IMG/VR virus record: IMGVR_UViG_2713896764_000001 | Span: 1 to 64,000 of that record | Strand: one strand, 5' to 3' | Origin: a virus | Taxonomy: Duplodnaviria; Caudoviricetes | DNA length: 64,000 nt | Shown: one piece after another, positions 1-64,000 of the stretch | Position numbering within the stretch: position 1 is the first letter of the stretch | Layout of the letters: the number at the start of each line of letters is the position of its first letter | Program-made: the position numbers and the translations under genes | The notes under the pieces: generated by a model | Told to the model about the DNA's origin: nothing | Database searches by the model: none | Seen by the model: the letters and a program-made list of their open reading frames with translations, nothing else

Positions 1-495
1 TTAATCTGTTGCCGAAACCATATCGGCAAACATATTGGAGGCGTCGATATTTGGCTTATCGTCCTTATGTAAGGTATTGGGCTTACTGGCCTTGTTGGTG
101 TTATTTGCCTTGTTGACCTTGTTGGCACTCGACACCTTGTTGGTTTGACGGCCGATGCTTCGCCAGCTCTTGCTAACGACAACCGGCTGAACATCCACTT
201 CTACGGTCTTCGGCACGTATTCTTCGTAGAAAAGCGCTCGACCTGCCTTTCTCTCCGCAATCATCATTCGAACAGCCAGGCACTTGCTTGAACCAATGCA
301 GCCCTGACAATCAACAAATGAATTAGCGCCTAAGCGTTTATCTTTGAATGCCAAAACCGTGTGCTGGCAAACGACATAGTTGGCGATGCGACCGGTGCTT
401 TCGCAGGAAAAACTGTGCATGTTGCACCCTGAGCGGCTTTTTGAAAGTGGAATAACCTTCTCTTTTGCCTCTTTTGAAATTACCAACTGCCCCAT
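1..495 (-). CDS. hypothetical Cys-rich phage protein
   Basis: 164-aa ORF with several Cys residues and a low-complexity NK-rich tail; overlaps the upstream ORF. Confidence 0.7.
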   Translation of the reverse strand: MGQLVISKEAKEKVIPLSKSRSGCNMHSFSCESTGRIANYVVCQHTVLAFKDKRLGANSFVDCQGCIGSSKCLAVRMMIAERKAGRALFYEEYVPKTVEVDVQPVVVSKSWRSIGRQTNKVSSANKVNKANNTNKASKPNTLHKDDKPNIDASNMFADMVSATD

Positions 496-1313
496 GACTC
501 ACCTACCTCTGCTTTTACTTGATAATCGTCGATTACTTTTTTCATTAACTCGGTTGCGTTAGCCACCAATGCTTCGCAACGCTGTGCAAATGTGCTGATG
601 TATTTCTCTGCCGTTCCTGAGTGGCAGTAGAGAATGTTTCCCGAACGCATTGAGAAAACGTCGATTAGCGAGCCATATGTTTCCTCAAGGCGAGTGAAAA
701 ACGCATCTGTCTGAGCGCGAATACTGACAATGGCATCACTGCTCATCAGGTCACTCAGTGCGAAACTAAGGAACTGGAATCCCTCATTGTCGATAACCGC
801 TTCCGAATAAGCCTTTTTGAATTGCTCATCCGTTAAGTCCTCTTCGCCGTTGAAGTCGTCCAGAACTCCAAATAAGCCTTCAACCACGTTTTTGTAGAAC
901 TCAGCCGGAAGACACTTGGATTTTGATAGATGCTGTGGGGAGTCGATACCAAGCCCCGCAACATACTTATCCGTTTCAGCGTCAATCAGCCCGTAGAAGC
1001 GTCCCCAAACACCGCCGGATACTGTATCTCCGGTAATATCTGCATAAGGTCTGTTTGCTTCCACGATGTAAAACGGGCGATCAACCAAATTTATCTTTTT
1101 GACGGTCACTTGCAGCACTGAAATTTCTTGTTCGAAAATGAACTCGTTTTTGGCTACAAATGGCATGTCAGCCGCTACTTCCGAAACGCTGTCTTTAAGC
1201 GTCTCGATAACACCAGCTTTTATGTCTGCAATCTCGGATTCGCCAAGGTTTTTATAGCCCTTGTGCTTTTTCAGATTGCTCATGACACTGGCAACTAGAG
1301 GCTCAAGTTTCAC
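480..1313 (-). CDS. hypothetical protein
   Basis: 277-aa ORF, AAGGAG RBS upstream. Confidence 0.75.
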   Translation of the reverse strand: MKLEPLVASVMSNLKKHKGYKNLGESEIADIKAGVIETLKDSVSEVAADMPFVAKNEFIFEQEISVLQVTVKKINLVDRPFYIVEANRPYADITGDTVSGGVWGRFYGLIDAETDKYVAGLGIDSPQHLSKSKCLPAEFYKNVVEGLFGVLDDFNGEEDLTDEQFKKAYSEAVIDNEGFQFLSFALSDLMSSDAIVSIRAQTDAFFTRLEETYGSLIDVFSMRSGNILYCHSGTAEKYISTFAQRCEALVANATELMKKVIDDYQVKAEVGESWGSW

Positions 1314-1399
1314 TGCTTTTGCTCCTTACTTGTCGCAGTATGACTGCCATAATAAGCAAGTGATTACGGCAGTTAAGTAATTGGTGACTGATTGATAGG

Positions 1400-2518
1400 T
1401 TAGTTTCTGATTGCACTCCAGCCTTTCAGCTTGAGCATCATGGCTAACTGGTTATCGAATTTTTTGGCACGGTAGTAAGCCGCGATGATTTTCTCTGGCG
1501 GTGCTTCGCCGGGATCTTCGTCCTCGCCCAATGCAGCAATTCGGACGTTAAAGCCGCAACCAATGAGCTTCTTGGCCGACGCAATCACAACGGGAATGGT
1601 TTTCTGCTCCGTATCCCACATTAGGACAATGTTCTTAAGTCCTTTGGCCTTGAGCTTTAAGAACGCCCCTATCTGGTCTTGGGCTGATTCTTCCAGTCCT
1701 CCGGACAAGTGCATACCAAACGTCCCTATTGGCTCTACAAACGGGAACAACGTTGGCTCGCTGAGTAGCGCTCGCTTAACTCCGATAACGTCAAACGCAC
1801 CCTCGCCAACGATTACCGTCTCTTTGCCAACGGCATTGTGTCCGTTGTATAGGTATCGACCGGAAGCAGAGAGTGTTTGTGGGAAGAGATACTTTCTGCG
1901 AGCCTCACCTGTCACGTCACGACCTTGGAACGTGGCAAGTTTGCCTTCAAGATCGTAAACAGGAATCATGACTCGCTTGGAAAAGTCTTGAGTTTTGCCC
2001 TCTTGCGCTTCGGAGTCCCAAAAGACATGAACGCCGGATTCAGACCAGCGTAAATCGAAATACTCACACAATGTCTTACTCAGTCCTCGGTTGAGCAAAT
2101 ATTCGGGCAGCGTCTCCATTTCCCTTGAGATATGAAGCGATGCTGGCAGGCGAATTTCTTGCAAAAGGTTAACGTCGGATTTGATTTCCGTTTTCACCTT
2201 TGGCATATAGCCCAGCTCTAAGCTAACTTGCTCGATATAATCAGCAAGTTCTCTCCCTCGCTTGTCTGTAAACGCCTGTAGAAAGCGGAATACGTTGTAT
2301 TGCTTGTCCTGCGGGTGTGAACCGTGAAAGCATACTCCCTGTCCTCGCATCGGATTGAAATACACTTTCCAAGAGTCTCCTCCGCACATCGGACAATGGC
2401 GGATATTCAGCTCTCGACCTGATTTGCCAGTAGTCACGCGATAATCAACGCCCTCCAAATCAAGCCAAGCCTCAAAATCAAGGCCATCAAGCATTTCTCT
2501 GATATCTTCAAATGCCAC
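1400..2518 (-). CDS. DNA primase (zinc finger + Toprim)
   Basis: CPMCGG...C zinc finger, RVMIPVYD...FQGR, VGEGAFD and MWDTE Toprim motifs; next to helicase. Confidence 0.9.
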   Translation of the reverse strand: MAFEDIREMLDGLDFEAWLDLEGVDYRVTTGKSGRELNIRHCPMCGGDSWKVYFNPMRGQGVCFHGSHPQDKQYNVFRFLQAFTDKRGRELADYIEQVSLELGYMPKVKTEIKSDVNLLQEIRLPASLHISREMETLPEYLLNRGLSKTLCEYFDLRWSESGVHVFWDSEAQEGKTQDFSKRVMIPVYDLEGKLATFQGRDVTGEARRKYLFPQTLSASGRYLYNGHNAVGKETVIVGEGAFDVIGVKRALLSEPTLFPFVEPIGTFGMHLSGGLEESAQDQIGAFLKLKAKGLKNIVLMWDTEQKTIPVVIASAKKLIGCGFNVRIAALGEDEDPGEAPPEKIIAAYYRAKKFDNQLAMMLKLKGWSAIRN

Positions 2519-2519
2519 A

Positions 2520-2637
2520 CTATTTACCTCTTACTTGCTCTGCGATTACCGCCAGAAGTTGCTCGTCACTTGCTTGCTGTAATGGCAGCGAATGCAGTAA
2601 TGATGGCCGCATTCGCTGTGGTTTTAGGCAAATACAT
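2520..2637 (-). pseudogene. small 38-aa ORF broken by an apparent +1 insertion
   Basis: ATG at 2637 reads MYLPKTTANAAIITAFAAITA; removing one A continues ASDEQLLAVIAEQVRGK* ending just before the primase start. Confidence 0.45.
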
Positions 2638-2662
2638 AAGTCACCGCTTACCTAAACTATAG

Positions 2663-4003
2663 TTAGAAAACATCCAGAACCTTATCGACAAACTTCATCT
2701 TATCGAGGTCTTGTTTAACGCGAACGGTAATATCGCCACGTTGGTTACGAGAAGCAGCAAGGAATAGTCGCGCCTCTCCCTTCGCTTTCTCTTCATCCGT
2801 TTTGTTGATTGAGATTGTTAAGTCGGCAATACGGATTTTTTCGATGTTATCCGCAACGTGCGTAATACCCGCTGTCTCCGAACCCATACCATCACGGTTA
2901 GTCTGTGTTGCGGTAAGCAGCGCGAAGTCTTCTTTGTCCGCCAGACCACGGAAGTCGGTATACATGTCCTTTTCGTCTGCGCGGCGATCGTTGGTCACAC
3001 GGTTTGAGCGAGCTAGGTCAAGGTAGTCCAACGCCACCATGTCAAACTTCACGCCTTTGGCTCGGAAGTCATGAATCAAGCGATTAAGCTCGTTCGGAGT
3101 GAAAGTGCCTGCCGGACGCTCAACGATGATCAGCTTCCCAACCCCGCCTGAGCGCTTAGCCAGAATAGCGGAGCGAACCGCCTCACGCGCTTTCACCAAG
3201 TCATCCATTGAGGTGTCCGAAACACGCGCATCCGCACGGTCCGAAATGATTCGCGCATGAACCTCAAGCGTGACATACAGAACGTTGTAGCCGGCATCGG
3301 AGGCAGCAATGGAGAAGTCACCCAAAGCAGTAGACTTACCCGCCTTTGCACCACCCATAATCAGCGTCATTTCGCGACGACCCCAGCCTTTGTGGTAAAG
3401 GATCGCATCCAGTGCGCGAATACCCGTGGTAATACCTGTCGGAACATCCTCGCCTTTCTCCAGAGCATCACGACGTTCAGTTCGAGTATCTACCTCTTCG
3501 TAGTAGTCGTAATAGTTGTTCGAGTCAGAAGCCCCTACCAGCATCGCTTTTTGAACGACCGCTACCGCACCCTCAAAGTCGCCCTTTTCTTTCAACTCAA
3601 CGGCTTTCATTAGGGCTTCGTCCAGCGCGTTATTACGGGCGAACGTGCTTACTTGGTCGAGCATGTATTTGCTGTCTGTCAAAGGTTCAGACAGAATTTC
3701 TTTGAGTGATACCAGCACATCCGGCTTCATTTCCTCACGGATGCGCTTTGACTCAATGGCCTTTTTCACCAGATCAACAAGCACCTTCTTACCTGGTGCC
3801 TGCGAGTAAAGGCGAAAATGCTTGTTTACGATCATCACGAGGCTGGCAACGGCTTTGTTCTCGAATTGCTCCGGAGAGACTAAGTCGTTTGTCATCGTCA
3901 GGAAGTTCGTATCACGGCAGTAATAGGCTGCCAAACGTAGCTGAAAACCTGAGTCAAACTTCTCTGAAAGCGGAACAGAAGTTACCTCAAACTCAGTTGT
4001 CAT
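2663..4003 (-). CDS. dnaB: replicative DNA helicase, DnaB-like (SF4)
   Basis: Walker A GGAKAGKST, VLYVTLE, ALDYLDL, TATQTNR motifs. Confidence 0.92.
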   Translation of the reverse strand: MTTEFEVTSVPLSEKFDSGFQLRLAAYYCRDTNFLTMTNDLVSPEQFENKAVASLVMIVNKHFRLYSQAPGKKVLVDLVKKAIESKRIREEMKPDVLVSLKEILSEPLTDSKYMLDQVSTFARNNALDEALMKAVELKEKGDFEGAVAVVQKAMLVGASDSNNYYDYYEEVDTRTERRDALEKGEDVPTGITTGIRALDAILYHKGWGRREMTLIMGGAKAGKSTALGDFSIAASDAGYNVLYVTLEVHARIISDRADARVSDTSMDDLVKAREAVRSAILAKRSGGVGKLIIVERPAGTFTPNELNRLIHDFRAKGVKFDMVALDYLDLARSNRVTNDRRADEKDMYTDFRGLADKEDFALLTATQTNRDGMGSETAGITHVADNIEKIRIADLTISINKTDEEKAKGEARLFLAASRNQRGDITVRVKQDLDKMKFVDKVLDVF

Positions 4004-4006
4004 GAA

Positions 4007-4312
4007 TTACCCCTCAATTACGTATGGCTGTTTTCTGCCGCTGCTTGGGGCAAGAAATTCCAAACCACGCATGGCGACCGTAACCAAGTCACTTGGGCTG
4101 ATAGTGCCGGTTGGCTGAAGCACGATTGCCGTTTCATCAAAAGACACTACTCGACCAAAGAAACTCGCACCGGATACCGTCGCGATCTCACACTCCACCT
4201 CATTGGTTTTTAGAAAGCCCAATCGACGCTCAATGTGTGAAGATGAACGGGTGGTCACAGCCATTGCAGGCTTGACGTTGCGGCGATTGCGAGTAGTTAA
4301 CTCAGTATTCAT
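4007..4312 (-). CDS. Hfq/Sm-like protein
   Basis: FLKTNEVECEIATVSGASFFGRVVSFDETAIVLQ matches the Hfq Sm1 pattern by eye. Confidence 0.6.
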   Translation of the reverse strand: MNTELTTRNRRNVKPAMAVTTRSSSHIERRLGFLKTNEVECEIATVSGASFFGRVVSFDETAIVLQPTGTISPSDLVTVAMRGLEFLAPSSGRKQPYVIEG

Positions 4313-4350
4313 GATTTGATTTCCTTGTTGCTAATTCATGTGCATTGCGT

Positions 4351-5109
4351 TTACAGATTCCATGATAATTGGAGCTTGTCGGCTGCCAATACTGTTGCCT
4401 CGGGGAAGTGCTTCATCGCTAGGTGACGAGGAATGGCCTCGTGTGTGTAGATGGCACTCCGCAGGGACAAGTCTTGGTTTGCCTCTCCGCGCATCTTGAT
4501 CTGTGCAATGACGAATTTTTGATATTCCTCTAGAACCGGACACTGGCAAAAGTTGGAAACCTTGAAGTAAGGCTCTTCTGATACCATTAGGCCAGTTCTC
4601 AGCTTACTCGCCAGTGCTTGCTTGAAGTTGTCAATCAGCTCGGCTTGGTATAGCTGTGCCGGAGTAGCCAGGTGCAATCGTCCTCGCCCTTCCGTATCCA
4701 TGATGATTGAGAAACAAAACAGATCGTAGGGTGCGCGTAGCTTGTCGGCCATCTGTCTTGCCTTCCACAGCGAGGTCACTGTCCGGCTAGACTGTTCCCA
4801 AATGGCTTTGCGCTTAATGCCTGTTCTGAATGGTGCGGATTTGTAATCCTCACGACCGCGCATCAACATCACTTGCGAGTAAGCCTTCATGTAGCACTCT
4901 GCAAAATACGCTGTAGCGTCGAGGGGATGTAGAAAGCGATAGTCATACCACTTACGAAAGAAAAGCTCACCATCGTCCTTACAGCGCGAAATCCCGACGA
5001 TTTTTGAAGTGATCTCGTCCTTGTCTCTCGCTGTTGTGTCGATGAGTGGTAAAAGTCGCTCGTTTTCCTCAAAAACGGCTTTTAAGTTTTTCAACTGATG
5101 CGGAAACAT
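4351..5109 (-). CDS. hypothetical protein heading the replication operon
   Basis: 252-aa ORF; 18-bp palindrome 4 bp upstream of the ATG. Confidence 0.75.
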   Translation of the reverse strand: MFPHQLKNLKAVFEENERLLPLIDTTARDKDEITSKIVGISRCKDDGELFFRKWYDYRFLHPLDATAYFAECYMKAYSQVMLMRGREDYKSAPFRTGIKRKAIWEQSSRTVTSLWKARQMADKLRAPYDLFCFSIIMDTEGRGRLHLATPAQLYQAELIDNFKQALASKLRTGLMVSEEPYFKVSNFCQCPVLEEYQKFVIAQIKMRGEANQDLSLRSAIYTHEAIPRHLAMKHFPEATVLAADKLQLSWNL

Positions 5110-5381
5110 AACCTAACTAAGCACTGACTTATCACTCACAAGTAAAATACATGAATCCGCGACTAAGAAAAAGTGAAATAGTAATACAATGTGCGGGATA
5201 CTCTGCCTTAGCTTCATATAGCTACTTAGGTGTTTCCGAAGACCGTGAGCATAGAAAAATTAAAGACATGAAAAATAGGGTATCGCCAACTAAGCTATCT
5301 AAGGATCATCAATTCATGTGATATAGAGCTCTGCCTGCAACGACATCGAACTCTACAACGTTTCTCTGTGAGCCGATAGTT

Positions 5382-5720
5382 ATGTGCCACCTGATATTGC
5401 TCCTTCCTATTTTAGCTCTACCATTATTCTGGCTGACCCCATTCTCGTTCGCTATACCGCTCTATTTCTTTATTGTTATCGTTTCCGCAGTCATCTACTG
5501 GCTTACGTATCGAGCGATGCACTTACCAATTGAAACAGGATCCGAAGCACTCCATCACCAAGTAGGTCAGGTAATCGGATATCAAAATGGCTTTTATCAG
5601 ATATCATTGAACAATGAATGTTGGAATGCCCTTTCAGATGAAGTGCTGCAACCTAGAGAACGGGTTGAGGTGAACTCTGTCCACGGTGTCACACTGAATG
5701 TCAAACGGATCTCAGGCTAA
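5382..5720 (+). CDS. NfeD-family membrane protein
   Basis: two N-terminal TM segments, then TG.E.L...GQV...G.Y.I.LNNECWNA.S...V.V.SV.G.TL.V OB-fold pattern. Confidence 0.8.
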   Translation: MCHLILLLPILALPLFWLTPFSFAIPLYFFIVIVSAVIYWLTYRAMHLPIETGSEALHHQVGQVIGYQNGFYQISLNNECWNALSDEVLQPRERVEVNSVHGVTLNVKRISG

Positions 5721-5777
5721 GCCCTTCAGGCAAGAGAATTGAGACAGTGTGCTTCCTAAAATCAGGAATCGCTAAAC

Positions 5778-6284
5778 ATGCCAAGACAATTTATCAAACA
5801 GCACTGCGGATGGTTACTAACGACTCTCATCCTAAGCGGCTGTGATGTATCCATCAATCACATGTATACATCAGTCGATAAAAGTCGCACCTATCCAACC
5901 AATGGTGAACAAATTTATTTCACTGGCCGGAATCAGTCAGGCAGCCAGATTATTTACCGAGGCGGTCATATGCATGCGCAGATGCATCTCACGGCATGTG
6001 CTGATTGCCATGGTATAAGGCGTGAAGGAGGTCAGCGCATGTATCCATTTTTTTGGCTGACAGCTCCTCCGCTAACAAGCGATGCCTTATTCGGCACGCA
6101 CGATGATGATCATGATGCTTATACCCTATCCAGCCTTAAAAGAGCTATCACAGCAGGTGTTGACCCATCCGGAGAGCAGTTGGATTCGACGATGCCCCGT
6201 TGGCAGATGAGTGAATCGGACTTAGAAGATTTGGTTGATTATCTTGCAGAAGGAACTTTGAAAACAGTAAAGCATGAGCAATAG
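5778..6284 (+). CDS. monoheme cytochrome c lipoprotein
   Basis: lipobox LSGC, CADCH heme motif, distal MPRW Met ligand. Confidence 0.85.
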   Translation: MPRQFIKQHCGWLLTTLILSGCDVSINHMYTSVDKSRTYPTNGEQIYFTGRNQSGSQIIYRGGHMHAQMHLTACADCHGIRREGGQRMYPFFWLTAPPLTSDALFGTHDDDHDAYTLSSLKRAITAGVDPSGEQLDSTMPRWQMSESDLEDLVDYLAEGTLKTVKHEQ

Positions 6285-6476
6285 AGGTTCAGCGTCTCGG
6301 TGGAAATTAGATATTTTTACCATTCTGCCATATATGAACCACATACCATGCGGAAAACCCACTAATATTGTAAGGGCTTAATCCGCATTTACAGACTTGG
6401 TAACACACAGCATCAGCCAAGGTTTTACCGAGACCAACCTGAAACACATCCATTTGCTGAAAAAAGGAGGCTTAGG

Positions 6477-6941
6477 ATGAGAACACACATCATGATCATC
6501 CCACTGGTGACGTTACTAAATTTAGCTGCCATCCATGATGTATCAGCTCAACAAGGCATGACTTGGCATGGGAGCGGTGGTTGGGGTCCCCACTCACCTT
6601 ACGGGATGATGTATAACAACCAGACTATGGAGGAAGCTAGCGGTGAAGTAGTGACCGTGGATAAAATCTCTATGATGCATCAGATGCAACAACAAGGGGT
6701 CCACCTGACAGTTAAAGCTGGTCAGGATACCCTCTCCGTTCATCTAGGTCCGGCTTGGTATCTTGAGAAACAGGATGTCAAAATCATGCCTGGAGACAAG
6801 GTGACTATTAAAGGATCCCGAATCACCTTTGACGATGAGCCAACGTTGATTGCCGCGGAAATTCGCAAGGGAGACCAAGTATTAATACTTCGGGATTCGG
6901 ACGGTATTCCTGTCTGGAGTGGTTGGCGACAACGACAGTAG
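6477..6941 (+). CDS. exported Met/His/Gly-rich OB-fold protein
   Basis: signal peptide (VSA-Q), GGAGG RBS, VHLGPAWY...GDKVTIKGS OB-fold pattern. Confidence 0.75.
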   Translation: MRTHIMIIPLVTLLNLAAIHDVSAQQGMTWHGSGGWGPHSPYGMMYNNQTMEEASGEVVTVDKISMMHQMQQQGVHLTVKAGQDTLSVHLGPAWYLEKQDVKIMPGDKVTIKGSRITFDDEPTLIAAEIRKGDQVLILRDSDGIPVWSGWRQRQ

Positions 6942-7049
6942 CCTACAGCTAAAATCCAAGTGTTTGCTTATCAATCCCTCAGTCCTCGTAGCGGTGGTCA
7001 GGAACGTAATCAGACCTGCGCTCACTTGTCTTTTGGTTATTTGGCAAAC

Positions 7050-7082
7050 AAAAAGCCCGCAAACTTATAAGCTTGCGGGCTT
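7050..7082. terminator. probably bidirectional intrinsic terminator
   Basis: AAGCCCGCAA/TTGCGGGCTT stem between convergent units. Confidence 0.7.
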
Positions 7083-7191
7083 GCAACAATGTTAAAACTG
7101 ACACAATTATTAGGAGTAAAAAAGAACCTAAGGATGCTTAAGGACATTACTAGTATAGTATGAACGTAATCCTTTAGGAGTAATTCAGATT

Positions 7192-7458
7192 TTAATTTAG
7201 TAATTGATAGAACTTTCTCAGAACAAACCTTTTGAGTTCTTCTTCTCTCCCTTGAGACGCGGACAGAAGCCACTGATATTGTTCTAACCGGGATTTCTTT
7301 AGGAAATTACAGGAATCAATTCGCAAGTTATCCGGTATGGAGATGAAAGCACGTTCAAGAGAAGTGCTAAGGGCAGAAATGATAAAGATGTTTGTGGATT
7401 CCAAATATTCTTCAAGTTTAGCGAAATCTTCCAGAAGCAAGTCGGGCTTCCCTTTCAT
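7192..7458 (-). CDS. hypothetical AT-rich moron protein
   Basis: 88-aa ORF with TTGTTA-N16-TATAAT promoter-like sequence upstream and a terminator downstream. Confidence 0.5.
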   Translation of the reverse strand: MKGKPDLLLEDFAKLEEYLESTNIFIISALSTSLERAFISIPDNLRIDSCNFLKKSRLEQYQWLLSASQGREEELKRFVLRKFYQLLN

Positions 7459-7570
7459 AATGGCATTTTTACTGAAGCTATTGTTTATAACGCCAAATTA
7501 TATGGCGCTTACAAAAAATAACAACATCCATAACAATCTTTCAACCATCTAATTTTAAAGGGCTTCCGTT

Positions 7571-7606
7571 AAAAAAGCACCCGCGAATTAGTTAGTTTCG
7601 CGGGTG
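7571..7606 (-). terminator. intrinsic terminator
   Basis: CACCCGCGAA/TTCGCGGGTG stem with A-run. Confidence 0.65.
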
Positions 7607-7795
7607 GAAGAATGTGACAAAATTTACGGAATCACTAGAATCAATTTCCCGATAGACGCACAATTTAAGCATAGCAGATATTTCCTTTCACGCAGGGCTT
7701 TCGCGATTGAAAATTGAAAAGATCAACCATAACAAATCATGGTGCAACCAACACAATATTTTATCGGTCTCATGAGGGATGAGTCCGGATGAAGC

Positions 7796-7974
7796 CTTTC
7801 CCCCTAAATTTATAAATAATCTTAAAAAGAAATATTATGTAAACGCGGTTTTATTCGAAGATGAACTATCTCCGGAGTTCATGATTTTTCACCAAAAGAA
7901 CTCCAATTCCGGAGTATCCAATAACCGCGTTTCCAATATATATTCCGTAGTATTTATTAATTAAGGGGTGAAAG
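7796..7974. repeat. dispersed foldback element, copy A
   Basis: inverted cores ATATTATGTAAACGCGGTTTT and AACCGCGTTTCCAATATATA; related to 39925-40126 and 53316-53532. Confidence 0.8.
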
Positions 7975-8043
7975 ACTAGGACTTGCGGAACCGTGCTTTT
8001 CGCTATGGCCTTGCTGGACAGTCCAGCCCCGAACCTCGGCTGC

Positions 8044-8068
8044 AAAAAGCCCCAAATATCGGGGCTTT
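8044..8068 (-). terminator. par operon terminator
   Basis: AAAGCCCC/GGGGCTTT stem with A-run after the par partner gene. Confidence 0.7.
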
Positions 8069-8098
8069 CTAAATCGCATTTTAAGCGTGTTGGCGTGC

Positions 8099-8446
8099 TT
8101 ACTTGTCTGTTGGTATAGCTTTGAATCGTTCATCGCTTCTGACAGCGTTCAGAGGGCTTTGCGTGACTTCTTTCAGTAGCACTTCTATCTGCTCGTCGGA
8201 CATTCTCGACAAAACCAATACTCCGGCTCTGAAAACATCACTTCTTGCGGCATTGAAGCGCCTTGGAACTAAGGCAAGCTCATCAACCAGGCTGTGATAA
8301 TCCGCCTCCATGCTGACCATTCTGCCTTTGATCGGCTCGGCCTTTGTCTCTGCCTGATCTTGCCCTGTCTGCTGAACTGACTCCTGAACCGAAGCCTCTT
8401 GGGTAAACCGGCGTCGGTCGCTCTTCACCAAACCTCCTAATCCCAT
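8099..8446 (-). CDS. type Ib partition partner (ParG-like, probable ribbon-helix-helix)
   Basis: small ORF directly after parA; MVSME...ARSDVFRAGVLVL strand-helix-helix pattern. Confidence 0.7.
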   Translation of the reverse strand: MGLGGLVKSDRRRFTQEASVQESVQQTGQDQAETKAEPIKGRMVSMEADYHSLVDELALVPRRFNAARSDVFRAGVLVLSRMSDEQIEVLLKEVTQSPLNAVRSDERFKAIPTDK

Positions 8447-8456
8447 AACCTATACC

Positions 8457-9140
8457 TCAAGCGACCTTGCCCTTGTCCGATGGCCTGATGCCAAAAATCA
8501 GCTCATCAACAAGGTCGTTCACTTCTGCCTCTGCCTTGAGATCACGGCAGTCGTCCGGCATTTCCAGCACTCCGCGCCCGTTTTCTTCTGAATCATCAAA
8601 AACGTTACGGTGCATTACCACGGTTTGAAGTGGGCTAAAGTCATATGACTCGCACACATACTTAGCATCCAAAATCCGCTTAACCTGCGTTGGCAGCGGG
8701 TTGCACTGGTTAATCAGCGTATTGATTTTAAGGTCAGGGTTATACTGCATACCGCGACCAAGCACTTCGTCAATCATCGGCAAGGCTTTCAAATCACGAC
8801 GCTTAGGGCGCAAAACCAAAAGAAAACGGTCGGCATTGATAATGGCCTCGCGCTGATAAGCGCCATCATAACCACCGGCATCACAAATGATGAAGTCGTA
8901 AAGAGGTCGGATAGACTTGATTAAGTCCTCTGCCGAACCGGTTGGGATGTAGCCGCTGATTTTCACCAGGTTAAGATGAGCGCGGCGTTCAACAAACCAC
9001 TCTTCGGTTGTCTTTTGTGGGTCTAAATCGACAAGAGCAACATTGTGCCCTCTCATTGCAAGGCACACAGCCATGTTCTGAGCGGTGCAAGACTTGCCCG
9101 TTCCGCCCTTTACAGAGCCTACAACGATCACTTCTGACAT
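8457..9140 (-). CDS. parA: ParA/ParF partition ATPase
   Basis: deviant Walker A KGGTGKS, VDLDPQ, IICDAGG; no N-terminal HTH (type Ib). Confidence 0.92.
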   Translation of the reverse strand: MSEVIVVGSVKGGTGKSCTAQNMAVCLAMRGHNVALVDLDPQKTTEEWFVERRAHLNLVKISGYIPTGSAEDLIKSIRPLYDFIICDAGGYDGAYQREAIINADRFLLVLRPKRRDLKALPMIDEVLGRGMQYNPDLKINTLINQCNPLPTQVKRILDAKYVCESYDFSPLQTVVMHRNVFDDSEENGRGVLEMPDDCRDLKAEAEVNDLVDELIFGIRPSDKGKVA

Positions 9141-9319
9141 TTTGGAATCCTTTGTTTTTATTTTGGGTATGCTTTACGCGATCGGTTGTAACCCAGCGGA
9201 TACCGTAAAGTAAGGTGTTGAGGCTAAATACGTTATTGGTGGTGTAGCGATTATGTGAGGTAGATAAGGTGTTGGGCTTATACAAGACAAGCCCTAACCA
9301 AGATGCTGCAAGGAGTTTA

Positions 9320-9394
9320 TGGAGCAGGCAGCGGGACTCGAACCCGCGTCCTCAGCTTGGAAGGCTGAGATATTGGCCACTATACGATGCCTGC
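9320..9394 (-). tRNA. tRNA-Gly (anticodon TCC)
   Basis: GCAGGCA/TGCCTGC acceptor stem, CTCAGC-CTTCCAA-GCTGAG anticodon arm, GGTTCGAGTCC T-arm, encoded CCA. Confidence 0.95.
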
Positions 9395-9564
9395 ATCGAG
9401 GGGCTAATTTGTAATAGTCGGTTAGCCAAAATCCGACTCTATCCCACTGGCAAGTCGGGTCGTGCCGTGTGGTCTAGCCGCAGACAGCCTTTCCCCGATT
9501 AAAGCCATCCGTTCGATGAGTTGGGCGTCGTTGGTTATCCCGTCAACGAAACCCGAAATTCGTG

Positions 9565-9592
9565 AAAGAAATGGCGGCCAAGAAAGCCGCCA
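9565..9592 (-). terminator. terminator at the end of the tail-fibre operon
   Basis: TGGCGGC/GCCGCCA stem, A-rich flank. Confidence 0.6.
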
Positions 9593-9612
9593 CCCTTCCA
9601 ACATGCCAGCAA

Positions 9613-9873
9613 TCAGCCGTTGGCTTTTACCGCCTGCTGCTCTTCCTTGCGCGGATGCAGTTCGGTAATTTGTCGCATCCTTGCGACCAGTCGATCATCC
9701 CTTTTCGACTGTGTTCTTTCTGCCAATTCTTCAAGAAGTGTCAGAAAAGCCTCAAGCGCAAAGTCCTTGTTGATTAGGCGCTCGGCAATGCCAATAAACA
9801 AAGCCTTAAAAAAGCGCTTAATCAAAAGGACTAGGACATTGCTCTTGAGAAATCCTAGTAGCGCACCGATCAT
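9613..9873 (-). CDS. hypothetical amphipathic phage protein
   Basis: GGAGG RBS before ATG 9873; hydrophobic N-terminus and AERTQSKRDDRLV motif. Confidence 0.65.
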   Translation of the reverse strand: MIGALLGFLKSNVLVLLIKRFFKALFIGIAERLINKDFALEAFLTLLEELAERTQSKRDDRLVARMRQITELHPRKEEQQAVKANG

Positions 9874-10059
9874 GCAGCCTCCTTTCCGATGAGTTGGTGG
9901 GTAAGCGTTACCCACCGTGACGGACTCAGATTTTGCAACAACCAAACAGGTTTTATCGTTCCCATTGGTCGGGTAACGCTCGCAATGATATTGCCCTTAC
10001 CCAAAACAAAAATCAATAAGCGCTTACTTATTTTTAGGTTAAAAATGTTCAACTGCTCA

Positions 10060-10668
10060 TTATTTGTTCTCAAGCGCCACTAAGCGCAAATCAAGCTCTT
10101 TGATTGCCTCCAGAAGCACCGGAATGATGCCGTGATAACGGACGCCCAGCATGTCACTGTCGCCCTCTCGCTTCACGATTTCAGGCATGACTTTCTGAAT
10201 CTCCTGAGCAATCACCCCATACTCACGGACACCATCCGTCAGATCTTTGCGCAGGTAGGTGTAGCCACGCATTTTGCGCACCATTTCGGTTGCATTGAAG
10301 ATAGGTCGAATGTCCGTTTTCAGGCGGATATCAGAGTATGCCGTAACGTTCTGTCCCGCCCAAACACCGCCAGCGGTCTTAATTGACTCATTGCCTGCGT
10401 TGGCGACATACAGGCTTTTGTTTCCGCCAATCCGCACCCACGTAATGTCCTGCATGTAGATGGAGCCGCCGTAGGTCGGAAATGTAAGCGGTGTCGTGCT
10501 CTTTAACGCCAACTCGGACGTTACCGTAAAACCAGCATTCTCTGCCCACATCACGACAACAGCAGGTTTGCCGGACACAGCCGCCCATGTAGGGTTGTTG
10601 TTTGGCGAGTAAACTCGCTGGCCTTGGTCGAAGACCTGACCGTTCTGCATTGTTTTGTAGTTTGTCAT
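10060..10668 (-). CDS. short tail fibre protein with S74 intramolecular chaperone
   Basis: AYSDIRLKTDI...GVIAQEI S74 motif; RVYSPNNNPTW fibre repeat. Confidence 0.85.
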   Translation of the reverse strand: MTNYKTMQNGQVFDQGQRVYSPNNNPTWAAVSGKPAVVVMWAENAGFTVTSELALKSTTPLTFPTYGGSIYMQDITWVRIGGNKSLYVANAGNESIKTAGGVWAGQNVTAYSDIRLKTDIRPIFNATEMVRKMRGYTYLRKDLTDGVREYGVIAQEIQKVMPEIVKREGDSDMLGVRYHGIIPVLLEAIKELDLRLVALENK

Positions 10669-10676
10669 ACCGATCC

Positions 10677-11210
10677 TTAGCTAAAAATGGTTAAGTCGAA
10701 CCAAGATGAGTTAGCCACCGCTTCAACGATTTTCCCGACCGTTGAGCCAGCGCCGCCCTTGGTTAGATAAGCGCCCGATGTATACGACAGCGGGAAGTCT
10801 TGCTGATACCCCTTGTCTGTCCTGATCCGACAGCTAATCGTCGTTCCTGAGAACTGCGCAATGAACAGCCGGAAGGCATATTCCTGTTTCTGCATGAATG
10901 TAGCGACGGTAATTTCCGAGATTGCATGACCATGAATGCTTGTCGGGTTTACCGAACCCGCGCCATTTGACCTACGATAGCCGGTATAAATGATCAAGTT
11001 CATAATACCGCCTTCTTGCCATGTTTTCGGTGTTACGCGAACAACCACGGCTCTTTGCTTACCTCTCAAATCACCAAGTGAAATAGGGTTTGGAGAGGCA
11101 ATTTTGGCAAGGTTACGAACGTCAGCATCACCAAGCGCAACGGTATTTGAGCGACCAAGCTCCCTTCGCACCATATCAAGCGAAATTTCACCCGAGGTAG
11201 GTAGTGCCAT
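10677..11210 (-). CDS. fibre-tip adhesin / receptor-recognition protein (gp38-like N-terminus)
   Basis: MALPTSGEISLDMVRRELG...ISLGDLRGK N-terminus typical of fibre-tip adhesins. Confidence 0.65.
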   Translation of the reverse strand: MALPTSGEISLDMVRRELGRSNTVALGDADVRNLAKIASPNPISLGDLRGKQRAVVVRVTPKTWQEGGIMNLIIYTGYRRSNGAGSVNPTSIHGHAISEITVATFMQKQEYAFRLFIAQFSGTTISCRIRTDKGYQQDFPLSYTSGAYLTKGGAGSTVGKIVEAVANSSWFDLTIFS

Positions 11211-11252
11211 TAGTATTTCCCCTAAGTGGGCGCTCATCAGCGCCCAACGCTG

Positions 11253-11486
11253 TTATCGTGCCGAAACAATCTCTTTGAAATTTGCTTCCATCTGTTGAAG
11301 ATGAGCCTCTGCTTTCTCCAACTGCTCTTTTGCCGCAACCATATCGGTTTCTCGCTCAGCAACATTGATTTCCGCCTCATGTAAATCAAACATTGCCTCT
11401 CGCTCCGCTCGTTGCTGGTCATTCAACGAAGAACAGCCAGTAAGCGCCATTACTCCCATAAGTGCGAATAGATAAGCTACTTTCAT
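11253..11486 (-). CDS. small lipoprotein
   Basis: MKVAYLFALMGVMALTGC lipobox, AGGAGG RBS, coiled-coil body. Confidence 0.8.
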   Translation of the reverse strand: MKVAYLFALMGVMALTGCSSLNDQQRAEREAMFDLHEAEINVAERETDMVAAKEQLEKAEAHLQQMEANFKEIVSAR

Positions 11487-11494
11487 CACCCCTC

Positions 11495-13159
11495 CTAAGC
11501 AGCACATTGTTGTTTAAGGTCTTCAACTTGAGCACTTAGCTCTTTCACCGCCTCAATCAGCAACGCCACCATGTTCCCGTAGGCCACGGTCTTTAGATCG
11601 CTGATTTCTTCGGTAGATGCGGTCTGAATGACCTCCGGCAATACCTTCTCAACTTCCTGAGCAATCACACCTGCCTGACGGAAGCCATTCTCGGAATCCT
11701 TACGAGTGAAGGTGACGCCTCGAATTGCCTTGACCTTTTCAAGCGCATTGTCGATGACCTGGATATCATCTTTAATGCGAATATCAGAGTAAGCCGTTAC
11801 GTTCCCTTGGGCGTAAACATCGCCGTTTGTCGTAAGCATGATCATCTTATTGCTCTTGCCAACCCAAATCCGTGTTTCACCGGTCTGGTCGAGAACGTCA
11901 ATGGCAAAAACCCGAGCGTTTGAGGCGTCCGTGTAGCGGAGCATGTAAGTGGCAGAAGAGCCAGTTGTCGGTGCGCCTCCCACATCAATGGCCGCGTCCC
12001 GGTCAACACCCCAAGCACCGTTCGCAGGTTTTTTAATTCGAACAGATTTCACAGCTTTGGAGTATTCACCAACGGTCATGTAACCATCGGTTCGAAGCAC
12101 CGAACTGTAGCAATAAATACCACTCTCGAACTGGTTGTGCGGGTTAAGTCGCAGCCAGCTATCATTCGTGCCGCCAACCGCCGTTTTGCCGTAGTATTGC
12201 AGCCCTTGGCTCGCCTCCATGCCGCGAGCATCTACACCAGTTACAGCGGTGATTTTGCTCGAAGAAGTGAAGTTTGCCGCTTCTACGGTAATGTCACTGC
12301 CAGCAACGCTAAAGCGAACGTCATAATCCTTGGTTGAGTCAGTGTCGTGAAAGTCAATATACTTGCCGATCTCCATGACGCCGTCGCCGCGAATCTTCGG
12401 AATCTTGTTGATTACTGATGAGCCGGCAGCAACGTCACTAATGGGAACTGCGCCAATATCAACAGGCGTAGGCTTGTGAGAAGACGTATAGATTCGCTCC
12501 CATGACTTTTCGAACCCAAAACTATCTCGGGCAGATTTATACCAGAGGCCACCATTGGCATAGCCAACCCTAAATTGTGCCGCAGGGCACGAACCTGAGC
12601 CTTTGAAGTGAATGACCATATTTGAAGCACCGGACATAGACCCCTGATAAACCCCTGACCGGTTCCCCCACGGAATTTCATCGACAGCCACCGATCCGGA
12701 CGATCCCGCACCATAAAAATAACGGCTATTGGACTCTGACTCCGTATAGTATCTGTCGTCATGGTTATGGGAGGCAGGCGCGAACGTTGTCGGCTTACCG
12801 TCAATTTCATCCCATGTCGGCTTATGAGCAGGGCTAAAGTAATCACTTCGACCATTCAGCAGCGCCGCATCCGCAGCTTTTGCTGTTTTGCCAAGGTAGT
12901 AGCCGTCACCCTGCGCTTTGGTCATTGCGCCAACATCGGCTGCGGTAGGCTTAAACCCTTGGTGATATACCTGATTGCCGCTAACCATAAGATCTCTGTT
13001 GAAATAGAACTTAGGTCTATCGGTATAAATGTGAGCGTAGCTAGTGTTCTTCGGTCCGAACTCAATATAGCCGCCGTTCGTCGTCATTTTTATGCCGACC
13101 CCACCGCTATCTTGAAGAACAGAGCCATTCCCCAGCTTTAATTCATCAACACGTAGCAT
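11495..13159 (-). CDS. tail fibre protein with S74 chaperone
   Basis: fibre repeats, GVMEIGKYIDFH, WLRLN, C-terminal AYSDIRIKDDI. Confidence 0.9.
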   Translation of the reverse strand: MLRVDELKLGNGSVLQDSGGVGIKMTTNGGYIEFGPKNTSYAHIYTDRPKFYFNRDLMVSGNQVYHQGFKPTAADVGAMTKAQGDGYYLGKTAKAADAALLNGRSDYFSPAHKPTWDEIDGKPTTFAPASHNHDDRYYTESESNSRYFYGAGSSGSVAVDEIPWGNRSGVYQGSMSGASNMVIHFKGSGSCPAAQFRVGYANGGLWYKSARDSFGFEKSWERIYTSSHKPTPVDIGAVPISDVAAGSSVINKIPKIRGDGVMEIGKYIDFHDTDSTKDYDVRFSVAGSDITVEAANFTSSSKITAVTGVDARGMEASQGLQYYGKTAVGGTNDSWLRLNPHNQFESGIYCYSSVLRTDGYMTVGEYSKAVKSVRIKKPANGAWGVDRDAAIDVGGAPTTGSSATYMLRYTDASNARVFAIDVLDQTGETRIWVGKSNKMIMLTTNGDVYAQGNVTAYSDIRIKDDIQVIDNALEKVKAIRGVTFTRKDSENGFRQAGVIAQEVEKVLPEVIQTASTEEISDLKTVAYGNMVALLIEAVKELSAQVEDLKQQCAA

Positions 13160-13209
13160 TCTACATCCCTTAGAATGAATACTGTAAGTAAGCGCTTAAT
13201 TATCACAAT

Positions 13210-13242
13210 AAGCCGACCACTTCACAAGATTTGGTCGGCTTT
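13210..13242. terminator. hairpin / terminator
   Basis: AAGCCGACCA/TGGTCGGCTT stem. Confidence 0.55.
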
Positions 13243-13250
13243 ATCGTTGG

Positions 13251-16200
13251 TTAAATTAGGCGTCTGAATTTGAAGGTATATGCCGACGCCGTCAGCGCGT
13301 GTGTCGAGCGGATTTGCAGTGACAGACCATCGCTACTCTTCGCCGCACGCTGATCACGGGCAGTTCGCAAGAACAGCGTCCTTCCGTTGGAGGCGTGACC
13401 CGCTTTGTGAAGCAGAATCTCATCGACATCGAGGCTGTTGGTTTCCTCCGAGAACCATGACATTACACCGGTGAAAATCTCTCCGTAGAGCGACGTAGCG
13501 GATGATGCCATGCCGGAAATCTGCACCATGTAAGAGCCGGATGGCAAATCGGCCAAGTTGATTCCGGTATCAAGCCACTCTGTCCCAACTGTCAAATTTG
13601 TCTCGATGGTGTAAAGCGGCAGCCCCAAATCATCCAACGTTGGCTTGTTGTTCGGTGAGTAGAACTTACTACCCAATTCATCGCGCAAAGTCGAGGTGCT
13701 GAAAGCAGTCAGCGAGTCATTCACTTCGGCATTCAGGATGGTTTTCACGCCGTCCTTGTCTTCGCGATAAGGAATGACCTTGAACTGGTCTGCCTTGTTG
13801 TAGCCAGTCACGGTTCCAACAAATGCTCTGCCGATAAACTCAACATGGGCGTTTTGAACGTTAGACGCGCCATTCGCGTTAGTCGCATTGGCAAGAGCCA
13901 GCCACTTCACCCCGCCATGCAGCACGGACACAATCCGCCAGTTCCAGTCAATGCCCTGTCTAGACAGACTTGCCGAGTTGCCCTTGTAGCCAGTCTTCAC
14001 CTCAAGAGACAGGCACTCATTGCGACTTGTTCCGTCATCCCGAGTGAAGCTCATTTCGCCCGAAACATAGCTATGTGCAATGGGATCGCCACTTGTGTAG
14101 CAAGGCACAAGCAGAATAACTACAGAGCAATAGTGATGCGAGAATGAGAACTTAATCTTCTTCGCAAACCGGCCATCCGACTCTGACTTGCTGTAGACAC
14201 CAATCTCAGAAGGCGTTGGCTTATGACCCTCAGAATAGACTCGCTTACCGTCCAGCTCGTAAATCTCACCCTGAACATCCAGCTTAGCACCAAGTCCTTG
14301 AGTATTGTCCCCAGCTCGCTGCAGCCGCAGGGAGTAACCGGAACCACCTGGCACTTCTGCATCGTGCTCTTTGTGGATAAGCTCAACACCCTGAGTATTA
14401 GCCGTGGAGAACTTGATATGCGGTCCCGTTCCCACAGTAGTGTCAGTGTCATACAGCCACAGGTAAGGGTTCACTCGCTGCACTTTAAGGTTGCCGGTCA
14501 GAGTGCCACCCGCGACAGGCAGCGCACCGATGTCGGCAGGCTTCGGCTTGTTGTTTGGCGAATATACCCGCGCCCCACGCTCTTTCAGATCGCCCAGCTT
14601 CAAGTTCATACCGCCAGCGGCATTAATCTCAAGGATATCTGCCTTCCCAACACCCTCAGCACGAGTTCGGAACAGCCAGCCTAACTTAGTATCCTCCTTG
14701 TCAGTGGAAGCGTAGAACGTCATGCGGTTTTGATGGTTTGAGCCAACGAAAGCCCCCGTTCCAAGCTGAAAGGCAAATGGGTTAGCCGTTGCAATCGAGC
14801 ATGTTCCGGTTACTCGCAGATCTCCAGCCACTTCCCCGCCCTTGTTCGACAGCGCACCAACGTCTTGAGCGGTTGGCTTGTTGTTCGGTGAGTAGACTCG
14901 CTGACCGGCTTCTTTAAGCTGGCCTGTCACCACATTAAAGCCACTTTTGGAAATTGTGACGACATGCGCCCCGTTTGCGCTATCAGGCGCGTGGTAGAAT
15001 GACAGGCCATTCGCCGCATCAAACCGGTAAACACTAAGCCCGCTGGAGTTAACCTTCTCAAAAATATGCGCAGGCTTCTGACCGCTAATTTGAACGGCAA
15101 GGTGGCCGCCGATGGTGTCACCCGACTTGGAAACCGCACCTACATCTTGAGCCGTTGGTTTAAACTCCGTTGAGTAGACATACGCCCAGTTTCGCCATGC
15201 ACCGCTGTAGCGTGTCCGATATGCCAGACGGCCAGTAGCCGCAGATGTGCCATACGGGATCGCAATCTGAGTGACGTTGCTTGTCGTGCCGTAAACATAC
15301 TGCTGAATGTAGTGATAACCGGTTTTACACTGAGCGCTACCGTTACTGCCCGACTCCTGAATCAACTTGTGATAAACACCGCCGTTCGCTGGCAATGCGT
15401 CAATGTCTGCCGTCGTTGAGCCACCATCGGTTTTACCCGTCGCCTTAAAGCCGCCACCAGAAACCAGACCCACTTGATCGAATGTCGGCACTTGGCTCTT
15501 TGTGTAATAGCGACCGTCATGCGTATGGCTGTCATTTGCCACTGTAGTCGCGATTGACACGTCCCCGCTACCATCCAACTGCACTGAGCCAGAAACGTCA
15601 CCTGTCAGCGATACAGTGCGTTTTGCAGCCCATTTTGATGCAGTGGCAGCGTTACCCGAGATTGCGATGGCGTAAGTGCCAGACAGACGAGCAGCCGGAA
15701 CGATCCCTGACAAAAGGTTCGTTGCGTTGGTAAAATACTCAGGCGCTTTAGAGCCAAGCATTTCCGCATTTTTGGCCGAGTTAACGGAAATACCGTAATG
15801 GCCGGACAGGCGAGCGGCATTAACAACACCCGCATTCAGGTTCGAAGCGTTTTGGTAGAAGCTACCCTGCTGCCCATCCAGAAGATCAGCGTCCAAGCCT
15901 GAGCCTGCACCGTCGTTGTTGGCGTGCCAAATCGTTGCGCCCTTCCACTTGAACTCACCGTTTCGGATTCGAAGCAATTCAACTCGAACATCATCTGTAG
16001 GCGTGTAAGACTCAAACAGAATACCGCCATCTACAGAGCCGCCCGTGCCGTTCGTATCAATCATCCGGAATACGCGAGCATCGTTGTGTTGACCGAAATA
16101 GGTGTCATCTGACAGAAGCTCTAAGCCCTCACCAATTGCGAACTTCGCTTTACCGGCTACGCTGATTCCTGCTTGGAAGGTCATTGCGCCGGTAAACGTA

Positions 16201-17300
16201 TCACCAGCCTTGTTTGCCTTTGTCGCCAGTTGAGCGTTAATTGCGGCAATAGCCTCGCCTTTGTCAGTCAGCGCATCAGCCAGCTCTTTAAAGCTGTTCA
16301 GCTCTTCGCTTGCCCCGTTCAAAATCGCATCAAACTTCGCATCAACCTGTGACTTCAGGTAGTAGCGCGTGTCGTGGTTGTGCTCGGAAGGTGGCAGCGT
16401 GCTTGGGATGCCGGTGATGTCACTCCAAGACGGCTTGTTATGCTTGGAAAAGACGTGCTCACCATTCTCGAAAATCGCCCCTGTCGAGTGGAAGCCCGTT
16501 GTTAGGTCGAGGTCAACGGACACTTCAACGTCAAACTCAGTGTGCTCGGCTGGAACTTCGACGGCACTCTTGATGTTCCAAGCGTTGTGCGGGGAATATT
16601 CGCTATCCATGTAATAGCTAACTTCCGCATCCGCATCAATGAAGACCTCAATAGCTACGGGGCCGTAAGTCTTATCAGCCTTATTTGTCACAAGACGGAT
16701 GAAGCGAATTGTCCCGTTACCATTGTTGTAGCCATTTGAGGCAAGGATATTGATGTAAGGGCTTTTCCCGTAAGCCACACCAGCCTCAAAGCGAACATAC
16801 CCATGCTGGCTACTCTGCCCCTCGCAAATGGTGAAACGACCATTGCATCGCGAAGCACCCTCGTAAAGACGATACCATTTTCCGCCTACACACTGATGCT
16901 TGGAACTCAGCAAACCAACATAGCGACCATCATGGCTATGGCCTGACAAAGAAAATGCACTTGCGCGCTTACCCTCAAGCGTAAAAGCATCTGGGTTATC
17001 AAGGTTAAACAGAATCTCTTTGGAGTTTTGGTTTGCAATTACGCGAACCCCCTTGCCGCCCTTCATAGCAACAGAGGTATTTTCACCAGGGATGTTTAAT
17101 GTTCCCTCGTTCGCAGCAATGCTGGCGATGGACTTGATAGCCTGAGTTCGAGAGCCAAAAACGAAAACTTCACCCGAGTCGTCCTTTGAAAACACGACAC
17201 CATCACGGGCGTTAATGGCTAGTTCTCCCACTTCCAGATCTGCCGGAAGAGGAACCTTACCCGCCTCAAACGTTTTCTTTAGTATAATTTTGTTGCTCAT
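13251..17300 (-). CDS. long tail fibre protein
   Basis: about 1350 aa; GELAIN N-terminal anchor, GAGSGLDADLLDG, repeated VYSPNNKPT modules. Confidence 0.9.
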   Translation of the reverse strand: MSNKIILKKTFEAGKVPLPADLEVGELAINARDGVVFSKDDSGEVFVFGSRTQAIKSIASIAANEGTLNIPGENTSVAMKGGKGVRVIANQNSKEILFNLDNPDAFTLEGKRASAFSLSGHSHDGRYVGLLSSKHQCVGGKWYRLYEGASRCNGRFTICEGQSSQHGYVRFEAGVAYGKSPYINILASNGYNNGNGTIRFIRLVTNKADKTYGPVAIEVFIDADAEVSYYMDSEYSPHNAWNIKSAVEVPAEHTEFDVEVSVDLDLTTGFHSTGAIFENGEHVFSKHNKPSWSDITGIPSTLPPSEHNHDTRYYLKSQVDAKFDAILNGASEELNSFKELADALTDKGEAIAAINAQLATKANKAGDTFTGAMTFQAGISVAGKAKFAIGEGLELLSDDTYFGQHNDARVFRMIDTNGTGGSVDGGILFESYTPTDDVRVELLRIRNGEFKWKGATIWHANNDGAGSGLDADLLDGQQGSFYQNASNLNAGVVNAARLSGHYGISVNSAKNAEMLGSKAPEYFTNATNLLSGIVPAARLSGTYAIAISGNAATASKWAAKRTVSLTGDVSGSVQLDGSGDVSIATTVANDSHTHDGRYYTKSQVPTFDQVGLVSGGGFKATGKTDGGSTTADIDALPANGGVYHKLIQESGSNGSAQCKTGYHYIQQYVYGTTSNVTQIAIPYGTSAATGRLAYRTRYSGAWRNWAYVYSTEFKPTAQDVGAVSKSGDTIGGHLAVQISGQKPAHIFEKVNSSGLSVYRFDAANGLSFYHAPDSANGAHVVTISKSGFNVVTGQLKEAGQRVYSPNNKPTAQDVGALSNKGGEVAGDLRVTGTCSIATANPFAFQLGTGAFVGSNHQNRMTFYASTDKEDTKLGWLFRTRAEGVGKADILEINAAGGMNLKLGDLKERGARVYSPNNKPKPADIGALPVAGGTLTGNLKVQRVNPYLWLYDTDTTVGTGPHIKFSTANTQGVELIHKEHDAEVPGGSGYSLRLQRAGDNTQGLGAKLDVQGEIYELDGKRVYSEGHKPTPSEIGVYSKSESDGRFAKKIKFSFSHHYCSVVILLVPCYTSGDPIAHSYVSGEMSFTRDDGTSRNECLSLEVKTGYKGNSASLSRQGIDWNWRIVSVLHGGVKWLALANATNANGASNVQNAHVEFIGRAFVGTVTGYNKADQFKVIPYREDKDGVKTILNAEVNDSLTAFSTSTLRDELGSKFYSPNNKPTLDDLGLPLYTIETNLTVGTEWLDTGINLADLPSGSYMVQISGMASSATSLYGEIFTGVMSWFSEETNSLDVDEILLHKAGHASNGRTLFLRTARDQRAAKSSDGLSLQIRSTHALTASAYTFKFRRLI

Positions 17301-17343
17301 AATACTTTCCAAAAACGGGGGCTAAGTAGCCCCCAAAAACGTC

Positions 17344-18624
17344 TCAGAACGTGCCGCCATCAATGGTGAAGCCATCAATAGCAGAGGTTGAAGCACCCGC
17401 CCCTGTCAGGTTTGCACCCAGCGTTACGTTACCTCGTAACGTAGCCAGTTTGTTCACTGTCAGGTTCGAACCAATCAATGCGCTCGCGGTCAGCGACAGA
17501 TCTTTCACGATTGTTACCGTGTTTTCAAAAGTCGCTGCGCCAGCAACTCGCAGAGCGTTAGCTACAGTGATCAGGTCGTTGGTGATTGTCAGACGCTTTG
17601 CGGTTGCGCTGTCGGTAATACCGCGAGAGTTAAACGCACCAGTCGCAGTCAGCGCCGTAAAGCGACCGGTAGATGCGGTTCCTGCACCGATGGTTGTGCC
17701 ATTGATAGCACCGCCAGCCACGGTAACGTGCGTGATTGTCACTGTGGTTGCGCCAGTTCCATCAGCGCGCAGAGTCCCGCCTTCAATAACCAGCGCGCCA
17801 AGGTTAGAAATGCCCTTCACTGTCAGCGAGTTTTCAAATGTCGCCGCAGATTTAAAGGTTGCCGCCTCATTCACCGTCGCACTGCCAAGAACTTGCAGGT
17901 CGTTACCAACCTGAGTTCGAGCATTGTCGATATCCAATTGACGAGTGGTTGCGATATCACGGAAGCCGCGAGTAGTGAAAGTGCCGCCGGCTACAGTGAC
18001 GTTGCCTGTAATTGACGCGCCAGCCTTCACAATAAGGTTTTTGTTGGCAGTGAGTGTATTGCCGACAGTAACCGTGCCTACGATGTTGGCAGAGCCGCCG
18101 ACCGCCAGAGCACCACCGATATCAGCGCGTTCATCAATAGCCAGGTCATAGCCTGAGAATGAGCCGCGAATATGCACATCCTGTAGGTCGCGGAAGCTGG
18201 CCGCCGATTTGTTCTCGCCCGTGCCAACGTGAGCCGTGAAGTAGTCACCGGCTTCGTCCCACACAAAAAACGCTGACAGTGCCGAACCACGCTTAACTTC
18301 GAAGCCTGCGTTTTCGGTTGGCGCAACGTCAGTGGCAATATCCGAGTTCAACTGAATAATCGCGTCACCAATGTTGACCTCGTTTGAGTTAACAGAAGTT
18401 GTTGTGCCCTTTACGGTCAAGTTACCGTCGATAACTAGATCGCCTTTCAGCACGTCACCATCTTTTCGGATAAACGCACCGGCACCACCAATCTCTTTAA
18501 CCTCACCTGAGCCACCGATAAACAGGATTTCGCTCAGATTCGAGAACGCCAATTCACCATCGGCCAGCGTTGCAGGCGTGTTGGTGGTATTCGAGCGTTT
18601 GATCTTGATAATGTTCGTAGACAT
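17344..18624 (-). CDS. tail fibre / fibre-attachment protein
   Basis: IKIKRS...LADGELAF anchor, beta-rich G/T/V repeats, IDGGTF terminus. Confidence 0.75.
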   Translation of the reverse strand: MSTNIIKIKRSNTTNTPATLADGELAFSNLSEILFIGGSGEVKEIGGAGAFIRKDGDVLKGDLVIDGNLTVKGTTTSVNSNEVNIGDAIIQLNSDIATDVAPTENAGFEVKRGSALSAFFVWDEAGDYFTAHVGTGENKSAASFRDLQDVHIRGSFSGYDLAIDERADIGGALAVGGSANIVGTVTVGNTLTANKNLIVKAGASITGNVTVAGGTFTTRGFRDIATTRQLDIDNARTQVGNDLQVLGSATVNEAATFKSAATFENSLTVKGISNLGALVIEGGTLRADGTGATTVTITHVTVAGGAINGTTIGAGTASTGRFTALTATGAFNSRGITDSATAKRLTITNDLITVANALRVAGAATFENTVTIVKDLSLTASALIGSNLTVNKLATLRGNVTLGANLTGAGASTSAIDGFTIDGGTF

Positions 18625-18924
18625 TTAAAATGCTCCGCAATTGATAACTAGGCCACGCACTTCCACGGTGGCCTCATACTTCCCTGTTTCTGCGTTAAAT
18701 TGCAGAAGTGAGCAGTCTTGGCGATTGGTTTCATCAATATCGTTCGCTCCCGAAATGAGATGAGGGCCGGGAATCCCCTGAAAGCCCTGCGAAATAACCC
18801 GAACATGGTCTTTTGTCACAACCACATTCATCGCGTCTTGATTCACAATCACCTTGGAGCCAACTTCCTTACTTGGCTGCTCCGTATCTCCACCGTTCAA
18901 ATTTCGAATGACTAAACGAGTCAT
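18625..18924 (-). CDS. hypothetical tail-associated protein
   Basis: GFQGIPGP motif; INCGAF end resembles the neighbour's IDGGTF. Confidence 0.65.
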   Translation of the reverse strand: MTRLVIRNLNGGDTEQPSKEVGSKVIVNQDAMNVVVTKDHVRVISQGFQGIPGPHLISGANDIDETNRQDCSLLQFNAETGKYEATVEVRGLVINCGAF

Positions 18925-18928
18925 CTAA

Positions 18929-19420
18929 TCATTCCTCCGGTAACGTCGTTGGCACATCCGGCAGCTCTGGCTCCGGTTCTGGCTCTGGCTCTGGCAGCTC
19001 AACTGGGTCTCTCGGAACCTCAGCAATCATTCCCTTGACGCTGAACCGGCCAGTAAGCAGAGGCACAACCGTCTTCTCACTGCCAATATTTCCCTCTGAG
19101 CCACCCATTTCGATAGCCTTTGGCGTTGGCGCATAGAGAATGAGATCGTAGTGCCAGTCACCCTCTAGCAAGTCCTCTGTTTCCCGAGGATTAATGCCAA
19201 TTCGCAGCTCCCCTTTCATTGGCTCTGGAATCTGGATTCGCCCATTATCGGTAGAGAACTCAAGAACGAGTCTTGAGTCTCTTGTAGGCTGTCGTCTTAC
19301 TTGCAGAAGTGCCTTGTAGCCAACGATATTTACTGGCTCACCGTCCTCCTGACAGTAAGTAACAGCGAATCCGAACGAGCGACCTTTTGTTAGCCTAAGA
19401 TTCTGATATCCTGCTTCCAT
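18929..19420 (-). CDS. fibre-attachment / BppU-like Ig-fold protein
   Basis: PVNIVGYKALLQVR...WHYDL...LLTGRFSV pattern; PE-repeat tail. Confidence 0.65.
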   Translation of the reverse strand: MEAGYQNLRLTKGRSFGFAVTYCQEDGEPVNIVGYKALLQVRRQPTRDSRLVLEFSTDNGRIQIPEPMKGELRIGINPRETEDLLEGDWHYDLILYAPTPKAIEMGGSEGNIGSEKTVVPLLTGRFSVKGMIAEVPRDPVELPEPEPEPEPELPDVPTTLPEE

Positions 19421-19438
19421 CAGTCACCGCTTATTTAT

Positions 19439-19930
19439 TCAGATAAAACGCAAAAAGCCCTTCATGGTGCTTACATGACGTTTGCGACGGCAAACCTCAT
19501 AGCCCTCTCGTGAGCCTTCGTCGTTCGTATTCCCTTCAATGGTGTAGACATACTCACCTTCGACATACTCAACAATCCCAGCATGACCGTTGCCGGACTG
19601 GAAAATCTGAATGAACACATCACCAGGCTGAGCGTTGTTCACACAGCAAACACGCTTCTCTTTGGCCTTGTTCCACATCGTCCCGCAATGAGCAGTCCGA
19701 GGAACGCCCGTAACACCAACTTGTTGAAGACACCAATAAACAAATGCCATACACCAAGGGGCTGGGACATTGATGCCTGCGGAGGTTAGATACTCACGAA
19801 CTCGCTTACCGTCATTAGAGCCGCGAGGAACTTCTTCAACGCCAACCTCGCCGTTCGCAACGGCAAGTAGCTTTTGAATCAGTTCTTGTTTGACTTGATA
19901 ATTTTGATTATCCATAACACTGTTCTCCAT
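19439..19930 (-). CDS. CHAP-domain endolysin
   Basis: PWCMAFV (Cys), GHAGIV (His), TIEGNT; follows the holin; true start may be 19915. Confidence 0.88.
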   Translation of the reverse strand: MENSVMDNQNYQVKQELIQKLLAVANGEVGVEEVPRGSNDGKRVREYLTSAGINVPAPWCMAFVYWCLQQVGVTGVPRTAHCGTMWNKAKEKRVCCVNNAQPGDVFIQIFQSGNGHAGIVEYVEGEYVYTIEGNTNDEGSREGYEVCRRKRHVSTMKGFLRFI

Positions 19931-20208
19931 CCACCGATGCCACCCAAAGCGCCAAAGAAAATGATTTGATGAGTGCTCATTTCTCTCATTAGCCCGAGTG
20001 AATACATCGCAACGCCAGCAATACCAGACAAGATCATTTCCCCGAATAAAACGCGCAGGTTCAGCTTCGGCTCATCAGAAAGAAGTTGTTTGGCAATAGA
20101 TCCAAGAACAAACAGCCCTACTATCGAAACAAGCAGGGACGGAGCTTCGATAGCAGGGTCGGATGAGGTCTTAGTCGCAACCTCGACGAGAAGATCTGAC
20201 TTATCCAT
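19879..20208 (-). CDS. holin (three TM segments)
   Basis: three hydrophobic segments, basic C-terminus, AGGAG RBS, overlaps the endolysin. Confidence 0.8.
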   Translation of the reverse strand: MDKSDLLVEVATKTSSDPAIEAPSLLVSIVGLFVLGSIAKQLLSDEPKLNLRVLFGEMILSGIAGVAMYSLGLMREMSTHQIIFFGALGGIGGWRTVLWIIKIIKSNKN

Positions 20209-20270
20209 GTCTAGGCTCCTTAAAAGCCCGAACATAATAAGTCATCACTTACTTATTATCTAGCCAAAAA

Positions 20271-20906
20271 TCAATGACCTTTTTCCAGTTTTTCAACCTT
20301 TTGGGCTAGTTCATTAACAGCTTCAATCAGGACTGCCACCAAGCCGTTGTAATTCACGGCCAGCTTGTCTTCCTCCTTGAATACAAGATGCTTATCAACC
20401 GCCTCTACCTCCTGAGCCAAGACACCTACAGAGGCTTGTCCGGACGCCTTTAACTTGTAGGTGTAACCGCCCAACTGTTTCACCTTGCCAAGCGCACCGG
20501 TGATTTTCCGAATGTCTGTTTTGGCCTTCATGTCGGAGGTGTTGTAGATGATCCCGCCCACAGTCAGGTTTGTTGTGATTGTTACTGACTTGGCGAACGT
20601 CTCGTCCACCGCTTTACGCGCATAAGCAGAATCATGGTTGTGGGACTTCGCCGCATATTTGGCATCCGCATCCTGCACTGAAAGCGGTGTTTTGGCGAAG
20701 TCGATAATCATCTTCCAACCGCCGTCCGCATACATGTAGAGCTTTTTCTGGTCACTGCGGTAACAGGTTCGACCGTCGCTAGGTGGTGGCGTTGTCGGCC
20801 AAGCAATACCCGATGAGTTTGAAAGAGCTGTTTTGTCGTTATTCAAGATCTGCGGCAATGACGCACGAAGGTTGGTGTTTTCAGTAATCTCGGTATAGTT
20901 TTGCAT
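20271..20906 (-). CDS. tail fibre/tip protein with S74 chaperone
   Basis: TSDMKAKTDI...GVLAQEV...VNYNGLV. Confidence 0.85.
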   Translation of the reverse strand: MQNYTEITENTNLRASLPQILNNDKTALSNSSGIAWPTTPPPSDGRTCYRSDQKKLYMYADGGWKMIIDFAKTPLSVQDADAKYAAKSHNHDSAYARKAVDETFAKSVTITTNLTVGGIIYNTSDMKAKTDIRKITGALGKVKQLGGYTYKLKASGQASVGVLAQEVEAVDKHLVFKEEDKLAVNYNGLVAVLIEAVNELAQKVEKLEKGH

Positions 20907-20931
20907 GTTTCATCCCCAAAAACTGGCTACC

Positions 20932-23900
20932 TTAGTAGCCAGAAGCATTCCAGTTAACTCGTCCCGTTGTCAGGCTGCCCATAGAGTCATAGATAGACAC
21001 ATAGAAGCCATCAGTCGTGATGTTTGAGGCGTAGACCGTTGCCCCAACCACCACATCCGCTCCTGTAGAGCCGGTGAACTGCGGAACCACACGCGGTGGG
21101 ACAGTGAATTTCCGATTGAACTTCACCTGCATGTTGTCAGGCTCAGTCACCTCCACATAACCACGGTCGATTACATCCGGCACGTCCACAATCAGAACTG
21201 ATGAGGAAATGCCAGGTAACATTGAGGTTGAGTCCGTCCAGACCCGATAGACAATGTCCACCTCATCCGAATCGTAGAATCCCGCAGTAAACCTCTCGTA
21301 GCGCGTCCACCCACACAAACGAGGCGTTTTAGCGTGGAAGGCGGCAAGCTGCTCCCTTCCGCTAATCTCAATGGCCTTCTCCAAACGCAGGCTTCTCAGG
21401 CACAAAGCCGGAGTCGTTCCTGACTCGGAAATAGCCTCGGTGATCTTCAAGTGCTGGATTGCACCCAAGTTTCGAATGATGGCGGTTGTCTCTGCGCATT
21501 TACCACCATGAACGGACGCGCTAACCACCACCTCTTCCGAGCGCTGGCGAACCATCAGGTTAATTACTCGGTTAACTACGTTGCTTGAGTCCAAAGGCTT
21601 AGCAAGAATCAGCGTAGAGCCGCCCTGGACCCCGATATGGAACTCTCGGCCAATATCCTCAATGTTAATCAACAAGCTACCCGCAGAACCCTCAACCAAG
21701 AACTTGCCGATCAGTCCACTGCGAACCGCACCAATCGAGAAAACCAGTTGAGACTCCATACCTGCCATGCCTTTTAACGGGAATCTCGCGTAGCCAGCAC
21801 TTGTCATATACATACCCACCGCCTGCATTGCGCCGCGAACGATGGTTCCGGCTGTCAGAGTCGTTTCGCTCAATGTAGGCACGGACTCGTTATAGCCCTT
21901 CTTGACTGACGTTACAGTGTGACAATCATAACCCTCGAACAGACTTGCATCTCGTCCACGCATCTTGGTCGAGATATACCGCTCGAATCGGTGGCTATCA
22001 TCCACACCAGATGGAATCCAGAACATTGTCTCTGCCTCAGCCCATGAAATTTCACCAAGGCTCGCCCAGTTCCGGTCGTCATCCTCTGCTACGGAGAATG
22101 GGAAGTCTCGAACGATCAATCGGGAAGCTCGGGCTGAGTGTGTCTGCTCAGTTTCGCGGTATTCAAGGTAGCTCTGGCCGGAAACACCAACGAGTGAGTT
22201 GACCTTATCAACCAGCATGTTTACCTTAACGCCATCCCAGCCTGCCGCCCCGAAGTTAACGGTATGGATAACGTTGTAATCCTCCAGGTCATTCCGAGCC
22301 ACAGCGGCAAATGAAGCCGATGCCGATGGAATGCCGAACCGGTCAATCGCTTTTACCCAAAAGTAGTCTTCTGCCTCAATGGAGTCAGAGTCGATTGAGT
22401 ATGAGTTACCCGATACATCCGCCAAGTGCTCTGACATAGCCCAGCTCTGACCACGGCGAATGGTGTAACTCGTTACATCAGGGCTTGGATGCTTATCCCA
22501 GCGCAGGATAACCACTCGGTCGTTCTGGATAGCAGTTAGACCAGTTACGGGATCTGGCCCCTTAATCTCAATGCGAGTCGAAGACGCCGACTCAGACATG
22601 TTGCCCTCAACGTCAATCGCCTTTATCAAGAAGGTAAAGCTACCCGCCTCCTTGGTGTCGATAACCGTTGAAGTGGTATCCAGACGTTCAACGACAATTG
22701 TTGATGATCCCCAAGTGCTTCCCTGTCGAATCTGATAACCAACAACATCCGCCTCTCTGTTGGAAGCCCAAGACAAGGTAATACCTGCAAATGAGCGTCC
22801 AGCTTTGAAGCCCTCTACAGCTTTTGGCGCTACTGATGTGCCAAGAACCGTATGCGTCACCACCTCTGAGATCGGGCAAACCTGTCCGGTCATATCCAAG
22901 GTGTTTGCCGTTACCGTCAGTGAGTCGCCGTTTTGAAGGTTTTCGACAACATAGCTCATCGTGCCGGTTGGAATGCGAATGACCTCCGTGCTCTGACCGT
23001 TAAGCGAAATACCAAGACGGACGGACGCATAGCTGCCGGTCAATGGACGCTCCCACGAAATATAAGCCCGAGTCATCACAGTCATGCCCGACTTGTAAAT
23101 CTCCTCAACGATGCCGAGGTTTCGCACTGGTGCAGGTGGCTCATTTGGATTCATCGGAGGCACATATTCATACTCACCGCTCAGGTTGAAGATAGACTCG
23201 TTATATTCAACGCAAGACAGAGTTCGCTTGAAATCGCCATCGCCGGAAATAGCCGTAACCACGAAAGGCTTAGCCACTCGCGACGACTTGCCGATGTGAA
23301 TCATGCTCTGAGGCAAAATATCAGCAGGCAATTCCGTATAGAGGTGCAGCAACCCCTTTTCAGGCTCGGTTTTCATGATGTTCGAGGTAAACAGATGATC
23401 GAACTTAATCAAATCAACGGCACTACCTACCGCCAAACCAGCCGGAATCCGGTCGAGATACACCGCCTTGCCGTCACTGCCAATCAGACGCTCATTCAGA
23501 GAACCAAAGCCGATAGCAGCAACGTCACGACTAACAGCAGCATCCAGAGTAACTTTCTTATTAGCCGCATCAATTGCCGCAACTTTTGCTGTCCCCAGCT
23601 TGAACGTTGGGTAGTGAACCATGACCTGAGAGCCAAACTCTGCAATGTCAGCCTCGGACAAATCCACCTGAACCACACCGCTCTTCGCCTGTCCGGTCAA
23701 CGTCCGGCATGAGCGCCCCCAATCAATATGGTCGCTCTGAACCAACACCACATCGCCAAGGGAACATGCAATGGCATCAAGGTAAGCGTCGAACGTGCAA
23801 CTCACACTGATGTATTTGTTATTGGCTCTGAATACGCCAAGAATTTTCTCCGCCTGCTCTTTGTTGGTCACACCAGGCAATGAAACCTTGTTCTCGCGAA

Positions 23901-25930
23901 TTGGCGCACCCTTGGCAATTTCGTCATGCTCGACGATCTTCACGAAGGAAGCCGCGTTCTTGTTCTCAATGTCGTAGTATTCAGCCTCAAACACGTTTGC
24001 ACGGTCTTTGCTGCTCGACCATGACACCGACAACGTATCTGCAAGCATGTTTGACGAGCCAAACACCATCACCGGATTGCGAGGCTCGTAGATGATCAGA
24101 CTTAGCTGGGAACCCACAGGGCTAATCTTCGCCAGACCGCAGCGTGTCACGATCTGTAGCGCATCCCATACACTCGTCATGGAGTCGAATACGCCGTTGA
24201 ATTTTAGCTTGTTGGAGTTGCAATACGCCGCCCAATCAACGAACCGGTCAAAGTCGATATGTCGCTTAGGAACGGAGCCGAACTCAATGGCAATGTCCAA
24301 TGAAATCCAAGCAGGGTTGTCACTCCAGATGTAGCCAGTCTGATTGCCTCGGCGGTCATAGGTCTTCACCTTGCGACCACGAACAAGGCTGACAACATCC
24401 GGTGTCCCGTTTAGCTGGTCTGTTGCCTTGATGGTGGCTCGAAGAACGGCTGTCCCTCGGTGAGCAACCGTCGAATACTGAACTGCCTCAACGGCATTCA
24501 GCCAGCACTCATCCATGATGTAGTCTGACTCCGATTCCGCCGTAATACGGAAGAAGCCGAGTTCATAGACGGTATCATGAGCCTGCGAGTTAAGGTTCAT
24601 CTTGACGATGACCCGCTTAGGGTTTGAGGTGCAGTCTTTAATGATGTTCGACTGCGATAGTGCCTGCATCGCCTTTGCCGACTTGACCGTGACGCCTTTC
24701 CCTTCAATCTGGTAGCGATAGTAGTAACGGGCATTAGTCGATTCATGCTGCTCAAGCTCAACCGAAAGCTCTCTTACCCCCGTTACAATGCCTGTAAGGG
24801 GATTTGAAATAACCCTGACCCAATCACTTTCGCTCGACTTCTTGCGCTCAATCATAAGCGTTGCGTTGTAACTATCGGTCGCCGACAGCTTGAACGAGAA
24901 CTTCACAAGGTGGTTTTTCGTATCAGTGAGGTCAGTGTTAAAAGCCAGCTCCTTGCCGGAATCACCTGCATATGTCCAAGTGCCGCCCTTAATTCTGTAT
25001 GCCGTGCGGATTTCAACCTCTCGGTCCCACTTCTTGTTTGAGTCGTCGTCTCGGTGAATCAAGCCGTATGGGAAAGAGATTTGAAGCTCGGCTGCGTTAG
25101 TGCCTGCCGGAAGCTCAACAACCCCCATTTCCTGATTAAATGCTCGACCAACCTCAATGTGGCGACGAATAGACCCAGCATACTCGGAGGAAACTGGCTC
25201 ATTCAGCGCCCCGCGCTTGTAAGACCAGCTTGTAGACTGATAGCTCTCAATTGGCTGATCGTTTACCAGCACCTCTTTGACTTCGCTGATTTCACCCTCT
25301 GATAGCGCGACCAGCATAGTCAGAACTTCGTCCTCGTCGGACAGTCCCTTATCCATGCCGATTAGCAAACCGCCCGTCCAATGTTCGCCATACAGGACAG
25401 GAATCGGAGAGCCTTCTCGCGTATTCATTGACGGCGCGCCCAAACTGTAAGTTGAGCTTTGCTCTTCGGAGGCGGATGCCTGCGTTGGCATTGGGATAAG
25501 CGCGTTGATCAGCAGTGCGCCAGCGGTATTGATGGCGGCTGCAGCCAAGCCTTTCATGAACGTGCTACTAATGCCGCCAGTAGCCCACGCCGAAAAGGCG
25601 GCAACAGCAATCAGGGCAACTGAACGTAAAATGCCCTTGTTATCGCCGCCACCACCAAACACATTCTGAATAAGGACGATGTGTTCGCCTTTGCCTGGAA
25701 TAACCTCAATCCCAGACGCTCTCTGCCATTTCCTGACCGCCAAGGAAGACAGCGAATGCGTCATCCCGAGGCAGACCCTCTAGATAATGAGACAGAGCAG
25801 CCCCCTCTTGGTAAACGATGTTCGCGTAATCTCTCTTGCTGAGATCGAACGGCGAGTAGAGGATCTGCAAATGCAAATCGTCACTGCAACTCGCGCTCAA
25901 ATCCACACTAGGGATTATGTTGTGCTGCAT
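20932..25930 (-). CDS. tail tip protein (gpI-gpJ-like host specificity protein), frameshifted near 25709
   Basis: PIPVLYGE, LSEGEI, WSDNPAW, FN3 repeats; N-terminus MQHN...SVWD joins EVIPGKG after removing one T. Confidence 0.85.
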
Positions 25931-26367
25931 GGTTGATAAACTCCAACAACCTTGTTTCTCCAAACAGGACTCAGCAGACGGTCTACAACAACCATCCCTG
26001 AGCCTTGCCACGTGTGAATGAATTGCATCTTTGGCAGCAACATGGCGGTATGGCAGTCCTCACCCGCCACCCTCAGCAGCAATGTGCTGTAAGGAACGAG
26101 CGCGTAGGTATTGCTGTCTGTCGGATCGCAGCTTTTGATGGTCGGGTATCCGGCTTTACTCAGCACCGGTTCCCAGCTCTGTTTCCAAACGGCGGCAGAA
26201 CTTGCCATTTGCCGTGGCGTTTCGGGCGTTTTGTAATTGGGAGCCTCAACCCCCATTCGTCGATAAAGCTCCATCAGCAGCCCGTAACAGTCGTAATAAC
26301 CGTTTTCGCCTCTCGCACCTCTCAGATAGGGCTTTGTTAGCAAATCGCCAAAATACAACTCAGTCAC
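25915..26367 (-). CDS. tail tip assembly protein K (NlpC/P60)
   Basis: YDCYGL, H..., FIH motifs; lambda L-K-I-J order. Confidence 0.85.
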   Translation of the reverse strand: MTELYFGDLLTKPYLRGARGENGYYDCYGLLMELYRRMGVEAPNYKTPETPRQMASSAAVWKQSWEPVLSKAGYPTIKSCDPTDSNTYALVPYSTLLLRVAGEDCHTAMLLPKMQFIHTWQGSGMVVVDRLLSPVWRNKVVGVYQPCSTT

Positions 26368-26381
26368 CGCTTACTAATCCT

Positions 26382-26984
26382 TTAGCTAAAAATAGACGGA
26401 AAACCGCCAAAATTCGCCGAGTTACCCTTGGCTATACAGCCATTTCGGCCATTCAGGCTGTAGTCACAAGTCTGCGCTGAGCCTTTATAGCCGCAGCGTT
26501 CATCTTTGAAAAACCAAGAGCAGTATTCTCGGTAGGCAATGCGTCTTGGATACCGAACTCGCAGGTAATCAGGCATTTCCAACTTAAAGGAAATGTCTCC
26601 GCCCTTAACGCTCGTATCTGAAATGGATAGAACTTCCGTAAACTCCGGCTCTCTATCGAGTGTCATTGTATTCACAATGTCGATCTGAACCTCAGAGCCA
26701 GCCGCCCCTCTTGATGACTCGATAAGGCGCTGGATTTGTCCCGTAGAGTCATGCCCGGTGATGGAAGCAGTTGTCATTTCTCCCTCTGACTGCTGAAACT
26801 CAAAGTCGAAGTTCGCGGCCAAGTAGGTATTGCCCTTATATTCAATATCCTCAATCCATCGAGCAATGTAGATTGAGGTCAGCTCTCCGTTAACATCCAT
26901 CCGAACAGTAAAAAGAGGCACGAATGCCTCTTTTGATGCAAGTTTGGATTTGTCGATAACGGATGCAACATTTAGGTGTCGCAT
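26382..26984 (-). CDS. minor tail protein L
   Basis: C-terminal C.W.FK..RCGY.G...CDYS...GC....NFGGFP Fe-S motif. Confidence 0.85.
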   Translation of the reverse strand: MRHLNVASVIDKSKLASKEAFVPLFTVRMDVNGELTSIYIARWIEDIEYKGNTYLAANFDFEFQQSEGEMTTASITGHDSTGQIQRLIESSRGAAGSEVQIDIVNTMTLDREPEFTEVLSISDTSVKGGDISFKLEMPDYLRVRYPRRIAYREYCSWFFKDERCGYKGSAQTCDYSLNGRNGCIAKGNSANFGGFPSIFS

Positions 26985-26990
26985 CTATCT

Positions 26991-27371
26991 CTAAACCTCA
27001 GTCAGTTTAATCAGGACATCCCAAAGGTGAACACCACCAATGCCCTTGTAACTGAACAGTAATTTATCAGCAAAGCGAACCAAATGTAAGTCACCGCTTA
27101 CTGGATTTTTGTAGAAAAATGGCTCTACGCCGCCCATGCGAGCCTCATAGAACTTAACCAGCTCTTTCCTGTTTGTCTCAGATAAGTCGGTAAAGCCGGT
27201 CTCAAATGACTTACGTGCCTTTCGTGTATGACGGGGGCGCGTGAAGACATACCCATTATCCGAATCTACCCGAATGGCTTGGTCTTCAAGCTCAACCTTA
27301 TGCTTGCTTGAATCCTCCCCCGTAGACGTTGAGATTCGCCCGAAATTAGGCATTAACGCATAGCTTCTCAT
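26991..27371 (-). CDS. distal tail / minor tail protein M-like
   Basis: follows the tape measure; FYEARMGGVEPFF pattern. Confidence 0.75.
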   Translation of the reverse strand: MRSYALMPNFGRISTSTGEDSSKHKVELEDQAIRVDSDNGYVFTRPRHTRKARKSFETGFTDLSETNRKELVKFYEARMGGVEPFFYKNPVSGDLHLVRFADKLLFSYKGIGGVHLWDVLIKLTEV

Positions 27372-30300
27372 TAGCTAAGTGCTCCCTTCATACCGTCCCT
27401 GAATGAACCAGGCTTATTCACGGCTTCCAACACAACATCAAGAATCATCTTCTTGCCATCAAAACGGCGGCCGGTTTCACGGGCGCTCATCTGCTCTCCT
27501 GACTGGTTAATCAGATTGAACTCTACGGCTCCACCCATTGAGGCGGTTGCTGGTGCTGAGCGCGTCATAGAGGCTTGCCGAGGCATTGCCGTAACCATCT
27601 GAGGTGCAATACTGCGGCCAGCCATTGCCAAGTTACCCCCGACTGAAGCAATCGCACCGCCAGCCATTGAGCCAACAGATGAAGCCGCCACATCCGAAGC
27701 CGCTTGCACACCCGCCGTAGCCCCGCCGCCTTGCAGCGATGTGAACCAGTTGCTAATCCCGTCTGTCAGCGGTGAAATCACCGTTTTCATCAGGGCAATG
27801 CGCAGGATTTGCTGAATAACCTTTTCCGCAAAGTTGCGCCACTGATCTTCGCCGGTCATCATGAAGGAGGTTGTTGCATCTACAATTCCTTCAAGAGCAC
27901 CTGCCATGACGTTTTCAAGCTGCTCGCCAAAGTCCTGATACTGAACCGCCAGCTTCGCAAAAGCCCCTTCGGTTAGCTTTTGGCGCTCATGAGAGGCTGC
28001 CGCAGCAATCCGAGTTTTCTCGCCCTGATAAGCCTCCCAACTCAATTTGTCATCGAGATAGAGCTTGTCTAGCGCTTGGTTCTCGGCAACAACGATTTCG
28101 TCAAAGGCAGCCAGACGAGCGCTACGGGATGCCTCGTTCTTATAGTCGCCACGCTTTTTCAGGCGATTGTCGATGTTATTCAGGAAAGGCGTGATATTGT
28201 CAGAAAGAACAATCTGGTCTTGAATGGCCTGCTTGTTCGCTTCCATGTATTGAAGCATTGTCTTGGCATTATCAACCTGCTCTTTCGGAATCAAGCCGCC
28301 ATTCGGACTATTCGCCAAGGCCAGAATCTCTTCATACTTCTGTTTGGTAAGGTCAAACTGAGTATTGAACTCGTCCAGCTTTGTCGGTCCCTGCACGTCC
28401 ATGTCTGAACGCATCCAAGAATCGGCAGATTTCGACAGCTTTCCAGCTTTCTCCGCAGTCGCCTGTCGTCTCTCAAGGTTATCCATCGCACGGGCTACGC
28501 CTCGGATATCTTGAGCCAGCTTCTCAAACGCCGGTTCCTTGGCAATCTCGCCAAGCTCTTCCCTAAACTGCTGGATTCGTTCCAGTGCCGCACCCAAGAA
28601 AGCACCGCTACCGGTTTCGCGTCCGTCCATTCGGGCAAACTGCACCTGTAGGGTTTTCAGGTAGGTCTTCATCTTGCCGGTCGTCTTATCAAGCGCTGCA
28701 CGTCCAGAGTCAGACAAGATCTTGCCAACTTCACCGGAGTAACGCTTATCCACATCGGCCAGTGACTTCATCAGCCCCTCATACTGAGACTGATATTGGT
28801 TCATCTGCTCAATGCGCTTCTCGATCTCCGCTCTTTCCTTGGCTGTAACGTCAGGGTTTGACAGATAGCTCAGTCGTTCTGAGCTGGCGTCGATTTCCCT
28901 TTGCAGCAGTGCCATTTCTTTCTGCACTACACCACGAGCTAGACTGCGCTGTTCAGCTCGGTTTTTGGCAAGCGCCGCCTCTTTCTCAGACACAAGCATT
29001 TTCGAGTTAATGATTTCCTCGTAGGCTTTCGCCAGCTTGTCTGATTCTTGGTTGTAGGTTGTTCGAACGGCCTCCATTTCCTCGGCAATTTTGGCTCGCT
29101 CCTGCGCCAGCTCTTTTGAAATGGAAGACTCGTAAACGTAAGATGCAGACTTATCCAGCGCCTCTTGAAGCTCTTTCTGAGCCAGCTTAATGCGCTCAAG
29201 CTCTTCATCGGTGGCTTCCTTGGATAGCGCGCCCAGCCTCTCAAGACGTGCCTCTACGTCCTTGATGGTAGATTCGTTGGCCTGCTTCGGATCGGCTTTC
29301 AACTCCGCCGCCCACTCAATCGATCGATCAGCCAATGTAGACTTATCCCAAATGCCGTAAAGCGCAGACAATGCCTCATAGGCCATCCAAACTGCGGTAG
29401 CCAACGCAGCAAAATGAGGTTGAACAGCCGCAATGCCCGTTCTCAGGGTTGTAAACAGAGCACGAACGCCAACCATGCCCTTGCGGAAATTACCGAATAC
29501 CGCAGTCACACGCTTGCCGACAGAACTTAGCTTCTCCATCACCTTCGTCAAAGCGCCACCATCGGCGGATACCTTGTTGAAGTTTTTGAACTTGTCTGCA
29601 AACGACTCTACGCCCTTGCCTGCCTTCGACAGCACACTCAGTAGCTTCACAAATGGCGCAACAAGCAGTTTGCCGATACCAAGAATCAGCTTACCGCCAA
29701 TCAAATAGCCGATTGTCGTCGCGACAGCCGAGATTGCGTCACGGTTCTCATACATGACCTTCATCAGCTCGGTCATCTTCACGACCATCTGAGCAAGCCA
29801 AGTGCCGAACTCCTGCGCCCACTCCCTGAATGCTTTGGTTTCCAGAGCGGCATTAAGCTCTAAAACGGAATGCGTTACGGCGTCATAGTAGGAAGGTAGG
29901 TTGCCCTCTTTGTCTCCGGAACCTTCACCAATCTCGCGCCCCAACAGCTTCAAGTTTGCGGCCAGCTTCGACATTTGACCTGAATAGGTCTTCATCATCT
30001 TCTCAGCCGAACCACCAAAGGCCAGTTCAAACTCAGCAAGAAGACCTTTAATTGCAGGCAATGCCGCAACGGTGCCGGTTTCGATTTGCTTAACCAACTG
30101 ACCGACTGACACACCCATTGAGCGAGCCATCAGCTTCATTGCCGCCGGAACCGATTCACCCAATTGCTGACGCAACTCTTCCATCGAGATTACGCCTTTA
30201 CCCGCCATTTGCTGGATAGCCACGGCTGCACGTTCAAGCTCCAGGTCAGAACCACCAAACGCCGCAACACCGTCAACAAGCGCTTTAAGAGAGCCGTTTG

Positions 30301-30820
30301 TTGGGTCGATTCCGCCGGATTTGAACTTAACGAATGAGTTTCGAAGGGCATCAATTTTGAATGGCGCTGATTTTGTCATTTCGAGAACGTAATTAACGTC
30401 CCGAACCGACTCTTTGACAACATCACCAGTGGTAGCCAGACCGCGCATTGTCAGTGTCAGACGTTCAATATCATCGGTTGCCCGTAAGATCGCGTCCTGC
30501 CACGTCCAAAATACATGCTGCAAAGAGGACATTGCCCCTTCAAGCATTCCCAGAACCATCACACCTTCAAATGCACTTCGACCGACGCCATTGAAGCGAC
30601 GTTCTAATTTGGCTAAGGCAGATGAGGTTCGGTTGACTGGTGCTTCCACCTTGACCATAGCATCAACTAGCTGCTGCATCTTAACGTCGATGCCGGACAA
30701 GGTGTGGTTAGTCTTTTTTGCGGTAGCGTCTAGCTTTTTAAGACGGTCTTTCAGATTTTTGAAAGCCTGTTGAGCACCGCGATCACTCGCGGTGAACTCG
30801 AAGTGTAGATTATCGCTCAC
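27371..30820 (-). CDS. tape measure protein
   Basis: 1149-aa helical protein, QMAGKGVISMEELRQQLGE motif. Confidence 0.92.
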   Translation of the reverse strand: MSDNLHFEFTASDRGAQQAFKNLKDRLKKLDATAKKTNHTLSGIDVKMQQLVDAMVKVEAPVNRTSSALAKLERRFNGVGRSAFEGVMVLGMLEGAMSSLQHVFWTWQDAILRATDDIERLTLTMRGLATTGDVVKESVRDVNYVLEMTKSAPFKIDALRNSFVKFKSGGIDPTNGSLKALVDGVAAFGGSDLELERAAVAIQQMAGKGVISMEELRQQLGESVPAAMKLMARSMGVSVGQLVKQIETGTVAALPAIKGLLAEFELAFGGSAEKMMKTYSGQMSKLAANLKLLGREIGEGSGDKEGNLPSYYDAVTHSVLELNAALETKAFREWAQEFGTWLAQMVVKMTELMKVMYENRDAISAVATTIGYLIGGKLILGIGKLLVAPFVKLLSVLSKAGKGVESFADKFKNFNKVSADGGALTKVMEKLSSVGKRVTAVFGNFRKGMVGVRALFTTLRTGIAAVQPHFAALATAVWMAYEALSALYGIWDKSTLADRSIEWAAELKADPKQANESTIKDVEARLERLGALSKEATDEELERIKLAQKELQEALDKSASYVYESSISKELAQERAKIAEEMEAVRTTYNQESDKLAKAYEEIINSKMLVSEKEAALAKNRAEQRSLARGVVQKEMALLQREIDASSERLSYLSNPDVTAKERAEIEKRIEQMNQYQSQYEGLMKSLADVDKRYSGEVGKILSDSGRAALDKTTGKMKTYLKTLQVQFARMDGRETGSGAFLGAALERIQQFREELGEIAKEPAFEKLAQDIRGVARAMDNLERRQATAEKAGKLSKSADSWMRSDMDVQGPTKLDEFNTQFDLTKQKYEEILALANSPNGGLIPKEQVDNAKTMLQYMEANKQAIQDQIVLSDNITPFLNNIDNRLKKRGDYKNEASRSARLAAFDEIVVAENQALDKLYLDDKLSWEAYQGEKTRIAAAASHERQKLTEGAFAKLAVQYQDFGEQLENVMAGALEGIVDATTSFMMTGEDQWRNFAEKVIQQILRIALMKTVISPLTDGISNWFTSLQGGGATAGVQAASDVAASSVGSMAGGAIASVGGNLAMAGRSIAPQMVTAMPRQASMTRSAPATASMGGAVEFNLINQSGEQMSARETGRRFDGKKMILDVVLEAVNKPGSFRDGMKGALS

Positions 30821-31172
30821 TTATCGCATTCCCTAGCAGTGATTTCAGCCTATCAATGGCATCTGCATCAGGCTCGGCATCCTCTAATGAGCGTTTAATC
30901 TCAATTGGACTGGATAACTGCTCGGTAAGAGATTCCGCGAAGTCCTTGAGGTGTTCTTCACTGGTTTGCGAAGCCCGCAGAAGCCTTAGTTGGCTGATGT
31001 CCATTTCCGCTCTGTGGCGGTCTACGTTCCGGCTCATCATCCAAAAGGTTCGAATGGGAAGAGCCAGCACTTCGCTATAGGAAAGGTTGTAGTGATGAAT
31101 CAGGCGGGAAAAGTAGAAACCCAAGTCAATCGCCACAACCTCACCGCTCTCATTCCGAGTTATTCCTTTCCC
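30810..31172 (-). CDS. tail assembly chaperone, gpT part (reached by -1 frameshift)
   Basis: frame is open from the GGGAAAG slippery site into VAIDLG... Confidence 0.75.
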   Translation of the reverse strand, partial: GKGITRNESGEVVAIDLGFYFSRLIHHYNLSYSEVLALPIRTFWMMSRNVDRHRAEMDISQLRLLRASQTSEEHLKDFAESLTEQLSSPIEIKRSLEDAEPDADAIDRLKSLLGNAISER

Positions 31173-31480
31173 TCGGATTGAGATTCGGCACCCTCTTGAT
31201 TTTCAGCTTCCGCATCCTCGGAAACGAAATTCACTAGGGCAATGATCTGTTCGAAAGTCATGCTTTCCAGTTTTTCGCGGGTGATTGTCGGCACCACAGA
31301 CAAGACAACTTGAATGTAGGTATCAAGCTGTTCTTGCATCGTTGCATTCTTCTTCTGCATCAGCTTTTGCATCGCCACAAATGCACCGAATGAAAGCGGG
31401 TTTACTTTATGCTTCACGCCGCCCAGCAGGACTTCTTTTGTTGCAGGGGCGATTTCGTCTAGATTCAACAGCTTTGTCAT
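31160..31480 (-). CDS. tail assembly chaperone gpG-like
   Basis: between tail tube and tape measure; ends with G GGA AAG. Confidence 0.8.
   Translation of the reverse strand: MTKLLNLDEIAPATKEVLLGGVKHKVNPLSFGAFVAMQKLMQKKNATMQEQLDTYIQVVLSVVPTITREKLESMTFEQIIALVNFVSEDAEAENQEGAESQSEGKE
31166..31172 (-). promoter_or_regulatory. programmed -1 ribosomal frameshift site GGGAAAG
   Basis: same heptamer as lambda G/GT, in the correct frame and position. Confidence 0.8.
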
Positions 31481-31533
31481 TCTCTCGTCTCCAAAAATAG
31501 GGGCATTTCAGCCCCTAGTAAGTCATAGGTGAC

Positions 31534-32064
31534 TTATTTATCAGTTTTAGCAGTAGACTGTTTGACTAGCGCCTCTGCGGCACTGCCGCCAACAGTCATT
31601 AGATGGCCGGTTGAGTCTGGATAGGCAGTAAACTCAAGCTCGAATACACGCTCTTCGTTGTGCTTGTAGGCAAAGCTCATAGAGCCAGCCGTAGCAGCGC
31701 GAGGAATCGTTACCGAGTAGTCGTCTTTGTTGCGCGGAGTCAGCACAAGCGCCTGCGCCAGCTTCACTAGGTCAATACCCTCGCCAACCTTAACGGTCAG
31801 TGTCTTCTGACCCGAATCAATCGTTGAGCCAGGCATTACCGCAGTGATCTTCGCAATGTCCGTTTCCACCATCGGCACTTTGACCTTGATGTTACGACCC
31901 ATGATGCGCTCGGAAACGGTAGTCTCACCGAACTGGTCAACCTTCACTTCGTGAGTGTCAGTTGTAACCTCAACCTCTACACCACCTTTGGTTAGACCAA
32001 GTGAAACATCACCGAATGTCACATCACATGCGCCCAATTTGATGTTTTCAACTCCTGATGACAT
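31534..32064 (-). CDS. major tail tube protein
   Basis: IKLGACDV..LGLTKGGVEV...DQFG...ERVFELEF.AYPD. Confidence 0.85.
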   Translation of the reverse strand: MSSGVENIKLGACDVTFGDVSLGLTKGGVEVEVTTDTHEVKVDQFGETTVSERIMGRNIKVKVPMVETDIAKITAVMPGSTIDSGQKTLTVKVGEGIDLVKLAQALVLTPRNKDDYSVTIPRAATAGSMSFAYKHNEERVFELEFTAYPDSTGHLMTVGGSAAEALVKQSTAKTDK

Positions 32065-32078
32065 AGCAATTCCCTTTG

Positions 32079-32459
32079 TTAGAGTTTCACGCATGAAAAT
32101 TCCATTACCATCACGAACTCATACCGCCCTATTTCGTCCTGACGGTGCGGTTCAGGATAGGTAATGGGTCTGACGTAGTTAAAATGCACATTCCCCGAGG
32201 TGACGTTCTCCGCACCTGCATACTCGAAAATCTGCTCGACTAAGCTCACGCCGTCAGCTATCGAGTCGGAATGCACCACAAGCCTCAGAACATCCTTGTA
32301 ATAGCCTTTTAGCTCATGGTCGATTTTGAAGCCGCCGTATGGTACTGCGAGCAAAATGCCTGACACCACATCGGACGGCATTTCATAGGCAAAAAGTGTT
32401 TCTCCAATTACACCTACGCCAATGTAATCGAGGTAATGCGCATAGCTTTCCAAAATCAT
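32079..32459 (-). CDS. tail terminator / completion protein
   Basis: position and size in the neck module. Confidence 0.7.
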   Translation of the reverse strand: MILESYAHYLDYIGVGVIGETLFAYEMPSDVVSGILLAVPYGGFKIDHELKGYYKDVLRLVVHSDSIADGVSLVEQIFEYAGAENVTSGNVHFNYVRPITYPEPHRQDEIGRYEFVMVMEFSCVKL

Positions 32460-32902
32460 CGCCAGCGTCCCTTCAACCCTGCTTTGCTCAGGTCATTTCG
32501 TAGCTTGTCCATCCAGTGACGGCGTAACCACTCCCGAGAACGACCTACATAGCCAGAGCCAATTTTGAACTGAGAGGCTGACTGCTTTTCGATAGAGCGA
32601 ATGCCAAGTTTGTATCCGCCCTTGTTCATCGCCGGTGCGTATTTATCGACAGGTCGCTGAGTTTTGCTGTTAACAGCTCCCTCTCTAACCCCAATTCGCA
32701 TGATCAGACCGTCCTTAGTCTTCTCAACCGCCCCTTCAATGGACTCTTCCAATGAACCTGTATCCCTTGGAACCATCGCAGCCATCATTCGTGCGCCATC
32801 TTCGGCAACCTTTCTCGCCGTCTGTAACGTCACTCGCTTAAAACCGTTCTCAGCGTTGGTAAGCCTCTGCCGCGCTTTGCTGGCGGAAAATGTCAAACCC
32901 AA
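32456..32902 (-). CDS. HK97 gp10-like tail completion protein
   Basis: VPRDTGSLEESI motif. Confidence 0.8.
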   Translation of the reverse strand: MGLTFSASKARQRLTNAENGFKRVTLQTARKVAEDGARMMAAMVPRDTGSLEESIEGAVEKTKDGLIMRIGVREGAVNSKTQRPVDKYAPAMNKGGYKLGIRSIEKQSASQFKIGSGYVGRSREWLRRHWMDKLRNDLSKAGLKGRWR

Positions 32903-33231
32903 GGCTCTAGCTCCGCAGCAATGTGCCCCGCTCTCCCTCGCAAACCCAGCATGACTTCCAGTGAAACAATCCGGAGTCTACGGCCCCGAAAGTCCACACG
33001 GTCGTCTAGCTCAATTTCCGTATCTTCGGGGAACAGAAGTCGAACATCGTGTTTTTGCTGTAACCCTCTTCCGTAGGACGTTTCCGTAAGCGTTCCCTTG
33101 GTTGAGGAAGTCGAGCGAATGTCACGAATGACCAGCACTTCACAGTCAAAGGCAGGTTCATGGTTTTGCTCGCCATAAAGCCCACGCATCCGGACTTCCG
33201 TTTTTTTAAAAACAGTGACCGTGGCCTTCAT
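32893..33231 (-). CDS. head closure protein
   Basis: position; YGE...DDRV...LRIV beta pattern. Confidence 0.7.
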   Translation of the reverse strand: MKATVTVFKKTEVRMRGLYGEQNHEPAFDCEVLVIRDIRSTSSTKGTLTETSYGRGLQQKHDVRLLFPEDTEIELDDRVDFRGRRLRIVSLEVMLGLRGRAGHIAAELEPWV

Positions 33232-33233
33232 CG

Positions 33234-34028
33234 TTAACCTCGCCCAATTCGATATGAGCGAGTTGTGTATTTGCCCAGCACTCGAAAGGCTCTTGCGCCC
33301 ACGATTTCCTGAGCAGGTCGCCCTTGCTGATAAGTCAGCGAGGTTTCCCCTACACGCTCTGAAACAAGACCGCTGCGCCTCGCCAAGTCAATGGGATCAC
33401 CACCAAGCACATCGTCAGCCTCATAAATCACTGCAACGGCAATGTCTTCAAGGAAACGGGCTGGCAGATCCATGTATTCACCTGCGCTTAGCCTGGTTAG
33501 GTCAATGCCTTTGTCGAACGATGGAAAGTCGGCAAAACAACCTGAGCGCTCATACACAACCGCTGGATTAAATCGCATGGCGGAAATCCGGCGTGACGCC
33601 TCAATAATGGCTTTGCGCTTCTCACCTTGGCTTGCGCCAAGAAACTTGCTCACGTTCGGCACATCCAGCAGGTGAAGTTCTGCTTCGGCTACCGTAATCA
33701 GTGTCTCTTGAGGGACAAAAAGATCTGCACTGGCAATAATTGCATACCGGCGTTCCTGCTGAGCAACATCGCCATCATCGTTCTCCATCGTTAGGTGAAT
33801 GATGCGCAGCGCCTTACGCTGAAAGCCGTCGAGTCTATTTAGTTCGTCATCAATGACGATTTCCACAAACTCATCGTCGCTGTAGACATCAATCGGCAGT
33901 TCGTCGGTCAACAACATGCCGTGATGATCCTGAACGCGGTATGACGCAGTGATTTTCCCGTCAAGGTTTGGAGCATCAAACCGAATCGTTACACTGCTGC
34001 CTGCGATATGAGTTGCCAGTTCAGACAT
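33234..34028 (-). CDS. head-tail adaptor
   Basis: GLVSERVGETSLTY C-terminal motif; position after capsid. Confidence 0.7.
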   Translation of the reverse strand: MSELATHIAGSSVTIRFDAPNLDGKITASYRVQDHHGMLLTDELPIDVYSDDEFVEIVIDDELNRLDGFQRKALRIIHLTMENDDGDVAQQERRYAIIASADLFVPQETLITVAEAELHLLDVPNVSKFLGASQGEKRKAIIEASRRISAMRFNPAVVYERSGCFADFPSFDKGIDLTRLSAGEYMDLPARFLEDIAVAVIYEADDVLGGDPIDLARRSGLVSERVGETSLTYQQGRPAQEIVGARAFRVLGKYTTRSYRIGRG

Positions 34029-34029
34029 T

Positions 34030-34482
34030 TCATGCCTCCTGAGCGGCAAGAATTTCTTCGATCAGCTCTTCGATAGAGCGAGCTTTGATACCGAAGGTCT
34101 CTCCAACCTTACGAAGCCCTGCAATACCAGACTTGTCCGCAATTGCCTCTAGCTCATCGCGTGTAAACGTTGGTAGTGCCTGTTTAGGCTGCTCAACCTT
34201 GGCTTTCTTGCCAATGCGCTTCTCAACCGGTTCGGCTGACTGAATTACCTTCTTCGCCTGATCGGCGTCAGTGGTGTTGTATCCACGCCACATCGTCTCG
34301 GCAGGATTCGGGTTTTGCCCCTCGTCAGTCTCAACTTCCATGATTGCGCCGAGGGTTTGAGCGTCACGATAAGGGATCGGCTCAACAGTCTTGCCGTTCT
34401 CAAAATAGGCACCAACCATAACGCCGGTGAAGTTTGAGAATGTCTCTGACTTGATGATCACATGCACTTTCTTATTTTGCAT
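34030..34482 (-). CDS. hypothetical virion-associated protein
   Basis: 150-aa ORF after MCP with a HeH/LEM-like C-terminus. Confidence 0.65.
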   Translation of the reverse strand: MQNKKVHVIIKSETFSNFTGVMVGAYFENGKTVEPIPYRDAQTLGAIMEVETDEGQNPNPAETMWRGYNTTDADQAKKVIQSAEPVEKRIGKKAKVEQPKQALPTFTRDELEAIADKSGIAGLRKVGETFGIKARSIEELIEEILAAQEA

Positions 34483-34574
34483 ATCTACCCTCTTTGTAAA
34501 TACGGGCGGCTCTTTCGAACCGCCCTGACAACTTCAAATCAACACAGATAAGTCACGAGTGACTTATCTAGCAA

Positions 34575-35465
34575 TTAAAATTTTACGTTGTCGATACGAG
34601 CGATAGCGTAGTCGTGCTTGTTAGCCAGACCGCAATACCACTTAACGCGGGTGCGAACCGCATCTTTGTTTTGAACTGTGCCGATAGACTCAACAACGAT
34701 ACCAGCGTTGTCCCCGCCATACAGGCCAGTTACACCGTTTTCTTCGCTCAGGTGAAGAGCGTAGATTGGTGCTTTCTTAGTGCCCTCGCCGTCAGTAACA
34801 GGCAGGAAGTCGTTCACGATGATTGGCACACCGTTGTGGGTCAGCATAACTTTGCCGAACTGTGGCAGCATCACTTCTGATGGTTGCAGACCGCCTACTG
34901 TGCGCAGCAGTTGCAGGTAAGCGCGTTTGTGTTCAGAACGCATCATGATTGCGTCACAGCCCAGCGCGTTAACCGCATCAACCACTTCATCCAGCATTGA
35001 CCAGTTCATTGCAGCGCCAGCCGCGTCGATGATCTGATCGCTTGCAGTCAAACGGCCAAGGCCATCGAAAGACTTGCTGTTAGAGGTTTCGTCACCAAGA
35101 ACCAGAGCGCGCTTGAACGAACGAGCCAGACCTTTAACTTTCAGGCGAACTTGGGTCGCAAGCTGATCGCTAGTGTCAGACATAGTAGTTTGAATGAACT
35201 TGTCTACATCCACGTCACCCGCGATGATGCGTAGCTTCGCAACATGCTCGGAGAACTTAGCCGCGCCTTCTGGAACAGCGTCGTTTGGATCTAGGAAAGA
35301 TGCTTCGCTTAGCTCTTTTTCGCGGTTGTAAAGGTAGGCTTTAGAGTTCACTTTCATGAACGGCAGAACAGCGAATAGCTCTTCACGATCGATGATCGTT
35401 TCAATGATTCCCTGCTCAAGTTCGTTGTTTGATAGCTTTTTAGCTTCGTCGATTAATAGAGGCAT
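34575..35465 (-). CDS. major capsid protein
   Basis: HK97-fold hallmarks (FDGL, GVPIIVNDF, RVKWYCG); strong RBS. Confidence 0.9.
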   Translation of the reverse strand: MPLLIDEAKKLSNNELEQGIIETIIDREELFAVLPFMKVNSKAYLYNREKELSEASFLDPNDAVPEGAAKFSEHVAKLRIIAGDVDVDKFIQTTMSDTSDQLATQVRLKVKGLARSFKRALVLGDETSNSKSFDGLGRLTASDQIIDAAGAAMNWSMLDEVVDAVNALGCDAIMMRSEHKRAYLQLLRTVGGLQPSEVMLPQFGKVMLTHNGVPIIVNDFLPVTDGEGTKKAPIYALHLSEENGVTGLYGGDNAGIVVESIGTVQNKDAVRTRVKWYCGLANKHDYAIARIDNVKF

Positions 35466-35512
35466 TATCTATTCCTTTAGACAATCAAAGGGAGGCTCCT
35501 TGCCTCACCCAA

Positions 35513-36352
35513 CTACTTCATCAATTTGGCTAGACCCGAAGAGAGCTTTTGCTCAATGGTTTTTGCCTGCGATTCCTGACCAGGCTTAATACCGAAATCA
35601 GTCATCGAATTTGCCCCTGCCTTTTGGCTAGAGCGAAGAATATGATCGGCGTCTGTATCGGCTGCGATGATTCGGCTAATTGCATCCTCGAAGCCAACAG
35701 GTTCGCCCTGTGCGTCAACAAGAGGTGCGCGATCTGCGCAACCGGCTGGCTTGTTGTAGCCAATCACCTGCCCCTGCTCGTTAACTTCGAAATGACTGCC
35801 GTAAAGCACTCGTGCCTTCGTCGCTGGAAGAACGGTTTTCTCGCGCAGGAATGAAGAATTGCTAAACGACTGACCGACTGTTAGCTCGATGATTTGCTTA
35901 TGTAGCGCTGCCTTTTCGTTATTGGCCTGCTCTACTTGGCCGCGAAGCCCTTGTAGTTCGGTTTCATGCTGCTCAACCATTTGCGATTTCAGAGCATCCC
36001 ACTGGCCTTTCTCTTCAAGGCGGCGAGTCTCTTCTTCTTGCTCACGGGCTAAGCGCTCTTGTTCAACCGCAAGAAGTTGTTGCACTTTCTCAGGCGTTAC
36101 GTCACCGAATGCCTTCAACTTCTCTTTCTTCTTCATTGCATCTTTCAACAGGGAAGCGTTCTCTTGTTCCAGTGTTGCTAGACGCGCTTTCATAGAATCA
36201 ACATCTTCAACATCTTGCTGACCTTGTTGGTCTTGTTGACTCTGCTCTTCTTGGCCTTTGTCGGCTACACCAGCACCACCAGCTTCCTCGCCGTTGGTTG
36301 CTTCACTCATGTAACCGCCTTGCGCCATCAGCTTTCGTAGGTAAAACGGCAT
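35513..36352 (-). CDS. capsid scaffolding protein
   Basis: coiled-coil ORF between portal and MCP. Confidence 0.8.
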   Translation of the reverse strand: MPFYLRKLMAQGGYMSEATNGEEAGGAGVADKGQEEQSQQDQQGQQDVEDVDSMKARLATLEQENASLLKDAMKKKEKLKAFGDVTPEKVQQLLAVEQERLAREQEEETRRLEEKGQWDALKSQMVEQHETELQGLRGQVEQANNEKAALHKQIIELTVGQSFSNSSFLREKTVLPATKARVLYGSHFEVNEQGQVIGYNKPAGCADRAPLVDAQGEPVGFEDAISRIIAADTDADHILRSSQKAGANSMTDFGIKPGQESQAKTIEQKLSSGLAKLMK

Positions 36353-36375
36353 ATCAAAAATCCCTTTTTCGTTGA

Positions 36376-37917
36376 TTACTCGGTCTCTTGAGCATCAGTA
36401 GGTTCAGTCTCTCGAACCATTTGCGCTCGAGTATAAGTAAGCACTGACTTATTATCAATATCCATTTTAGAATTTTTAGGCGGAAAATCAGCTAATTCGG
36501 CAAAAATTTCAGCCTCTTTGTCCTTCGGCAGACGAGGGAATACTTTTTTCAGCACCATTGCCATTTGCTCACGACGAGCAGCATCAGGCGCTTCAAGGTT
36601 TTTCATCTGCTCTGCAACGGCAAATTCATCGGCTAGGCCACGAATATCAAAGCTCTCCGGATAGCTCACATAGTCCACCATTTGAGAGTCACCTGACTTC
36701 CCGTGCCAGCGCTCAACGATAGCCGCCAGACGATGCTCTGCCTGCTCCAATGTGCTTGCCTTGTTTACCAGCAGGGAGTTGACGCGCTGGAAATCAAAGG
36801 CTTTCGCTACGCCGGATGAGTTATCAATACCAACGGCGTTATCTTGCTTGGTTCGTTCTCCGGCCACACCGATAGAGTGATAGATCTCGTTAATGATCTT
36901 CGAGATAGTGTCGATAATGATTTGTGCCTGCTTAGGATCTGGTGACATGAAGAACGGCTTCGCCCCACCCTCACCGTTGAACGTGAATACCCGCTTGGTT
37001 CCCATATCCAAAACCTTTTGCAGATCATCATCACCTGGCAATAGCCCTTGGACCGGAATCGCAAGTTGCGAATAGGTTTGGTCTTGGATAATCGCGTCCA
37101 AGTTGGACAGGTAGTTCGCAACCGAGCGATCAAGATAAGCCACGTCATCAATCAGCCCCGTCGCTGCATACTTGTTTTCCGATGAGTGGAAGCAATCGAC
37201 TGGAAACACTGGAACAACGTTCAAATCGTGCGTCCCTGCACTCTCCAAGCCCAGTTTGACTTTCGCCCCTTTGTGCTTTTGTGGAAACTCGCGGAACAGA
37301 TACCAGCCCTGCTTTGTCCACAGACGATAACGTAGGAACGTTTTGCCGGTTGATTCGAATGGATCGGCATCATCACGACCGGTTTCTGCAATCAGACACC
37401 ATGACAGATCGCCATTCTCGTCGTAGGCAAAATCAAGCATCTGCATTGGCGTAACGATATAGGCGTAAACGCGGCTATCTGAGTTCTTCTCATCTGCCAG
37501 CGTTACAATGTCACTTGACTTGGTCGAGTCCACTACGACCCAAATACGACCGAATACAGACGATGAGATATCAACGGTTCGCATAAAATCGTCAATATCC
37601 AGCTTGTCGCGGGTCGCACACTCCCAAAAGCGCTTAACCTCTTCGCTGGCGTCCTCGGCACGAGTAACCGTTTCCTTGAAGATATACTTATGAACAAGGT
37701 TCACGACCTCTCGGGTGTGGTTGAACCGGTAGGCACGATCAATACGTTCCTTGTATTCCGCGTCGCCCTCTTTGTAGTAGCGGAAAATATTCTTCTTGAA
37801 CCACTCACGACCGCCTTTGTAGGTGGACTCCAAAAACTGCCAGTGCTCAAGCATCGCCTCATAAAGTGGATGGCGACGACTAACCAGCTCCATGATTTTC
37901 TTGTCTGAAATTTCCAT
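36376..37917 (-). CDS. portal protein
   Basis: 513 aa after TerL; SPP1-like portal motifs, SGVAKAFDF. Confidence 0.88.
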   Translation of the reverse strand: MEISDKKIMELVSRRHPLYEAMLEHWQFLESTYKGGREWFKKNIFRYYKEGDAEYKERIDRAYRFNHTREVVNLVHKYIFKETVTRAEDASEEVKRFWECATRDKLDIDDFMRTVDISSSVFGRIWVVVDSTKSSDIVTLADEKNSDSRVYAYIVTPMQMLDFAYDENGDLSWCLIAETGRDDADPFESTGKTFLRYRLWTKQGWYLFREFPQKHKGAKVKLGLESAGTHDLNVVPVFPVDCFHSSENKYAATGLIDDVAYLDRSVANYLSNLDAIIQDQTYSQLAIPVQGLLPGDDDLQKVLDMGTKRVFTFNGEGGAKPFFMSPDPKQAQIIIDTISKIINEIYHSIGVAGERTKQDNAVGIDNSSGVAKAFDFQRVNSLLVNKASTLEQAEHRLAAIVERWHGKSGDSQMVDYVSYPESFDIRGLADEFAVAEQMKNLEAPDAARREQMAMVLKKVFPRLPKDKEAEIFAELADFPPKNSKMDIDNKSVLTYTRAQMVRETEPTDAQETE

Positions 37918-37947
37918 TTTTCTTACTAATGCTAAGTCATAGGTGAC

Positions 37948-39201
37948 TTATCTTGAAACGCCAATAATAGAGTGTTTCTTCACAGGGAAACGACGGTGAA
38001 TTGGATAGCCCAAAGCATCCGTGATGTGCTCTACCCCTGCCGCCTTGTCGATATCGCGAGTGCCAGGCTTATAAAGCACTTGCTCAAACGACTCGATGGT
38101 TGTCCGGCAGCTCGGGTCAACATACAGTCGAACCGCGCCGTTTGCTGCGCGAAGCAGTCGGTTGACGGCATTCACACGGTCTGCAATCGCAGGGTGCTTT
38201 TTGGGATGGTCAATTCGCACGAACCCCTTTTCCCTGAAAATATCCAAGTCCGACTCACCGCGAGCATGTTGTCGGTGTGCGCCTGCAGGGTCGGGATAAA
38301 CCGTAATCTGCTGCTTCCAGCGCCAAAACTTACGCTCCAATTCGTCACAAGCCTCTTCGGTGTTGGACGAATGCAGAACGATTTCATCAACAACCCAAAT
38401 TTCCCCATTTGGCTGAGGCTGTAAGACCACTGCACTCATCGGGTCGATGTTGAAGTCCTGTCCCACCCAGATTGGTAATTTAGGATTGAACGGGCATGGT
38501 TTAACGTGGGTTTCACGCTCAAACGGGTAATAAACCCGACCGGACATCGTCGTGAACGACGCCTCGTATTCCTGCATGAATGACTTCGGATCTAGGTCAG
38601 CTCTCGCCGCCTCGATTTCGTCCTCTGGAACGAATGGGGACATTGCCGTTGTGTATTGCCAGCTTTCCCATTGGCCGCGACGAACCATTTCCGGATCTTG
38701 ACCCATTTTCCAAAGGTCATAGAACGCTGAGAAACCTTTAGGTGTCCCGATGATCAATGCACCACCGCGTGTGGACGATAGCGTTGGGCGAATTACCTTA
38801 GTCCACGTCTCAGGCTTCATATCCTGAAACTCATCAAGAACGACGAAGTGCAAGGCCACACCACGGAGCGTATCGGGCTTATCCGCCCCCTTTAACGCAA
38901 TCTCTGATCCGTTCTTTAGGATCATGGTCATGGTTGTGTCGTTGGTCTTTAGCACATACCGGTCATTGATGGTCTGCTTTAGCTCATCCCACAGGATTTG
39001 CCTTGCCATCTGATAGGTCGGTGCGATATACCAAACCCGCTGTCTCCGCGCCTTCATCGCATACTTGGTGATCAGCGAGATGGACAGCATCGACTTGCCC
39101 CAACGACGACCGGCGCAAACCACCTTGAAACGGGCGCGAGATTTGAAGACCTTCATCTGCCCCGCATGAAGCTGAATGATATTGCCGACTGAAATACCCA
39201 T
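37948..39201 (-). CDS. terL: terminase large subunit
   Basis: AGRRWGKS, VLDEFQD, GTPKG, GQDFN, DPAG, HITDALGY. Confidence 0.95.
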   Translation of the reverse strand: MGISVGNIIQLHAGQMKVFKSRARFKVVCAGRRWGKSMLSISLITKYAMKARRQRVWYIAPTYQMARQILWDELKQTINDRYVLKTNDTTMTMILKNGSEIALKGADKPDTLRGVALHFVVLDEFQDMKPETWTKVIRPTLSSTRGGALIIGTPKGFSAFYDLWKMGQDPEMVRRGQWESWQYTTAMSPFVPEDEIEAARADLDPKSFMQEYEASFTTMSGRVYYPFERETHVKPCPFNPKLPIWVGQDFNIDPMSAVVLQPQPNGEIWVVDEIVLHSSNTEEACDELERKFWRWKQQITVYPDPAGAHRQHARGESDLDIFREKGFVRIDHPKKHPAIADRVNAVNRLLRAANGAVRLYVDPSCRTTIESFEQVLYKPGTRDIDKAAGVEHITDALGYPIHRRFPVKKHSIIGVSR

Positions 39202-39836
39202 TAGGTAACAGCCTCCGACTCAGCCTCCTCTCGCTCAAGCTCTTCCCGCTCTGACGCAATTTCCTCGGCAAGTTCTGCTTCCAGCTCATCCAGGTCAACA
39301 ATGTCTTCGGCATCGCCAGTTTGGGCCTTGCGAAGCTCAAGCACCTGTTCTTGAGTCAGCTCGGCGAACATCAGCTCAGGCAATTCGTCGTCGCGAACGT
39401 CTCTGTCATCCATGCGAAGTGCCTTGTGGGAAACCTCATAGCACTTGGCTAAGGCAGCCGACGCTCGTTGCAGTGCCTTAATTGATTCTTCGGCTGAACC
39501 TATGCCTCCGTGCGATCTTGCACCTTCGGCAACTTCCTTCATCACAAGCGCGCCAAGGTTGTAAGCCCACTTGTCGTATGACTCCTGACGAGAGGCGATC
39601 AAGTTTGCCCGTTCCACGGACTTGTCGATCATTTTCTCTTTCACAGCCTCTCTGACAGCATCCGCAGTGGCAGCGCTACCCTTCTCTACCCCACGAGCCT
39701 TAAATCGTCTTGAAAGCGTTTCTGGACGCATCCCCGACTTCTCTGACAGCGCCGCAAGCGTGTATTCGCCCGAAGCCCACATAACCTCAAGCTCAATCCA
39801 TTCCGACGGCGTTAAAATCCTTTTCTTCTCCACCAT
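39201..39836 (-). CDS. terS: terminase small subunit
   Basis: N-terminal HTH, directly upstream of terL; ATG at 39836 abuts an 18-bp palindrome. Confidence 0.75.
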   Translation of the reverse strand: MVEKKRILTPSEWIELEVMWASGEYTLAALSEKSGMRPETLSRRFKARGVEKGSAATADAVREAVKEKMIDKSVERANLIASRQESYDKWAYNLGALVMKEVAEGARSHGGIGSAEESIKALQRASAALAKCYEVSHKALRMDDRDVRDDELPELMFAELTQEQVLELRKAQTGDAEDIVDLDELEAELAEEIASEREELEREEAESEAVT

Positions 39837-39924
39837 AAGTAACCCATTACTTACCAAACGAGGCGATATTATCAGCAAGGCGCGGTATTGTTAAGATTAT
39901 GAGTAAGCCGCAGCTTATTATTTT

Positions 39925-40126
39925 TAATAATATAAATATTATGGAAGCGCGGTTTTTGAAGAGATTTATGTGAAAGGTAAGGTTCTAACGAACCTTACTT
40001 TCACGAAGAGTTTTCAATTCCGCAGGTAGTTTGAAGAGAAGTCGCGGAGTCTTAATCTTGATTGGAAGCTGGGTTCGCAAGAACCTTGCTTCCAATATAT
40101 ATAATATATTTTCTTAATATTATTAG
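39925..40126. repeat. dispersed foldback element, copy B
   Basis: ATATTATGGAAGCGCGGTTTT ... AACCTTGCTTCCAATATATA with internal hairpins. Confidence 0.8.
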
Positions 40127-40401
40127 GACATGCCTACTCGTGCGATCTGCTTGGCGAAAGCCCGCCCCAAAGTTGTCAGCAGCAGCGTCCGACGATTCTG
40201 ACCTCCCTCTGAGCGCTTGCGGAGTTCGCCTTTGGTCAGCAGCCGTTTCTCGATCAGTGCTCGCAGGCTGAACTGAAAACTTTCTTTTGACGTTTTGTAA
40301 GGTAGCGACTCAAGAACCGAATCCAGATCTGCAATGCCTCGCACCTCTTCGACAATGAGGATTGTATGGATAATCTGTTTTTGTTTCTTGGTGAGAATCA
40401 T
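40123..40401 (-). CDS. winged-helix DNA-binding protein
   Basis: SFQFSLRALIEKRLL...RRTLLLTTLG wHTH pattern. Confidence 0.75.
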   Translation of the reverse strand: MILTKKQKQIIHTILIVEEVRGIADLDSVLESLPYKTSKESFQFSLRALIEKRLLTKGELRKRSEGGQNRRTLLLTTLGRAFAKQIARVGMS

Positions 40402-41309
40402 GCGGACTTAACCTCCTTCCACTCCCTTAATTTCTCCATGTTCAAAGGTTCGTTCATCCCCTGCCAGTAGAATGCCTCGATAGGCAGTTCCTTTGGCATT
40501 GACGCATTGCCGTAGTCAGGATTTTTGTAAGCACCGTAGATGGCCGTTGAAAAACATAGGTCTTGAAGCCCGGCAACAACCTCTTCGATGGACATTGTCT
40601 CGTAGAAGTCCTTAGCCCGTTTTTTGTTGTTCTTGCCAGCCTTATCTCGACTTGAATGCTTAAAATAAACATCAATCAGAGCTTTTCGCGTCCGCTCACG
40701 CAGTGATGGGCTGAAATTCGCAATCTCCGCCATCACAGCGTCCACATCTGTCGGATCTGACTCGACGTATAAGCTAAACGCTTTAAGCGCGTCTCGTCGC
40801 TTCTGTGGCGCAGGTGGCTTAACGAATTTGAAGCCAGCTTTCATGGCGAACGGATTGTATTTGGACATGGCCGACTTAATCTCAATGACTTCCCTATCGT
40901 GCATACGGCACGCAAGGTTGATCATCTGGTAGCTAATTCCACAGCCGCGATACATGGTATCCAGCACACACCGAGAAATTGTGCCGAACCAGCGCTTCGT
41001 GACCATCTTGCCTCGATAGGTATTGGTCAGCTTGGTTTCGGTGCCAGGTGCCATCTTGGGGAACATCAGGTGACGTTCGGCCAGAAGTAACTGCGGATAC
41101 ACGATAACAACAACACCAATCAGGTTGCCGTCCAGCTCACAGCGATAATACTCAGCAGCGCCAAAGCTATTGCCAGCCTTGTAATGCAGTGATTTGAGGG
41201 CGTGCCAGTCCTCGACACTGCCCTTCTTCACTACAATGCGATCCATGAACGGCAGGCGGCTTGGAAAGTCCGAAGCCTTGTGGCGCTCAATAATCACATC
41301 ATGCTGCAT
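40398..41309 (-). CDS. GNAT/Mom-like acetyltransferase
   Basis: LHY N-terminus, ISRCVLDTMYRGCGIS acetyl-CoA motif, NPF...GF. Confidence 0.7.
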   Translation of the reverse strand: MQHDVIIERHKASDFPSRLPFMDRIVVKKGSVEDWHALKSLHYKAGNSFGAAEYYRCELDGNLIGVVVIVYPQLLLAERHLMFPKMAPGTETKLTNTYRGKMVTKRWFGTISRCVLDTMYRGCGISYQMINLACRMHDREVIEIKSAMSKYNPFAMKAGFKFVKPPAPQKRRDALKAFSLYVESDPTDVDAVMAEIANFSPSLRERTRKALIDVYFKHSSRDKAGKNNKKRAKDFYETMSIEEVVAGLQDLCFSTAIYGAYKNPDYGNASMPKELPIEAFYWQGMNEPLNMEKLREWKEVKSA

Positions 41310-41649
41310 GAGGAACCTCAGCTAACTTTTCACAAAGCAGATAGCCTTCCAGTTGCCAGATTTCACGATAGGCATTGTCAAAGGCCACCTTCTTGCCAAT
41401 TTCCTCATCGTCGTTTTCCGGTGAGCAGCAGGCACTTGGTTTGCCGGTTACAGAGAAGCCGTTCACCATGTTAATCACACACCAGCGAAGAATACCGCCG
41501 GTTGGCAGTGTGTGCTTGACGTATTCGACCGAATGGATGCGCTCGGCGATGCTTTCAACCGTTACGCGAGGGGCTGTAAGTCCCTTCTTGTCCATCATGT
41601 CCTGAATTTCGTTACGGCGGGTCAGTTCATTCATTTTTGCTCTCTCCAT
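41299..41649 (-). CDS. N4 gp49 / Sf6 gp66 family protein
   Basis: TAPRVT...NGFSVTG.SAC.SPEN...IG...A..NA...IWQLEGYLL. Confidence 0.85.
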   Translation of the reverse strand: MERAKMNELTRRNEIQDMMDKKGLTAPRVTVESIAERIHSVEYVKHTLPTGGILRWCVINMVNGFSVTGKPSACCSPENDDEEIGKKVAFDNAYREIWQLEGYLLCEKLAEVPHAA

Positions 41650-42277
41650 GAACTTCTACGGCTACACGCTCCTTGTATAGCTTCGTAATGGTGATATCCG
41701 GCTTAATGCTTGAATGCAGGTCGCTATGCGTTGTTGCGACAAGTAATGTCGCCCCCGCGTTCCTAGCAGCACGTTGCAGGGAGTTGGAAATACACATAGC
41801 GGTTGTTCGGTCCAATACCGCACCAAACTCATCGGCAACCCAAACTTGGGCGCCTGACTCGACTAATTTGGCAATGCGCAGTCGGTAGCGCTGACCATCA
41901 GACAACTCACTCGGCTTACGGATGAAGAGATAGGCGTCATTCAGCCCTGCCACATTCATCAGCCCAAGCCCTTCGGTTGTTGTTTTGCCAATCTGGTCAA
42001 TGAGGGTTTTGTCGTGGTCTAAAACCACATCATCAATCGTTTTGACCGACAGGTGCTTTGCCATTTGTGCCGCCAGCTCTCTTAGAATGACGGACTTGCC
42101 AGAACCACTTTGACCGGTGATGTAAACGACATCGCCTTGATTGATTTCCAATTTCAAGTTGTCGTAAATCGTCCATGCCTCGTCCTCAATGCCTAAGCCA
42201 AATGACTCCGCAACTTCCATGACTCGCGGTGTTCGCTCCACCTTCGAGTTGAATGACTTATTGATCACGTATTCCAT
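41627..42277 (-). CDS. ABC-type ATPase (soluble)
   Basis: GQSGSGKS, LSDGQ signature, ADEF, ATTH; no permease nearby. Confidence 0.88.
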   Translation of the reverse strand: MEYVINKSFNSKVERTPRVMEVAESFGLGIEDEAWTIYDNLKLEINQGDVVYITGQSGSGKSVILRELAAQMAKHLSVKTIDDVVLDHDKTLIDQIGKTTTEGLGLMNVAGLNDAYLFIRKPSELSDGQRYRLRIAKLVESGAQVWVADEFGAVLDRTTAMCISNSLQRAARNAGATLLVATTHSDLHSSIKPDITITKLYKERVAVEVHGESKNE

Positions 42278-42291
42278 TGCCAGTCACCTCG

Positions 42292-43059
42292 TTAAGAAAT
42301 CAGCATTGATTCCAGCTCTTCGAGGTCGCTGGATACGTGCGGATCTGGCGTTTCGCTGAAATCCATCACCTCTTCGGCTTTAGCCAGGTCGCGTTTGGCG
42401 TATTCGACAAGAGCGGCAGCTCCCGATCGTCCGGTCAGCTCTTCCATCATGGCAACCCAACGAATGATTGTGCGCCCGTCCTTCATCGGCACTTCGCGGA
42501 AGCCAAAGGCATCTGAAATTTTCAGTTTGGACTCGGCAATTTCCTCACCGATTTCTTCGTTCTCTTCTGCAATGCGGCTTGCCTCCATCGAAACGTCCGA
42601 AATCAGCATTTCCTCGCCCAAATCACTGGAAAGCAGGTCTTCGGTCATCATTTGCAGCTCTTTGTCGTCAAACCCAAATAGGTTTTCAGAGCTATCCGCC
42701 GACAGAATCTCGTTGATCTCTTCTTCCAGCAGCTCCATATCATAATCGGTAGAGGCCAGCCGGTTATCTTCAAGACGTTTGGCGGCAACTTCTGTATCGG
42801 TCAGATCACTACGGATAATTACCGGAATTTCACTCAGTCCTGCGAAAATTGCAGCTTCGGTTCGCCCGTGGCCGGTAATAATGACCATGTCTTTATCGAC
42901 CGTAACCGGCTGGTCGAATCCACGCTTAACAATTGCGGCAGACAACGCTTCAATCTGTTTTTTGTTATGGATTTTGGCGTTTTTTTCGTAAGGAATGAGT
43001 GTTTTGGGGTCTAGATAGACAACCTCAAGCTGTAAATCCTTCATCAGCTCGCTCTCCAT
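42292..43059 (-). CDS. ParB/Srx N-terminal domain protein
   Basis: PYEKNAKIH, GFDQP, IITGHGR, LEDNR. Confidence 0.85.
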   Translation of the reverse strand: MESELMKDLQLEVVYLDPKTLIPYEKNAKIHNKKQIEALSAAIVKRGFDQPVTVDKDMVIITGHGRTEAAIFAGLSEIPVIIRSDLTDTEVAAKRLEDNRLASTDYDMELLEEEINEILSADSSENLFGFDDKELQMMTEDLLSSDLGEEMLISDVSMEASRIAEENEEIGEEIAESKLKISDAFGFREVPMKDGRTIIRWVAMMEELTGRSGAAALVEYAKRDLAKAEEVMDFSETPDPHVSSDLEELESMLIS

Positions 43060-43724
43060 TGCTCAATGATGTATGCAAGTGCTTCCCCTGCATCTTCCAT
43101 GTCATTGCCCGTCTTGATGCCTTGCGATTTCACCACAGCACTGATGGCATCACGCACTGCACCTGCATATTCGTTTGGCACTTTAAAGCGCATCATCTGT
43201 CCCGAAGCGACCGATTCCTGATCTAGCTTCTCCATTGTGCGTTCAATCTCTTCTTCCCGCTCTGAATCGTCATCCAGACCATCAAAGATCGAGTCATCCA
43301 ATGCTGCCGAACTGATTGCGATATCCAAATCTGAGCTGATTAGTGCGATTTCCGACATAGAAACATCAAATACCGCGTCAATTTCTTCAATCAGGCGAGC
43401 CAGTGCCAGCTCATCGTCTTCGCCATAACGCTCGTTGTCCAAAACCCCGATTCGTTTGGCTTCGGCTTCGGAGATTTCGCCCAAATCAGCAATGTCGATC
43501 TCATCCCAGCCAAGAACCATCGCAGCTTTCCAGCGATGTTCTCCGCCGATAATCTCGAACTCGTCTCCAAGTCGTCGAACTACTACGGGCTTGAAGGAAC
43601 CGACTTCCTCAATCGAGCGCACCAGCTTGTCGAAATCTGGCGGCGACATTGAGTTAGTGTTCCAAGTGTTTGGCCTAAGACTGTTCACACTTACACGCCG
43701 GAAGGTGATGGTGTTTTTTGCCAT
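43044..43724 (-). CDS. ParB/Srx N-terminal domain protein
   Basis: PNTWNTN, EIIGGEHRWKAA. Confidence 0.85.
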   Translation of the reverse strand: MAKNTITFRRVSVNSLRPNTWNTNSMSPPDFDKLVRSIEEVGSFKPVVVRRLGDEFEIIGGEHRWKAAMVLGWDEIDIADLGEISEAEAKRIGVLDNERYGEDDELALARLIEEIDAVFDVSMSEIALISSDLDIAISSAALDDSIFDGLDDDSEREEEIERTMEKLDQESVASGQMMRFKVPNEYAGAVRDAISAVVKSQGIKTGNDMEDAGEALAYIIEQWRAS

Positions 43725-43771
43725 TTTTCTCAGTTTTCTAACTTTTTTTACTTATAAACTTTTGCTTAAAA

Positions 43772-43789
43772 TAAGTCACTAATTACTTA
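43772..43789. promoter_or_regulatory. 18-bp palindromic operator between divergent operons
   Basis: TAAGTCA-CTAA-TTACTTA; one of about 24 copies. Confidence 0.7.
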
Positions 43790-43838
43790 TCAATCGTAGA
43801 TTATGTGCCTTTCGTAGTTTTCAGGCAAGGAGTAAGAT

Positions 43839-45431
43839 TTGAAAACTGTCGCTATCATCCGCAACGCTGTTACTGCGCAGCTCGTCAATGCTGACCGAGA
43901 CGCAAAACAGATCGTTCAAAAAGCCCTTAGCTACGTAGTTGAGGGGGCAAAGTATTCCTCTACTGGCTGGGATGGAACGTCTACGTTCTTTGATTGGGGA
44001 ACGTGCAAATTCCCTGCTGGCTTCACCAATGCCATCGCAACCCGTCTAAAGAAGAGCGGCTACAAGGTCATCACCAAGCGCAAAGAAATGGTTAAGCCGC
44101 TTGGAAAGCCAAATCCGGTGGTTAACGCATTCCCACCTAACCCGTTCTACGCATATCAAGATCTGACCGTTGAGCGTTTGGTTGAAATGGGCGGTATGGT
44201 GGCTCAAGTGGCAACCGGTGGTGGTAAGTCGGTTATTGCCTGCAAAGCACTGGCGCGTATCAACCGACAGACACTCTTCATCACGACTCGCGGTGTGCTG
44301 ATGCACCAGATGGCCGGCAACTTCGAAAAATCTCTTGAATACCGCAAGTCCATTGGTGAGTTACCTGCGGGTGCTTTCGTCGGCATCTTGGGTGATGGTG
44401 AATTTACCATGTCCAAGTATGTGAACGTGGCTACCGTCCAGACACTAGCCAAGGCACTTGAAGATCCAAAGGCGGATTGGGATTCGGCGAAGAAGAAAAA
44501 GCACCTGGCTAAACGTAAGGTCGTGCTCGATATGCTTGAGCGCACCTCTCTGCTGATCCTCGAAGAAGCCCATGAATCATCCGGCGGCCAATTCTATGCC
44601 ATCGCAAATGCCTGTAAGAACGCAGATTACCGGCTTGCCCTGACTGCTACGCCATTCATGAAAGACAGCGCAGAGGCAAACATGCGCTTAATGGCCGTGT
44701 CCGGAAGTATCGGCATCAAGGTAACAGAAGAGTTCCTGATTAATGCCGGTATTCTGGCTCGCCCTTACTTCAAATACATTGAATGCACTCATCTACACGA
44801 CAGAGAGCGCTTTGATGCGAAGCCCGAACTTGCCAAGAAATACCCTAACACCAACTTGTCTTGGGGCGCTCCATATCAGAGAGCATACACACTTGGCGTT
44901 ACCTACAACTTCCAGCGCAACCGACTGATCGTAGCGCAAGCCAAAGAGTTCAAGGACTACGGGCTAAGCACGATGCTGCTGATTAAGCACAAAGACCACG
45001 GGCGTATCTTGTCTGAAATGATGAGCGCACTTGGCATCAAGGTTGAGTTCATCTTCGGCGACTCGAACCAAAGTAAGCGTGAAGCGGCACTGAAGAAGCT
45101 GGCAACTCGCAAAATTGACGTGCTTATCGGCTCGACCATCTTGGACGTAGGCGTTGACGTTCCGGCTGTAGGCGCAGTTATTCTTGCCGGTTCGGGTAAG
45201 GCAGAAGTAGAGCTTCGCCAGCGTATCGGTCGAGGTTTACGCGCCAAGAAAGATGCCGCGAACATCTGTTTTGTCGTGGACTTCATCGACAAGTGCAACA
45301 AGCACCTCTACAAACACTCGGAAGAGCGCCGTGCCATTGTCCACTCCACTAAGGGCTTCGCAGAGGGCATTCTTCCGCAAGGGACCAACTTCGACTACAG
45401 CCTGCTAAAACAGAGCCATAAGGTTGCGTGA
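43839..45431 (+). CDS. SF2 (DEAD/DEAH-like) helicase
   Basis: ATGGGKS, LEEAH, LTATP, LDVGVDVP, QRIGRGLR. Confidence 0.92.
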   Translation: MKTVAIIRNAVTAQLVNADRDAKQIVQKALSYVVEGAKYSSTGWDGTSTFFDWGTCKFPAGFTNAIATRLKKSGYKVITKRKEMVKPLGKPNPVVNAFPPNPFYAYQDLTVERLVEMGGMVAQVATGGGKSVIACKALARINRQTLFITTRGVLMHQMAGNFEKSLEYRKSIGELPAGAFVGILGDGEFTMSKYVNVATVQTLAKALEDPKADWDSAKKKKHLAKRKVVLDMLERTSLLILEEAHESSGGQFYAIANACKNADYRLALTATPFMKDSAEANMRLMAVSGSIGIKVTEEFLINAGILARPYFKYIECTHLHDRERFDAKPELAKKYPNTNLSWGAPYQRAYTLGVTYNFQRNRLIVAQAKEFKDYGLSTMLLIKHKDHGRILSEMMSALGIKVEFIFGDSNQSKREAALKKLATRKIDVLIGSTILDVGVDVPAVGAVILAGSGKAEVELRQRIGRGLRAKKDAANICFVVDFIDKCNKHLYKHSEERRAIVHSTKGFAEGILPQGTNFDYSLLKQSHKVA

Positions 45432-45709
45432 TGAGCGAAAAGAGTTTTGTGAATATCAACGTGAAGGTAAGCAACCAGGCTGTAGCGAACCTACGAAGCG
45501 CCATGAAGCAGTCAAAGACCAAGAATGGTGTGAAGCTGGACAGAGGGGCTGTGGTGTCTGCTGCGCTTGAGAGTTTTACGCAAGACCAGTGGGAGAAAGT
45601 TTTACAGCCATTGGTCGAGCAAGCTCTAAGGTTTCGAGAGCTTGAGAGCCTGATAAAACAAGGCAAGCACGTATCACCAGAAGATATTCAGAGCCTTTTC
45701 ATGGGCTGA
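45428..45709 (+). CDS. hypothetical protein, possible ribbon-helix-helix
   Basis: coupled to the helicase, followed by a terminator. Confidence 0.7.
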   Translation: MMSEKSFVNINVKVSNQAVANLRSAMKQSKTKNGVKLDRGAVVSAALESFTQDQWEKVLQPLVEQALRFRELESLIKQGKHVSPEDIQSLFMG

Positions 45710-45712
45710 GAC

Positions 45713-45736
45713 AAGGGGCGGAAGCCCCTTTCTTTT
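45713..45736 (+). terminator. intrinsic terminator
   Basis: AAGGGGC-GGAA-GCCCCTT followed by T-rich tail. Confidence 0.85.
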
Positions 45737-46299
45737 GCCCGTTTCATGGCTCAGAGCTATAAGGCTGCCCCACTTTTCAAATCGGTAATATTTTGGTGTC
45801 CACTTTTAGGGACGGCGAGCTATAAGGTCAGTGGAATTTCAGGGGGTCGGCTGGTGTCAGTTGGTCACTTTGGGTCAATTGGGTCAGGCTGGGTCTATAG
45901 GCTAAACAAGATACAGAGGCTCTACTGTCCCTAAATGTTATTGGGTCTATACAAGGGCTATAAGGTTAGTGGGCAAAAACAGGGATTTCTGCCGAGGCAA
46001 TGCTTTCCAACCAACTCGTTTTTTTCTAAGACTTCCGTTCTTTCAGTCAAAAATAAATCACGCTCAAATCGCACCAGAATCGCAGCCAGAAAGCGACAAA
46101 GGATTAAAGCCATGCGCTCGCACCACTAACAAGGAAAAGCGCTGAGAATGGCATACAGAAAGGATTTTAAAGAGGATGAAAAACGCGTAAAAAAAATCCG
46201 CCACTCGGGCGGATCTTGTGTTTTTGAAACTGGCAATTTTTCTTGTTGTGGTAGTGGCGTATTTTCGCCACCACATTTAATAAGTCACCGGTGACTAAT

Positions 46300-47028
46300 T
46301 TACTGAGCGTTAACAAAAACACTTAGTGACTCAAATTTGCTGCTAAGCAGTTGAAGCAATTTTGAATTTTCAGCCAGTTGCACTGTTCCGCTATCATTTG
46401 AAAGTTTCGCCTTGCTAGTCACTTCGAAGGCGCCCAATTTAACAAGCATTGACAGAATCATTTGAGACTGGCGATTAGTCTTTTCGCGTTTAGCATTCAA
46501 TTCCACTTCGCACAATTCCGGATTTGCTTTGCGCCATGCTTCAACCTTAACGTCGCTGTAAAATTCGCGGAATTGTTTCACTGTAAAGCTATATGTTCCC
46601 ATTTCTTCAATCAGTTTAAACGGAATGATTACATTAGTTTCAGTTGAGCGCGCTACTGTATATTCGAAATTCTTTTGTCCGAAGATAAACGCCAGTTTTT
46701 CTAGTGAATACATATCAGCGCAAATATCCGCTAGATTCAGTTGGTTTTCTTTTTGCATTTGATAGTTTGCGCTTGCTGCTTTCTGATCGTTTTCTACCAT
46801 TGCAAGGAATTGAGAAACATATCGGGCGCGTTTCTTTTCCGTGCGGATAGTTGCTGTTAGATCTTTTTCACGCTGTTTGTCGTTTGTTTCCGCTAGTGCT
46901 TTTTCCAGCTCTTCAACTTTGCTATCAATGACAGCTTGAATGTTTTTCACGTTTTGGACAGCATCAGCTTTAGATTTTACGTTTACAGTTTCAGCGTTAG
47001 CGATGTAAGATACAGTTGATTTAGCCAT
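46300..47028 (-). CDS. hypothetical coiled-coil + winged-helix protein (candidate regulator)
   Basis: 242 aa, AAGGA RBS, own promoter, downstream terminator. Confidence 0.75.
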   Translation of the reverse strand: MAKSTVSYIANAETVNVKSKADAVQNVKNIQAVIDSKVEELEKALAETNDKQREKDLTATIRTEKKRARYVSQFLAMVENDQKAASANYQMQKENQLNLADICADMYSLEKLAFIFGQKNFEYTVARSTETNVIIPFKLIEEMGTYSFTVKQFREFYSDVKVEAWRKANPELCEVELNAKREKTNRQSQMILSMLVKLGAFEVTSKAKLSNDSGTVQLAENSKLLQLLSSKFESLSVFVNAQ

Positions 47029-47113
47029 GATAGTTATTCCTTAATTACTGGTTACCTGATACTTGGTTAACTCATCGAAACTTTGGATTGGTGTCTCTCG
47101 TTTCGATGTGGCA

Positions 47114-47142
47114 ATTATGGAACTTTCGAGCAAAACCAGCAA
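47114..47142 (-). promoter_or_regulatory. sigma70-like promoter
   Basis: TTGCTG-N17-CATAAT upstream of 47028. Confidence 0.6.
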
Positions 47143-47464
47143 GTGTTTTTTTCGGAATTTTTCGGCTTTAATGCTTTTTGTGACCTACTGCGTAATTTAT
47201 TAATTAAGTAGGCTTGATTGGCTAAATCATATTCAAACCTGCAATTCTGGTTATTGATTTTTCTTTATTTCTTGGTTATTCGCGTCACGCGATCTATATA
47301 CCAGCGGAAAAAGTCGGCTTTATTGCTCAAGCCTGCCGGACGGTGTCAACCTTCCCTGAAATAAAACCTTCTGAAAACTCCGGTAAGCCTTCCCTTATAT
47401 TTTTTTACCCCCTAATTTGTCTGCGAATACAAATTTCCCTAACTCTGCACTATTCGCCCTGCCC

Positions 47465-47510
47465 CCTTTCCCTAATTTTTGCGGCTGGACACCGGAAATT
47501 GAAATACCTG
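47465..47510 (+). repeat. 46-bp direct repeat, copy 1
   Basis: 39/46 identical to 50591-50636. Confidence 0.75.
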
Positions 47511-47670
47511 AGTTTACGTCCCGCGAGGTGTTTGGAGCCGGAGTTGCTGTTTTGAGGCTGGAAGTGCCGCGAGGTGGTCTGATTGGTTATTTAGACGAGA
47601 GTTAGCCAGGTTAAATGTGTTGCCCTTGGAATATGGCCTTGCGGTATGTTGCGGGCAAAAGAAAGGGAGC

Positions 47671-48075
47671 TTACTGCTCCCCGAATACTTCTCTTAGGAT
47701 TTTGGCAACGGTTCTCTTGGTGCCTTTGATGTTCACGACATATGGCTTCCCGTCCTTCATGGACGCCTTCTTTGGTCGGATGGTGACGCAGTCGCCTTTA
47801 TTGCTTAGGAAATATTTGCCGTTGAACTCCGGAACCTCTTTCCAGACAACTTTGCCATCGGCTTGCTCTTGAGTCGTAAACAACTCATCGACAAAGGTAT
47901 TGGACTGTCGCTTCCACTTGCTGCCGTCTTCTCTGATAAGCGTGAAGTGGTAGTAATCACCGTTGCTGGCTCTGGTCTTCTTTAGCGACCGCAGCTCCCT
48001 GATTTCTCCGTCCTCGTTAATCTGATATCCCTCGAACTCCGGAATATCACGCCATTCTTGATAATCGCCTTTCAT
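47671..48075 (-). CDS. NUMOD4-repeat protein without HNH domain
   Basis: EWRDIPEFEGYQINEDG and VWKEVPEFNGKYFLSNKG. Confidence 0.75.
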   Translation of the reverse strand: MKGDYQEWRDIPEFEGYQINEDGEIRELRSLKKTRASNGDYYHFTLIREDGSKWKRQSNTFVDELFTTQEQADGKVVWKEVPEFNGKYFLSNKGDCVTIRPKKASMKDGKPYVVNIKGTKRTVAKILREVFGEQ

Positions 48076-48510
48076 ACGTCAGTATCTTTATTTTTTGGTT
48101 AGCGTGGCGGAATTGTATGTCTGAGAGCTTATCGAAGCAATGCCAGCACCTTCGCCTAATTTGTCTGTTGCCTGAAGGAAAAGGCAGAAAAGACAGTGCT
48201 AAATCAGTCAGGTCAAATAGACAAAAGGATCGGCGAAGAAGTTTTATCTCCTTGCCGATCCCCTGTCATGGCAGTGGCAGCATTACAATAGAGAAACGGG
48301 TGGCTTCCCTTTCGGTAAGAGAAGCAATGAAAAAGTGCTTACCTTGCACTCCACCGAGGAAGGAACTTAGCGAAGCTAACCGGAGAAACGCAACATCAAG
48401 CAAGGTAAGCAAAATGGGCGGCAGTCCGGCTCGGTGAGAGGACAAGTAACACCACCGAACTGCCTAATTCTATATATGGGAATAATTCCCGTAGTCCTCT
48501 TTACTGGCTG

Positions 48511-48861
48511 TCAGCCTTCAACGGTTTCCATTTCATCTAGCGCCGCAGTAAGCGTCGTAGGTGTCATGGAAAAGGTCGCTTTATCCATCCAGTAGTAACG
48601 GCCATCAGAGCCGCGCATAAGCTGTTTGTGCTGGAAGAACTGTAGCGGGTGAGCTGAGTAAGTCACCGCATCAGCTTTCTCCGTCGCTTTGCGCTTGCGT
48701 CGCAGTTGCTTACTGCGCTGCTTACGTTCACGCTCTAATGTCTTCGCCAGCAGCTTGTCAATGCGCTGCTCAGTGCGGATCTGTTCACGATCCGAATCAG
48801 TCATGTAAGCTAACTTATACTCAGAACGCTTACGTGCCTGTTCTTGTGTATATGCAAACAT
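48511..48861 (-). CDS. hypothetical protein
   Basis: 116 aa, GAGG RBS, 18-bp palindrome upstream. Confidence 0.7.
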   Translation of the reverse strand: MFAYTQEQARKRSEYKLAYMTDSDREQIRTEQRIDKLLAKTLERERKQRSKQLRRKRKATEKADAVTYSAHPLQFFQHKQLMRGSDGRYYWMDKATFSMTPTTLTAALDEMETVEG

Positions 48862-48983
48862 ATTTTTGTCCTCTCGCTTGCTGGATAAGGGGCAATGACC
48901 AAATCCCCCTGATAAGCCAGCGCTTACTATTCTGCATACTGAAAAAGTAAATGCAACACCAAAATTAACTAAGCGCTTACCTA

Positions 48984-49226
48984 TTAAGCGGCATTTAAAA
49001 ATTGGGATAGTTTCTCAGGTTGAATCCCCAAGGTGCGAACACAGGCTCTTTCGATAGCCGCAAGACTCGCTGTAGACAGATAAGCACCGCTCTTTGCCTT
49101 TTTGGACATAACTACCAGGTCAAAACGCTGAATGCCGTTTTCTGTGTTGTAGGTGGTCAGGCGTGCTTCAACGTTTCCGTCTTTGCAGAGCCCGATAACT
49201 TGAATTGTGTCTTTTGCGATTTGCAT
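48984..49226 (-). CDS. hypothetical protein
   Basis: 80 aa, GGAG RBS. Confidence 0.65.
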   Translation of the reverse strand: MQIAKDTIQVIGLCKDGNVEARLTTYNTENGIQRFDLVVMSKKAKSGAYLSTASLAAIERACVRTLGIQPEKLSQFLNAA

Positions 49227-50590
49227 TGTGTTCGCTCCGTGGTTCCGTTGATGTGCTCATTTTCGCGGACTTGGAGAGGCAAGGAAGTGGATTGCTGAGG
49301 GCTGTCTGATTTCGCTCGGCTGAGCTTTTCTTCTGTCTGTTTTGAGAGGTTTTGCTTTTGCCTTGGCTGTTTCTCTTTACTTGTTCTTCTGTTTGCTCTG
49401 TTTTGGCTTTTTTCAGGTAAAAGTGGTCTTTTGAGCGATATGTGATACCAGCAAGAAATCACAAAATCTACCCAAGACCAAAGCCAACCCTGAATTAGAG
49501 GTTTCTGGAGAAAAATTGCGAGCGAGCGCTTAATTTTTAACCAACACTCTTTCCGGTTATCCGGCACACAAGTTTTTGTCTTCTTGAAAAGCTGACTTAT
49601 CGCGGCATCGTTCTGCGCAGTGCCCTGTCCTATTCAAACAGGAAGCCGAACCAAGTGGCTGCGGCTTACTTATTAGGCGCACATTGCATGGTGTGTCAAA
49701 CCCCGTGACTAAGCGGATACCAACCCGCGCTTTATGGTCGATTTCTACAGTTTCTTTTGGCTACTTAGTGCCTATAGTGGCATCACATTAACCCGCGTTT
49801 CACTGGCAGTGGTCGTTCTTCGCCAGAACCCCGCTCGAAGGGCTTCGCTTTTCAAGAGTAGTGCAATTAGGTTTCTGACTGGTTGTGTTATCGGGGAGCC
49901 GTCACTAAGCTCAACGCCCAAAGGAACAAAGACTAGCTGCGGCACGTTCCAATGAGTTGCACTACATCACTAACCGCTTACTTATTTTACATCCACCATA
50001 TAGAACAAAACAATCATTTAGCAGCCAATACCTAAGCAACTGCTTATTTTTTATCTAGTGAAGTAAAACGCTGTAGAACGCGCTCAGAGACGATTTAAGA
50101 AAAAGTGGAGCCACCGTATTCCCCACACTCAAAAACACGCAGGGAAGCGATTCTAGAAAGTTTCTCGGGAGTTTCTTGCGGAAGTTTTTAAACACCCCGC
50201 CAATTTACCCATTCAGTCATTTCCCGAAAGGTAAATTAGCAGTTCATTCCCTACTAACAGGCCAAGCACCCTGCGGGAAGCTCAGCCCCTTGCGAGAGCA
50301 TCTATTTCACCGGAGCAGATGTGGGAAAATAACGTATCCAGAACAGACTACGGGAGGAAATTTATCGCCTATCGAAAGTTGGCTTTTGCCTAACGAAATT
50401 CATTGATTGCCGTGAAAGCTGCATGAGACGATCTGTATGTGCTCGGGAACGGACACTTGCGGGAACCACATTGCGCCATAGAAATCCGCGGCCATTCACA
50501 ACCCCTAATACCAGTTCGGGGAACTGTCCCTAATCGTAGTTCCCTCATCAATGAGGGCAGCAAGCCGTAACCGGCCATATACGACCTCAG

Positions 50591-50636
50591 CCTTTCCCTA
50601 ATTTTTCCGGCTGGAAACCCCGATTCGAAATACCTG
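50591..50636 (+). repeat. 46-bp direct repeat, copy 2
   Basis: matches 47465-47510. Confidence 0.75.
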
Positions 50637-51757
50637 GCTAATATCCGCAAACCAACGGCAATTCTCCCTGACAAAAACTCACCTAATGAGAGCTTCCCTT
50701 TCGGTCCATATCCGGAACGTCACCTTTCTCAAAATTTTCAGGCCAGACTTCCCGACTCCAAACGCCTGACGGCGGAGAACTTGATTAAGTCATTGAAAGG
50801 GAATTTGTGCGGCGCGCCTTCCGAAACCCACTCTCCCTCTCCCCCTTACACCAGCTTCTCCCTATATCGCTTCCTCTCTCTTCTCCCTGTCTCTTAATAG
50901 TTGCTCCTCTCTAATGGAATGACAGCTTTCTTCACTCCTTATCATGGAAGGTGAATATCTCTTCTCTACTGGTCTTTCATCACTCCTGCTTATCTACGGA
51001 CTATTGCTCTCTAATGGGATTTGGTATCCGCGATTCTCTTCTCTACTGCTTTCCCTTTATAGAGCGTTGAGAGTGATGTTCTATGGCTGAGTCCTTGTGT
51101 TTACTGGCGGGAGAAGTGATTAGAGCTTTCTTATTGAAGGTGTATAGCGTGTTGGGCTTATGTGGTTTGTTTAGTTTATTGGGCTTGGTGATGTTGTTTA
51201 ATGGGTGGGTATTTGGGGATGGCTTCCCGCTGGTAGGATCTTGCGGTTTTACGAATCGTTTAATGGATTACGTGTTTAGGGGTTGAGTTGTTTTTTTGTT
51301 TTATTCGGTTCTGTTTGGGTGGTTTTGGGCGATATAAGAATTGGGGTCAGGGGTTAATCAAAAAGTAAGTATTTTTTCTTATTTTTTATTGATAACTCTT
51401 TGAGTGGGTTTGATTCTGACTCTCTTTGGTAAAAACAAAGATAAGAAATTGATATTAAAGGCTTTTTGTGTTTATGAGATAGTTTTGCTACATACTTATA
51501 TCTTTGACTGGTGTGGGTATAGGTTTTTGACCGTAAATTGCAAACATTTGACCGGTTTTAATTACCTTCCACTTGGCTCACTCCAAAAGGCTTGGCATTT
51601 GGTGCTGAACGATAGTTATTTGATTGGCTGTCCGGTAAGTAAAGCAAAGCCTCGCTGTGTGCGAGGCTAAAATGTTTATGTTGCTCGCTCTGCAACAAGA
51701 CTTCGGGGCTGCTCTACACCGGTCCCGAAGCCTCCACCTGGCTATACTCCGCAACCT

Positions 51758-51994
51758 TTACTGAGCGTCACGATTGGCAATTCGCTGGTATAGCTCTTTG
51801 TTCTGGCTGCGCAGTCGGAACACCTCGTTAATCAGGTGGCCGATGCACTCACTTGTCATCTGCTCACTCTTGATGCCCTTCTGGATCATCCAGTTGTAGA
51901 AGTTGTATGCCCCGTCTCTAGTTTCTAAGTTCGAGTCGATCCGGCTCAAAAAGTCAGTATCAATCAGGGCAATTACGTTGGTAGGTTTTGCCAT
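51758..51994 (-). CDS. hypothetical protein
   Basis: 78 aa, AAGGA RBS, promoter-like leader. Confidence 0.7.
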   Translation of the reverse strand: MAKPTNVIALIDTDFLSRIDSNLETRDGAYNFYNWMIQKGIKSEQMTSECIGHLINEVFRLRSQNKELYQRIANRDAQ

Positions 51995-52124
51995 TGCTCG
52001 TTTCCTTTGCAGTTGCTCGTTTCAATACGCAGATATTAAATAAACGCCATAGGCACGCCAGATAGGAAAAAGGGCTACCAAATGGCAGCCCAATTCCGTT
52101 TCAGAGTAAGACCATCGAACGCAA

Positions 52125-52442
52125 TTATTCGGTTACTTCTTCAATCTCAACAGCTTGCTCGGATTCAGTTTCAGCAGGAGTTTCCGGCTGCTCCTGAACC
52201 AGCACGCCAAGGTCATGAAGCAGGCCAAGATCAACTTGGTTCTCAACGCCATTCGAGCTACGAACCAAGAACTTGTCTGCGCCTTTTTGGCCGGCAACAT
52301 TGGCTGCAATCAAAGCCGCCTGAACAGGGTTCTCAGCCTGAACAGGGTTCTCAGCCTGAACTCGAATAGGTGACAACTGCACCTCAAAAACAGGCAGTGT
52401 TTTATCAGTCATTACAGGGCTATCCATGTCGTTTGCTCTCAT
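52125..52442 (-). CDS. hypothetical acidic protein with a VQAENP duplication
   Basis: ORF downstream of two 18-bp palindromes. Confidence 0.55.
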   Translation of the reverse strand: MRANDMDSPVMTDKTLPVFEVQLSPIRVQAENPVQAENPVQAALIAANVAGQKGADKFLVRSSNGVENQVDLGLLHDLGVLVQEQPETPAETESEQAVEIEEVTE

Positions 52443-52525
52443 ACCGTTCGGGAAGATAGCGGCTTTTTAAAAAGTAAGTCAACACTTATTTTAAGTAAGC
52501 AATGACTTACCTTTTGAATGCAAAA

Positions 52526-53251
52526 CTACTTGGAGTTGTCTTCAGCCAACTCCTTAGCAATCCGCAGGTAGCCAAGTGTATCCGCGCAGGTTGGCTCGCT
52601 CACTTCGTGATAACGGAAGCAGTGTAATGTCGCGTAGGCATTCTTCCATAAGGCTTGGAACTTAACTTCATCCCCTGCTTTGGTCTTCCAGCCATTGCGT
52701 TTCCAGTTAGGCACCCAATGTCTAAAACCATTTTGCATGGCCGTTGATGAGGTGAAGATCATCGCCTGCTCCAGCTCACACTCGTTGAAAATCTTCATCG
52801 CGGCAATAATCGCGTATAGACCAGCCTGAATCTCGCCAGAAAAGGTGCCAGGCATTTTGAACTTGTAGTAAAGCTCTGCGCCGTTGTAGATGCAAAATGC
52901 CGTTGTCGTATTACCAACTGACGGCGTTACCACTTCCAAGGCTGCACAGACTGTCGATTTGTCGAACTCCGCAAGTCCTTTCACATGCTCAATCATCTTG
53001 TTCATGTCTGTGAACAGAGGGTGCTCGCTGTATCCGCTTCTGAGCGCTTTTGGTGGTAACTTGGTGCTGTGGTGGCTCTCTATGGCTTTAATCACTTCTA
53101 AATCGCGCAGGGAAGCGAATTTCGCCACGTCCGATATTAACTTTCCCCAATCCTCGCTGACTGGGTGGGTGGACGGAAAGGATTTCCGGATCAGATCGTC
53201 AATTCGCTTTACATAATCAGGCATTCCGGACTTATTCATCATAACCCTCAC
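52526..53251 (-). CDS. RNase HI-like protein, apparently catalytically inactive, with extra N-terminal domain
   Basis: GFRHWVPNWKRNGWKTKAGDEVKFQALW basic protrusion; acidic catalytic positions substituted. Confidence 0.8.
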   Translation of the reverse strand: MRVMMNKSGMPDYVKRIDDLIRKSFPSTHPVSEDWGKLISDVAKFASLRDLEVIKAIESHHSTKLPPKALRSGYSEHPLFTDMNKMIEHVKGLAEFDKSTVCAALEVVTPSVGNTTTAFCIYNGAELYYKFKMPGTFSGEIQAGLYAIIAAMKIFNECELEQAMIFTSSTAMQNGFRHWVPNWKRNGWKTKAGDEVKFQALWKNAYATLHCFRYHEVSEPTCADTLGYLRIAKELAEDNSK

Positions 53252-53315
53252 TTGTTGCTAGTGCTTAGTTAGATTTTGACTCCGCAGACAAGGCATCCAA
53301 GCAAATTGTCGATCA

Positions 53316-53532
53316 CCCCTTTTATATAAATTAAAAGGAATAAATATATTATTTATGGAAACGCGGTTTTTATTCAGTGTTAGGTAGTTCCGGATATTGA
53401 AATCTATCTCAGGAAACTAGGCTCTTGCAGAGCCTAGTTTCCTGAGATAACTCCGTAACTCCTTCACGATTACCTTCGGACAAAAAACCTAGCTTCCAAT
53501 ATATAAATATTCTTTTAATTATTTATATAGGG
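53316..53532. repeat. dispersed foldback element, copy C
   Basis: same inverted cores; perfect 21-bp internal inverted repeat 53405-53449. Confidence 0.85.
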
Positions 53533-53683
53533 AAGAACCTTGCGGATTACCCTGCCGCTCCCTCCAAATAGTAACCTAGCGCTTACTTAATTCAATAGGA
53601 AATCGTTCCGGACTTGCCTCTTCTCCAAAACGCTCTCAGACGATTCGGGACACTGTAGCTGTGGGTTGGCTTGGGTAAATACG

Positions 53684-53717
53684 AAAAAAGCGCCCCTGAG
53701 TGATTCTGGGCGCTTTT
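53684..53717. terminator. intrinsic terminator
   Basis: AAAAGCGCCC/GGGCGCTTTT. Confidence 0.75.
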
Positions 53718-53772
53718 CTGGGGGGGTGTAGTCTGTTTTTGTGCTCTTACGCTGCTTGCTTGAGAACGTCGT

Positions 53773-54168
53773 TTACAGAGGCCACGAGTAACTTGAACCC
53801 TTCGCGGTTATGGGCGAATTTTGCAATCTCACGGCGATGAGAGGTGTGTCCTTTTCGCCGTAGAACGGAAGGCCGTTTTCAAGCTCATAGGCAAAGAGCT
53901 TTCTCAAATACCCAAGCACACTGTAGGTAATGTGGCCTCGGTTCTTGGCACTTGTGCCGTTAAACACAAAGTTGATTGATTCGCCATCTTCCCAATGAAC
54001 CTCTACGTCATGCTTGTCGTAGCCTACTTTCGACAAGGTTGGTGCTTGTCGCAGCATCCAGTTCGTCGAATCGAGAATGGCGGATGGCTTGTCAAAAATT
54101 TCAGGCTTGTTGCACAATTTGAACTCGCCCTCCAAGCGAGTAATTATGATTTTGGTTACAGCAATCAC
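53773..54168 (-). CDS. hypothetical protein
   Basis: 131 aa; GYDKHDVEVHWEDG; palindrome at its start. Confidence 0.7.
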   Translation of the reverse strand: MIAVTKIIITRLEGEFKLCNKPEIFDKPSAILDSTNWMLRQAPTLSKVGYDKHDVEVHWEDGESINFVFNGTSAKNRGHITYSVLGYLRKLFAYELENGLPFYGEKDTPLIAVRLQNSPITAKGSSYSWPL

Positions 54169-54180
54169 TTAAGTCACCGA

Positions 54181-54558
54181 TTACTTATACACACAGAAAA
54201 AAATATATTCGCTATGCCCCTTGGTATCAGCCACCGCTTTTACACCCAAAGGTAATTCCCACTCATACCGAAAGCCGCGTATGTCCTCTTCTCGACGTTC
54301 ATTGAGAACTCGGTTGATCGTGCTGATCGCCAACGAAAGATCCTGTCCCCAAATAAGGCGCTGAATCAACTTGCCCTCTTCCGATTCCGTATTGCCATAC
54401 AGTCCGGCGCGATGCTGGGAAAACTCAACATTATATTTGCCATCGGTAAAAACGATATTCATGCGAGCGCCAAACCACGCTTTGCTTCTTTCCGGCGCAA
54501 CTATTCCCCATTGAATACAACTCATACCACGAACTTCCTTAATATTAAGCACAAGCAA
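54181..54558 (-). CDS. hypothetical protein
   Basis: 125-aa ORF in the operon. Confidence 0.65.
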   Translation of the reverse strand: MLVLNIKEVRGMSCIQWGIVAPERSKAWFGARMNIVFTDGKYNVEFSQHRAGLYGNTESEEGKLIQRLIWGQDLSLAISTINRVLNERREEDIRGFRYEWELPLGVKAVADTKGHSEYIFFCVYK

Positions 54559-55252
54559 ATGATGGCATTTCTACAAAGGCATTCAATTCCTCTGTAGTAG
54601 ACCGAATCGGCACTGCAGTAATGTGATACAAAAGCTCATGTTCGACTGTCAGCGCATTCCCGCAGTAGACGATGATCTCGCGTAATGATTTGGTCGGAGA
54701 CAACACTTCAACGGTTTTCAATCGCTGGATGGTTGCACAGTAAACCGCGCATCTGTCGATATCGTTAATAGTGAGTCGCAGTTTATCCAGCCCAGCCTGT
54801 CCATATTTCTCAAATAGCGTTTCCACGACAGCAAGTGCCATAGAACCAGCCCCTACGCACGGCTCAAGAACAGAGAATCCGTCCGGATAGTTGTCCAATT
54901 TGAGATCATGAAACTGCATTTGCGCTATTGCCTTGCTGACAGAGTAAGGCGTGTAGAACGCACCAAGGTTTTTGCTATGGCCTGCCAAGTTCAGCTCACA
55001 CATAACCCGCCCCAGCAAATCAATACCTGGATAACTTTCAACGAACCCGAAAAACAGCTTTTCTGCCTCAACTGCCTTTGTCACTTCGTGATCTCCCCAA
55101 CTCAAGTGGTCACGGCAATTGTCACCCCCGATGAAACCGTTGAGCATGGCCTTTACCCAATCCTCAAAAGCATTGGACTGTGACAGCCGGATATCAAACA
55201 TCAAACGTGAAATCTTTTCCGCTACTGACTGAGCCTGAATAACCGAATACAT
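54545..55252 (-). CDS. short N6-adenine methyltransferase-like protein lacking motif IV
   Basis: GAFYTPYSV, LEPCVGAGSM, DID, GNAL; no NPPY/F. Confidence 0.75.
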   Translation of the reverse strand: MYSVIQAQSVAEKISRLMFDIRLSQSNAFEDWVKAMLNGFIGGDNCRDHLSWGDHEVTKAVEAEKLFFGFVESYPGIDLLGRVMCELNLAGHSKNLGAFYTPYSVSKAIAQMQFHDLKLDNYPDGFSVLEPCVGAGSMALAVVETLFEKYGQAGLDKLRLTINDIDRCAVYCATIQRLKTVEVLSPTKSLREIIVYCGNALTVEHELLYHITAVPIRSTTEELNAFVEMPSFACA

Positions 55253-55315
55253 ATTTTCTCCCCCTAACCAACACACTATTTCCGGAGCGCCACCAAGGGC
55301 GCTCGCTAACTTCTA

Positions 55316-56161
55316 TCAACCAATGAATTTTGCCGACAGTGGGTTTTCTCGATTTAGAGTGATGGATTTGCCGTCCTTGGTTGCCATTCCAATAGCAGGC
55401 AGTAGCGCCATCATCTGTCCAGCCTGAGAGCCAGCAGTTCCCACCGTGTATGGCTTCTCTGGATTGCTCATTAGGTAAGTCCGTAAGTCACCCGAAGTTG
55501 CGCTACCGTTTTTCACCAGGTATTCCAAGCAAAGACGGGTGTAGATGGAAAGCTCAGCCTCATCATTCGCCCAAGCCAGAATGTTCTTCGCCTTGTCCTT
55601 CACTTTTTTCGGCAGTGCATTGAGCATCAGAGCAAATTCTTCTGTGGCGATACCCACAGCCTCAAAGGCAGCGTCAGATTTGTCGGCAACGTATTCCTCT
55701 GCCGTCTTACCGCCAGTCGCTACACGCTTGCGCTTTGGCTTTGGCTTTGGCTTTGCTTCACCTTCTACAAACTCATCATCTTGTTTAGACGCAACAGCCT
55801 CTACATCTTGTTGATGTTGAGCCTCTTTAGCTGATTGGGCTGCCAACTCACCGTCAGATAGCTTGCCGATATCCTTAGAACTTTCATTCAGCTCATCCAG
55901 CATTTCATCAAGGTATGAAAGCGAGTCATCTTCATTATCTGCAGCCGCAACTGGCTCTTCGATCTTTTGCTCTTCGACCTCCGGCATATCCAATTCGCCA
56001 AGTAGCATGTCGAGATCATCAATGTCGCAGGCATTCTTGTCGGCAGATGTCTTTTCAAGCGCGTCTAGATCATCAGCGGAAATGCTCAGGTTGTTGAGAT
56101 CTGCCATTAGCGCGTCCAGTTCGTCTAAGTCAGAAATTGGGTTGCTTGTTACTTGTGTCAT
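55316..56161 (-). CDS. highly acidic protein with C-terminal winged helix
   Basis: D/E-rich N-terminal half, KPKPKPKRKR linker. Confidence 0.75.
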   Translation of the reverse strand: MTQVTSNPISDLDELDALMADLNNLSISADDLDALEKTSADKNACDIDDLDMLLGELDMPEVEEQKIEEPVAAADNEDDSLSYLDEMLDELNESSKDIGKLSDGELAAQSAKEAQHQQDVEAVASKQDDEFVEGEAKPKPKPKRKRVATGGKTAEEYVADKSDAAFEAVGIATEEFALMLNALPKKVKDKAKNILAWANDEAELSIYTRLCLEYLVKNGSATSGDLRTYLMSNPEKPYTVGTAGSQAGQMMALLPAIGMATKDGKSITLNRENPLSAKFIG

Positions 56162-56399
56162 TTGCTTATTCCTTTTTCCGAGTTCGATAAATCGTCTATC
56201 TTTTCGATGGAATTATTTTCGCATTTGCGGATAGGTATAAAAGGATTTGGCAAGGTATTAGATTGTCGGATATATGAATAACAACAATTGCCTAACAAAA
56301 AGAAAAGGATAAATAAAAAAATATTGCACACAGATGGAGAAAAAAGGTGAGAAGTTAATGACAATTATCATAGAATACATACTATGAGTGCGATTTTAA

Positions 56400-57029
56400 T
56401 TAATTTAACAAGACTAAAACCAATAAAATCACAATTAATAAAAGTGACCATAATGGATGTGTGGACACATACTGCCATACTCTTTTTTTGCGCGTTAATT
56501 TATATCTAAGAGGCTTAAATTTATCCAAAGAATATTTTTTGAACTCAAATTTTAGTGCTTCGATTTCTTTTCTGTCTGCATACGTGCTTTCCGTATACTT
56601 TAATTTTGAGTAAACAGCATGTAATTGTCGTCGCAAGAGTTCTAATCTGCAATCAGCTATAACCAAGTCATTAGATTTCAGCTCACCTTCTCCAATAAAA
56701 TCATAGCCTTGAACGGTATTATAAGTTCCATCCCCAACCTTAACGCTCTCATCCGTAGCTATGCCGTCACAAGTTACTAACTCATCAATTAATATGTTCT
56801 TTTCAAGACAGTTCACTCGTGAGATTAGCTTGTCATCAACTAATTCTTGTCTAAGTGCGCGATCAAAAGGACGAATTACTCCGCTATTACTCCCTTTGGA
56901 AACACGGAAAAATTCACCTTCCATTGTTCGGCCTTTCCATGAGAATGTCACATAAGCATCAGGTTTGATTTTAAAATTATCCATATGCACATTTAAATAG
57001 CTGGCCATCAGAATTTTGATTAGAAGCAA
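56400..57029 (-). CDS. AT-rich hypothetical membrane-anchored protein (moron)
   Basis: low GC, C-terminal TM helix; start uncertain. Confidence 0.6.
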   Translation of the reverse strand: MLLIKILMASYLNVHMDNFKIKPDAYVTFSWKGRTMEGEFFRVSKGSNSGVIRPFDRALRQELVDDKLISRVNCLEKNILIDELVTCDGIATDESVKVGDGTYNTVQGYDFIGEGELKSNDLVIADCRLELLRRQLHAVYSKLKYTESTYADRKEIEALKFEFKKYSLDKFKPLRYKLTRKKRVWQYVSTHPLWSLLLIVILLVLVLLN

Positions 57030-57166
57030 TTCCTATCGAAGTCAAATTGAACGACTTATGTCTGTGTAAATTATAGCTTTATGAGAACTAGTGCGTAGGA
57101 GGATGCAAAAGCCACCCTCCACAAATCAATTGAATACGTAATAGCAGGACATTCCTAGTCCTCACC

Positions 57167-57742
57167 TCACACTACTTTATTGGACTCTACTATCAAATCA
57201 GGTATCTGAAACAGATTGTATTTTTCTCTAGCGTAGAAGAAGCAATCTATCATCAGCTCGGTATCATATAGAGCGCTATGAGCCTTCTCTGTATCATAGT
57301 CAAAGCCACAAGCATAGGCCAGTTCGCCCAGACGAGGAATTTTGCCGTCCTCACAAGCCCAACGCCCTTCTTGCATTGTATCGAACTGATAAACCTCCGG
57401 CAGTTTCAGACCGGCACGCTTAAACTCCGCATCCAAGAACGGGAAGTCAAACTCAATACCGTTGTGACCAACAAGAACCGAGCACTTAGACAGGATTCGA
57501 TGAATGCGATCAGCCTGGTCTTCCCACAACGGACAGCCATGTAAGTCGGCCAGCGAAATGCCATGAACAGCCTGCGCCTTAGCATCAATGGAACGACGCG
57601 GATTGAACCGCTGCTCAAAACCACCAAGACGCTCCCCCGTCATTAAGTCACGAATGCTTACGGCAATTTCAATTACACGGTGATCGCTCTTATCCAGACC
57701 TGTAGTTTCAATATCCAGACCACCGACCAAAATACGACTCAT
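57167..57742 (-). CDS. DEDDh 3'-5' exonuclease (DnaQ-like)
   Basis: DIETTGL, GHNGIEFDF, HSALYD. Confidence 0.92.
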   Translation of the reverse strand: MSRILVGGLDIETTGLDKSDHRVIEIAVSIRDLMTGERLGGFEQRFNPRRSIDAKAQAVHGISLADLHGCPLWEDQADRIHRILSKCSVLVGHNGIEFDFPFLDAEFKRAGLKLPEVYQFDTMQEGRWACEDGKIPRLGELAYACGFDYDTEKAHSALYDTELMIDCFFYAREKYNLFQIPDLIVESNKVV

Positions 57743-58176
57743 ACCTCTTTACTCCACCCACTTTTCAGCAACTTGCTCAGTGTCTCGGCTGTAGCTCTGA
57801 AAGCATCCGTTTCTGCATCAAAGAAACTGCTCTTGTCAGTAAAACTGCCACCAACGACACCTTTCAACACCAAGCGCTTAGGGTTGCACTCGTCAATGTC
57901 CAGCGAAAGCATATTGCTGTCTTTTCTTAGCAGAACGGGGAACAAGCGACGTGCGCCATTCTCTTGCTGAGTGCCAGCTTCTCGCAGAGCAGCCTCAATC
58001 AGTTTTGATAAGTCATCGTTTACTAAACCCATAGCCACATCATGAACGACCGCAATGCGCTCTCTGGCCTGAGCGGGTGAAATTCTTTTGCCGTCACGCT
58101 TTGTCAGGATGTCGATTAGCGTGTCGTTTACTTTGCGGTTCAGCTCTTCTTCTACAGACAAATACTCGTCACACAT
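57739..58176 (-). CDS. hypothetical protein
   Basis: ORF coupled to the exonuclease; start uncertain. Confidence 0.65.
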   Translation of the reverse strand: MCDEYLSVEEELNRKVNDTLIDILTKRDGKRISPAQARERIAVVHDVAMGLVNDDLSKLIEAALREAGTQQENGARRLFPVLLRKDSNMLSLDIDECNPKRLVLKGVVGGSFTDKSSFFDAETDAFRATAETLSKLLKSGWSKEV

Positions 58177-58252
58177 AATAATACTCACATCAATTGCCTC
58201 TGCTTGGTGCTGTTTACATTCATTCTGCGCCAAGCAGTTAGGCAGAAAAGAC

Positions 58253-58891
58253 TCAGTGAAGGGTTTTAGACTCGGCGCTCACGTAGCAGGCTTTGTGCGT
58301 CACGCCGGTTGTAAACTTATCCAGAACTCGAAGGCGATCTTCAAGCTCTGTCAGGAACAGAGGAATAACGCCGCAGCGCACAGACTTGCCCTCTTTTGAC
58401 ACCCCTACTTTGGAAAGCAGGTAGTAGCTGGATGAGGTAATGCGCTCCTGAGCAACGAAGTTAATCAAGCCTCGGTCGGTTCGCCTGATATCTTCTTCGG
58501 TCAGCTCGATACCTGGTTGAATCAGAACAAGACTGTCGAACAGTTGCTCTGCTGCCTCCAAGCACTCGAAAACATGCTGCTCCAATCGCTCACATTGCTC
58601 CGGCGTTGCACCGTAAGGCGCAATCGCAATTGAGTAAGCAGCAATATCAATCGGTGTCCGGTCAGCAATCATTTCAGGGTTGTTTTTCAACTGCTCAACC
58701 AAGTAGTCAAGCATATCGCGCTGGATATCAAGGCGCGTATCAAAGTCCATTTCAGAACGAACCTCTAAGCCGCGAACCTTAAACAAGCGACTTAGAGAGG
58801 TTTCAACGAAAGGCGTTTTCCATCGGGCAGAAAATGCTTTTGCCAGTGTTGTTTTTCCAGTGCCTTGAGCACCAATTAAACCGATTCGCAT
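58253..58891 (-). CDS. P-loop nucleotide kinase (dNMP kinase / AAA_28-like)
   Basis: MRIGLIGAQGTGKTT, ADRTPID; own AAGGA RBS. Confidence 0.8.
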   Translation of the reverse strand: MRIGLIGAQGTGKTTLAKAFSARWKTPFVETSLSRLFKVRGLEVRSEMDFDTRLDIQRDMLDYLVEQLKNNPEMIADRTPIDIAAYSIAIAPYGATPEQCERLEQHVFECLEAAEQLFDSLVLIQPGIELTEEDIRRTDRGLINFVAQERITSSSYYLLSKVGVSKEGKSVRCGVIPLFLTELEDRLRVLDKFTTGVTHKACYVSAESKTLH

Positions 58892-59383
58892 TGGTCTTCC
58901 TTTGAATACTTGCGGATAGCAAAGCCAAAACTGATTACGCTCATTTGCCTCATGATCTTCAAGCGTCTCAACCCTGCATAGAGACTTGTCAAAGCAAGGG
59001 AAAAACGTATCGCAATCAAGCTCCGCATCCACCTCTGTCAGATATATTTGCGAAGCATAAGGCAGGAATTGAGCGTAAATCTCGCTTCCGCCAATTACCC
59101 ACACATCAAATTCATTCGACAGGTCAATAACCGGCTGGATTTCACCGGTCGCCCACACGTCAGGTTTATGCCAGTTGCCATCACGAGTCAGGACGATATT
59201 GGTTCGATTAGGGAGTGGACGGCCAATTGAGTCAAAGGTCTTCCGCCCCATGACAACAATTGAGCCGGAGGTCATTCGCTTAAAGAAAGCCATGTCGTCG
59301 GAAAGTTTAAAGGGAAGCGCATTCTGCTTCCCAATTCCATAGGCACGATCGGCTGCAGCAATCAGTTTAAGCATTGAGTTCAC
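58876..59383 (-). CDS. folA: dihydrofolate reductase, frameshifted near the 3' end
   Basis: GIGKQNALPF, MGRKTF, PLPNRTNIVL, IGG, DTFFP; alternative frame gives NQFGFAIRKYSKE...*. Confidence 0.85.
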
Positions 59384-59807
59384 CAGTAATCAGGACGGTA
59401 GGCTTATGGGGATGTGACAGCCAAGCTCGGGCGGTCTTCTGGAAAGGCTCTATGACAAATTCCAGCGTTGCTCCGGTGCTTTTCAGAAAGGCGTTAATCA
59501 AGTCCATTTTGAATTTGTCATTGGGCTTGCGGTTGTCAGCAGCTCTTAGCAGCAAGTGGTGGTAGGAAACGCCATTTTCCATCAGCCACTCAACAGTCTC
59601 GTCTCTAACCGCATTAGAGCGACCAGATAACAAAACAACGACGTAACCTTGCAATGCCAGTCCATTCAGAACCGCGATTAGAGAGCGAACAGGCGCGTCA
59701 TCACGACACGCCTTGTTGTAACGTTCCCAATCTTTCTTGTGCAACAGATAATCGCGGTGTTTTGTGTTGGCGATACCACCATCTAAATCACAAACTACAA
59801 CTTTCAT
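59367..59807 (-). CDS. HAD-family phosphatase (PNKP 3'-phosphatase-like)
   Basis: CDLDG, LSGR, LLLR..D.RKP...K. Confidence 0.8.
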   Translation of the reverse strand: MKVVVCDLDGGIANTKHRDYLLHKKDWERYNKACRDDAPVRSLIAVLNGLALQGYVVVLLSGRSNAVRDETVEWLMENGVSYHHLLLRAADNRKPNDKFKMDLINAFLKSTGATLEFVIEPFQKTARAWLSHPHKPTVLITGELNA

Positions 59808-59820
59808 CTGCCCCTCTCTA

Positions 59821-60882
59821 TCAGACCGCTACAGGGAACTTGATAAACGGGTGATGCTTGTAGCCTTCAATCACAACCTCTTCGAAAGCGAAATCGTCAA
59901 TTTCCCAATAGTGATCAGGGAACAGGACGACAGGATCATTGTCGCCAATCGGCTCACGCGCCATTTGTGTTTCATAACCCTCGAAGTGATCGCTGTAAAT
60001 ATGAACATCACCGCCAAAGTGCGTGAATTCCACAGCCATGTGATCAGTAATTTGGGCGATAAAGTGAGTCAGAATCGCGTATCCCGAGATATTGAATGGC
60101 ATTCCGACCATCACATCAACTGAGCGCTGATACAAGCCAGAGAACAAGCCACGACGCGGGATCTTGAATTCATCCATCGCTTCATGGGTTGCAAACTCAT
60201 AGCGCCCCTGCAAGTGGGAATTTACATACTCAACGAACTCGGCGTAGTTCGACTCATAGCCATACTTCAAGTGGGTCAGACCAATGTTGTAGCCGTGGAT
60301 TGAACGGTCTTCCTCCGGCAACACCTTGCTACAAACTTGGAAGGTCATATGGCATGGTGGCAGCTTCATGTCTCGCAGTTTACCGACGTTCCAGGCTGTC
60401 AAAATGATTCGACGGGCATCCGGCGTATTGCGAAGCGTATTAACCATATCCTGTAGCTGATCGACAAAGCGCTGCACCACTACCCGCTCATCGCCGAGAA
60501 CGCCCACAACCTGATAGCCAATTTTCTCCAGCTCCGGAACCTCTTCGGCAGCAACAGCGCGGGTGTCTTCCCACTTACGCCACTGACAACCATAAACGGG
60601 CCCCAGTTCGAGATTTTCGTCAGCCCAAGCATCCCAAATGTGAACGCCGTTATCCTGCAAGAATTTAATATTGCTTTCGCCGCGCAGATACCACTCCAGC
60701 TCTACACGCACCGCACGTTCATTGACTTTTTTCATGGACAGTAGCGGCACACGTAGACCACTCAGGTCATACTTGGACATTTGGAACGGCAGAGACACAG
60801 TTCCGGTATTTGTGCGGTCATCTGATTTGAAACCACAGTTAAAGGTGGCTTTTGCTATCTCGTTATAGGCGTAATCTGCCAT
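59821..60882 (-). CDS. thyA: thymidylate synthase
   Basis: DRTNTGT, LGPVYG.QWR, LPPCH, YQRSVD, PFN, DVHIY. Confidence 0.95.
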   Translation of the reverse strand: MADYAYNEIAKATFNCGFKSDDRTNTGTVSLPFQMSKYDLSGLRVPLLSMKKVNERAVRVELEWYLRGESNIKFLQDNGVHIWDAWADENLELGPVYGCQWRKWEDTRAVAAEEVPELEKIGYQVVGVLGDERVVVQRFVDQLQDMVNTLRNTPDARRIILTAWNVGKLRDMKLPPCHMTFQVCSKVLPEEDRSIHGYNIGLTHLKYGYESNYAEFVEYVNSHLQGRYEFATHEAMDEFKIPRRGLFSGLYQRSVDVMVGMPFNISGYAILTHFIAQITDHMAVEFTHFGGDVHIYSDHFEGYETQMAREPIGDNDPVVLFPDHYWEIDDFAFEEVVIEGYKHHPFIKFPVAV

Positions 60883-60896
60883 GTAATTATCCTATT

Positions 60897-60930
60897 AAAA
60901 AAAATGCCAGCCTAAGAAAGTCGGCTGGCA
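60897..60930 (-). terminator. intrinsic terminator
   Basis: TGCCAGCC/GGCTGGCA with 8-A run. Confidence 0.75.
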
Positions 60931-61006
60931 CTTACTGTTACGAAACATAAAGCAATTGATTCCAAGGCAATTATAAGTCACAGCTTACTTACCTTTCAAC
61001 GCCTTT

Positions 61007-61084
61007 TTACAGTGCGGAGAGACCTGCGGCCATCACTGCGTAAGGAATTGATAGAATGACAAATGCAGTTAACTTCCATGTCAT
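61007..61084 (-). CDS. 25-aa hydrophobic micropeptide
   Basis: MTWKLTAFVILSIPYAVMAAGLSAL*, AAGGGAAG RBS. Confidence 0.55.
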   Translation of the reverse strand: MTWKLTAFVILSIPYAVMAAGLSAL

Positions 61085-61106
61085 AACGCTACTTCCCTTT
61101 CACAGT

Positions 61107-61841
61107 TTACGCGCTTAGCGCCTCTCTCAATACACCAGAGACGTAACCGCCAAGTTTCACTTCGTTATACGTCGGACACTTGAGGATTTTATTATCCGAA
61201 AGACGGTATCCAACATACTCGTCGCGATTCAAACAAGGGCGGAATGCAATGTCTCCATAACGCTCAGTGTCACTACCAGCCAACTCAAGACGCATTTCCG
61301 CATCTGCCGGCCATAGCTTTGACATATTAGAGGCGTGGATATCCTCCATCACGCTCTTGTGGTCGATCTTCCCGCATGTCATCACGGCTTCAATGACTTT
61401 AATCAGCACTCCACAGCCAATCAGGAAACGGTCAGCCAAGTTCTGAACGTCGCTAGTCACTTTGACTCCGTTCATTAGCGTTTCACAGCTCGACAGAGCA
61501 ATCGCCACAACCATTTCAAGGTCGGTGCGGAATGTATTTCGCACGGACTTAGCCAAGATATAGCCTGCGTTAGCGTCAACGTGGCTTTCTAAGCTCAACC
61601 AGCTCGACTTCATAGCCGTGATTGAGCCTGCCGCCACATAAACTAAGTCTCCTAGCGCGTCGATCACGCCCTCTTCGTCGCCCGACTCGATAGCTTCCTT
61701 TAGCTCTTTTGCCTCCTCCAGAACAAGATTGTGTCGAGTCTGCAAAAGTCCCAGTGTCGGCGCTGCCGCAATTGGGTCGCCAAATACATCATGAAATTCG
61801 TGCGTAATCTCTAATGCCTGCTCGTATAAAGACATTTTCAT
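61107..61841 (-). CDS. MazG-like / all-alpha NTP pyrophosphohydrolase
   Basis: EEAKEL...DALGDLVYV, IHASNMSK, KILKCP. Confidence 0.85.
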   Translation of the reverse strand: MKMSLYEQALEITHEFHDVFGDPIAAAPTLGLLQTRHNLVLEEAKELKEAIESGDEEGVIDALGDLVYVAAGSITAMKSSWLSLESHVDANAGYILAKSVRNTFRTDLEMVVAIALSSCETLMNGVKVTSDVQNLADRFLIGCGVLIKVIEAVMTCGKIDHKSVMEDIHASNMSKLWPADAEMRLELAGSDTERYGDIAFRPCLNRDEYVGYRLSDNKILKCPTYNEVKLGGYVSGVLREALSA

Positions 61842-61853
61842 TCCCTTGTGTAA

Positions 61854-62960
61854 TTAAAGTTCCATTTCGGCCAGTGCGCCGACATCAATAGACGCATCAA
61901 TCTGACCAACAAGGTAGCTGGACATTTCAGCCTCTTGTGGAGCAACCTGCACATTAGAAGACAACAGCCAGTTATCCATCCAAGGCAGAGGATCGCTTGT
62001 CACTTCCGGATACAGAGGTTTTGACACACCCAAGCGAGCCATAGAGACGTTTGTTCGGTGTTTAACATATGCCTTTAGGATTTCAGCGTTCAGGCCAATC
62101 ATAGAGCCATCGCGGAACAGGTGATCCGCCCACTCCATTTCCTGCTCGGAAACCTCTCGCATCGTATCCCATAGGAATTGCTCTTGGGATGCCGCAATAG
62201 CTTGCCAATCCGCACCTTCACGACCAATACGCATGAATCGAATCATTTCCTGAGTGCCGTGGCAATGCAGAGCCTCATCACGGGCAATCAGACGCATGAT
62301 CTTCGTGTTTGACTCAAGCAGGCCATTACGCTCACCAAAGGCAAATGTGCAGGCAAAGCTCACGTAGAAGCGGATAGCCTCAAGCGCATTCAGCACAATC
62401 AGAGCGCGATAAACCTGAGTAGCCAGTTCGTTCTTAGGCACATCACCGTTAGCCTGGTGGCGACAAACCAAGTCATACAGCTTGTCGTATTCCCGTGTAA
62501 TCGACTCAGCACGTTTGATAATCGCCTCATCAATGATGATCTTGTCGAACACTTCTTGAGGCTGACTAAACAGACCACGAACAATATGGGTGTAGCTACG
62601 GCTATGGATAGTCTCACTAAACGCCCATGTCTCAACCCATGTCTCAAGCTCAGGCAGACTGACAATAGGCAGCAGAGTGATATTCACGCCACGAGCTTGA
62701 ACGCTATCAAGCAGAGTTTGATATTTCAGGTTCGAGATGAAGATCTCGCGCTCATGCTCCGGCAAAGCCCAGAACTGAGCGTAGTCCTTATCCATCGCCA
62801 CCTCTTCAGGACGCCAGAAAAACGATAGCTGTCGCTCAATCAGGCGCTCGAATAGCGTGTATTTCTGCTCATCGTAACGAGCGATATTCACTGGCTCACC
62901 CAAAAACATTGGCTCAAGTTTTGCGTCGAACTGTTTGCGGTTAAACGTTGTATAAGTCAC
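61854..62960 (-). CDS. nrdB: ribonucleotide reductase class Ia beta subunit
   Basis: FFWRPEE, LDSVQ, ETIHSRSY, EAIRFY, RDEALH, VAPQE. Confidence 0.96.
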   Translation of the reverse strand: MTYTTFNRKQFDAKLEPMFLGEPVNIARYDEQKYTLFERLIERQLSFFWRPEEVAMDKDYAQFWALPEHEREIFISNLKYQTLLDSVQARGVNITLLPIVSLPELETWVETWAFSETIHSRSYTHIVRGLFSQPQEVFDKIIIDEAIIKRAESITREYDKLYDLVCRHQANGDVPKNELATQVYRALIVLNALEAIRFYVSFACTFAFGERNGLLESNTKIMRLIARDEALHCHGTQEMIRFMRIGREGADWQAIAASQEQFLWDTMREVSEQEMEWADHLFRDGSMIGLNAEILKAYVKHRTNVSMARLGVSKPLYPEVTSDPLPWMDNWLLSSNVQVAPQEAEMSSYLVGQIDASIDVGALAEMEL

Positions 62961-63022
62961 TGTTTGTTTCTCTTGTTACTTGTTGTTTCGATAGCGCCAT
63001 TTTGACGCAGTGAAGTAGGCAG

Positions 63023-63044
63023 AAAAGTGGGGATTGCTCCCCAC
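63023..63044 (-). terminator. hairpin / terminator between nrdA and nrdB
   Basis: GTGGGGA/TCCCCAC with A-run. Confidence 0.6.
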
Positions 63045-63053
63045 CCTAATCAA

Positions 63054-64000
63054 TTAGATTTTGCAGCCACCGTCGCAATCACTGTCTTTACTGCCATCAG
63101 AGTCCACTTCGCCAGCACCATCACGGGTGTTGTGGTAGTAAAGCGTCTTGATGCCAAGACGGTATGCAGTTAGCAGGTCGCGTAGAAGTTGTTGCATCGG
63201 GACAGCACCACCAAATGCACGAGGGTCATAGTTGGTGTTAGCCGAGATAGCCTGATCAACGAACTTCTGAATAACAGCAACAATTTCCAGATAGCCTTTG
63301 TTGCTTGGCATTTCCCACAGCAGCTCGTATTGCCAAGATAGGCTCGCAACATCCGGAACTACCTGCTTAATCATGCCGTCCTTGCTTGATTTCACAGACA
63401 CAAGGCCACGAGGCGGCTCAATACCGTTTGTCGCATTCGAAATCTGGGAAGACGTTTCAGATGGCATCAGAGCCGTCAGCGCTGAGTTGCGCAGACCATG
63501 TGCTTTGATTTCACCGCGCAGCCATTCCCAATCAAGTTTCAGCTCATGGCTACAGATTGAATCAACCGCTTTTGCATAGTGATCAATCGGCAGTAAGCCT
63601 TTCGCATACTTGGTTTCTTCAAACCACTCACACTTGCCTTTCGTCTTAGCAAGCTCGTTTGATGCTTTCAGCAAATAGAACTGAATTGCCTCAAAGGTTT
63701 CATGAACCAGTGGCAGGCCAGAGCCGTCAGAGTAGCGACGACCGTTCTTAGCCAAGTAGTAAGCCAAGTTAACGACACCAACACCTAGCGAACGACGCGC
63801 CTTCGTGCCAATCTCTGCGGCTTTAACCGGATAGTTCTGGTAGTCGAACAGGTTATCCAGAGCAGCAACTAGCAGGTATGACAGACGCTCAAGACGCTTC
63901 AGGTCACTTAGCGCACCAAGGTTGAATGCCGCCAGTGTGCAAAGCGCAATTTCGCCTTCCTCATCGAAAATATGATTCAGAGGCTTAGTTGGCAGCGTAA
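63054..64000 (-). CDS. nrdA: ribonucleotide reductase class Ia alpha subunit, 5'-truncated by the window
   Basis: MPSETSSQISNATNGIEP, KTLYY, C-terminal CDGGCKI; frame continues to the window edge (IALCTLAA). Confidence 0.96.
   Translation of the reverse strand, partial: TLPTKPLNHIFDEEGEIALCTLAAFNLGALSDLKRLERLSYLLVAALDNLFDYQNYPVKAAEIGTKARRSLGVGVVNLAYYLAKNGRRYSDGSGLPLVHETFEAIQFYLLKASNELAKTKGKCEWFEETKYAKGLLPIDHYAKAVDSICSHELKLDWEWLRGEIKAHGLRNSALTALMPSETSSQISNATNGIEPPRGLVSVKSSKDGMIKQVVPDVASLSWQYELLWEMPSNKGYLEIVAVIQKFVDQAISANTNYDPRAFGGAVPMQQLLRDLLTAYRLGIKTLYYHNTRDGAGEVDSDGSKDSDCDGGCKI

Follow-up and report, generated by a model that had tools for sequence, protein, structure and literature searches.

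The gene at positions 4007-4312 of the window (the whole stretch of 64,000 nt analysed here) encodes a 101-aa protein, P0001, which, judged from homology and predicted fold, very probably belongs, in strongly diverged form, to the Hfq branch of the Sm superfamily and which stands directly ahead of the replicative helicase gene of an SSU5-like phage-plasmid or provirus of Photobacterium. P0001 is an altered form of a known yet uncharacterised class, the Hfq-like genes of mobile elements. Hfq ranks among the best-studied bacterial RNA regulators, and the roles of its mobile-element copies have so far been inferred. The same slot ahead of dnaB has repeatedly been used by Hfq-like genes in other phages, a recurrence that the original prediction, made from the sequence of the window, had missed.

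The window belongs to an IMG/VR record of 93.7 kb that is classified as a provirus. The helicase it encodes shares 51-54% identity with those of Salmonella phage SSU5 and many SSU5-like phage-plasmids, and the element carries a ParA gene at 8457-9140. The 90%-identity cluster of P0001 includes a protein of Photobacterium ganghwense, all named relatives come from Photobacterium, and the family is present in only 3 of 400 sampled Vibrionaceae genomes. The replication module, with the signals in and around the Hfq-like gene, is laid out as follows.

4351-5109, minus strand: gene for the phrog_2500 protein (252 aa), a conserved neighbour 5' of the helicase gene in SSU5-like, Nickievirus and Rhizobium phages
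4362-4389, minus strand: match to a sigma-70-like promoter (TTGGCA-16-TATCAT), within the final stretch of the phrog_2500 gene and just 5' of the Hfq-like gene
4320-4326, minus strand: Shine-Dalgarno-like AAGGAAA of the P0001 gene, ~9 nt 5' of the ATG (4312), as read from the sequence
4007-4312, minus strand: gene for the Hfq-like (Sm-fold) protein P0001, 101 aa plus stop, ATG start
4238-4312, minus strand: basic disordered N-tail of P0001, residues 1-25
4046-4237, minus strand: Sm core of P0001, residues 26-89
4010-4045, minus strand: C-tail of P0001, residues 90-101
4010-4015, minus strand: GAGGGG, codons E100-G101 of P0001 and putative ribosome-binding site of dnaB, as read from the sequence
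4007-4009: stop codon TAA of P0001, separated by 3 nt from the dnaB ATG (4001-4003)
3989-4009 and 4332-4352: arms of an imperfect inverted repeat, 21 nt, 76% complementary, with an exact 9-nt core TAATTCATG
2663-4003, minus strand: gene for the DnaB-like replicative helicase (446 aa; Pfam DnaB_C, phrog_19; 51% identity to the SSU5 helicase by tblastn)
1400-2518, minus strand: gene for the DnaG-type primase (372 aa; Pfam DNAG_N, phrog_47)

The Hfq-like open reading frame is a real gene: it is preceded by a ribosome-binding site of its own and evolves under purifying selection, with dN/dS values of 0.22 between the window gene and its homologue in a Photobacterium plasmid-like contig (L008), a comparison in which synonymous sites are nearly saturated, and 0.28 for an unsaturated pair of relatives within the family. 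Its location inside a helicase-primase operon, as originally proposed, holds, the phrog_2500 gene, the Hfq-like frame, the DnaB-like helicase gene and the primase gene all lying on the minus strand, with gaps of 38 nt between the phrog_2500 gene and the Hfq-like gene, 3 nt between the stop of the latter and the dnaB ATG, and 144 nt between dnaB and the primase gene. The Hfq-like gene and the replicative helicase gene of the element, on the same strand with a 3-nt spacer, are thus predicted to form one transcription unit. Translational coupling of the two genes is strongly supported by the reading of the junction, because the apparent dnaB ribosome-binding site, six bases ahead of the start, falls within the last codons of the P0001 gene; the C-terminal IEG of P0001 is retained in its two closest relatives, P0002 and P0003. 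Sigma-70-like matches are no more numerous in the region than expected by chance, and no iteron-like repeats were found near the replication module. The arms of the inverted repeat flank the Hfq-like frame, and the arm at 3989-4009 spans both its stop and the dnaB start codon; the repeat could allow distant parts of the mRNA to pair and so gate translation of dnaB, or could be due to chance.

The assignment of P0001 to the Hfq branch is based on concordant profile and structure comparisons, in every one of which Hfq is the best match. The only Pfam match of P0001 is Hfq (PF17209), at E 0.0055 and with 16.7 bits, below the 27-bit cut-off, and its score against TIGR02383 is 14.4 bits, short of the cut-off of 61.7. 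The same Pfam family is the sole one matched by the aligned members of the P0001 family, all 8 of which match it below the cut-off (best E 2.9e-5). Only six relatives of P0001 were returned when 1.84 billion representatives were searched exhaustively with HMMER, and a word-indexed profile search gave 13 clusters in all for the family. At E <= 10, the family profile matched 33 PDB sequences, every one of them an Hfq (best 8e-4), and comparison of the family with E. coli Hfq by hhalign yielded E 2.3e-5.

The AlphaFold2 model of P0001, a monomer predicted from a 7-sequence family alignment devoid of any Hfq, contains a helix (residues 26-36) and five strands (40-45, 50-58, 62-67, 77-80 and 84-89), that is, the N-terminal α-helix and the five strongly bent β-strands of the Sm fold; the core is predicted with pLDDT >90, whereas the N- and C-tails are disordered. 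In a Foldseek search of the PDB, the best 50 matches of the model were all Hfq, with target TM-scores of up to 0.90 and rmsd of 1.2-1.6 Å across ~65 residues of the model. An independent all-against-all VIA structure search placed Hfq chains at ranks 1-7 (Z 10.6-11.3), followed by designed small barrels, SmAP, LSm and YaeO at Z <= 9.3; SmAP, LSm and Sm chains scored Z 7-9 and YaeO Z 8.2. The neighbours in the ESM Atlas are clusters of Hfq_1, Gemin7 and DUF2642, of the Sm/Hfq clan. With Sm, LSm and SmAP among its structural neighbours, the predicted fold places P0001 in the Sm/LSm superfamily. The original prediction of a divergent Hfq/Sm-like protein, which had quoted residues 26-66 of P0001 as parallel to Hfq, is thus borne out by Pfam, the family profile, hhalign, the predicted Sm-like monomer fold, Foldseek and VIA alike.

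Other collections yielded little. Neither PHROGs nor PADLOC contains a match for P0001, and the Pfam family Phage_Hfq (PF23874) does not match it, one family member and the slot protein of an SSU5-like locus, L044, reaching only E 0.11 and 0.13, respectively, far under the cut-off. Phage and plasmid collections gave no match either by tblastn with P0001 or by megablast with the window DNA, and scans of IMG/VR (with P0001 or the family alignment) and of JGI metagenomes found no relative. When a canonical Hfq was used as the tblastn query, isolate phages gave 7 records, several of them not phage-like by name or record size; a canonical query therefore finds essentially no isolate phages, and the phage copies are all divergent.

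The extent of this divergence is evident from a MAFFT alignment with E. coli Hfq, the core of which is identical to that of the Hfq of Photobacterium genome G127. The Sm1 motif is kept, as had been noted from the sequence: G48, G53 and S57-F58-D59 of P0001 align with G29, G34 and S38-F39-D40 of Hfq and are invariant in the family. The alignment likewise confirms that AMRGL (residues 80-84) occupies the position of the Sm2 motif YKHAI. In the proximal pocket, Q8, Q41, F42, K56 and H57 of Hfq correspond to I27, E60, T61, M81 and R82, of which positions 61, 81 and 82 vary within the family; in the ARN site of the distal face, Y25, I30 and K31 correspond to A44, A49 and S50; and in the rim patch, R16 is kept as K35, with R17 and R19 corresponding to T36 and E38. 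Nearly all residues of the three RNA-contact surfaces being replaced, the alignment strongly supports their loss in P0001. What the family conserves is different: H26, R29, R30, L31, G32 and K35 of helix α1, with R29 and R30 standing earlier in the helix than the rim patch, as well as T45, S47, T78 and G83-L84-E85, are all invariant. The Sm core of P0001 is acidic (pI 4.8) and its 25-residue N-tail has a pI of 12; this basic tail is missing from the shorter relatives, and some family members are acidic overall.

Thus, P0001 resembles bacterial Hfq (PF17209; E. coli 3RER/1HK9, Thermotoga maritima 4Y91, Synechocystis 3HFO) in its N-terminal helix, five-stranded bent sheet and Sm1 G..G...SFD, but differs in the family-specific H-x2-RRLG-x2-K helix motif, the invariant GLE, the acidic core and the basic N-tail, and in being encoded by a mobile element within a helicase operon. 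By its sub-cut-off Pfam score, the AMRGL in place of YKHAI and its acidic core, P0001 is, at the level of sequence, not a canonical Hfq.

These replacements bear on two functions that had been proposed for the protein. A role as an RNA chaperone finds no support in the form in which it was put forward, Hfq RNA-surface residues being almost all replaced and the core acidic, and the suggestion that candidate structured RNAs in the window might serve as its partners fares no better: an Rfam search identified only a tRNA (tRNA-Gly), and the helicase-primase spacer folds no better than shuffled sequences (z -1.1). The second proposal, that P0001 enters the hexamers of host Hfq as a dominant-negative or modifying subunit and thereby disturbs host riboregulation, would draw on the fold common to both proteins and on the presence of a single canonical Hfq in the host. 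We regard it as very improbable, given that P0001 is only ~25% identical to the Photobacterium Hfq, that the β4-β5 strands of the ring interface differ (LVTVAMRGLEFLAP vs QMVYKHAISTVVP), and that neither the linkage to the helicase gene nor the plasmid cassettes described below would be explained.

Comparison of the slot between the phrog_2500 gene and dnaB across elements shows that it is mostly empty. In SSU5 and pCP102, 60-85 nt separate the flanking genes, the slot of Rhizobium phage RHph_X66 is empty as well, and no Pfam-Hfq match exists anywhere in these three records. Both flanking genes are present at 78 SSU5-like IMG/VR loci, and at 77 of these the distance between them is just 30-90 nt. 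The single filled locus, L044, carries a 76-aa slot gene, the product of which belongs to the P0001 family (hhalign probability 96.6%, E 6e-10; blastp 1e-12 to the L008 protein). The Hfq-like gene is thus, with strong support, an optional component of the replication module. The L044 protein (L044:2231-2461) also barely reaches the cut-off of Pfam FljA (Flag1_repress, PF03614), with 24.5 vs 24 bits over the N-terminal 64 profile positions, a hint that the N-terminal domain of FljA may itself be Sm/Hfq-like.

Outside the SSU5-like elements, all 6 Nickievirus phages of Pseudomonas syringae have a gene of the 89-aa class between the phrog_2500 homologue and dnaB, overlapping the helicase start. 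In Nican01, it was labelled hfq by the depositors, and gp117 of phage nickie is the best structural match to the P0001 model in BFVD. The Nickievirus proteins and their IMG/VR relatives resemble P0001 in being small Sm-fold proteins encoded in the same slot, overlapping or abutting the helicase start, but are much nearer to canonical Hfq: two IMG/VR relatives of the nickie protein exceed the Pfam Hfq cut-off (37.7 and 31.7 bits), and the proximal-pocket residues are largely kept, the nickie protein retaining Q at the position of Q8 and having Y at that of F42 and FKSSI in place of YKHAI. Their similarity to the P0001 family by hhalign is marginal (E 0.0019). In the Stenotrophomonas phages ANB28 and BUCTxx99, a 69-aa acidic gene product (pI 4.3 in ANB28) is encoded by a gene overlapping dnaB; its Sm-like signals are weak, and this slot, too, is probably occupied by an Hfq-like gene. 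Altogether, an Hfq-like gene occupies the same pre-dnaB position in Nickievirus, L016, L017 and L044, which strongly supports repeated use of the slot by such genes. Because the slot proteins of the separate lineages are no more similar to one another than to Hfq, the lineages may have a common origin followed by fast divergence, or the slot may have captured such genes repeatedly by independent insertion. In phage nickie, six small hypothetical ORFs lie between the helicase and primase genes (L005:5424-7249), so that the replication module tolerates many small insertions. In our literature search, no publication turned up on bacteriophage Hfq-like genes adjacent to dnaB, and the paper describing Nican01 makes no mention of its hfq gene.

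The nearest counterpart that our search found in the literature comes from archaea. Plasmids of Thermococcus and Methanocaldococcus have genes for Hfq-like proteins, most of them zinc-finger fusions, and in the Thermococcus plasmids these genes stand immediately 3' of helicase genes within the same transcription unit, for which a role in replication has been suggested (Krupovic et al., 2013; PMC3543421). Like P0001, these proteins are encoded by mobile elements in one transcription unit with a replicative helicase; unlike it, they are archaeal, are encoded 3' rather than 5' of the helicase gene, mostly carry the zinc finger as an N-terminal fusion and accompany a helicase of another family. 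The repeated placement of such genes beside replicative helicase genes, in the window element, in Nickievirus and on archaeal plasmids, suggests that Sm rings and DNA replication are linked in a way not covered by the textbook role of Hfq.

With these observations in mind, we tentatively favour the reading that P0001 forms a ring that binds single-stranded nucleic acid and serves as an optional accessory of the replication module, a plausible but far from assured function inferred from sequence and model. Co-transcribed and translationally coupled with the DnaB-type helicase, P0001 would assemble into an Hfq-like ring and bind single-stranded nucleic acid via a rewired basic surface on helix α1 (H26, R29, R30, K35), to which the basic disordered N-tail would add in the phage version. 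Candidate targets would include origin transcripts, RNA primers, single-stranded DNA at helicase loading or the mRNA of the helicase operon; a general role in matching sRNAs to mRNAs, like that of host Hfq, would not be expected. The recurrence of an Hfq-like gene directly before dnaB in other phages points to a role in the replication module, and the location of the closest relatives in maintenance regions of Photobacterium plasmids and islands (ParA, Rep_3, KfrA, resolvase, recombinases) counts in the same direction. Against this stands the fact that SSU5, pCP102, RHph_X66 and the 77 SSU5-like loci do without an Hfq-like slot gene; furthermore, the acidic Sm core, the acidic family members and the low pI of the ANB28 protein would fit a protein-binding role as well.

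The homology of P0001 to Hfq suggests another possibility, namely, post-transcriptional regulation of the kind exerted by Hfq or FljA, in which P0001, as an RNA-binding ring or oligomer, would either chaperone antisense or small RNAs of the element, as a helper of copy-number control, or repress a single mRNA, for example, the helicase-primase message. The retention of proximal-pocket residues in the Nickievirus slot proteins, some of which exceed the Pfam Hfq cut-off, is in line with such a function, as is the match of the L044 family member to the N-terminal part of FljA, a protein that blocks translation of fliC mRNA (PMC2652032). However, P0001 carries substitutions of the canonical residues of the proximal, distal and rim faces, which its family does not conserve, no candidate RNA partner emerged from Rfam or from folding of the spacer, and sRNA work of the Hfq type would not account for the constant linkage to helicase genes. 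As to FljA, only the L044 member reaches the cut-off, P0001 itself and the 7 other family members being without a match (none was found at E <= 10 in the record of the window or in these 8 proteins), and FljA is, unlike P0001, a protein of ~170-180 aa with a further C-terminal part. We therefore consider the regulator a possible but doubtful alternative. If P0001 turned out to be just another RNA binder, the gain would be a modest one in annotation, for about a dozen hypothetical proteins of Photobacterium.

Binding to protein rather than nucleic acid is what a further alternative entails: the target of the Sm ring would be the hexameric helicase itself, with the ring working as loader, clamp or inhibitor, by analogy with Rof/YaeO and Hfq acting on Rho. 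Rof/YaeO is an Sm-fold protein and a partner of the hexameric helicase Rho, and YaeO is among the structural neighbours of the P0001 model. Translational coupling would supply P0001 and DnaB in matched amounts, the order of an Sm-like gene before dnaB recurs, and the acidic core of P0001, along with the very acidic ANB28 protein, would suit a protein partner. Genes 38, 39 and 40 of phage SPP1 encode, in this order, an origin-binder, a loader and the helicase, and the succession of the phrog_2500 protein (~250 aa), a small protein and a DnaB-type helicase in the window resembles that arrangement. Yet helicases of the same length and with 51% identity work without P0001 in SSU5-like elements, and the closest relatives of P0001 are not encoded beside helicases. 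No match of P0001 to the known loaders (λ P, DnaC/DnaI, SPP1 G39P, T4 gp59 and DciA) was seen in Pfam, PHROGs or NCBIfam, which yielded only Hfq, and none of these loaders is among its listed structural neighbours in Foldseek and VIA. On balance, an action on the helicase appears unlikely.

The closest relatives of P0001, proteins of 75-77 aa with 45-56% identity, are encoded in three Photobacterium genomes (L008, L013 and L014), in each case directly 3' of a conserved gene for a protein of 405-420 aa (hereinafter, the 410-aa protein), which the Hfq-like gene overlaps in two of the three cases; a divergent gene for an HTH regulator stands 5' of the 410-aa gene. The partner genes are located as follows.

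L008:3743-4966: 410-aa partner gene, on a plasmid-like contig with ParA and KfrA
L013:6761-8014: 410-aa partner gene, on a chromosomal island that also encodes tyrosine recombinases, an SNF2 helicase and a C5-methylase
L014:6800-8056: 410-aa partner gene, on a plasmid with Rep_3, ParA and resolvase

This cassette shares with P0001 the family, the invariant residues, the host genus and the translational coupling to a neighbour, but the partner is the 410-aa protein instead of a helicase, and the basic N-tail is missing. The 410-aa family is restricted to Photobacterium and always followed by an Hfq-like gene. Its members have no Pfam, PHROG, NCBIfam, PADLOC or PDB sequence match, no Foldseek match and no profile likeness to the phrog_2500 protein or DnaB. 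In the AlphaFold2 model (pLDDT 81), the N-terminal part is helical and the C-terminal domain resembles the double-wing folds of YgaC, YjbR and T4 MotA-CTD (Z 9.2, 6.5 and 5.9, respectively). The possibility that the 410-aa protein is a plasmid Rep was rejected, the L014 plasmid carrying its own Rep_3 initiator. Since the Photobacterium relatives are coupled to this unrelated protein and not to a helicase, the family works in more than one context. On the L013 island, a GHKL-type ATPase (HATPase_c_3), the SNF2 helicase and an HTH-fused C5 cytosine methylase (L013:410-5288) adjoin large genes for tyrosine recombinases, and the group has the appearance of a defence island carried by an integrative element.

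Such travelling cassettes raise the question of whether the position ahead of dnaB has any meaning, or whether P0001 is an unrelated accessory gene, of defence, counter-defence or regulation, that settled in a permissive intergenic slot. Its patchy distribution, the movement of the Photobacterium relatives as a unit of HTH regulator, 410-aa gene and Hfq-like gene on plasmids and on the SNF2/C5-methylase/recombinase island, and the abundance of small ORFs in Nickievirus replication modules would all fit this view. It is nevertheless genes of the Sm/Hfq type, not of other folds, that fill the slot in no fewer than three or four divergent lineages; Hfq-like genes also stand beside helicases on archaeal plasmids (PMC3543421), and PADLOC gave no matches. 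A chance occupancy of the slot thus strikes us as quite improbable.

Returning to the favoured reading of an accessory of the replication module, one might extend it into a broader, admittedly speculative and on present evidence improbable proposal: the Sm/Hfq-fold rings that phages, phage-plasmids and archaeal plasmids encode next to their replicative helicases could constitute an unrecognised class of helicase cofactors, in which the six-fold ring would dock on the hexameric DnaB-type helicase, or hand single-stranded nucleic acid to it, for loading, priming hand-off or inhibition during maintenance of the plasmid state, the acidic-core form represented by P0001 having given up the RNA surfaces of Hfq for this purpose. 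As P0001 keeps the fold and appears to have lost the known RNA-binding residues, a phenotype or a partner would separate a replication-linked function from classical riboregulation.

Further features of the window are as follows. Between the replication and partition genes, three ORFs of 112, 168 and 154 aa on the opposite strand (5382-6941, plus strand) occupy a stretch of lower G+C content (0.42-0.46) and look like a cargo insertion. A strong hairpin resembling an intrinsic terminator is found at 7053-7082 (minus strand), with a 13-bp stem containing 7 G-C pairs, a 4-nt loop and a T-run, and a tRNA-Gly (TCC) gene at 9320-9394 (minus strand) adjoins the ParA/partition region.

Follow-up and report, generated by a model that had tools for sequence, protein, structure and literature searches.

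Promoter-early stem-loops (PeSLs) are composite terminator/promoter cassettes of T4-type phages, for which both promoter and terminator activity have been demonstrated (Arbiol et al. 2010, PMC2839356; Comeau et al. 2014, PMC4122927). They carry the full sigma70 −35/−10 consensus, occur at about 50 copies per genome and flank ORFans in hyperplastic regions (PMC2839356, PMC4122927). Here, we describe three foldbacks in a phage genome related to Salmonella phage SSU5, for which PeSL cassettes are the closest published analogue. We propose, with a probability of roughly 0.45, that the foldbacks are this lineage's cis-acting punctuation between super-operons, comparable to the T4-type cassettes. 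Literature searches found no published description of the boundary palindromes of SSU5/pHCM2.

The window, that is, the whole 64-kb stretch of DNA that was analysed, is the first part of a 93,668-bp IMG/VR entry classed as a provirus. Its terminase large subunit gene product, TerL, is 72–75% identical to those of Salmonella phage SSU5, Escherichia phage Cyrano and many Klebsiella, Cronobacter and Enterobacter plasmids, while megablast and blastn searches of phage and plasmid collections, with the region and with elements B and C as queries, gave no DNA-level match, and no similar DNA was found among 72,556 plasmids; together, these results identify the genome as a distant member of the SSU5/pHCM2 phage-plasmid group. 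Searches of viral and metagenome contigs for closer relatives, starting from TerS, from an alignment of TerS sequences and from the RNase H-like protein, found none above ~45% identity; one TerS protein (P0002) is 77% identical to that of the window. The contig on which the exact window TerS protein (P0001) is found is 716,952 bp long, and for this reason the element may not be a free 100-kb plasmid but part of a large host replicon, through integration or through assembly.

Three foldbacks between gene blocks

A sequence-only reading of this DNA had reported three dispersed foldback elements with conserved inverted cores. The three foldbacks are real and measure 180–230 bp. The genes run mostly on the − strand, and all three foldbacks are intergenic, between − strand genes. 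The components are as follows, with a strand given for those that have one.

5382–5720, + strand: NfeD-like gene
5778–6284, + strand: cytochrome c-like gene
6477–6941, + strand: gene without a match
7796–7974: foldback A, between the end of the late (structural/lysis) block and the + strand accessory genes, which are followed by the helicase-primase block
7800–7852, + strand: half-element A_L, with a CCCCC block (7800–7804), an AT-rich tract, TATTAT, the core GTAAACGCGGTT (7839–7850) and TTTT
7853–7922: interior of A, 70 nt, holding two small hairpins back to back, both with a short T-run after them on their own strand
7923–7968, − strand: half-element A_R, with the core GGAAACGCGGTT (7934–7923), TATATT, an AT-rich tract and a CCCC block (7968–7965)
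39905–40126: foldback B, abutting the stop of gene 40123–40401 (− strand), with a sigma70-like promoter, an operator and terS downstream of it
39905–39956, + strand: half-element B_L, with a distal GC block AAGCCGCAGCTT (39905–39916), an AT-rich tract containing TATAAATA, TATTAT, the core GGAAGCGCGGTT (39943–39954) and TTTTT
39970–40004: interior hairpin of B, GTGAAAGGTAAGGTTC-TAAC-GAACCTTACTTTCAC
40061–40096: core-to-core hairpin of B, in which an extra motif copy, GGAAGCTGGGTT (from 40064, + strand), pairs with the right core over a 4-nt gap, NN being mismatched
40082–40126, − strand: half-element B_R, with the core GGAAGCAAGGTT (40093–40082), TATATATT and an AT-rich tract
53310–53540: foldback C, between the terminator 53684–53718, with an operator-like site at 53572–53589, and the RNase H-like gene 52526–53251 (− strand)
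53316–53370, + strand: half-element C_L, with a CCCC block (53316–53319), an AT-rich tract containing TTAAAAGGAA, TATTTAT, the core GGAAACGCGGTT (53357–53368) and TTTTT
53405–53449: centre of C, a perfect 21-bp inverted repeat with a 3-nt loop and a motif copy, GGAAACTAGGCT, in each arm
53486–53535, − strand: half-element C_R, with the core GGAAGCTAGGTT (53497–53486), TTTTTT, TATATT, an AT-rich tract containing TTAAAAGAA and a distal CTTCCC block

The left core, TTATGKAARCGCGGTTTT, is found on the + strand at 7835–7852, 39939–39956 and 53353–53370 with 0 mismatches, where 0.26 occurrences are expected by chance at up to 3 mismatches. The right core, AACCNNGYTTCCAATATATA, is found at 7923–7942, 40082–40101 and 53486–53505 (chance expectation 0.07, 3 mismatches allowed). 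Both agree with the sequence-only reading, as do the AT-rich outer arms of A and C with their CCCC(C)T...AGGGG ends and the core-to-core interiors of 70, 125 and 115 nt in A, B and C, which are unrelated in sequence and contain hairpins. That reading also placed the three elements in the same orientation, which holds only in the sense that the + strand cores, pointing against the genes and near-identical in all three copies, are the best conserved. Read 5′–3′, the two cores are one directional motif, TAT(A/T)(A/T)T-GGAARC-NN-GGTT, on opposite strands, and the members of each pair face inward. Extra GGAARCNNGG copies lie inside two of the interiors, a third copy in B (40064, + strand) and a third and fourth in C (53412, + strand; 53442, − strand), and form tight core-to-core hairpins. 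No further foldback or core copy is present elsewhere in the whole 93,668-bp record, and scans of viral contigs and genome contigs with the exact left-core pattern returned only scattered single chance matches.

Folded whole as RNA, A, B and C reach −60.7, −52.6 and −82.7 kcal/mol, with z-scores of −6.4, −6.4 and −8.9 against 200 shuffles, of which 0/200 fold as well. Such very stable folds would be expected if the elements act as RNA, either as long double-stranded sites of RNase III type that process and stabilize polycistronic transcripts or as short convergent transcripts that begin at the two promoter-like halves and do not extend beyond the element. RNase III-type double-stranded sites occur between T7 early genes. 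Such a function would also fit the better folding of the gene-sense (−) strand in A (−60.7 versus −49.2 kcal/mol for the + strand) and in C (−82.7 versus −79.2 kcal/mol), in both of which that strand has more G-U pairs. Against it, the + strand of B folds better (−72.5 versus −58.9 kcal/mol), and does so as local hairpins rather than as the whole foldback, the interiors are unrelated between copies, and the core-to-core pairs of B and C are mismatched at NN. Rfam searches add nothing in its favour: in gathering mode, the sole match is a tRNA at 9323–9394 and the foldbacks have none, and in E-value mode, only generic hairpin (miRNA precursor) matches far below threshold appear. A known RNA family is thus rejected as an identity, in line with the earlier failure to recognize an annotated family, and the suggestion of structured non-coding RNAs gains no support from the interiors or from the pairing of the cores.

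The surroundings of foldback A hold three further observations. The three genes at 5382–6941, between the foldback and the helicase block, run against the general gene direction and are probably accessory cargo. Directly beside the foldback, ~330 bp (7460–7795) are without a convincing gene, and a sigma70-like site was reported there by a scan at 7614–7641 (+ strand). The tRNA gene (− strand; Rfam RF00005, 62 bits) is close to where the late block ends; SSU5 has a tRNA-Asn.

A half-element shared with SSU5-type relatives

Alignment of the six halves of the window with three from a relative, G004, defines a half-element of ~65 nt: CACCCCT, 35–45 nt of AT-rich DNA with TTAAAAG(A)AA, TATAT(T), the core and a T-run, after which similarity stops. 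The core is GC-rich and 11–12 nt long (GGAARC-NN-GGTT here), and the T-run is usual, not universal; in A, B and C, it lies on the interior side of each core and not after a stem. The AT-rich tract beside each core is among the most AT-rich spots of the genome. Each foldback consists of two inward-facing copies of this half-element. Folded alone, the halves have no significant structure (z +2.6 to −1.9), and the structure of the foldbacks therefore comes from pairing of half with half and from the separate small interior hairpins. Two complete SSU5-type palindromes side by side were considered and rejected as a description: folding of the halves alone argues weakly for it in B_L, which can fold locally (−13 kcal/mol, z −1.9), and in C_R, a weak local palindrome (−11.5 kcal/mol, z −1.4), and does not do so in A.

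In SSU5 (NC_018843) and five complete or near-complete IMG/VR relatives, 3–9 half-elements are present per genome, with cores that are lineage-specific and uniform within each genome (ACAGAGCTAGGT, GGGAGCAAGGTC, GGGAGCTAGGCT, GGGAGCACGGCT and AGGAGCCAGGCT in the five IMG/VR relatives). A sequence-only model, R1, was built from the six half-elements of the window and three from G004 and searched against 680 kb. Half-elements in G001, G002, G003 and G005 are picked up with E values of 5e-6 to 0.03, and no new one appears in the window, where A_L, itself a training sequence, is matched at 7793–7894 with an E value of 1.2e-15; the SSU5 copies are not reached at E ≤ 1, and SSU5 is linked through motif and synteny. 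All six half-elements here are intergenic, as are ~38 of the 39 listed in the six relatives, the exception being one inside a predicted ORF (G003, 13867, + strand). Relatives mostly have outward-facing pairs around an AT-rich centre, and single, partner-less half-elements are found at terS in G004, at 16443 in G002 and at 37044 and 90108 in G003. One 310-bp inward-facing foldback in G004 (75170–75480), with the ends CCCCTATAT...ATATAGGGG, resembles those of the window. Arrangements are thus inward or outward, with spacings of 30 to 200 bp. Since a half may be turned round or stand on its own, what is conserved is the half-element, not the palindrome. The proposal of a functional family is strengthened by homologous half-elements at syntenic positions in relatives, where a lack of homologues had been named as the outcome that would speak against it; what does not stand is the whole foldback as the conserved unit. 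For the replication or priming origins and the recombination sites on the list of functions given in the sequence-only reading, the evidence points neither way, and that list did not include transcription punctuation at operon borders.

SSU5 itself has three boundary sites, each at the start of a gene block.

Site i, across the record ends: before terS
Site ii, ~33450–33520: before SSU5_038/DnaB
Site iii, ~78280–78360: before the RNase H block

The three foldbacks are intergenic at the corresponding module borders. Foldback B precedes a terS-like gene, TerL and portal, matching site i. Near foldback A, the protein of 4351–5109 has 39% identity (E = 2e-48) to SSU5_038, the first gene after site ii, and the + strand accessory genes (NfeD-like, cytochrome c-like) separate A from this homologue. 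Foldback C precedes an RNase H-like gene matching SSU5_090, as does site iii, and follows an SSU5_087 homologue (55316–56161) and a methylase (54545–55276). The halves also share the SSU5-type plan of an AT-rich tract, a TATA-type hexamer, a GGRAGC-N(1–2)-GG core and a T-run. With the SSU5-type boundary palindrome, the window therefore has in common the three module borders and the half-element plan. The form differs: the SSU5-type element is one palindrome of 55–125 bp, made of outward-facing halves with an AT-rich centre between them and with a T-run after it, whereas here, no such single palindrome is seen, and the halves face inward around 70–125 nt of unrelated, hairpin-rich DNA that is not AT-rich, with the core GGAARCGCGGTT and with extra copies in B and C. 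The mirrored (inward) arrangement, the changed core and the single partner-less half-elements are what is new here.

Terminal inverted repeats with variable interiors are also what would be expected of non-autonomous mobile (MITE-like) elements or recombination cassettes inserted at three places, as the sequence-only reading had suggested among other possibilities. In relatives, moreover, the palindrome of site ii is the exact junction between variable or unrelated upstream DNA and conserved downstream DNA, and this mosaic junction makes homologous exchange at the repeats plausible. Yet the positions are syntenic with those of SSU5, whose TerL is only ~73% identical, no target-site duplications are visible, there are only three copies in the 93.7-kb record, the 72,556 plasmids hold no similar DNA, and pattern scans gave only single chance matches. 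Shared synteny at three sites marks these sites as old and fixed and rules out recent insertion of mobile elements; the identification as MITEs is contradicted on each of these counts, and we consider a mobile origin extremely improbable.

The arms of the SSU5-type palindromes fold well (z −5.6 to −9.3 in SSU5), and in SSU5, too, the backward-facing halves are the best conserved. Nearly all of 47 distinct sequences from the spot upstream of terS have the inverted repeat ..CCTGCTTCCGTATATA..(AT-rich, 30–110 nt)..TATACGGAAGCAGG.., and at site ii, on the helicase side, GGTCTTT(T) follows the 3′ arm immediately in ~49 of 54 distinct relatives. Among 53 distinct palindromes of relatives at sites i and ii, C-G > U-G > U-A replacements occur at two positions of the arms, so that pairing of the arms is supported. 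For an RNA function, these compensatory changes and an excess of G-U on the gene-sense strand in SSU5-clade relatives count in favour: 17 wobble positions stand against one C-A (19 haplotypes from 53 instances at two SSU5-clade sites). The 17:1 preference drops to ~7:4 when independent events and other sites and lineages, where three to four C-A cases were found, are counted by hand. Strand specificity is therefore only suggestive, since the wobbles are all C-to-T and maybe few in number, and C-A cases occur elsewhere. With the asymmetry weakened in this way, and with sequence conservation that goes beyond the need of pairing, we regard action as RNA as quite unlikely.

Several features of the relatives lie beside these sites. 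The linear GenBank record of SSU5 starts and ends inside the AT-rich centre of the terS-proximal palindrome (L105:1–20; L107:3260–3299), which might mean that the DNA truly ends there or that the assembly broke at a hairpin. A short GC hairpin is located ~20–40 nt before the terS start, right before the ribosome-binding site (L025–L104; SSU5 L105:95–125); it is kept across SSU5-type relatives with compensated arms (GAGCGC/GCGCTC, GGCGC/GCGCC, GGTGC/GCACC) and a T-rich stretch after it, and is absent from the window phage. In the relative L030, the boundary palindrome lies ~1 kb further upstream (L030:1203–1272), a position checked in L030 alone, and in L030 and its close relatives L028 and L029, the spacer directly before terS (~2150–2350) is different DNA without a palindrome.

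Candidate punctuation between super-operons

In our preferred reading, a boundary cassette would stand at the borders of large co-directional gene blocks in SSU5/pHCM2-type phage-plasmids. The inverted pair of half-elements would form a strong hairpin in any read-through RNA, and this hairpin would stop or insulate read-through between neighbouring super-operons, possibly with help from RNA processing, or from RNA polymerase or a phage protein bound at the promoter-like TATATT-GGAAGC part. The gene-facing half in some relatives might also start transcription. Most relatives have outward-facing halves with a T-run after the gene-facing arm, in the manner of an intrinsic terminator, while this phage and one site of G004 have inward-facing halves around a short hairpin-rich spacer.

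Placement is consistent with such a role. In most cases in relatives, the backward-facing core lies 15–56 nt after the stop of the upstream gene, the gene-facing core lies 30–150 nt before the next start, and a T-run closes the majority of half-elements in every lineage. Between foldback B and terS lies an ordinary sigma70-like promoter whose −10 is extended (TTAACA-17-TGnTAATAT, 39894–39866, − strand), together with a perfect 18-bp operator, TAAGTAACCCATTACTTA (39836–39853), which overlaps the probable terS start and is a neighbour of the foldback, not part of it; foldback B is thereby at the position expected for a terminator or insulator. Because this promoter precedes it and the operator overlaps it, the terS start is probably the ATG at ~39833 and not the TTG at 39878 chosen by the ORF finder; the PHROG match, too, begins only at residue 16.

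The operator belongs to a wider set of sites. The 18-bp palindrome TAAGTMA-N4-TKACTTA, with ≤3 mismatches, occurs at ~41 sites in the 93.7-kb record, mostly at gene borders (examples at 39836–39853, 13185, 20238, 36434, 43772, 52492, 54170 and 60974). Related TAAGTA..TACTTA sites number 2–18 per genome in six relatives (14 in SSU5, 18 in G002, 2 in G004 and 2 in G005), and TAAGTnACTTA is present in the centres of 2/3 of the SSU5 boundary palindromes. The TAAGTMA-N4-TKACTTA palindromes look like a genome-wide operator set.

As terminators, the foldbacks are not of the textbook kind. Intrinsic terminators, including bidirectional ones, share with the palindromes of relatives a GC-rich stem base followed by a T-run, seen at 2/3 sites, and a location between operons. 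They differ in that the stems here are 25–80 bp long with AT-rich parts, are conserved in sequence from copy to copy and, in the window, have no U-tract after the long stem; the whole foldbacks have an AT-rich stem base and large loops. A terminator scan over the foldbacks reports one small internal site only, the − strand hairpin with its T-run at 7915–7900 inside A. Canonical terminators are already present 100–150 nt upstream of A (8044–8068, on the late-block side next to gene 8099–8446, − strand) and of C (53684–53718).

The TATATT-type hexamer followed by GGAA/GGGA resembles a −10 element with a GGGA discriminator of the kind known for sigma70 region 1.2, a resemblance and no more, which would suit the convergent transcripts of the RNA alternative as well as the promoter-like part of the proposed cassette. 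Promoter scans found no −35 element and no 9-of-12 site on the gene-facing halves. Neither Sigma70_r2 (PF04542) nor T7-type RNA polymerase (PF00940) is matched in the record, the latter being a weak negative, as the control was also without any match. With no −35 element and no phage sigma factor or T7-type RNA polymerase found, promoter activity is proposed as a possibility only. A promoter-then-attenuator arrangement like lambda PR′-tR′ was rejected: a terminator lies within 150 nt downstream of 7/39 half-elements versus 9% of random positions, which is no clear enrichment.

In PeSLs, we find the nearest parallel to this combination of parts. Common to both are repeated intergenic cassettes of ~100 bp at gene borders, an AT-rich tract, overlapping promoter-like and hairpin parts (the strong hairpin of the foldbacks being known from folding) and coincidence with junctions of conserved and variable DNA, seen here in relatives (PMC2839356, PMC4122927). 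The foldbacks differ in having a −10-like hexamer only, in place of the −35 and −10 consensus, and a lineage-dependent GC core. Instead of the tens of copies of T4-type myoviruses, this SSU5-like phage-plasmid of siphovirus type has three sites (3–9 half-elements in relatives), which occupy fixed syntenic super-operon borders.

Other identities were examined and set aside. The integron attC site (R″ RYYYAAC left, R′ GTTRRRY right, 57–141 nt) has the reverse polarity to the foldbacks, which read ..GGTT on the left and AACC.. on the right on either strand. A cos or pac site would be expected once, by terS, and each genome has three similar copies, of which two are remote from terS. By eye, the core consensus of XerCD/dif, sigma54, Tus-Ter and IHF sites is absent. 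The T4-late-type promoter motif TATAAATA is exact in G001, G003, G005 and B_L and is not general; we know of no gp55-like factor in SSU5-type phage-plasmids, and the motif is kept as a lead only.

Possible recognition by a factor and its meaning

In the cores, it is the sequence and not the pairing that is conserved; they are mismatched at NN in B and C, and cores also occur in partner-less halves. Together, this suggests that a sequence-specific factor recognizes them. The half-elements might then be DNA docking sites for a protein encoded by the element, acting on DNA and not on transcription: lytic replication origins, partition sites dispersed as they are in phage-plasmid N15, or polar barriers. 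Inverted initiator boxes beside easily melted AT-rich DNA are known from herpesvirus oriS/oriL, and promoter-linked origins from T4 and T7. Docking would account for a core conserved as sequence around a free NN spacer, for cores that are lineage-specific yet uniform per genome, as expected from co-evolution with a protein, for single half-elements without a hairpin partner and for the tolerance of both orientations and of spacings from 30 to 200 bp. It also suits the 35–45 nt of AT-rich DNA at each core and the position of the sites next to the helicase/primase, RNase H and terminase blocks. The N15 centromere repeats and herpesvirus origins are likewise few, dispersed inverted-repeat sites in regulatory regions with a function at the DNA level; the resemblance is architectural only, with no matching binding protein or sequence motif here.

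Docking leaves the tight placement after stops and before starts unexplained, and the T-runs as well, and the analysis yielded no candidate binding protein. The plasmid replicon of SSU5 lies elsewhere (the RepA-type gene SSU5_069 with large flanking non-coding regions). GC skew and AT-richness give no origin signal: AT-rich tracts are present, and cumulative GC skew has no inflection at the sites, although this is weak evidence against origins, as the skew simply follows gene strand. Overall, we hold docking to be doubtful, if credible. A related view, which we rate as rather unlikely, is that the half-element is the site of a dedicated SSU5-family factor and that the three sites are functional DNA landmarks, not plain terminators. 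These could be origins of lytic replication, or factor-dependent start/stop switches dividing the 100-kb genome into three domains under separate control, and the inward form of this lineage and the outward form of SSU5 could then be two solutions from the same part.

Phage-plasmids of the SSU5/pHCM2/pMT1 type are common in Enterobacterales, and the present record shows that they have more distant hosts too. To our knowledge, their transcription programme and lytic origin are essentially unstudied. Should the foldbacks, as punctuation between super-operons, prove to be terminators only, their description would be a useful annotation and no surprise. The recognition of the half-element as the conserved unit narrows the possible mechanisms and defines fragments for reporter, binding and origin assays, and a short signal kept at the same three borders, despite TerL identity of only ~73%, offers a way into the question of how 100-kb genomes of this type are split into control units.

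Follow-up and report, generated by a model that had tools for sequence, protein, structure and literature searches.

A probable RNase HI pseudo-enzyme with an added helical domain in an SSU5-like phage-plasmid of aquatic bacteria

Laboratories trap R-loops with catalytically dead point mutants of RNase HI, itself a textbook enzyme. RNase H folds without the catalytic carboxylates occur as binding or scaffold units in the connection domain of retroviral reverse transcriptase (RT), the RNase H-like domain of Prp8 and the inactive PIWI domain of short Argonautes, all of them parts of large, unrelated proteins that have no RNase HI protrusion. In active RNases H1, the protrusion and the phosphate pocket hold the DNA strand, the RNA strand occupies the active-site groove, and the protrusion can touch double-stranded DNA as well (PMC8387031). 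Among phages, the RNase H-clamp protein (Rhc) of Chimalliviridae jumbo phages consists of an RNase H1 fold fused to a domain that tethers it to the phage's own replication machinery. SSU5-like phage-plasmids encode RNases HI with all catalytic residues (SSU5_090, Cyrano_82 and pJN226_0019), and one such element from Klebsiella oxytoca/michiganensis (pCAV1099-111) carries in the same slot as SSU5 an RNase HI with the substitutions D10N and D70S (WP_052959161). A full-text literature search turned up no article describing a dead RNase HI encoded by a phage.

We describe an RNase HI-like gene in a window (the whole stretch of DNA analysed) of 64,000 nucleotides from IMG/VR record IMGVR_UViG_2713896764_000001, positions 1 to 64,000. 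The element is an SSU5-like phage-plasmid of aquatic bacteria and encodes its own Pol III alpha, DnaQ-like exonuclease, DnaB-type helicase, RNR, thymidylate synthase and DHFR. Its portal protein is 59–61% identical to those of SSU5-like elements and its exonuclease 57%. The RNase HI-like gene lies among the replication genes, beside an extensive, repeat-rich stretch with few genes in which an origin could lie, and the SSU5-type elements SSU5, Cyrano and pJN2-26 carry their active RNase HI gene in the same neighbourhood. Shared with these elements are a DHFR/ATPase, a 3'-5' exonuclease, a phrog_5235 protein, a methyltransferase, and an RNase H near a phrog_5343 gene.

The longest open reading frame (52526..53251, minus strand) comprises 241 codons from a GTG at 53251, with its stop codon at 52526–52528. 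Because this GTG sits within a GAGGG Shine-Dalgarno-like run followed by two consecutive ATG codons, and because database copies of 237 or 238 aa begin at those ATGs rather than at the GTG, the true start is probably the ATG at 53242 (238 aa) or at 53239 (237 aa). The gene is therefore placed at 52526..53242, with support from Pfam and PHROG RNase H matches. The upstream intergenic region (53252..53772, minus strand) presumably holds the gene’s own promoter; it contains AT-rich tracts, a terminator-like hairpin with a T-run after the upstream gene (about 53685–53720, by eye) and a perfect 21-bp inverted repeat (53405–53449). The 21-bp hairpin was considered as a part of the system and rejected, since it is absent upstream of the homologues and one of its arms is changed without compensation in a freshwater variant. 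In two seawater metatranscriptome runs from a single study, contigs cover parts of 52521–53225 and of both downstream genes, and none lies over 53286–54300. These RNA-library contigs are a weak hint that cannot show transcription; such libraries may contain DNA, and the uncovered stretches prove nothing.

The protein has two domains, with an RNase HI fold at residues ~95–241 (52529..52969, minus strand; delimited with phmmer, hhalign, AlphaFold, Foldseek and VIA-align). An earlier note on this DNA, made by eye from the sequence, had recognised the relationship to RNase HI, and on this point Pfam, phrog_531, phmmer, hhalign and the AlphaFold/VIA-align comparison all agree. PF00075 matches at E 6.9e-7, narrowly exceeding its threshold of 25.8 bits with 30 bits and over profile positions 21–107 only, and phrog_531 (‘RNase H’) matches at E 6.6e-15. 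In the PDB, phmmer matched RNase H1 chains from E. coli and from human at E about 1e-7, and the hhalign probability to RNase HI is 99.4% in local and 99.66% in global alignment. The AlphaFold model, with pLDDT >90 across residues 80–241, displays the five-stranded sheet and helices A–E of the RNase H fold in canonical order. Foldseek matched the model to RNase H folds at E about 1e-7, and VIA-align placed model residues 95..241 onto E. coli RNase HI 1..142 (Z 15–16, rmsd 2.2–3.3 A over 136–141 residues for E. coli and human RNase H1). Homology with RNase HI is far above chance level. The NCBIfam equivalog for ribonuclease HI (NF001236) is clearly missed, at 41.6 bits against a cut-off of 160. 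Compared with E. coli RNase HI (RnhA) and the catalytic domain of human RNase H1, the window protein shares the fold, the order of secondary structures and the Trp-rich protrusion, but it is without the catalytic residues, its RNA-groove motifs are replaced, its loop from beta5 to the last helix is remodelled, and it carries an extra N-terminal part of ~94 residues. Its likeness to the RT connection domain, Prp8 and PIWI is one of fold only and implies no closer homology.

Catalytic residues were mapped through alignments and through the end points of the structural-alignment range. In E. coli numbering, E48 corresponds to G144 (phmmer, local and global hhalign), D70 to S168 in all alignments, and D134 to K233, on which MAFFT, global hhalign and the end points of the structural alignment concur; K233 lies within the IAKELA segment to which the earlier note had assigned a non-acidic residue. 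D10 is the sole catalytic position of uncertain register and falls, depending on the method, on L105, on E106 or in a three-residue deletion directly after E106; no Asp stands there, and E106 is not kept in the two full-length relatives. His124, the general base or product-release residue, corresponds to A223 (global hhalign) in a remodelled loop, the last helix of the AlphaFold model already beginning at residue 223. The protein thus has neither the four-carboxylate set (D10/E48/D70/D134) nor the His124 of RNase HI, as the earlier note had proposed for the carboxylates. Across the three family members the E48 column reads G/Q/N and the D70 column S/N/S; at D134 the relative P0025 has R, and P0003 has V in the family alignment or E in the large MAFFT alignment. 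Two acidic candidates were set aside: D224 (‘CADTL’) as the D134 equivalent, since the three methods just named place K233 there, and an Asp that each family member shows in the D10 column of the large MAFFT alignment, where the beta1 region is misaligned. The motifs on the RNA side are replaced too, namely the GNPG loop after beta1, TTNN before E48, and Q72. An intact RNase HI fold without the DEDD carboxylates supports the view that the protein is a pseudo-enzyme, repurposed from a nuclease.

The basic protrusion of the DNA-strand channel (helix C and the next loop) has been kept, again as read by eye, and is the best-conserved part of the domain. This segment with its Trp cluster (residues 175–203; 52643..52729, minus strand; defined by family alignments, charge and the match to E. 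coli 77–104) carries a net charge of +5 over 29 residues, and phmmer aligns it to E. coli RNase HI 77–104 with 13 identities in 28 residues. More than half of the invariant positions of the C-terminal domain (9 of 17 in residues 95–241) fall within it: G175, W179, W183, G187, W188, T190, G193, V196 and W202. From W179 onward these align with E. coli W81, W85, G89, W90, T92, V98 and W104. All three members mostly have Lys or Arg at 184, 185, 189 and 191. Across its full length the RNase H domain is not basic, with a net charge of −1 to −2, a trait that some canonical RNases HI share, and the phosphate-pocket residue N100 is Phe in the window protein and Asn in both relatives. The Trp cluster may be conserved for the stability of the fold rather than for function, because its Trp residues belong to the RNase HI core.

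Beyond the RNase H domain, residues ~5–94 make up the extra N-terminal domain that had been put at about 100 aa, and they comprise three predicted helices, a low-confidence linker and a further helix. The helical domain proper (residues ~5–60; 53072..53239, minus strand; from the family alignment and AlphaFold helices) has helices at 12–24, 30–46 and 50–59, predicted at pLDDT 52–83, and ten invariant positions within residues 11–38 (P11, D12, R16, D18, I21, F25, H29, D34, W35 and L38). It has no match in Pfam, PHROGs, short-protein homologues or PDB folds and no usable Atlas match; folded alone it reaches pLDDT 61, and its best PDB match (Z 4.3) is at noise level. The linker (residues ~61–94; 52970..53071, minus strand; from the pLDDT profile, cluster alignment and dN/dS comparison) is of low confidence in its first part, where other strains tolerate a four-residue in-frame deletion, and then has an invariant P78-x-F80 and helix 83–91, which packs on the RNase H domain in the model. 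The N-terminal part was also compared with the hybrid-binding domain (HBD, Cauli_VI type), the small alpha/beta domain that precedes the catalytic domain in some RNases H1. Relaxing the Pfam search to E 10 brought no match to the protein besides PF00075, and the low-confidence model of the N-terminal part is all-helical. The extra domain of Rhc is C-terminal and derived from a sliding clamp, and its sequence is unrelated to the N-terminal domain described here.

Only two full-length relatives were found, at 35% and 23–25% identity, and both keep the Trp-rich basic protrusion and the orphan helical N-terminal motif. P0062 and P0150 are other apparently dead RNase HI matches. Copies of the gene were found in freshwater, marine, sediment and biofloc metagenomes and also on NCBI replicons of about 2.0 Mb. 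Among phage records, megablast with the locus gave no match and tblastn with the protein gave one unrelated RNase HI only. The reading frames are intact in three lineages that have diverged to 23–35% identity with their motifs conserved. Environmental variants are synonymous in 6 of 6 cases (P about 0.001 for transitions under neutrality), and dN/dS among close strains is 0.09–0.40, in the range of purifying selection, with all amino-acid changes outside the RNase H core and a single 12-nt indel that is in frame. These observations support a gene that is maintained under purifying selection and not decaying, and they bear out the earlier argument for repurposing over decay.

Two genes follow the RNase HI-like gene and are co-conserved with it in every locus read. 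The first (52125..52442, minus strand) lies directly downstream in the window and in loci L001, L003, L004 and L094–L097, and encodes a very acidic protein of 105 aa (net charge −13, pI 4.2) with an acidic C-terminal tail. It is 63–64% and 40% identical among loci, and it has no Pfam, PHROG, NCBIfam, phage or plasmid match, all its Atlas matches being <0.8. The second (51758..51994, minus strand) encodes a 78-aa protein of phrog_5343 (PHROG match 3.3e-13), with tblastn homologues SSU5_089, Cyrano_80 and pJN226_0018. SSU5-type elements have their phrog_5343 homologue immediately before the active RNase HI gene, on its upstream side. The order there is phrog_5343, a gap and RNase H, and in the window it is the RNase H-like gene, the acidic gene and phrog_5343.

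Descent from an SSU5-type RNase HI gene is plausible, and the evidence for it is the shared neighbourhood; we go no further than plausible because the slot differs and the tree cannot place the family, which sits on very long branches (1.4–3.2 substitutions per site). Flanking genes are 35–57% identical to those of SSU5, and the RNase H domain is 34% identical over 70 residues only. SSU5-type RNases HI and the window protein both have an E-F-(D/N) motif just before beta1; in place of the helical domain, the SSU5-type proteins have a short basic N-terminal tail. The Klebsiella protein keeps E48, D134 and most RNA-groove residues, is without the helical N-terminal domain, and scores near the equivalog cut-off (144.7 bits against 160). 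In the phylogeny it clusters with RNases HI of the SSU5 type and of proteobacteria, apart from the family described here.

With the carboxylates and the RNA groove lost, the protrusion invariant and an N-terminal domain added, we favour a non-catalytic RNase HI descendant that acts as a binding or adaptor protein, docking on a DNA-containing duplex and engaging a partner through its N-terminal domain; we give this reading an about even chance. The window protein thus probably works as a binder rather than as a nuclease. The ancestor would have been a type-1 RNase H in the replication and nucleotide-metabolism part of SSU5-like phage-plasmids, whose two-metal active site was dismantled with the loss of D10, E48, D70, D134 and His124, and in two of the three members Lys or Arg now stands in place of D134. 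The groove motifs for the RNA strand would also have gone while the Trp-rich basic protrusion stayed invariant, and a new helical N-terminal domain would have been gained with an invariant motif of its own. The RNase H-fold domain might then dock on a DNA-containing duplex, either hybrid or double-stranded DNA, and leave it uncut. The N-terminal domain would bind a partner, most likely a replication or early-gene protein of the element or the downstream acidic protein. What the analysis shows is the fold, the lost catalytic residues, the conserved protrusion and N-terminal motif, the selection, the neighbourhood and the co-conserved genes; that the protein binds nucleic acid and serves as an adaptor, and which partner it has, we infer. 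Specificity for RNA:DNA hybrids is not implied by these features, because in RNases H1 the protrusion grips the DNA strand, and here the RNA-side motifs are replaced.

The protein could instead be a pure scaffold, such as a replisome or regulatory subunit, that binds no nucleic acid, contacts proteins through its N-terminal motif and a surface of the old domain, and keeps its Trp cluster for folding only. The near-neutral net charge of the RNase H domain would suit such a role, as would the loss of both RNA groove and metal site and the prominence of the N-terminal motif, which is the strongest family-specific conservation. Precedents exist in the RT connection domain and Prp8, established non-catalytic RNase H modules of proteins, and in chimallivirus Rhc, where an extra domain tethers a phage RNase H to the replisome. 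Against it stand the Lys/Arg residues of the protrusion (184, 185, 189 and 191), most of which persist throughout the family, and the invariance of G187, T190 and G193, which are not core residues, and we regard a scaffold of this kind as unlikely, if worth keeping in view.

The earlier note had suggested a hybrid binder that shields RNA:DNA duplexes from host RNase HI, stabilising R-loop primers or disabling hybrid- or RT-based defences, retrons included. The retained, basic protrusion and the position of the gene amid replication genes, near a possible origin region, are compatible with this. Dead RNase H1 mutants do still hold hybrids, and crystals of human D210N with hybrid are among the fold matches of our model. 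Such mutants, however, differ from the active enzyme by a single carboxylate and have all their RNA-contact residues, whereas here the GNPG loop, TTNN and Q72 are replaced along with every carboxylate, each family member having its own substitutions; in RNases H1 the protrusion contacts the DNA strand, not the RNA strand (PMC8387031). Loss of RNase H halts msDNA maturation and frees the toxin of retron-Sen2/Eco9 (bioRxiv 10.1101/2020.06.22.160168), so blocking maturation would trigger that defence rather than silence it. PADLOC, moreover, matched neither the protein nor its two relatives nor the two downstream genes. Hybrid shielding is in our view doubtful.

More speculative, and rather improbable as we see it, is a module of three genes, particular to this lineage of phage-plasmids, for the inactive RNase HI, the acidic protein and the phrog_5343 protein. 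The RNase H fold would serve in it as a sensor or clamp that recognises R-loops or other DNA-containing hybrids without cutting them, the acidic protein acting as a nucleic-acid mimic that gates the protrusion. A module of this sort might license R-loop-primed replication despite host RNase HI, or act in conflict with other phages or host defences.

An active nuclease with an unconventional acidic set (for example E106, E140, D224 and E234) could draw on E106 lying within one residue of the D10 position and on the family-invariant E234 adjoining the D134 position, but E234 alone of this set is conserved and equals the non-catalytic E135 of E. coli, and Gly, Ser and Lys stand at E48, D70 and D134, making cleavage very hard to credit. 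Equally hard to credit is a functionless, decaying relic of a phage RNase HI with a reading frame intact by chance: the very long branches, the lost catalytic residues and the partial loss in the Klebsiella gene (D10N, D70S), possibly a stage of decay, would fit, but the three intact and motif-conserving lineages, the synonymous-only close-strain variants with their one in-frame indel, the acquisition of a conserved extra domain and, as a weak hint, the RNA-library contigs over the gene all speak against it.

A binding or adaptor protein descended from RNase HI thus remains the reading we favour. A natural RNase HI that is under selection, fully inactivated and joined to a new domain would show the reuse of this fold by a mobile element. 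It would also offer a compact case of passage from enzyme to binder, from the active SSU5 type through the partly inactivated Klebsiella type to a fully inactivated protein with a new domain. If the protein is a scaffold only, the catalogue of pseudo-enzymes would grow by one modest entry. If the protein does bind, it may provide a natural nucleic-acid-binding reagent, and if binding to hybrids or DNA holds true in vivo, it would bear on how phage-plasmids of this kind start or protect their replication.

The gene at 52526-53251(-) is a real ORF. Its longest reading opens at GTG 53251, within a GAGGG ribosome-binding-like run that is followed by ATG ATG, and database copies all start at one or other of these ATGs, yielding 237 or 238 aa. 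We take the likely start to be 53242 or 53239; residue numbers follow the 241-codon reading of the window protein (P0001). When 1.84 billion representatives were searched exhaustively with phmmer, only two further full-length relatives emerged, P0003 (240 aa, 35% identity to the window protein) and P0025 (221 aa, with an identity of 23-29% that varies with the method), and a profile search of 5.8 billion proteins added no full-length relatives.

Several lines of evidence place the protein in the RNase HI fold. It matched Pfam RNase_H (PF00075) over residues 117-207 (E 6.9e-7, barely above the gathering score), PHROG 531 'RNase H' (E 6.6e-15) and, by phmmer against PDB sequences, E. coli RNase HI and human RNase H1 (E about 1e-7). 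Alignment of the three-member profile to 24 canonical RNases HI with hhalign gave probabilities of 99.4% (local) and 99.66% (global). An AlphaFold model built from 99 aligned sequences reached a mean pLDDT of 85.6, exceeding 90 from residue 80 to the end, with predicted secondary structure in the canonical order: strands beta1 (101-108), beta2 (115-123), beta3 (126-132), beta4 (162-167) and beta5 (214-218), and helices A (140-157), B/C (170-185), D (199-209) and E (223-240). The top Foldseek and VIA-align matches were RNase H domains from E. coli, Shewanella, Chlorobium, human and foamy virus (Z 15-17, rmsd 2.2-3.3 A over 136-146 residues), with model residues 95..241 superposed on E. coli 1..142.

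The former active site was mapped by sequence and profile alignments and by the end points of the structural alignments. E. coli E48 corresponds to G144 (both hhalign modes, local and global, and the phmmer match to human RNase H1), D70 to S168 in every alignment, H124 to A223 (global hhalign), and D134 to K233 (MAFFT of 99 sequences, global hhalign and structural alignment). In the structural alignment the final helix runs on without a break, bringing model residue 241 opposite E. coli 142, human 282 and Chlorobium 143. D224 of 'CADTL' was considered as the D134 equivalent and rejected, with three methods against it. D10 is the sole uncertain catalytic position, its register varying by one to three residues with the method: ungapped extension of the local hhalign alignment points to L105, structural-alignment start points (98 to 2, 99 to 3) to E106, and global hhalign sets the T-D-G triplet in a 3-residue gap directly after E106. 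None of the three registers places an Asp there in the window protein, and in the three-way alignment P0003 has Ala, Thr or a gap opposite E106, and P0025 has Phe. The placement of all four carboxylate positions (D10, E48, D70 and D134), made by eye in the earlier note, is thus borne out. RNA-strand groove motifs are replaced too, differently in each family member (G-N-P-G after beta1, T-T-N-N before E48 and Q72 after D70), and the window protein falls far short of the NCBI ribonuclease HI equivalog model (41.6 bits vs 160). It very probably lacks RNase H activity.

What the family has kept is concentrated in two blocks. Nine of the 17 positions invariant in the C-terminal domain of the three-way alignment lie within the 29-residue protrusion, the basic Trp-rich segment of RNases HI (residues 175-203): G175, W179, W183, G187, W188, T190, G193, V196 and W202, corresponding to E. 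coli W81, W85, G89, W90, T92, V98 and W104. Lys or Arg is largely preserved at positions 184, 185, 189 and 191, and the segment carries a net charge of +5. The second block (P11, D12, R16, D18, I21, F25, H29, D34, W35 and L38) falls in the first two of three predicted N-terminal helices. Searches for this N-terminal part found no relative in Pfam, PHROG, NCBIfam, Atlas or short proteins; modelled by itself, it came out helical at low confidence, and no structural match exceeded Z 4.3.

The gene is under purifying selection. The ORF is intact in all three lineages at 23-35% identity. Among eight near-identical proteins, taken from Logan assemblies and from ~2.0-Mb NCBI replicons, the sole differences are A56D, I87F, D238N, S240T and a 4-residue in-frame deletion in the low-confidence linker, leaving the RNase H core free of all of them; pairwise dN/dS was 0.09-0.40, calculated from very few changes in total. 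Independent environmental contigs (from freshwater DNA and from RNA libraries of seawater) show six differences from the window within the gene, all six being third-position synonymous transitions (P about 0.001 if transitions were random). Contigs from two seawater metatranscriptome runs span parts of the gene and the two genes downstream, which hints only weakly at expression.

Between the upstream gene and the ORF lie 520 bp of intergenic DNA, with an intrinsic-terminator-like hairpin and T-run, read by eye, after the upstream gene at ~53685-53720, so the dead RNase H gene probably has its own promoter; another terminator-like site (52091-52072) comes after the next downstream gene. At 53405-53449, ~155-200 nt upstream of the dead RNase H gene, is a perfect 21-bp inverted repeat whose loop is 3 nt long. 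It was not found upstream of homologous genes in five other loci, and in a freshwater variant one arm has a substitution and has lost 1 nt while nothing compensates in the other, so the repeat does not appear to be conserved as part of the system.

Two small genes lie directly downstream in every locus read (the window, the P0003 locus L001, and loci L003, L004 and L094-L097), and both are better conserved than the dead RNase H. The first encodes an orphan acidic protein (63-64% and 40% identity; net charge -13, pI 4.2, acidic C-terminal tail), and the second a phrog_5343 protein (65% and 46%). In the window the acidic gene (52125-52442(-)) contains a tandem 'ENPVQA' duplication, which is single copy in environmental contigs and the P0003 locus (an 18-nt in-frame difference at 52318). 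After this three-gene module, ~2.2 kb (49570-51750) is devoid of convincing ORFs, and a similar 2.3-kb gap occurs in the P0003 locus (L001 9973-12277); the stretch may hold an origin or RNA genes. Upstream genes vary among loci (a CbeA-like pair, NrdD, Dam or HNH). Two small upstream genes in the window (53773-54558(-)) match in position a pair in the P0003 locus (L001:4514-5309) whose first member matches CbeA_antitoxin (PF06154, 1.5e-10), and may form a type IV toxin-antitoxin-like pair beside a truncated N6-methyltransferase-like gene. L095, from another strain, has an HNH gene in place of the pair.

The window is part of an IMG/VR provirus record of 93.7 kb, whose portal shows 59-61% identity to the portals of Salmonella phage SSU5 and of SSU5-like phage-plasmids from E. 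coli and Klebsiella. The element encodes its own Pol III alpha, a DnaQ-like 3'-5' exonuclease, a DnaB-type helicase, ribonucleotide reductase, thymidylate synthase and DHFR; the dead RNase H is its only RNase H homologue. In the phage-plasmids SSU5, Cyrano and pJN2-26 the order is DHFR, ATPase, exonuclease, phrog_5235, methyltransferase, phrog_5343, a gap and RNase HI, the gap measuring ~0.3-0.6 kb (0.27 kb in Cyrano, where it contains one more small gene). Unlike the window protein, these RNases HI have all catalytic residues. The window shares the flanking exonuclease (57% identical) and phrog_5235 protein (35%) with SSU5, but its order differs: methyltransferase-like gene, two small genes, gap, dead RNase H, acidic 105-aa gene, phrog_5343 and the gene-poor stretch. 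The neighbourhood is of SSU5 type, but the slot is not identical. The RNase H part shares only 34% identity with that of SSU5 over 70 residues, and the tree left the family unplaced, on very long branches. The simplest account, though not proven, is that the gene descends from a phage-plasmid RNase HI and then changed fast.

Elsewhere in the element, DHFR (residues 4-156) is fused to an AAA_28/thymidylate-kinase-like ATPase in one 376-aa ORF (58253-59383(-)), whereas SSU5 has two adjacent genes, SSU5_083 and SSU5_084. A 237-aa ORF at 63054-63767(-) matches just positions 568-795 of the 975-position RNR large-subunit profile, and nrdA may be split or interrupted there. An HNH endonuclease gene lies at 47671-48075. 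Outside the window, a 553-aa ORF near the record end has a weak tyrosine-recombinase match (G000:C1:92190-92627, 17.7 bits, below cut-off) that might explain why an SSU5-like element on replicons of about 2.0 Mb was recorded as a provirus.

Klebsiella oxytoca/michiganensis SSU5-like phage-plasmids carry a 187-aa 'RNase H family protein' in the SSU5 slot (L008:5040-5600 in K. oxytoca pCAV1099-111; L009:4887-5447), with D10 changed to N and D70 to S; this type occurs in five plasmid records. It retains E48, D134 and most substrate-groove residues, unlike the window protein, and is seemingly a second, independent and milder inactivation of phage-plasmid RNase HI. About one fifth of our aligned hits miss one or more carboxylates, in a set seeded with the dead query and partly unreliably aligned. 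Non-catalytic RNase H folds are known elsewhere, as in the RT connection domain, Prp8 and inactive PIWI. Our literature search turned up no publication describing an inactive RNase HI encoded by a phage. Chimallivirus Rhc, the closest phage case in which a domain has been added, depends on its catalytic activity.

The analysis establishes an RNase HI fold that lacks the metal site, conservation of the protrusion and of a new N-terminal motif, purifying selection, and a replication-gene neighbourhood; everything concerning function is what we infer. In RNases H1 the DNA strand is gripped by a phosphate pocket and the core-protrusion channel, the active-site groove takes the RNA strand, and the protrusion is also able to touch dsDNA (PMC8387031; PMC9719913). 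The window protein would thus have kept its DNA-side grip with the RNA side dismantled, from which the most likely roles are docking of the RNase H-fold protein on DNA-containing duplexes without cutting, or a pure protein module, with the N-terminal domain binding a partner. We consider the binding-adaptor reading as a whole about an even call. Specific shielding of hybrids from host RNase HI, as the earlier note had proposed, seems improbable to us. Its further suggestion, counter-defence by blocking retron msDNA maturation, is unlikely as given, since without RNase H the msDNA of retron-Sen2 and Eco9 fails to mature and the toxin is released (bioRxiv 10.1101/2020.06.22.160168), so that a block would trigger the defence. 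The dead RNase HI and its relatives form a rare three-cluster family that has its own N-terminal domain and, in sister elements, a clear active counterpart.
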